Source: Azolla caroliniana (Eukaryota; Plantae; Polypodiophyta). Taken from it: a stretch of 36,573 bases of DNA. This document shows positions 1 through 36,573 of the stretch, in pieces (positions within the stretch are counted from its first letter, which is position 1; each line of letters starts with the position of its first letter). The position numbers and the translations under genes are program-made. The notes under the pieces were generated by a model. It was not told the origin of the DNA. It saw only the letters and a program-made list of their open reading frames with translations, and searched no databases. The stretch spans positions 1 through 36,573 of the forward strand of contig JBHGNT010000306.1 in NCBI GenBank assembly GCA_043228905.1. The letters are read 5' to 3'.

Positions 1-122
1 AAGTCATCATATTGATTCCAATTTTGACATTTTAGCGTGTACAAGGCAAAATATGTCACATTCAAGAATGTGAACTAATTGTACAGAAGCAACCATGCGC
101 ATAGCAAAGAAAAAGGACTAAC

Positions 123-1569
123 ATCTAAAGGTGAGTGACCATGAGGATAGATGGACGTCTGTCACAATCAGTGAGAAAGAGAGAATATAAAAACATTCTT
201 AGTTCCTAATATATGTTTCTTAGAATTCTTTGCTTTTCTCAAAGACTTATCACTGCTATATGCTGATGATGTTTTACTCGTTTACAACACTCATAAGGGA
301 TTTTCAATAGCATCTATATGATCTCAATGACTGTTGATAGAGCTCTCATAGTGAATCTCGAGCAAACTAAGTTATAATGTCTAACAACTCAGTAGCATGG
401 GTCACAAAATTTGAGAATTATTTCATCTTTGGAGAAGCACTGGTTAATATGTTCATTGGTATCTTTACTTGGGCATTACCTACAAAGAGCAACAATTCTC
501 CTTGTATATGACATCAGAAGCTTAGTCATGATGCGCATATGTAGCTCTAGGACAGTAGAGAGAGAATGCATATACATATTGGGAAGGGGTAGGAACAGGA
601 TTATTGAACTGGAAAACTGATTAAACAACTAACTCACATCGATACTAAATATGGTCATTAGGATAGAGTTAGGGGAAACATCAAGGGAATGCTCTTTGTT
701 TGCCTACCTTAGTTTCTCATTTCGTTTGGTTCTAAAATGCCTGGTTTTATTATCCCACTACATGTTATAGTGATTGCTGGTCCTACTTATCATATTGTCT
801 CCCCAAAATATTTTGATATGTGAACATATCACCTCTCTTTTTCTCAACGACACTTGTAGACCTCGCCACAACTCTAAGTTAAGTTGATTTCAACCACTTA
901 CGACAAGTTTTCTTACTTCTTAGGCCAGATTAGCTTTGAGACATTAAGAATCAAATGTTAAAACAAGCCATGTAAGTAACACCATGCACAACTATATCCA
1001 ATGTATATTCAATGAAGGTCATTGACTACACTAAACTTGGATGTTTCTCGATCACCATCTCATGCACAAGGTTGAAATCCCAATTGCCAAATAAATGCCC
1101 ACTCTCTCTATTACACACCAGATTAATCACACCAGCAGATCCATACAAATTAATTGACAATACACATTATATTATTCAGACAATCTGATAATGGAAGGAG
1201 AAAAAAACGCATTGGAGAGGTAGAAGAACACTTACAGTCTTCACTGATGTTGGCTTGACAGGGCTTGAGATCATGACGACGGCTCCACACATCAGGAAGA
1301 AACACTCCAGGAAGAGGAGGAGGTGAAGAAGAAGAAGGATAAGACTTATTCAGAGGAAGCCCAAAAGCTATGGCTTCTGACGAGGCTCTAGAAGTGAAGA
1401 AAGATCGCAAAGGAAGAGGAAGCAGAAGAGGAATGCATCGACGAAGTGTTTGATTCTGAAGATGGGAAGGATGAGAGAGGAATCCTGATACGTGTGGTGG
1501 GGAGGCTATAGTTTCGAACATTCTTCTGCTCCTGTGTCTGATCCGATGGATTCTTCGCAGCAGATTCAT
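123..1569 (-). CDS. 5' exons of an unidentified gene, probably with an organellar transit peptide; gene continues beyond the left edge
   Basis: Exon 1 is 1569..1236. It is R/S/L/P-rich and acid-poor (MNLLRRIHRIRHRSRR...LRSFFTSRASS) and ends at GAAGACT|GTAAGT. Candidate exon 2 is 158..123 (pyrimidine tract + ACAG, 36 nt, YVHLSSWSLTFR, GTTAG donor) and keeps phase. Telo-boxes lie just upstream at 1655-1677. No recognisable domain in the window. Confidence 0.55.
245..580 (+). mobile_element. Degenerate LINE reverse-transcriptase fragment in intron 1 of the left gene
   Basis: LLYADDVLL (YADD at 259-270), then a VNLEQTK segment (VNLxKTK-like) and YLGIT, in the order expected for a LINE RT. Broken by stops and frameshifts. 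Confidence 0.75.
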
Positions 1570-1767
1570 GAGGGGCAGGGGAAGGAGGAGGAGGCCATTG
1601 ATCCTTCCTTCACAAAGGGAGTAGTGAGAGGGGAAGGGTTTGGAGAAGAAGCTCTAGGGTTTTCATCCAAACCCTAATGATTTCAAAAAAGCCCAACACC
1701 AAGAGATTATTGATCCCATCCATCGGACCGCTAACCCGACATAAACCATGAGTACCGATCCACCACC

Positions 1768-2082
1768 CGATCGATCATTTGTAAGTACGAGAACCCGTTT
1801 CTCGAACAAATGTTTCACTAGTTTGGTAACTAGGAGCATTGACTCATGAACAGATAATCCTTGATGGTTTAGCGCTCGAATCGATCATTGGTAAGTAGGA
1901 GAACCCGCTCCTCGAACAAATGCTTCAGTAGTTTGGTAACTAGAAGCATTGCCTCATGACCGATAATCCTCGATGGTTTCGCACCTGATCAATCATTGGT
2001 AAGTAGGAGAACCCACTTCTCAAACAAATGGTTCAATACTTTGGTAATTAGGAGCATTGACTCATGACGGATAATTCTCGAT
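1768..2082. repeat. Tandem repeat, ~109 bp x 3
   Basis: Anchor GTAAGTA(C/G)GAGAACCC at 1781, 1891 and 1999. Units align along their whole length. Confidence 0.9.
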
Positions 2083-3114
2083 TAGAATAGTACGTGACTG
2101 GCAACATTGATCATCCATCACAAAGTGCCTGATTGGATGTCATTGGCGGCACATCGATTCCTCAAACAACAATGGTGAGGCTACTATGCATTGCTCAAAT
2201 GTTTGATGAATCAAAACCATCGGTAGAATGAACAAAATATAGGGTGCTTGAGATTGCAATCCAAAAAGAAAACACCAACTCCTGAACTGAGTAGATTTCT
2301 CTGATGCCCCCATTACAAGTTCTAATGGTATGATGTTGATGCAATGCCACACTGGAACAATATCTTCATTTTAGTAAATTCAATTCTCCATTTCGGCACC
2401 TACATTTTCATAGTTCCCCCAAATATCCTTAAGCAACTCTAGAAAGAGGGAAGAGATTTACTGTAAAATTGCTCAATGTGCCACATATACTTGAGAACAA
2501 GGGAATGAATTAACCATATCATTACACAGAAAACTAAATAAGAAGCATTTGGGTGGAAGATGGAGAAGAGAACAAATTGGAGGTAGTTCAGACTGTTACA
2601 TGAGAACAACTCATAGGTATTTTATTTCTTCATAAATGGAAGTTGCTTCTACAAAGTACTTCTGTGAAGAATTGTTGTTGGCTATCTATCGGTATAATGC
2701 CTTCAATAGAATGTTTGACCTGTGGTACATTTTTCATTTGGGCAGTAATGAATAACTAGTCAAGTGATGATGAATACCCATATGCGAGTCATGCAAGAAT
2801 CCATAATAACAATTCATTTGTAGCAATAAGTATTTTGCCCATATTTACATATCTAGACTTCATTTTTTATAGTTGACCATTTAGCTATTTGCTTTGACAG
2901 TATTGTTACATTTGACCACGAGACTCGAAATTTTGAGCTTCAACTTTCAAGGGAATGAGATGAATACACAAGCTTTTGTTAATGATGCTCAATTTCACGG
3001 TGATAAAACATGCAATAATTCTTCTTCCTCAAACGAAACTTGTGAATTCATAACTGATTTTGATTACTCCCTACATGTTGCATTCGGACTTTTTGCTTGC
3101 TGGGCAAATTCATC

Positions 3115-6100
3115 TCAACCATCCTGTTAAAGCATCCAGCAAAAAGAATATTAGATAAATAATTAAATATGCCTTTAGTAAGTCCAAGAATGGTCTTATT
3201 TTTCTGAAATTAATTATCTGGCTGCCAATCATATAATACCTCAAATTTAAGTTTAGCATCTGGACTGAACGTTTTGCACAGGATTTCATATGAACAATCT
3301 GCCCAAACCTTCAATAAAAATGGAAGAAATATAAAAGACAACATAAAATATTTTATCAATTCATGGATGCATGCTGTGACAAAAAAATAGAGATCCTAAA
3401 AATATAAAAGAAACTGAAAGAACCAAATTTAAAAGCTAAATGACAAGATTTGCACAATATTTCTATCCATACTCATGTTTATATTCGTAACCCCTAAACT
3501 ATCACTCTCGACATCCCATACATATATTTTTGAAACAAATGTTGCTGGTGGCAATCCCTTGCTTGATATGGACGCTAAATGTGGCTGGGATGCTGAAGAC
3601 ACACGGTATTCAATAGTTTTCCAATTAAAGATGTTGTCTCGTGGACATCACTAATAACAGGATATGCAATATTCATTGTAATAGTGGACTATTTTGTATA
3701 CTGCCTTTGACCACTTTAATTTTAATACCAATGGAGGATATATTTTATTGAAAAAGAAACCAGGTTATCAATCACTTGCTATTCTATATGTCTGTCTCCC
3801 GTGTATTGGGTTTTTGTTTTGGGAAAGACAGTCAAAAACATGAATCAGAAGTGTTAAGAACTTACAATGTGTATCCGAGACAAGTGAGCAAGAAGAATCA
3901 TTGTCCTTAACCAGTTCTTCTAACATTCTAGAGAAAGCATTTTCATTTATGCATGAATTTCAGGGGAAGTGAATATACCACAGGATCCACTCTGGAGGGA
4001 GAATGATTAGAAACCTTATAACTGCAAAAGAAACACTCAAGTAAAATAAATAAAGTGGATGCAAGCCTTTATATAATGCATAAAAATTATAAACAAAAAA
4101 CTCTAAACACACTATTTATATGTTTTGGGATTCATACCTCAACTTCTATGCAAGTCTTCACGACTTGAAAGAAAAAATGCCAATGATGTAAACTATGAAC
4201 ACATACCTTTAGGTTTTCGGAATCATTACCTCAATTTACCCTTGTAGAAGTCCATAGCTCCAATATTCCTATTCTGGACAGTGAGCAATACAGCCTTCAT
4301 CGTATTCTGCAATATCGCAAAGCAGCACACAAAGAGTGGGATACTGGAATAAATTATTTTTGAAAAACTTTGCCATTGATGTAAGTCATACAAAGGACTT
4401 AAATATCAGCAAATCATACAATGCCCACACCTCTGCATGCAATGACCTCTAGCAATTGCACTAACTGAGTACATTAAAGATGGAGACTTTCCTCATAGTT
4501 ATATAAGAAACCTATATCTTTATGTAAGTCTAACAAAAAGCTTGAATTATTGTTTAACAAAGAACTTATATGTATTAGCAAGGGTTCTAGGACAAACACC
4601 TTGCATGCAATAAGCTCCAGCAATTGCATAAGGAACTTCCCCAATCCTTTTCCTTGAACACACTTTTCAAGTTGTAACTCATACACATATAAAACAGGAA
4701 AATCCTCTTCCACAACAAATCGATAGTGTACAAAGGCAACCACTGGTGACCCAAGACCTTCCTGAACACCAAGTTTTCCTCTCTTACTTGAAAGAATAAC
4801 ATCAGAATTTATATCTTTCATGATATGTTCTCTTTCATCCAGTCTTACAACAATATACAATGCATCTTCTTCTACCATCTCCCTACGCTTCACCTTCTCC
4901 TCTTTAGGCCATTCAACACCATAGGCATCCTCCATGTTGATCTGCTGAGACATCAAAAGAGGAAAATCCAAATATATATCATACAAAATTAAGATCGCAG
5001 AAAACAAATAATGGAAATCCAAATATGGGTTATAGACAGATAAATGAAAAACAAAAAAAGAACCGAAAACAAGCATGCAGACCCAAATATATGACATAGG
5101 AAAAAACCAAAAACTAAGATTATAATCATAGAATTAGTACAAGGAACCCACAGGGTGGAAAACGAGCAAGCCAAACTCATATCTCCAACAATGGCATATA
5201 TAATGAACTTAAATGTTGCTCATATACACTGCCACCTCAAAATACACATAGAATCATTTGATTTGGAGATAATCTCCTTCGATATTAAGATATGAATGCA
5301 TACATGCGTAAACATACACATACATCATGCATACATGCGTATATATGCTTGCAGAAACATTGGTCATCTATTTTTAAGAAAAAAAAAGAGAGTCCTTTAC
5401 GTGCCTTTAGAATGTCTTGAAATATTTGCTGCATAGGTTTGGAAAGCAATGGGCCAGAGGTTGATTCCAGAGTAACAGAAACACCTGAAAATCTAATCAA
5501 ATGACATTAGTGATCTCTCAAATTGGTTGATTTATTAAGTAAATGGATAGATTACAACTTGAATACATGAATTCAACTCAATGACATGAGACAATCACCC
5601 CATCACTACTAATCTTGCAATCACTAAATTCCACTCAAATACCTCATTATGAGGACCCATGCCATATCTATCAAATGTGAACTACAGCTTTCTCCTCAGG
5701 TATATGAGACAAATTACCATTACTACAAAAAATCTCACAACCACTGAATTCCACTTGGATAGTATATGAGCGATAAATGTAGTCCATTACAAGAATACAT
5801 GAATTCAACTCGATCGCATGAGACAATGATCCAATTACTACTAGTCTCCCAGCTATTACCATTACAGTCAAATTTGAAATTATGTTGAACAATACCAATC
5901 GTTACCATTACTATCAAAATTATTCTTTTGACAACCAATGAGTTCTTCTGGAATATACGAGACCTGAGCTTATGATTACAATAAAATTTGATACGATCAG
6001 AAATTCTCTCCAAATTGTCATCGAAGCTTATTATTTCACCCATTGAATATATGACAGAACTATGCTCACCATTACTGTTATATTGTATCAGCTCGGGAAC

Positions 6101-6410
6101 TTCTAGAAGATGATCCACTCTCCTGTAAGCCTCTCTAATGGCTTCATCAATAGCCTTCTTTTTGGCAAGCTCCTATACAAAAACAGAGAGATGAAAAAAA
6201 GCAGAGAAAACCTTGTGAGCATTAAAAAAAAACTAGAAACATTTCACCATATACACCAAAGTTCACCATGAAAAGATAAAAGCAGCGGAAAGTGATACTC
6301 TTGAGAAGAAAATACACCGTACATCTTTAATAAAATGTCTGTGTGGGATTTACCTCCTTTCTCCTCAGCTTCTTTTCATGGGCAGCAACAATCTGCTTCG
6401 TCTTTTCCAT
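3115..6410 (-). CDS. NAA40: N-alpha-acetyltransferase 40 (NatD, histone H4/H2A N-terminal acetyltransferase), ~259 aa
   Basis: Exons 6410-6354, 6172-6070, 5484-5405, 4941-4600, 4306-4230, 4021-3979, 3308-3240 and 3123-3115 join in frame (780 nt). NAA40/GNAT motifs: NMEDAYG..W, FVHYRF..EE..PVLYVYELQL, QGKGLGKFLM (acetyl-CoA motif), VLLTV..N..AM.FY, SPS, YEILCKTF. Confidence 0.93.
5565..5860. repeat. Decayed ~116 bp tandem repeat in NAA40 intron 2
   Basis: ATGAGACAA...C(C/A)AT(T/C)ACTAC at 5587, 5704 and 5818. ATGAATTCAACTC recurs at 5567 and 5799. Confidence 0.65.
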
Positions 6411-6429
6411 GACACTAACAAGACAAGAG

Positions 6430-6476
6430 GATTAGGTTAGGGATTAGGGATTAGGGCTAGGGCTAGGGCTAATTAG
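6430..6476 (-). promoter_or_regulatory. Telo-box-like (CCCTA[A/G])n cluster just upstream of the NAA40 ATG
   Basis: The + strand reads gattaggttagggattagggattagggctagggctagggct, starting 20 nt upstream of the start codon. Confidence 0.55.
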
Positions 6477-7765
6477 AGTCAAAATATGCTAAGTTAAGGT
6501 TATGGCTCTTCACATTTGAATCAAGGTTTTTTCTTTAGCTTAAATGTTGTTGAACTCAGCTAAAAGAAGAAGAACATTATGTCCAACAATGGAATCAAAG
6601 TTATGGGATGGTCTTCGATTCCATACGACACATCATGGTATGCCAGGGGTGGTGGTCTTTTCATACGACGACGACAAAGTAGGAGTAATATATCGTTGCA
6701 ATTTGGTCCTTACAAAGCTCACGAAACCCCAAAAGCTAGAGATGGATTCTAGGTATGAATCTTTTTCACTACAAATGATGGCAAAGCTGAGCCACACTTG
6801 GAAGGAACTCAATCTTCCCCCAAAATCAGAAACCTTTTAAGAGGGGTGTCTTTATATGTTGTCGACAACCAAGAATGGTACATATCATAGGGTACATTAA
6901 GTATGGCATGATGTTTAGGGTAGTAAGATAGGGATGCTCGTCTTTATTTCGTGTACATGTAAAACAAATATGTTACTTGTTATAGATTTTTTAATCATTT
7001 AAGAAAAGATACTTGTGTTCCAAAGGTATTTTAGTCTAGCCTAAAATGTTGTAATTATAAATTACATGTGGCCTTGGTCGAGATCTTTTAATGTTAATAC
7101 ATCATATATAAGCCTACTCCACAAACATATTTTTGCAGCCTCAATACCATGCCCTTTTTCATCCATATTTTCGTAAACCTTGTCTACCATCCATCATGTC
7201 ATGCGATGGGCCCAACCCAATACCTAAAGCTACCACTATTCCTGAGTAAAAATAACATTATCACAACAATGGGACACAAATCAACCCAGCCAAAGACTAT
7301 TTTTCGTTATTTTCTAATGGACCTGGTAAGAACATTTTCCTCACCATGTCAAACTCAAAACCAAGACTAAATTCAGCATACTTGAAATATAGCTTCTATG
7401 TTACCTAGATAACCAGGCATTGCACAAACATGCATGGGTTTGAGCATGACTTGCAAGGAGTTTCCATAAAAATAGCACATATATCTCATTAATGGCATGT
7501 ATTCATGCCAGATAATCAAAAAAATATGTAGGATTTCTTGATAAATGATATCACTGAATTTCTAAAATAGACACCACAAGTACATTGCCAATTTGGAAAT
7601 AATCATCAAATACAATGTAGAATTCTGTACAGAAATGATGTTTGCATGGAATATTGACGATACAAGTTAAATATATATATCAGAAGCACACACTCGTGCC
7701 AGTTCAAGCAAAATACAACACATACACATATATACATATTTGGGTAATTTCTTTTTGGGGCGACT

Positions 7766-10700
7766 TCAACAAGAGAATAACTCATGCAAGGCACCATACA
7801 AGGGGTCAGCTGCCCTGGGAAGTGGAATAGAGCCAAAGAGTATGTCGTCCGGTGTCAAATAGGTATCTCCGTAGAAGCGAGCGTTCACATCTGCCCGAGG
7901 CCCCACCATATTACCCTCTAATGATACTCCAACAAATGCACCTGCAAATAAGAAACAATAGTCCTTTCCTTTTAGCAAAGGCCCTATGAAAAGTTTTTAA
8001 TAGATTTTATGCTAAAAAAGAGAGAAGAGAAACCATTCTATTTTAACCCATCTTTCCCCTTTACATTTTTATTTTGTTGCATGTGTAAGGACAACTGCAA
8101 TCCAAAATAATCTAGTGGGCTATCATCCTCATCATTCAACACTCAAGACTTTCATTTTGTAATGCTGTTAAAACTCTTCGTGGGTGTGACTACATTAGGA
8201 TTGTATAAAACTTGAGGTTCCCTACAATTTTGTAATATTTTCTTTGCTCTATCATAAACATGGCTATATAAAGCCTGACCACCCACACATATTGTGTTGG
8301 CATATACATCAATGAGATATCCTTCCCCTAATGCTATCAAATTTTAGAATGTGACTCAAGCCAACCCATGTATTAGCATAGCATGTGTCTTGATGAGAAT
8401 AGAAATTTAAGCATTTATTCCATGATGGTGCTCGACCTTAGAGGGCATCCCTTTAGAGCCACATGAATACGATTGGTATAAGCCTGAACTTCCCCTATGC
8501 ATTTGGCATGTACTATCACAACCCCATGGGTATATTTATAATTCATATATAACCATCAGATGTCAAGGGTCTTCGGTAAAATGATACACATGAATATGAT
8601 TGGTACAAGCCTGAACTCCATGTAGTCACAATTATCACAAATCTTCGTCCAACATATGATATATGATTATAGAGGCCCTATGTCGTAACATATATGCCTT
8701 CAGAAGTGTCAAAAACTTAGTGGATATGATTGTTGAAGCCCAATGTCTTAACATACCTTGACTACAACTATATGTGTAGCATGCAGCTGCACCCCCAGTA
8801 CCAACACGTAAGTCCACCTCCGCAGCTCTGCCAAGCGGCCCTGCACATGCACTTACTCCAGCTCCGATTGACACGTGTAAACGCCCACTAAAGGCTTTCA
8901 CTGCTTTGATGGAGCGGAGAACAATAATAAAATCAATCAGCTCTCCACCTGCCTGATTCACCAAATAGACATTTCTTAAGTGTGTGTATATATATAACAA
9001 TTGAAAGAAAGGATATAAGAGAAATGTGTGTTTTGAGATAGTTGAACCCTTGCCATGTATGCCACAGGTCAGGAGTTCCATCCTGAAATGGCATGGACAA
9101 GACAACCTTATCTTGGAGTTGGTTCTCCAGAGGTTTTTAAGATACTCTAGAACGTTTACTCTCATTTCACTGTTTTAGAAACTAGGGTCACGTGATATTA
9201 CCATTCTAGAATATTTTAGAAACTCATAGAGTTTGAGGATCTTTCATGCTACGGTCACCATGTTCATCTGGACGGTAGGACCAATTAAAATATGTATAAA
9301 TATATGTACATATAACAATCCTAACAAATATCATGCAAATGCTCTCTCAACGGCATGGATATATCAATTAACAGCCTTCAAATGCTTGAATACCTTTCAC
9401 AAACACACGTTAATTACCAATAATCAAATCGTGTAACCACCTACCATATATTGTGCCCATAGAATGAACCATACGTATCATACGTGCATTCGCATTCGAG
9501 AATGATTCAATCAAACGTGTATGGTAAATAATCTCAAAGTTGGATTGGATTGACTATGGTCTATATTATATATTGATTCACTCTCAATCCCAATAGGTGG
9601 ACTCTAATCCATTGTGAACCACCAACATAAGTATGGTTGCAATATTTGCATTGTATCACATGCATACTTTTGGGATGCTTCTTAAGAATCAAGACATCTC
9701 TATCATCCTCACTTTAGAACTTTACAAAAAAAATGAGTATGAACTATAGAGATTGAATCAAAATGTCATTATAACTTATAATCAAACGTTCAAAAACTCA
9801 TAAAACGTATATTGGAGAATATGAAGAAAACATGACATAGGCAGTAGTAGCATAACAACTTACCACTAGGGTGAGCTAATTTCTAATAACAAAGAAAGAA
9901 AAAAGAAACGATAAAAAACTCATAAAACGTATATTCGAGAATAGGAAGAAAACATGACATAGGCAATAGTAGCATAACAACTTACCACTAGGGTGACCTA
10001 ATTTCTAATAACAAAGAAAGAAAGAAAGAAAGAAAGAAAAAAGGAATATGACACTAACATAAAATTTTGCCATGACATAGGCAATACTACTATAACAACT
10101 TACCACTAGGGTGAGCTAATTTCTAATAAGAAAGAAAGAAAGAAAAAGAACAAAAAGGAACGTGACACTTAACATAAAATTTTGCCATGACACTAACAAG
10201 AGGATATGAGAAAGTTAGGAATTGAACCCAAGACACAAGAAATAGTAGCACGGCAACTTACCACTAGGTTGTGCTTAGTTCTAATAATAAGAAAAGAAAA
10301 GAAAAGAAACTATTATAACACTAACATAAAATTTTGCTATGACATGGTACTAATGAGAGAGAGAGAGAGAGATGAGAAAATTGGGAATTGAACCCAAGAC
10401 ATGGACAGCAATAGCATGACTGCTTACCACTAGGGTGAGCTGAATTTGTAATGAATAAATGAAAAAAGAGAGAAAAAAAAGGAGCACACATTTTTCCCTT
10501 TTCAAAGGTGTTTGTTTCCAAACGTTTGAATGCTTGCACGAACACAAATATTACATTCTATGATTGTGCCATTTGAATTAATAAACCTATTTACCTTCTT
10601 AAATAAGTACATATACACAAAAGAATGTACATACCTGTAAGCCCCATCCTAAACCACCAGACATTATGGAGACCGGAGGAGACCAACTACCATCTCCTCT

Positions 10701-12898
10701 TCGTGCGACTATCAAACCCGTTCCCAGCTTGTATGTCAGTACCATTCCTAATTTTGCTATGGTCAATATAGCGAGTCCTTCAGCTCCTCGAAGAATAGTT
10801 TCTGGTATTGATTGCTCTGGTTTCAGCTTGCCAACCTGCAAAATTCACAAATCTAAATCATATATTCTTCATTTCTTAAGTTTGTTCAGGGGATAGTGCT
10901 GATATGATCAAAAAGTGGAGATATATTTTTAAATTGCATCTAATCAATCACATATAGAAATTTTCTTGCCATCACCACCTAACCATCTGTCACTTGTCAA
11001 GCCTAGAATAATTTTTGGTACCTTTTTCAAAGTGGTGTCCGATTGTGAAATGGGCACAGTTTAACAAAATCTTGAACAAAGCACATTCTCTCTCCCCATA
11101 TATTTTAAGGTAATCAACCATTTCACTTTTCCAGTTGTAATACATACCTTTGAAAAAGTTTTCACAATGTTAGTAGCTTTGTAGATTTCGTCTTGCATGC
11201 ACGAACCAAGAGGATTATTCAACCAAGCCCTCACGCAGGTGATATCCATCACATCATGAATCGCAATCTGCACCGCATTGCTGACTGAATCAATGAGAAC
11301 CTGTTGTACAGGCTCCAGTCTTTCGTAACATCCATCACAAACCCTCTGTGGATCCTTCTCCATGAATTTAGCAGGCATTAAGCATTTACCCTTTGAACAC
11401 GCATTACAAAATATTCCACCACAGAATCGGCAATGATGCCGTGCCCGTCTCAATGGTTGAAATTTTGAATTGCACTGCATACAGTTGTCACACGCACTAT
11501 CTGGAATCCATTGTGGTGGTTCCGAGTCAAGAATTGCCCTCAATGCACTTGCATCTTCTCCATTACCAGTGAGAAGTGGGGGGGCACTAGGAAAATGCAT
11601 GCTAGTCCATAAATCTTCACCACCATCTTCTACTTCTTCCAGATTGTTAGAGGACTCTCTTACTGAATGTCCAACCTGAAGATTTGGCGGTTCTAAGAAT
11701 GACCTTGTCTTTCTAGATAAAACTGCCAACGTTCCCCTCAATACATTCCGTAGATTTACCTCAGGTATCCCTGATGAGTCACCATGGCTTCCAGCCTGTA
11801 AACTTTTGTTAACCCTATCGGTAGCCTCATTGGCAGCACCTTTCAGCATCGGCTCTGACAAAATAACATTTCCTGATATGGAAGTAGGTCGCTTGCTACC
11901 AACTATTAGATTTGGATAGTGTATATATTCATCATATGAATGGGCATGTTGATTGTACCCATCTTCTTGGTTGTAAATGACACCTTCGTTGGACCTTATG
12001 TGGCTCGAAGCTGCTACTTGAAGTGCTTCTAACATCTCTTTGAAATCCAAGTTCAAACCTAGATTCAACTCGGCATCGAATGGAGTTCGGCAGAGGGGAC
12101 ATAAAGGAACAGCATTGTGTGATTGTACCTGCACAAATCAAGTCCTCTTATAGGGAGACATACATGCATGTATGATGCATCAGCTTCTGGTTCCATATGT
12201 CATCAAAGTTCAATTCATTTTACATAGTAGGTTGTGTCTGGTGCATGTATGCATGTGAGCACGAACTTTCCATCATATATGGATTCTTGATTCATGCATA
12301 ACATATGAATGCATCATAAACACCGATACAGACACACTTTCATGCATATGCCTGGGATAATATTAATTCAGAAGAACAAAATCAGCACGCATCCACCTAG
12401 TATGGTGTGTCTCTGTGTGATTGAAAGGCAGTATAAAAATTATGCATATCAAAATCATCAAAACCATATACATATAGCCAAATCGTCAAACACACGTATA
12501 TAATCAGATCATCAAAAGTATGCATATATGTATATGTCGCCAAATCATCAAAACCATATACAACACCGAATCATCAAAACCATATACAACACCAAACCAT
12601 CAAAACCATACACAATAGTAAATCGTCAGACGAATTGAGTAAAATGAGGGGGGCAACTATTTCCTACCTGTTGGAGGCACTGCAAACATCCATTGTGACC
12701 ACATGGAAGTGAGGAAGGTCCGCCATAGCTACCAAGCTTTTCCATACAGACAGCGCATGTTGGCAAATCAGGGCCTTCTATGGTATGGGTCGTCGCAGAG
12801 AACGCGGGAATCGTGGGATCGGAGGCCTTCACGAGATGGGTCGTTGCAGGACGGTATGCAGAGGAATAATTCCGGGAACCACCGAATCCCCCCTGCAT
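7766..12898 (-). CDS. RING-HC + FYVE + SYLF (Ysc84) protein, CFS1/FYVE2 family, ~594 aa
   Basis: Exons 12898-12668, 12128-11148, 10835-10635, 8952-8757 and 7941-7766 join in frame (1785 nt) with GT-AG introns. RING: CAVC..PCGH.GC.QC|..CPLC. FYVE: WIPD..C..C..RHHCRFCG..C..C..RVC..C. SYLF: GLAILT..K.G..GTGL.VAR..G.WSPP, GWGLQAGGE, G.F.GVSLEG. A PSAPP motif is also present. Confidence 0.93.
9790..10460 (-). repeat. Tandem array of five tRNA-derived SINE-like heads in intron 3 of the RING-FYVE-SYLF gene
   Basis: Core CTTACCACTAGG (+) at 9859, 9981, 10099, 10257 and 10423, which reads as A-box-like CCTAGTGGTAAG on the minus strand. B-box GGTTCAATTCC (-) occurs in two copies (~10218-10228, ~10384-10394). 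Units are separated by (AAAG)n-type runs. Confidence 0.65.
12450..12630. repeat. ~26 bp minisatellite in intron 1 of the RING-FYVE-SYLF gene
   Basis: ATCATCAAAACCATATACA-like units at about 12454, 12482, 12508, 12544, 12570, 12596 and 12621. Confidence 0.8.
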
Positions 12899-13429
12899 GG
12901 CTTTCTTCTCTTTCTTTCCTTCCTTCCTTCTTTCTTCAGAAGAGATTATAATCAAAAACTCTGTTTTCTGTATAAATATATTGAATGGATAATTTCATAA
13001 GGAAGAAGGATCTCTCTCTCTCTCTCTCACTCTTATTAACCCTATAACTCTCTTATCTAATATTAACCCTATCTCATATGATATATCCAATAATAGGAAG
13101 CCCTTAGTGTCAACGTTGGCGCCAGCATGTAGAGGCTCTTCATTATGAAGAGAGACAATCCACCCACAGTCGGGGAACACTGCACATATTTCAAACTTGT
13201 TCCTTTCGTCTTCAGATGTTTCGCCCTAATGTTGTAACCGTAGGTAATGTAGGGAACCCACTCATTTGTCGCCATCACATTAGCAAGAAACTCAAAACAC
13301 TGAGATCAATCGTCCCATGGTTGAGAGGAACGTGTAGATCTCATAATTTATCTCTATTTTCTCCGATGTTTCCCACAACTTTGCAGGCTTCGATAGCAAA
13401 AGGAGCCCCTTCATGATTGCACTACATAG

Positions 13430-13675
13430 TGAACATGTGCGCCTTGCATGATCTTCAAAAGATTGTTTGTCGTACATATTATCATTGACCTTAATAAATA
13501 AACAAAATGTGCCTAAGCATTAATGCATTAAGTTGTGTACCAAGGAGCATATACATTGGCACACTACCTTGAAGACATGTGTGCCTTGCATGATATTCAA
13601 AAGTTTTATTTGTCATGCATATGATCAATTGACCTAACTAAATAAACATATTGTGCTAAGCATTGATGAATTAAC
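13430..13675. repeat. Direct duplication of ~100 bp, period ~143 bp
   Basis: ACATGTG(C/T)GCCTTGCATGAT..TCAAAAG...TTGACCT..TAAATAAACA...CTAAGCATT occurs twice. Confidence 0.85.
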
Positions 13676-15243
13676 CTTTATAAACCATCTAAGAAATGGA
13701 AGGATTGCAATAGAGAGAAATAAATTAAATAGACTATACATCAAGAATAACTAAAATGTTTAATGGAGGACAATCAAGATAGTAGTCCCTTCCTATAAAG
13801 ATAAAGCAAAAAAAGAAAATGTTTAGTTTACGTAATCTATGGCTTCAAGGATGTATGAATCATACAAGAATTTAAATGTTTGTTTGTTGTAGTATGATAT
13901 TTCAATTTTGTAATTGATCAAATTTATGCCATATAAACTAGGTATTCCTCTATTAGATTCTTCCATAATGGTTTAAATACTCACAAACATTTGAGGTTTC
14001 ACTCATATGTTAATATACACATCTAATACTTGGTGGTTACATATTGTCGACATAGTCATACACTCCGTCATGGGCAAATTAATTTAGTGGTGCTAACTTT
14101 TTGAAACATTAACTTGTGATGGAATGATTTAGTTAAGATATGGGAAGTTATCAAATATTTCACTCGTTTTAGGTATAGTAAAAAAGCATTCTTCCCAATA
14201 TTCAAGGAAGTGCCACCACATCCTAGATAAGTGCTTAATATTATTGGATTGTGTTTATTATTTATAACAAATAGAAACTATAACTGAAAAGATAAACCAC
14301 TTCACATCTTTGTAAGTTGTAACCAAGGATTGCAATTGATGAAATTGTAACGTGAACTTTAGATATAAACCATAGTATGAGGGTTATTTGGTTGGTTAGT
14401 CAATAGCAAAACATGTATTTTAATTACCATGTCCAAGATCGGATCAATTGCTTCACAAACTAATCTCACTTGTCAGAATTTTGGAGTGCCCTTCCTAGAT
14501 TGTTAATTAGTTTTAGCAACATGACTAGAATATGACATACAATAACTAGGTTAAATAATCTGATGCTTTAATGTTCAATTGACCATCGTCTAAGCATAAA
14601 AAATGATTATGATCACATTAAAATATCAATTGCAATTGACAAATGTCTAAGCACCAATGGATTATTATCAGATTTAAAAGAGCACATTTAAAAGAGTATA
14701 ATATATTTCATGAAATATGAGGACTAAGATTTTGTCTCACTTGAATAATTAAGTTGACGCTATGAGAATAATTACTAATATGTTTTGTTTGAATTAGGAA
14801 AATGGAGTGATGATCAAGTGGTTGGGAAACACTAAAGGACATTTTTGGGTTTGATTGGTTTAGCCATTCACATACGAGACAGATTGGGCACTTAGCTAAA
14901 CTCTCGCCATGCAACTATGTTCCACCACTGTGATTTGTTATATATGTGTAACAGCCCAAGCACTATAGGTATGCAGATAACATTCTGATACTCAATTGGA
15001 ACCAGAGGATTGCTAGCATCATGTAAATTATCTTAGCTATGATTTTCCATACATCCAAATTACTTGCTACATTAATATGCGACTACACAAAAAAAATCCC
15101 CAAAGCTACAAACCCTCTTATCATGATTGATAAATACCCATCTGCAAATAATACATGTGTTTGTTTGTACATGATTACAAGCCTGTACAAACCTGTGTGG
15201 TCATTGATAAACAATCATGGCAACAATACCATATTGCATACTA

Positions 15244-23442
<8,199 letters not shown>

Positions 23443-23559
23443 CTTTCGTCTGCATAGAATGGGAAGGTTCATTATATCACACTGTTTGAATTCATGTGAT
23501 ATGTATAGTTGAAGCTTTGGAGCTAAATATGTGTGAACAGAGAATGAATGATGCATTTC

Positions 23560-24089
23560 TTTCATTCTTCTGCCCAACAAAAAAATGGAGAATGAGTCTG
23601 TTGGGCGTCGGGATTACGATTGCTGTCTCTGGACATTCACTCTTTTGTCCGACAAAAAATTGGGGAATGGGTCCCTTGGGCGTCTGGATTACCATTCTTG
23701 TCTCTTAATCGGATGTTGGGCTTCAACACAAGTCAACGTGGAGTAGAAAAGATTAAGAAGATAAGGGAACGTGAGCTACGTCGACTCGAAGCTATGGTTG
23801 GGGTACCTCTTACATGGGGACCACGGGCCACATCCACATGGCAACCCTTTGACCCCCCGCTTCTCTTCGAGAGACTTGGATGGAAATGAAATTAGGCCTA
23901 GTATAGAATCATTCTCATTGTAGAACATGTTTTTTATATCGAACATGTTTGTTGTTTTCTTAGAACTATTTAGCTTAAACTCTATTTTATCTTATTTTTA
24001 TTTTTACTTTCGATGAATGGGTAAATATCCCATTTTTGTTGTACACCATTTGTCTCATGGGCCAATTTTGGCCTTAGAAGACGTTAATA

Positions 24090-24122
<33 letters not shown>

Positions 24123-24285
24123 CTGGACATTCATTCTTTTGTCCGACAAAAAAAATGGGGAATGGTTCCCTTGGGTGTCAAGATTACGATTACCATCTCT
24201 GCACCTCTCGACATTCATTCTTTTTTGTCCAACGAAAAAAATCGGGAATAGGTCCCTTGGCCATCGGGATTACGATTTTCGTCTC
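23560..24285. repeat. 75-84 bp minisatellite, four units as 2+2, split by a ~415 bp insert, upstream of HDA2
   Basis: TTCA(T/C)TCTT..GTCCGACAAAA..GGGAATGG.TCCCTTGG..GATTACGATT units at 23561, 23636, 24130 and 24214. Confidence 0.85.
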
Positions 24286-26289
24286 TGCGAATACTTTTGT
24301 AAGTTGTCTCTGTCGGCATCCTTCCCCATTTCGTGTCTTGCTTGGAACTAACACCACTATTGAACCCTCAACCCCTCCCTCCACACATTGTTGCTACCAT
24401 TTGTCTATTTGTTTGTCGGCTCCATGACATTTCGGCCCTTGCTACCACGTTGTTTACCCCCCCAACCCCCCGTGTTGTCTATTGGTTTTGTCCATCGACG
24501 AATGAGTTGGTTTCTCCTTTCCTACTTCCTTGTTGGTTGGTTCGAGTGCTTGGTGTGGTTGGTTCATCCTTGGGGCATATGCATGTCATCTTTTTATGAC
24601 TTTGAATCCGTCTTATCTTCCCTTGATTGTGGACTATCACTCGATTCTTCCTCAATGCTTTTGAATCATTTGCAAGGAAGAAAATGATTCAAAAGTGTTA
24701 CATGCTTTCTTCCTTGCCTTTATGTTTGGGCACCTTCATTATATGTTTTCTTTGAAGTTCGTGATCAACCCTTAGGTCTCGCTTACCACCTTGCCCATTA
24801 ATGCATGTTAAAGTCAAGCATTAGGGCAAAGAAAGCATCAATTTAAAGGTTGTTTTGAATGGTCGGTGTAAGCTAACTTAATTTATGTGAAGATAATGAT
24901 CAAAGGTGACTACTCTTAGAATTTAAGTTAAAAGGGATAAAATAATTAATATTATAGTGAAAGACATTGAACATTAATGAAACACGAGAATATGGTTATA
25001 ATGGGAGTCACTTGGTCATTTTCTACTAGAGGGTAAAAGGTTAATGCATGGAATGTTATGCCTCCTCGTTCCATGTGATGATCAATAATGAACATCATCA
25101 TCAAACCATTCTCTAGCAATGACAAAATTAGGAAAAACCAAAACATGGAGATGATGCCTCACATGCCATATGGTGGTCAAGAACAAACAAACGAGATTTG
25201 TTGGATGGATGTAGTAAAACATTTACTACCAAAGTTGAAACACAACAAGCATGCCTTCGTAGGACATAAGCAAGTTAGCAACAGAGATTTGACAATGACC
25301 AAGAATGGATGATACATGGCCATGGGAAGAGAACATTTTACGAGAATTCAAGAATGACAATCATGCATCGTAAAGTCAACAAAATGAACGAGTGACATGA
25401 AATAGAGAATGGGCATCACCAAAATAACCTTCAATAGGAGAAGATGAAGCAAAGTGTCAATGTCAGTGTGTGTGCCCATGCCACGACTGAGTGAGGAATG
25501 AGAGGTTGAGAACGAACATTGCAAGCGAACAATGATTGTTGTTTACCGGAATTCAAACACGATGAAGCACTCTCTCTAACGGGTGGTTCACGATAAATCT
25601 AGAGACCATGGCCGAATGTGCTCATGAGGTGTCAATCGCTTGTTTGTATACTTACACACGCACACACATACATACATACACACACACTCAGTGACTAACT
25701 GCTACCAAAAATTAAAGAGGGCAAGTGAGGGAATCGCGGACGCGGACGGTGCAGGTCGCTCAGCTGATGGCGCATGTGATCGCCATCGTCCAATCTGGAT
25801 AAAAAGCTGACAACGTCTGTCACCAAGAGCCCGACTCTGTCATAAGGAGCCCCGTTGTCTGACAGCCTCTGTCACTAGGAGCCCGACTCTCAAAAAACTA
25901 AAAGTAATAAGGAATAAAATAGCAATATAACAAAATAAAAATGAACAGGGCATTGCTTAGAGTTATTCTTAAGTTTTGCTAAGTTTATGGTTCAAATCTA
26001 TCTTCTTTTTTAATTCTTTCTCTTTGGTTTTTTTTCTTCTTCGATTACTTTCTTTATTAGGGTTTCAACATTTGGTTAGTCACTTTACACTTCATTTACA
26101 TTTAAGGGTCGTAATAGTGGTATTGAATTCTCGTCTTTACAAGTTACAACGTGATGAATTCTTGTCTTTTGCAATTGTAGATCTTTTACCCTATGATCCT
26201 TCTAATCTGCATCCTGCCCTTAACACTTTTGTTTAAGTAAAATTAGCTCTTACCATTTGGGCTATGTTGATTGTCACTTTAATATGCAA

Positions 26290-26581
26290 CTCACTCGTGT
26301 TCCAAGTAAAGTTAACTCTTGTAATTTGGGCTTTTTCTTGATTCTTTGACTTTATACCATGGAATACTCTACCTATGGATCATGAGCCAAAACAAGAAGA
26401 AATGACACAATGACACATGCATTTTCAAACTCACTCATTCACTCATGTTCCATGTAAAGTTAGCTTTCATAATTTGGCATTTTCTTGGTTTTTTGACTTT
26501 CTACCATGAAATACTACTACCTATGGATCATCAATCAACAGAAGACGAAATGACACAATAACACATTCACATTTTCAAACT
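26290..26581. repeat. Tandem duplication ~150 bp x 2, plus a partial upstream copy
   Basis: CACTC(G/A)TGTTCCA.GTAAAGTTA...CTACCTATGGATCAT...GAAATGACACAAT...CATTTTCAAACT occurs twice. Confidence 0.9.
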
Positions 26582-27357
26582 TGTAGGAAGCATTGGACAA
26601 TACTTGGAATTTCCAAGGTTAAATAGACATAGCAAACAACTACTAAATAGTACAAAAAACAGTGGCACCTATAACATTTCAATTCCACATGAAAGATTCC
26701 ATATTAGTGTGTAAAAATAAATTTCCATACATACATCCCTCTAGAGTATCAATATCAATATAATACTACCCAATTTTGAATATATACAAGGTATGCATAG
26801 AAAAGCTTGTGGATGGTGAATATCATTCTCACATGCTCATCGGATGCAATAAGTATGATGCCGTATTAGAGAAGCATACTCAAATCCCACCAAGAAGGAT
26901 GAACATATAAGCACATTAATTACCTTCACACCATTTTTAACTACAAAATAGCAAACCCCCTTCACAAGGGATCACATATATGATGACATGTTTAATTACT
27001 CCCATAGATCGGAATTTGCTGAATGGAAAATAAGAATAGATTCTATTCTACTCCATTCTGTCTTAACACCTAAATTCAATAGAAGTGTTTCCTTCTTTTA
27101 TACCATTACTCAACTGCAATATCTCGTGATAATAGGTCAAGTTTAGCATGTATTGAACTCATATTGTAGGACAATCCTACCCTTTTTGAGCATTGAAAAG
27201 AAAATCCTTGGTTTAACACACCCAATATCCATATAATAAATCAATGGTTATTCATATAAGAACATTGAGATATTACCATGATGGCCTTTTCAGTGCAACT
27301 ACATGTATAACATAACAAAGTTGTAATTTATGTTCGCTTCACACAGAAATATAACAA

Positions 27358-27759
27358 TGTGAAAAATAATGAGCAAAAAGAAGGTGTTTGTTGGCCGGTC
27401 AGAGAAGGCAAATGGGAAAGCAAGGTCGGATCGGATAAATATAGAAATAGGAATAGAATTATTAGGAGGGACGGATCCGGTAGTTGTAACCGATCCGGAT
27501 CCGAACCGATTCGGTTTCGGTTAACGGTTGCTTATCAAGCACCGATTGTAATCTGGCCGGATGCCTATAAAAGGATCCGATGTTTTGTAATGAAGGAGCG
27601 AAGAATTAATATAGTTTTGCTTATGCTGATTAATCTTGTCTTCGTCTGTGCTTAAGTGTAATTATCATACGCGTGTATTAACATCCTATCCCTACCACCC
27701 CTTTGGAGAAGTGTCGGATAGACACCTGTGTTGCGGCTAGTCCAGCCATACATACAACA
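27358..27759 (+). repeat. Putative 5' LTR (~400 bp; boundaries approximate)
   Basis: TG at 27358, TATAAAA at 27566 and CA at 27758-27759 shortly before the PBS. A CCGG/CCGA-rich inverted-repeat block spans 27471-27520. No second LTR is available to confirm the ends. Confidence 0.6.
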
Positions 27760-27765
27760 CTATTT

Positions 27766-27775
27766 TGGCGACCAC
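27766..27775 (+). promoter_or_regulatory. Primer binding site, tRNA-Arg type
   Basis: TGGCGACCAC is complementary to the ...GUGGUCGCCA-3' end of eukaryotic tRNA-Arg(UCG), recalled from memory. It lies between the LTR and the gag ATG. Confidence 0.7.
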
Positions 27776-27811
27776 GATTCCTGCAGAGTGCAGAGGACAA
27801 CCGGGGGATGG

Positions 27812-28633
27812 ATGTCTAGACAAAATAACGACCACATCACCGAAAGAGGGAGACGCCACGCCGAACGGCAGCGACGACGGGAAGCCCTGCAGCAAGCCGT
27901 CGACGAGATCCGGCGCGATCGGTCATTCTCAAAAACGCTTCGGCAAATCGCAGAAGACGCACTGCAGTTCCAGGTTCTACAAGCTTCCGACGAAGGCAGT
28001 AGCATAACCAGCCTCCAAGAAGCGGAGACACTACTACAGACTCTCGCTGGCGGCGACGGGGACGCAGCGGCATTTGCAACATTAGAGGCGGATTCGGATA
28101 GCGGGGAAAGCGTGGGATCCCGCTATAAAAGCAGCCACGAGAACAACCCCTTTGAGTCGGATCGCTCAGCAACATCGGAGCCAGAGGAGGAAATAACTCT
28201 GGAGTTCGGTGACCGGCAATCGCCGAGGAGGGAGGAGCGGATACCAACACCACCCGCGGAGGAACCGCAGGAGCGGTTATCAACACCACCCGCGGAGGAA
28301 CCGCAGGAGCGGATACCAACACCACCCGCGGAGGAACCGCAGGAGCGGTTATCAACACCACCCGCGGAGGAACCGCAGGAGCGGATACCAACACCACCTG
28401 CGGAGGAACCAGCGCAGGAGAATCAGTGGGACGACACGATGCCGTATCCATACCCAAAGTATCGGGATGAGCCCGACGGAGAGGCACATGTGTATGCATT
28501 CCTGCGAACATGGGAAGCCAACCACGTGTCCCAGAGACTGACGGAGCCCGAGGCCGACCGATCCAAAGTCGCCGAATTCGGCATGACATTAGAAGGACCG
28601 GCGGCCCGGTGGCACGAACGTTCGAGGCATTGA
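27812..28633 (+). CDS. gag: Gag N-terminal part, frameshifted from the rest of gag-pol near 28617
   Basis: First ATG after the PBS that opens a long frame (MSRQNN...). Capsid-type segment ..HVYAFL.TWEAN..FGMTLEGPAARWH, continuing in another frame as TFEALKTQFLRLF..Q.ENE.V..F..RF. Confidence 0.85.
   Translation: MSRQNNDHITERGRRHAERQRRREALQQAVDEIRRDRSFSKTLRQIAEDALQFQVLQASDEGSSITSLQEAETLLQTLAGGDGDAAAFATLEADSDSGESVGSRYKSSHENNPFESDRSATSEPEEEITLEFGDRQSPRREERIPTPPAEEPQERLSTPPAEEPQERIPTPPAEEPQERLSTPPAEEPQERIPTPPAEEPAQENQWDDTMPYPYPKYRDEPDGEAHVYAFLRTWEANHVSQRLTEPEADRSKVAEFGMTLEGPAARWHERSRH
28235..28414 (+). repeat. 36 bp x 5 coding tandem repeat in gag (ER[IP/LS]TPPAEEPQ)
   Basis: Units at 28235, 28271, 28307, 28343 and 28379, alternating IP/LS variants. 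Confidence 0.95.
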
Positions 28634-31600
28634 AAACCCAGTTTTTACGCTTGTTTCATAGACGAGTGGAACAAAGGGAATTGGTCGGACAATTCTACAC
28701 CACTCGGCAGGGAGAAAACGAGATGGTCCCACAATTTATCATTCGTTTCCAGACCTTGCACAGTCAATTAGCAAGAGCACCACCCGAAGAGGAGGCCAAG
28801 GCAGTCTTTTTGGCTGCGTTAAAAGACCCACTTCGAGCGATGTGTGGAATCCTCGATTTCAGCACCAGCACAATGGACCAAGTCATTGATCGGGTCCTGG
28901 AAATGGACAACACGAGCTCCTTCTTGCCGATGGGGGCGTTACACCAGGCGCTTCCGAAGGAGGAGGACCTCCGGTTCCGACAAGCCCTACAATGCACAAC
29001 ATGCCTAAATTCGGGGCACTCGACCGTTGACTGCACCCTGCGCGCACAGTGCATGATATGCAATTCTCGCGCCCACACAACGAACCAATGCGAGTATAAC
29101 CTGTTAACTCGACAAGCGGCACCGGTCCGACACATAGAACCGCGCAATCGGGACCCGGAAGAGGATCGATTCCGGAGGGACGACCGCTACCGACGAGAAC
29201 GCGGCGACAGATACCCCGACAGAAGACGCGACAGCTATGACCGAGAGGAGAACCGAAGGGATAGCTACCCCCGGGACCGGTACGACCGAGACGAATCCCC
29301 GGAATACGAGCGACGCAGAGAAGAAAGGCGGCCAGGGAACCGGAATTTCCGACGGAACCAAAGGCGTGGATTCTTCCGTAGAGAGGAGCGTCGGGAGGCA
29401 ACAAGGAATGACAAACCAGTAGCGGCACCGGAGAACCAAAAAACTGAGGACAACCGCCGGGGAATGCCCCTTCCCCAAACATGGGAAAAAGGAGAATCCA
29501 GCAACACGCACAGGGTGTACTGTTATTACTGCCGAAAAGAAGGGCATTACAGTAATCAATGCCCAAGCAAAACAGCCGACAAGCAGCCAGCAGTCAACAT
29601 GGTAACAGCCGAAGTACAGCAGGTTACCACGCGGTCGAAAGGGAAGGCCGCCGAATGGGAAGCCCAGGAAGCAATCAGAAAACAAGCGGCACAATGGATC
29701 AAAGAAGCCAACGAACAAGGTGCGGCGGAAGTAAGAAACCAAAATATGCCAAGGGAGGAGGAAATCGTACAGCCAGGAGAAAACCCGACATGGCAAGCAC
29801 TACAAGATTGTCAGATCGTGCTGCCGTTGGCACGGTTACTACAGTTGGTGCCGCGGTTTACAGCAGACTTACAAGCCGCCGTGAGCAAACCAACGCCGAC
29901 GCCGGCACCGGCATTTTTCTCCAACCCGGAGGAAGCCCCAGCGGTGGTTGATACCAGTAGCCCAGCAATCACGACAATCGTCAAAGGAAAGGAGATTCCA
30001 GGAACAATTATTGACGGAGGCTCCGGGGTGAACGTCATTAGTCGACAGACATGCGACGACCTAGGCATCCAGGAGTGGGAACCATGCCCCTTCTGGTTAC
30101 GCATGGCGGATATAAGCTCAGTCCGACCAACGGGTCTTATCCGGGACTTGGAAGTAACAATAGGAGGCCACGTATTCCGAATATCGGCCGTGGTACTAGA
30201 GCTGAATGTACAAGGCGCATATCCCCTACTGTTAGGACGACCATGGCTGCGAACGGCGCATATCAAGCAAAACTGGCAAAAGAATATGATCACGTTCCGA
30301 CGAGGGAAAACAAAGGTACGGGTAGCCACGCAACCACGGGTGCTCACTAGCAAGGAGGCAACCCCTTTATATGCCGAAAGCATCAACATGTTGGAGGGCT
30401 TACCGGATGAGGAAGTTGATCGGTACCTCGAGGAACACCCACAGATCGTCCCACTTTTTGAGGTGGATATCACGGCAGCAGTAGAGCCGTACATCACAAT
30501 GCCGGACGAGCCGGACAAAGTGGCGATCCGGGAACTACGCCAAGCACAGGAAGCCCTAGAAAGAGAAATGACGATATCCCAAAGGGTGAAAGCATCCCAG
30601 CTGGAAGAGGTGGACCTCGGCACAACAGAACAACCCCGACCGGTAAAAGTCGCGAAGGAATTGCCGAAGGAGGAAAAACAGGCAATGGTAGCACTGTTAA
30701 CGGATTTTAAGGACGTGTTCGCATGGTCATACGAAGACATGCGAGGGTTGGACCCCCAGCTCTACCAGCACCAAATTCATCTAAGTACTGACGCGAAACC
30801 CATCGCTCAACGTCGGTACCGGATGAATCCAAACTATGCGGCAAAGGTGAAGGAGGAAATTGACAAGCTTCTCCGGGTCGGATTTATCCGACCAGTCAAG
30901 CAAGCAACCTGGCTAAGCCCGATAGTGGTGGTCCCGAAAAAGAACGGCAAAATCCGGGTATGTGTGGACTACAGGAAACTAAATGCCGCGACAGTGACCG
31001 ACGCTTTTCCACTACCATTCACGGACGGAGTGCTAGATGCGGTGGCCGGCCACGAAGTTTACAGCTTCCTGGACGGATTCAGCGGCTACAACCAAATCCG
31101 AATGAACCCGGCCGACCAAGAGAAAACAGCGTTCGTGACGGAATGGGGAGTGTTCGTCGCGGTCGTGATGATGTTCGGATTAAAGACAGCCCCTGCAACA
31201 TTTCAAAGGATAATTATGGAAATCTTCGGTGATTTTATTCCCGGTTTTATGCAGGTCTTCCTAGACGATTTCGCCGTCTACAGCCGACACGGAGAGCATC
31301 TCGATCACCTACGACTATGCTTAGAAAAGTGCCGCGAGTACCGATTAAGTCTGAACCCGGCTAAGTGCGTCTTTGGAGTCGCAAGCGGCAACTTGTTAGG
31401 CCACGTGGTGAGTCGGGAAGGAATCGCGGTAGATCCGGATAAGGTAAAAGCAATTCTCGACGCACCGGCACCGAATAGCGCAAAGGCTTTAAGCCGATTC
31501 CTTGGTCAAATAAGGTGGCATAGTCGGATGATACGGCACCTTGCCGACTTTGCTACACCATTGCACGCTGCTGTACATAGAGTACCTTTCCAATGGACAG

Positions 31601-33519
31601 AAACGGAGGAGAAAGCCTACCAAGCGTTGAAGGTAATGCTGTCACAAGCTCCGGTGGTGCAGCCGCCGGACTGGAGTAAAAGCTTTCACGTCTTCGTCGA
31701 CGCGTCGGACGTAGCAATCGGCAGCGTTTTGATGCAACTCACGGAACCGAACTGGTATCGGCCGGTGTACTACGCAAGCAGGAAACTCTCGAAAGCCGAA
31801 CGGAACTACTCTACAACGGAACGAGAGGCATTAGGAATGGTGTACAGTGTCACAAAGTACAGGCACTATCTGCTCGGACGAAAGTTCTCCTTTCACGTTG
31901 ACCACTCGGCACTACTCTACCTGGTCTCAAAGGCAGCCCTGACAGGAAAACTCGCACGGTGGACGCTGCTATTACAGGAATTCGAATTCGACATTTTCCA
32001 CCGACCCGGGGTGCAGCATGCGGTAGTAGACTACCTGAGCAGACTAGAATCCGGAGAATCAGGGGACGGCGTACAGGACGAATTTCCCGACGCCGAGCTG
32101 TTTAAGGTCACGACGGCACCGGCAACGGAGACCACAGTAGCGGACGAAGACAAATGGTTAACCGAAATGCATCAGTTCCTGAGCACCGGAGTTCCCCCGG
32201 AAAACCTGGACCGAGACGAACGGAAAAGGATGGCAGTACGGGCAGATGGCGTATGGAGGCGAGCAGTGCGGAGCGATGAAAAGGATCTGATCCTGAGGGA
32301 AGCCCACTGTGGAATTGCAGGCGGGCATTATGCCGGCGAAACAACAGCCCGGAAGATATGGCAGAGCGGACTATGGTGGCCGACTACCATGAGAGATGCC
32401 GTTAAGTATAGCAGGGAATGTGACCTGTGTCAACGACTGGGCCAACCCACGGAGCAGGCCCGGATGCCACATCACCCGGTCTTGCCATTAGAACCATTCC
32501 AAAAGTGGGGCTTGGACTTTGTTGGCCCCTTTAAGCCACCGGCAATGCGGACCGGAAATCGGTATATAATAGTGGCTACCGACTACTGCACCAAATGGGT
32601 AGAAGCAAAGGCACTACGGGACAACACGGCGGCGTCCACGGCCAAATTTTTATATGAATGCCTATGGTGTCGGTACGGATGCCCGATTGAGCTGATCAGT
32701 GACCAGGGAGGACATTTTCTCGGGCAGGTGGTGGAAAGTTTGACCTCATTCTATGCGGTAGTACACAAACGAAGCACTCCCTACTACCCTCAAGCCAACG
32801 GATTAGCGGAATCAACGAATAAAACGCTACAGAACATCCTTAGAAAAATCGTCAATGAGAACCGGACCGACTGGGACACGAAGTTGCAGAGCGTGCTGTG
32901 GGCGTACCGAACGGCGTACAAGACTAGCATCCGGACGACCCCGTTCCGACTGGCATTCGGCTTGGAAGCAGTCATGCCAGTAGAATTCCAAATTCCTAGC
33001 TTAAGAATACAGGTTAAGGAGCGGTTAAGCGAGAAGGAATCGGAACGAATCCGGCTGAAGATGCTGTTAGAACTGGAAGAAAATCGAATAGCCAGCCTGC
33101 TACAGCTAGAACTAGAGCAAAGGAGGAGGAAAGCCTTTGTAGACCGACACCGCCGCGGTAACGAAAAGGAATTCGAGGTCGGGAAACCTGTATTACTGTT
33201 CCAGACAAGGATGGGGAGCATGCCAGGGAAATTGCGATTTCGGTGGACCGGACCATTCTGGATCACAAAGGAGTACAATGGGTCTTACCAGCTCGGGACG
33301 TTGTCAGGAGAAGTTGTGGGCAAATGGGCAAATGGTTTTCGCCTAAAACCGTATAAGGGGCACATGCCAGCTAACCCCTTCAAGCAAGAACCGGACATCC
33401 TGAATGGCGAGGAACCGACACAGATACGGAGGACCGAGGAGCCGACACCGACGCGTAACAACGAGGAACCGACAACAGTGCGCACCGACCCGAACACATC
33501 GGGGGGAACCGAACAATGA
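28618..33519 (+). CDS. pol: Gag C-terminus + Pol polyprotein (3 zinc knuckles, protease, RT, RNase H, integrase)
   Basis: CCHC knuckles at 28993, 29050 and 29521. Protease IIDGGSGVN (D at 30013). RT SPIVVVPKK..RVCVDYRKLN, LDGFSGYNQI, FLDD (31258). RNase H VDAS..YYASRKL..NYSTTERE. Integrase H..GH..C..C, WGLDFVGP, ISDQG, YPQANG.AE, and a GPF motif. Confidence 0.95.
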   Translation, partial: TFEALKTQFLRLFHRRVEQRELVGQFYTTRQGENEMVPQFIIRFQTLHSQLARAPPEEEAKAVFLAALKDPLRAMCGILDFSTSTMDQVIDRVLEMDNTSSFLPMGALHQALPKEEDLRFRQALQCTTCLNSGHSTVDCTLRAQCMICNSRAHTTNQCEYNLLTRQAAPVRHIEPRNRDPEEDRFRRDDRYRRERGDRYPDRRRDSYDREENRRDSYPRDRYDRDESPEYERRREERRPGNRNFRRNQRRGFFRREERREATRNDKPVAAPENQKTEDNRRGMPLPQTWEKGESSNTHRVYCYYCRKEGHYSNQCPSKTADKQPAVNMVTAEVQQVTTRSKGKAAEWEAQEAIRKQAAQWIKEANEQGAAEVRNQNMPREEEIVQPGENPTWQALQDCQIVLPLARLLQLVPRFTADLQAAVSKPTPTPAPAFFSNPEEAPAVVDTSSPAITTIVKGKEIPGTIIDGGSGVNVISRQTCDDLGIQEWEPCPFWLRMADISSVRPTGLIRDLEVTIGGHVFRISAVVLELNVQGAYPLLLGRPWLRTAHIKQNWQKNMITFRRGKTKVRVATQPRVLTSKEATPLYAESINMLEGLPDEEVDRYLEEHPQIVPLFEVDITAAVEPYITMPDEPDKVAIRELRQAQEALEREMTISQRVKASQLEEVDLGTTEQPRPVKVAKELPKEEKQAMVALLTDFKDVFAWSYEDMRGLDPQLYQHQIHLSTDAKPIAQRRYRMNPNYAAKVKEEIDKLLRVGFIRPVKQATWLSPIVVVPKKNGKIRVCVDYRKLNAATVTDAFPLPFTDGVLDAVAGHEVYSFLDGFSGYNQIRMNPADQEKTAFVTEWGVFVAVVMMFGLKTAPATFQRIIMEIFGDFIPGFMQVFLDDFAVYSRHGEHLDHLRLCLEKCREYRLSLNPAKCVFGVASGNLLGHVVSREGIAVDPDKVKAILDAPAPNSAKALSRFLGQIRWHSRMIRHLADFATPLHAAVHRVPFQWTETEEKAYQALKVMLSQAPVVQPPDWSKSFHVFVDASDVAIGSVLMQLTEPNWYRPVYYASRKLSKAERNYSTTEREALGMVYSVTKYRHYLLGRKFSFHVDHSALLYLVSKAALTGKLARWTLLLQEFEFDIFHRPGVQHAVVDYLSRLESGESGDGVQDEFPDAELFKVTTAPATETTVADEDKWLTEMHQFLSTGVPPENLDRDERKRMAVRADGVWRRAVRSDEKDLILREAHCGIAGGHYAGETTARKIWQSGLWWPTTMRDAVKYSRECDLCQRLGQPTEQARMPHHPVLPLEPFQKWGLDFVGPFKPPAMRTGNRYIIVATDYCTKWVEAKALRDNTAASTAKFLYECLWCRYGCPIELISDQGGHFLGQVVESLTSFYAVVHKRSTPYYPQANGLAESTNKTLQNILRKIVNENRTDWDTKLQSVLWAYRTAYKTSIRTTPFRLAFGLEAVMPVEFQIPSLRIQVKERLSEKESERIRLKMLLELEENRIASLLQLELEQRRRKAFVDRHRRGNEKEFEVGKPVLLFQTRMGSMPGKLRFRWTGPFWITKEYNGSYQLGTLSGEVVGKWANGFRLKPYKGHMPANPFKQEPDILNGEEPTQIRRTEEPTPTRNNEEPTTVRTDPNTSGGTEQ

Positions 33520-33793
33520 TGCGGCATATGTTTAAAAAAAAAAAAAAAAAAGAATGACGTGGAGCTACAGGTAGAAAAGTCAAGACAAGAAGATCAAGAA
33601 AATCATGGTAATGATGAAGGAAGTAGTTACAACCGTCACACGGGTGCACGAGCTATTTAAAGCACAGAACGTGGGGGCGCCGATGTACAGGATTTAAAAC
33701 GCGCGTCAATTAAGGAGTCATAATGACAGACACGTAGGAGATTCGACACACGCGGCAAAGAAGCGCAAGCATGACACGCGGCAGCAAAGGACA

Positions 33794-33970
33794 GACATAC
33801 TATTCATGACACAGCATGCGCAGGCGCCAAAAATAGGACATGCTATTCATGACAGAGCATGCGCAGGCGCCAAAAATAGGACATGCTATTCAAGGCAGAA
33901 CACGTGCAGCCGTCAAAATTAAAGAGTGACATGCTAATTATGGCAGGGGACGCGCGAAAAACAGGAAAAG
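33794..33970 (+). repeat. 43 bp tandem array (~4 units) between pol and the extra ORF
   Basis: GACAT(A/G)CTA(T/A)T starts at 33794, 33837, 33880 and 33928. The first two units are nearly identical. Confidence 0.9.
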
Positions 33971-33990
33971 GCGGCTCGAGGGAAACGCCA

Positions 33991-34000
33991 CTATATAAAG
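33991..34000 (+). promoter_or_regulatory. Candidate internal TATA box for the extra ORF
   Basis: CTATATAAAG ~140 nt upstream of ATG 34135, followed ~25-30 nt later by a pyrimidine-rich TTCACTTTT initiator-like stretch. Confidence 0.6.
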
Positions 34001-34134
34001 GAAGAACCGGGGAAGGGTTCACTTTTTACGAATTTTCCCACAAGCAAACGCAGGCTCAAGACAGCAAGATCCGACGCGCAGAACACCTACACCCCGACCT
34101 CAGACCACAGGCAGCAGCAGACGAAGAAGAAGCG

Positions 34135-36573
34135 ATGGCACTGTCGGACGGAGCGCGACAATGGCTGACGGAGAACGGATTAGGAGGGCTGCTGCGGGTC
34201 GCTGACGCTCCACCACACAAGGAACCAGAGCAGGCGGCAACAGCGGTGGACTTAGCAGAGGTCACTGAAGGAGCGGTACAAGCGCTCACAGGGATTTCGG
34301 AGGGAGGACTTCAGACGATAGAGCTACCCTCGAGCCAAATATTCTTCGAGTATTTCGGCGAATACTCCCTTAGCAGCAAGGCGTATCGCACACAGGGCGG
34401 AGAGAACCTGCTGTTCGGAGAGGTGGCCCGCGCCCTGATGGAGTACGGGTTCGTGAACCCTCGTCCGGCAGCCATAGCCAAATACCGAGCAGCGATCGTC
34501 ATCGCGACATTCGAAGGCCTGCAGGTGGACTGGCTCCATTTCATTACCGAAGGACTGAAAGAGGCGATCAAGCACTTAGTGGAAGGGAAGAAGCCATGGG
34601 CCGGAATATCCCAATGGTTAACAGTGTTGGTCCCACCGGTGTCCCCCATCAAGCACAAGCAAAGAAGTCGGCAGGAGACTACCCCGAAGCAAACCATGAA
34701 GCGCCGACGAATCCTAGAGAAACACACTCCAGGATGGACACAGGAAGAAGAAGCGCCGCGGGAAGAAGGATCATCCCGACAGCCGCGGAAAGAAGGCTCA
34801 TCTCGACAATCGCGGGAAGAAGACTCATCCCGACAGCAAAGGGAGGAAGGCCCATCATGGCAGCCACAGAAACAGCAACAGCAACCGACAACGAAGAAGA
34901 AAAAGGCGGAAAAAGGCAAGGAGAAGCTGGCAAAGAAGACCAGCAAGAGGCAAACCGACACCGAACCAGTAACGCTCGAATCGGAACCGGTACCAGTAAA
35001 GGAACCAATAGTGGCACCGACGGAGGACGCTGAAACAGAGGAAGACTCATCCGAACCGATGTTAATACTACCACCCAGGCAAGGAAAGGAGAAACGAGCG
35101 ACAAGACCGACCCCAACAGCGGACGGAACTCAGCAAAGGGCAAAAGAACCGCCTCCAGTAACCGGAACAGAAGCGACACAGGATGAAGGTCCGTCTGCAG
35201 CAAAGACGGCAGTACCGGAACCGACGGCGGCGGAGTTCGAGGAACAAAGAAAGGAACAAGCGCCGGAACAAGAGAAGAGGCCGGAGAAACAGCCGGAAAA
35301 ACAGCCGGAGCTAGGCACGCCTGCTGACACCAACGAAGGCAGAACAAAGGCACAATGGCTAAGGTGGTTGTCAGGGCAGTTGTCGGGAGTAGCAGACCAG
35401 ATGGAGAAAGAGGAGGAGCAAAGAGAAGAAGTGACTAGGACGATGACTAAGGATATGGTCAGGCTCCGGGCACAATTACATGAGCTGCAAGAAGAGCTAG
35501 CACAGGCAAAAGAAGGCAGCCGACAAGCACAAGATGGCACCGAGCCGGTCGGGACATCAGAAAAGCAAGCCGAACCAGAAACGGAGAGGGCCTTGCAAAC
35601 CGGCCCTGAGACCGAGAAGTTAATAGCAACTTTGAAAGAAGAATTACAGGCTCAGGAGGCATTGAGAGATAACGAAAGAGAACAGCGGAAGTTGGTAGAA
35701 GACGACAGACGGCGAATGGAGGAAGGCCTTCGCCGAAGCAAAGCCACCAATGACCGACTACAAGAAGAAAACGGGACACTGCAAAAGGAAAAAGATAGGC
35801 TGCGCCGACGAATGGAGCAGGAAATTGAGCGGTTGCGAGAGGAACTCCGACAACAAAAGGACCGGGATGATCAGTTGCGAGCTCAGGCGAACCGACGCCT
35901 AAAACAGAAGACGGAGGAATTCGACAGACTATGTAAGGATTATAAACAGGCCACGTCGGACATCAAGAATCAGGCAGCAACGTACGACCGACAGATAGAG
36001 AAGCTGAAAGAGCAGCTCAAGGAAAACCGCTTGGAATTGTCCAAAGCAAGGGAGGAAGTATCGGCGGAGAAGACCTTGACGTCGGAACAAAGAAAGGAGA
36101 TGGAAGTACTTCGGCAGAAAGTAGGGGAGCTGACAAAGAGCAGGAATGAGGAGAAAGTGAAGTTGACTTTCGAAATCAACAAATGGCGGAGTACCTGTGA
36201 CAAGCAAAAAGTCGACTCTGAAGCTCAAGCTCAGTTAATGGCCGACATCATCAAACGGATAAGGAAGGAAAAACAAGCAGCTTCGGAACAGGCTAAAGCA
36301 GGGGTTGGCCGAATTAAGTTCATCATGTCAAGTTGGAGTACCCGAGCTCAGGCCAGCATAAATGAAAGCACGGAGAAACTCTGGAAGGAATGGGCACAAC
36401 AGGCAGCTGAACTGCAGATACTCCGAGCTGATGCAGAAAATCGGAAGAAAAACGGAGATGGGTTCTATAAAATGGACGAAGAAAGTATCGTCAACATCCG
36501 GGAAGAACTGTCGGAGGATTTCTATGCTCTAGCAGAAGAGCATCTCAAGGAAATCCGAGGGTTAGTAGAGAGG
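34135..36573 (+). CDS. Retrotransposon accessory ORF, >=813 aa: PMD-like N-terminal domain, charged linker, long coiled coil; open at the window end
   Basis: Translated by hand: no stop from ATG 34135 (GCGATGGC context) to 36573. An in-frame ATG also exists at 33883. It begins MALSDGARQWLTENGLGGLLRV and ends ..EEHLKEIRGLVER. It is absent from the ORF track because no stop codon lies in the window. Confidence 0.9.
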   Translation, partial: MALSDGARQWLTENGLGGLLRVADAPPHKEPEQAATAVDLAEVTEGAVQALTGISEGGLQTIELPSSQIFFEYFGEYSLSSKAYRTQGGENLLFGEVARALMEYGFVNPRPAAIAKYRAAIVIATFEGLQVDWLHFITEGLKEAIKHLVEGKKPWAGISQWLTVLVPPVSPIKHKQRSRQETTPKQTMKRRRILEKHTPGWTQEEEAPREEGSSRQPRKEGSSRQSREEDSSRQQREEGPSWQPQKQQQQPTTKKKKAEKGKEKLAKKTSKRQTDTEPVTLESEPVPVKEPIVAPTEDAETEEDSSEPMLILPPRQGKEKRATRPTPTADGTQQRAKEPPPVTGTEATQDEGPSAAKTAVPEPTAAEFEEQRKEQAPEQEKRPEKQPEKQPELGTPADTNEGRTKAQWLRWLSGQLSGVADQMEKEEEQREEVTRTMTKDMVRLRAQLHELQEELAQAKEGSRQAQDGTEPVGTSEKQAEPETERALQTGPETEKLIATLKEELQAQEALRDNEREQRKLVEDDRRRMEEGLRRSKATNDRLQEENGTLQKEKDRLRRRMEQEIERLREELRQQKDRDDQLRAQANRRLKQKTEEFDRLCKDYKQATSDIKNQAATYDRQIEKLKEQLKENRLELSKAREEVSAEKTLTSEQRKEMEVLRQKVGELTKSRNEEKVKLTFEINKWRSTCDKQKVDSEAQAQLMADIIKRIRKEKQAASEQAKAGVGRIKFIMSSWSTRAQASINESTEKLWKEWAQQAAELQILRADAENRKKNGDGFYKMDEESIVNIREELSEDFYALAEEHLKEIRGLVER

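Follow-up and report, generated by a model that had tools for sequence, protein, structure and literature searches.

The stretch of Azolla caroliniana DNA analysed here (36,573 nucleotides, hereafter the window) ends inside a long open reading frame downstream of a retrotransposon pol gene, which raises the question of whether this frame is a gene of the element and, if so, what its product could do. No stop codon interrupts the frame on the + strand between 33880 and 36573, and from the ATG at 34135 it runs for the 813 codons that an earlier sequence-only reading had claimed (34135..36573), the window ending before any stop is reached. A list restricted to closed ORFs would miss the gene for that reason. 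The five remaining frames hold 12-42 stops, and in 1000 base shuffles the longest open stretch was at most 230 codons. Intact siblings carry 966-1018 codons, and we put the total length of the gene at about 970 codons.

An accessory gene after pol and before the 3' LTR

The element begins with a 371-bp 5' LTR (27389..27759, + strand, TGTTG...CAACA), recognized by its ends and by the same sequence lying behind the ORF in siblings. The primer-binding site TGGCGACCAC follows 6 nt past the LTR (27766..27775, +) and is likely to pair with tRNA-Arg, the tRNA found in five of the eight viral loci having the matching tRNA end. This site starts 6-7 nt past the LTR (27760-27800 in the window), a larger distance than the 0-5 nt applied in PMC6317226, and a small conserved hairpin comes after it, as also at the 3' site described below. 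Near 28617, where other copies have 25 extra bases, a frameshifting deletion splits off the first gag frame (27722..28633, +), so that the lesion reported earlier for gag-pol is indeed present. The remaining gag and pol (28471..33519, +) contain gag, zinc knuckle, protease, reverse transcriptase, RNase H and integrase regions in a Pfam scan, and near 32241 pol has 15 codons fewer, in frame, than loci L004 and L010. The long acidic N-terminus of gag also includes five 36-nt tandem repeats (12 amino acids, ERIPTPPAEEPQ type) at 28233-28412.

The same Pfam scan found no chromodomain in gag-pol and a single RNase H region, with no second (additional) RNase H. Because of the gag-protease-reverse transcriptase-RNase H-integrase order, the LTRs, the tRNA primer site and the missing chromodomain, the element is, as judged from its sequence, a non-chromovirus Ty3/gypsy LTR retrotransposon. 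The Tat clade (TatI-III, Ogre, Retand) is defined by a polyprotein with an additional RNase H, or aRH (PMC6317226), and was rejected on that ground. The same paper describes the Phygy and Selgy elements as short and lacking extra ORFs.

When metagenome contigs were scanned, 108 candidate stretches yielded 68 loci; because few assemblies contributed them, these loci do not count as independent samples. Among the 33 loci of at least 2 kb, 15 have pol of this family upstream on the same strand, the others being short upstream or fused to other DNA. When 21 loci were translated from the start codon, seven ran for 966-1018 codons to an LLDILEED-type end, one ended just before it, two left the contig and 11 stopped early (one of these translated from an out-of-frame start). 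In 11 loci the 3' LTR begins about 50 nt past the LLDILEED-type end, and DNA runs from four organisms covered all bins of the gene. The extra ORF is thus an accessory gene of this Ty3/gypsy family, placed inside the LTRs between pol and the 3' LTR, as had been supposed from the window. In a subfamily of 53% identity, the spacer is interrupted by a Ty3/gypsy element of an unrelated kind, which brings a purine tract of its own and an LTR of 1.3 kb (L039:1-3746). Opposite-strand gag fragments lie upstream of a 50%-identical ORF relative (L041:71-1395). The window itself holds exons of a host FYVE zinc-finger gene at 11061-12137 (-), whose best named relatives are from Adiantum (69-71%) and Ceratopteris (68%), with named flowering plants and lycophytes at 61% or less, which points to a fern host, and a weak GNAT acetyltransferase-like host exon at 4474-5133 (-).

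Extending the sequence through siblings, as the sequence-only reading had suggested, led to the stop codon and the 3' LTR but not to the polypurine tract also expected there, which is absent from the 11 loci (12 junctions; within 60 nt the purine runs reach 4-6 at most). In its place siblings have a nearly invariant tRNA 3' half whose CCA end lies two bases ahead of the 3' LTR, about 520 nt past the window end (L002:3820-3867, and at the corresponding position in L001, L005, L007, L009, L012, L014, L015, L017, L039 and L051). This tRNA-Arg-like half consists of a T-arm with a hairpin insert, the acceptor strand and CCA, and without the inner hairpin it matches tRNA-Arg(TCT) genes, at the one locus first compared and then at two of four (one of them the same contig). 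It is likely, on this sequence evidence, that it acts as a further primer site, this one on the minus strand, and that the plus strand is primed by a tRNA. Our literature searches found no description of a tRNA-type plus-strand primer site replacing the polypurine tract; Helenus elements have a tRNA-like sequence inside the LTR (PMC10886601, consulted in part) but retain the tract that these siblings lack.

The spacer between pol and the ORF (33520..34134, +) contains an A-run, repeats, and TATA-type and initiator-like candidates, namely TATTTAAA at 33654, TATATAAA at 33992 and the initiator-like TCACTTT at 34019, so that an internal promoter is predicted there. The pairing of TATATAAA with an initiator-like sequence 29 nt downstream favours a transcript that would serve ATG 34135; in most subfamilies the TATATAAA position reads TACAAAA. 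ATG 34135 is retained in 50 of 51 rows compared. A second in-frame ATG at 33940 could add 65 amino acids at the N-terminus, and this extension is possible because the 65 codons upstream of ATG 34135 are open in 76% in the ORF frame vs 20% and 51% in the other frames, yet their dN/dS is 0.35-1.0 in 14 pairs. The window spacer has three 43-nt repeats (33794-33922), which are out of frame; such spacer repeats (33794-33940) measure 42-48 nt, and several siblings keep theirs in frame, by which units containing Met are added ahead of the ORF.

Layout, selection and relatives of the protein

The protein starts with a helical domain (aa 1-168; 34135..34638, +), in which W10, H28, FGEYS..KAY.T (74-86), K116, R118, EG...DW (127-133) and K152 are conserved. 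A disordered linker follows (aa 169-400; 34639..35334, +), with the NLS-like basic KRRR at aa 189-192 (34699-34710), KKKK at aa 254-257 (34894-34905) and four 9-aa repeats (34757-34866; a 27-nt period in the DNA). Every motif quoted in the sequence-only reading was located. An amphipathic helix (aa 401-455) and a long predicted coiled coil (aa 490-740) occupy 35335..36354 (+) with a periodicity near 3.5-3.6. The heptad-like helix of over 350 residues claimed before is borne out at aa 405-460 and 490-600, where the periodicity is clear before becoming fainter further on, but aa 741-813, the last ~75 residues in the window, depart from a simple coiled coil. With them begins a second block of conservation (aa 741 to about 830; 36355..36573, +; W..W...AAEL...RAD.ENR...G..FYK), which in siblings leads, beyond the window, into an acidic tail with the LLDILEED end.

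Selection, the check proposed along with the earlier reading, was estimated as dN/dS from Nei-Gojobori counts between the window, the shared reference of all pairs, and eight siblings. The values are far below 1 in each region: 0.06-0.12 for the N-domain, 0.26-0.37 for the linker, 0.24-0.28 for the helix at aa 401-455 (six of eight pairs unsaturated), 0.16-0.27 for the coiled coil (0.16-0.28 with the helix) and 0.03-0.19 for the second block at aa 741-813 (five of eight pairs unsaturated), with 0.01-0.04 for reverse transcriptase, RNase H and integrase in three siblings. These substitution patterns indicate that the ORF is kept by purifying selection. Furthermore, the N-domain is unbroken in 21 of 23 high-depth contigs vs 11 of 45 low-depth ones. 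High-depth contigs are likely to represent many recent copies and low-depth contigs old single copies, a pattern that fits a gene required in replicating lineages.

When representatives clustered at 50% identity were searched with the N-domain, 174 relatives passed E<=0.001, reaching down to about 25-30% identity and nearly all fragments; the alignment used below comprises 100 of 150 listed relatives from these 174. None of the 10 relatives looked up bears an informative name. Three full-length relatives (P0161, P0162 and P0284), at 38% identity, share the whole layout of N-domain, basic linker, coiled coil, second block and acidic LDILE end, and the second block (aa 741-830) is 43-44% identical in them, P0161 reaching 44% there vs 38% for the N-domain. 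The NLS-like basic stretch is also retained in relatives. Regarding known families, the PMD profile PF10536 matched 0 of 101 members at E<=0.1 and not the window protein at E<=1, DUF1985 and DUF287 profiles matched neither the window protein nor members, and PF20167 (Transposase_32) and PF03078 (ATHILA ORF1) had no Pfam match among the 101 members. The family therefore carries no Pfam name, in agreement with its description as uncharacterised. The nearest named clusters by language-model features are Transposase_32 and ATHILA ORF1 at 0.81-0.86, values below 0.9 being leads only.

A predicted VANC/PMD-like fold

The best structural match of the N-domain model is VANC21 (PDB 9LNK; structure at doi 10.1266/ggs.25-00096, mentioned in the part of PMC12859917 consulted), over 163 of about 170 residues and 3.2-3.5 Z units over the next chain in both searches, at 6-8% sequence identity. 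The N-domain is thus predicted to fold like VANC21. VANC has been reported to be structurally homologous to MAIN, derived from it and dicot-specific (PMC13547354, in part), and PMD-C to resemble the DUF1985 of VANC, transposon PMDs being proposed there as anti-Polycomb factors (bioRxiv 10.1101/2024.09.27.615353). Because of the VANC21 match and this published homology of VANC with PMD and MAIN, the N-domain and PMD likely share one fold superfamily, with VANC as the indirect link between them. The PMD label given earlier would then stand for the predicted fold, but not for sequence membership. DNA binding is favoured by the conservation of K/R at positions 82, 116, 118 and 152 (79-96%) and disfavoured by the acidic charge of this family member (pI 5.0; family range 4.9-9.8).

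VANC21 binds a short motif in tandem repeats of the non-coding parts of its own element and removes methylation (Hosaka 2017, PMC5735166, in part). Its carrier, VANDAL21, is a eudicot Mutator-like DNA transposon, whereas here the carrier is a fern LTR retrotransposon; the fern protein has its domain at the N-terminus, with about 60 residues fewer than in VANC21, and motif binding and demethylation are features reported for VANC21. As possible counterparts of the VANC target repeats, the fern element offers the spacer repeats and seven copies of CGGATC (both strands) in its LTR, a number reached in 0 of 500 resamples. These CpG-rich CGGATC/GATCCG copies cluster at 27430-27580, upstream of the LTR TATA box. 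Six diverged LTRs carry 2-7 copies, and therefore no VANC-like motif turnover is demonstrated; no motif strongly common to the LTR and the 43-nt repeats was found.

Plant retrotransposons commonly have extra 3' ORFs without a known function (PMC7264820, PMC11728184, PMC11963269, each seen in part). Like PMD-A1/A2 and in the likely superfamily of host MAIN/MAIL1/MAIL2, the fern protein is encoded by an extra ORF of a Gypsy element, but PMD-A is spread across angiosperms, in 57% of Ogre elements (PMC5418596, PMC6317226, both in part), and neither its additional RNase H context nor its profile is found here. In a sunflower Athila, too, a 3' ORF lies in sense, and it combines Transposase_32 with a predicted NLS (PMC11728184); the C-block and tail of the fern protein are unmatched. 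The TRP28 ORF of Retand/ATLANTYS (PF04195) and gene23 of maize Grande are likewise conserved accessory ORFs between pol and the 3' LTR with predicted DNA binding and a globular plus long-helix layout, the latter reported as nuclear and with its own promoter in the sources as far as consulted; they are antisense and from flowering plants, whereas the fern ORF is sense and has no PF04195 match.

A possible anti-silencing factor and its alternatives

We consider it an evenly balanced proposition, based on the structural model, that the ORF product is a nuclear factor that binds the DNA of the element encoding it and lets copies stay transcribable despite host silencing. The TATA-type promoter in the spacer would drive the ORF, the basic linker would import the protein into the nucleus, and the N-domain could recognise short motifs clustered in the non-coding parts of the element, with the CGGATC cluster and the spacer repeats as candidate targets. 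The coiled coil may oligomerise the protein and make binding multivalent, and the second block and acidic tail might bring in a host factor that acts in demethylation, against Polycomb or in transcription.

It is rather unlikely that the VANC match reflects just a common helical arrangement, the protein being an unrelated fold that serves as a particle or RNA scaffold oligomerising via its coiled coil, since the match covers nearly the whole domain, stands clear of the chain ranked after it in either search and is to the sole solved plant-transposon accessory protein in the list, and since relatives keep the NLS-like stretch. About equally unlikely is that the same fold tethers the pre-integration complex to chromatin or steers insertion, replacing the missing chromodomain. 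The integrase without chromodomain, the layout (a DNA-binding-like head, a long coiled coil and a conserved C-block) and the position of the window copy near host genes would suit such a role, but the only solved relative of the fold is an anti-silencer, and the gene is apparently a separate transcription unit with no integrase fusion. An env-like protein for cell-to-cell spread would occupy just this place, in sense orientation after pol and before the 3' LTR, and could have a coiled coil; we regard it as very improbable because none of 11 proteins, the window protein and 10 full-length relatives, has a hydrophobic, membrane-like stretch (best 19-residue Kyte-Doolittle mean 0.96-1.31), in line with the earlier non-env reading, and the C-terminus is acidic. 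Finally, neutral or nested T-poor sequence open by chance on an A-rich strand is refuted by the dN/dS values and the constant place before the 3' LTR, besides the shuffles and the 174 relatives.

Returning to the anti-silencing factor, our searches, whose coverage did not extend to subscription journals or supplements, turned up no publication that describes a fern retrotransposon ORF with a VANC/PMD fold. More tentatively, this may be the first LTR element, and a fern one, with its own sequence-specific VANC/PMD-fold anti-silencing factor; the fold might be older than flowering plants and have been retrotransposon-borne before MAIN and VANC, and Transposase_32, ATHILA ORF1, PMD and DUF1985 might form one superfamily of element-encoded DNA-binding regulators. 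The compact 170-residue domain, the 371-bp LTR with its candidate motif cluster and the many diverged subfamilies make a testable system and, if the VANC-like action is true, a small sequence-specific epigenome tool. A selected, Pfam-invisible gene with a predicted VANC/PMD fold would mean that a mobile element beyond the flowering plants carries this fold. This bears on the function of thousands of extra ORFs in plant retrotransposons (PMC7264820, PMC11728184) and on the ancestry of PMD, whose origin from a Gypsy element or a host gene has been called fully open (Ikeda 2017, PMC5418596); PMC13547354 derives VANC from MAIN.
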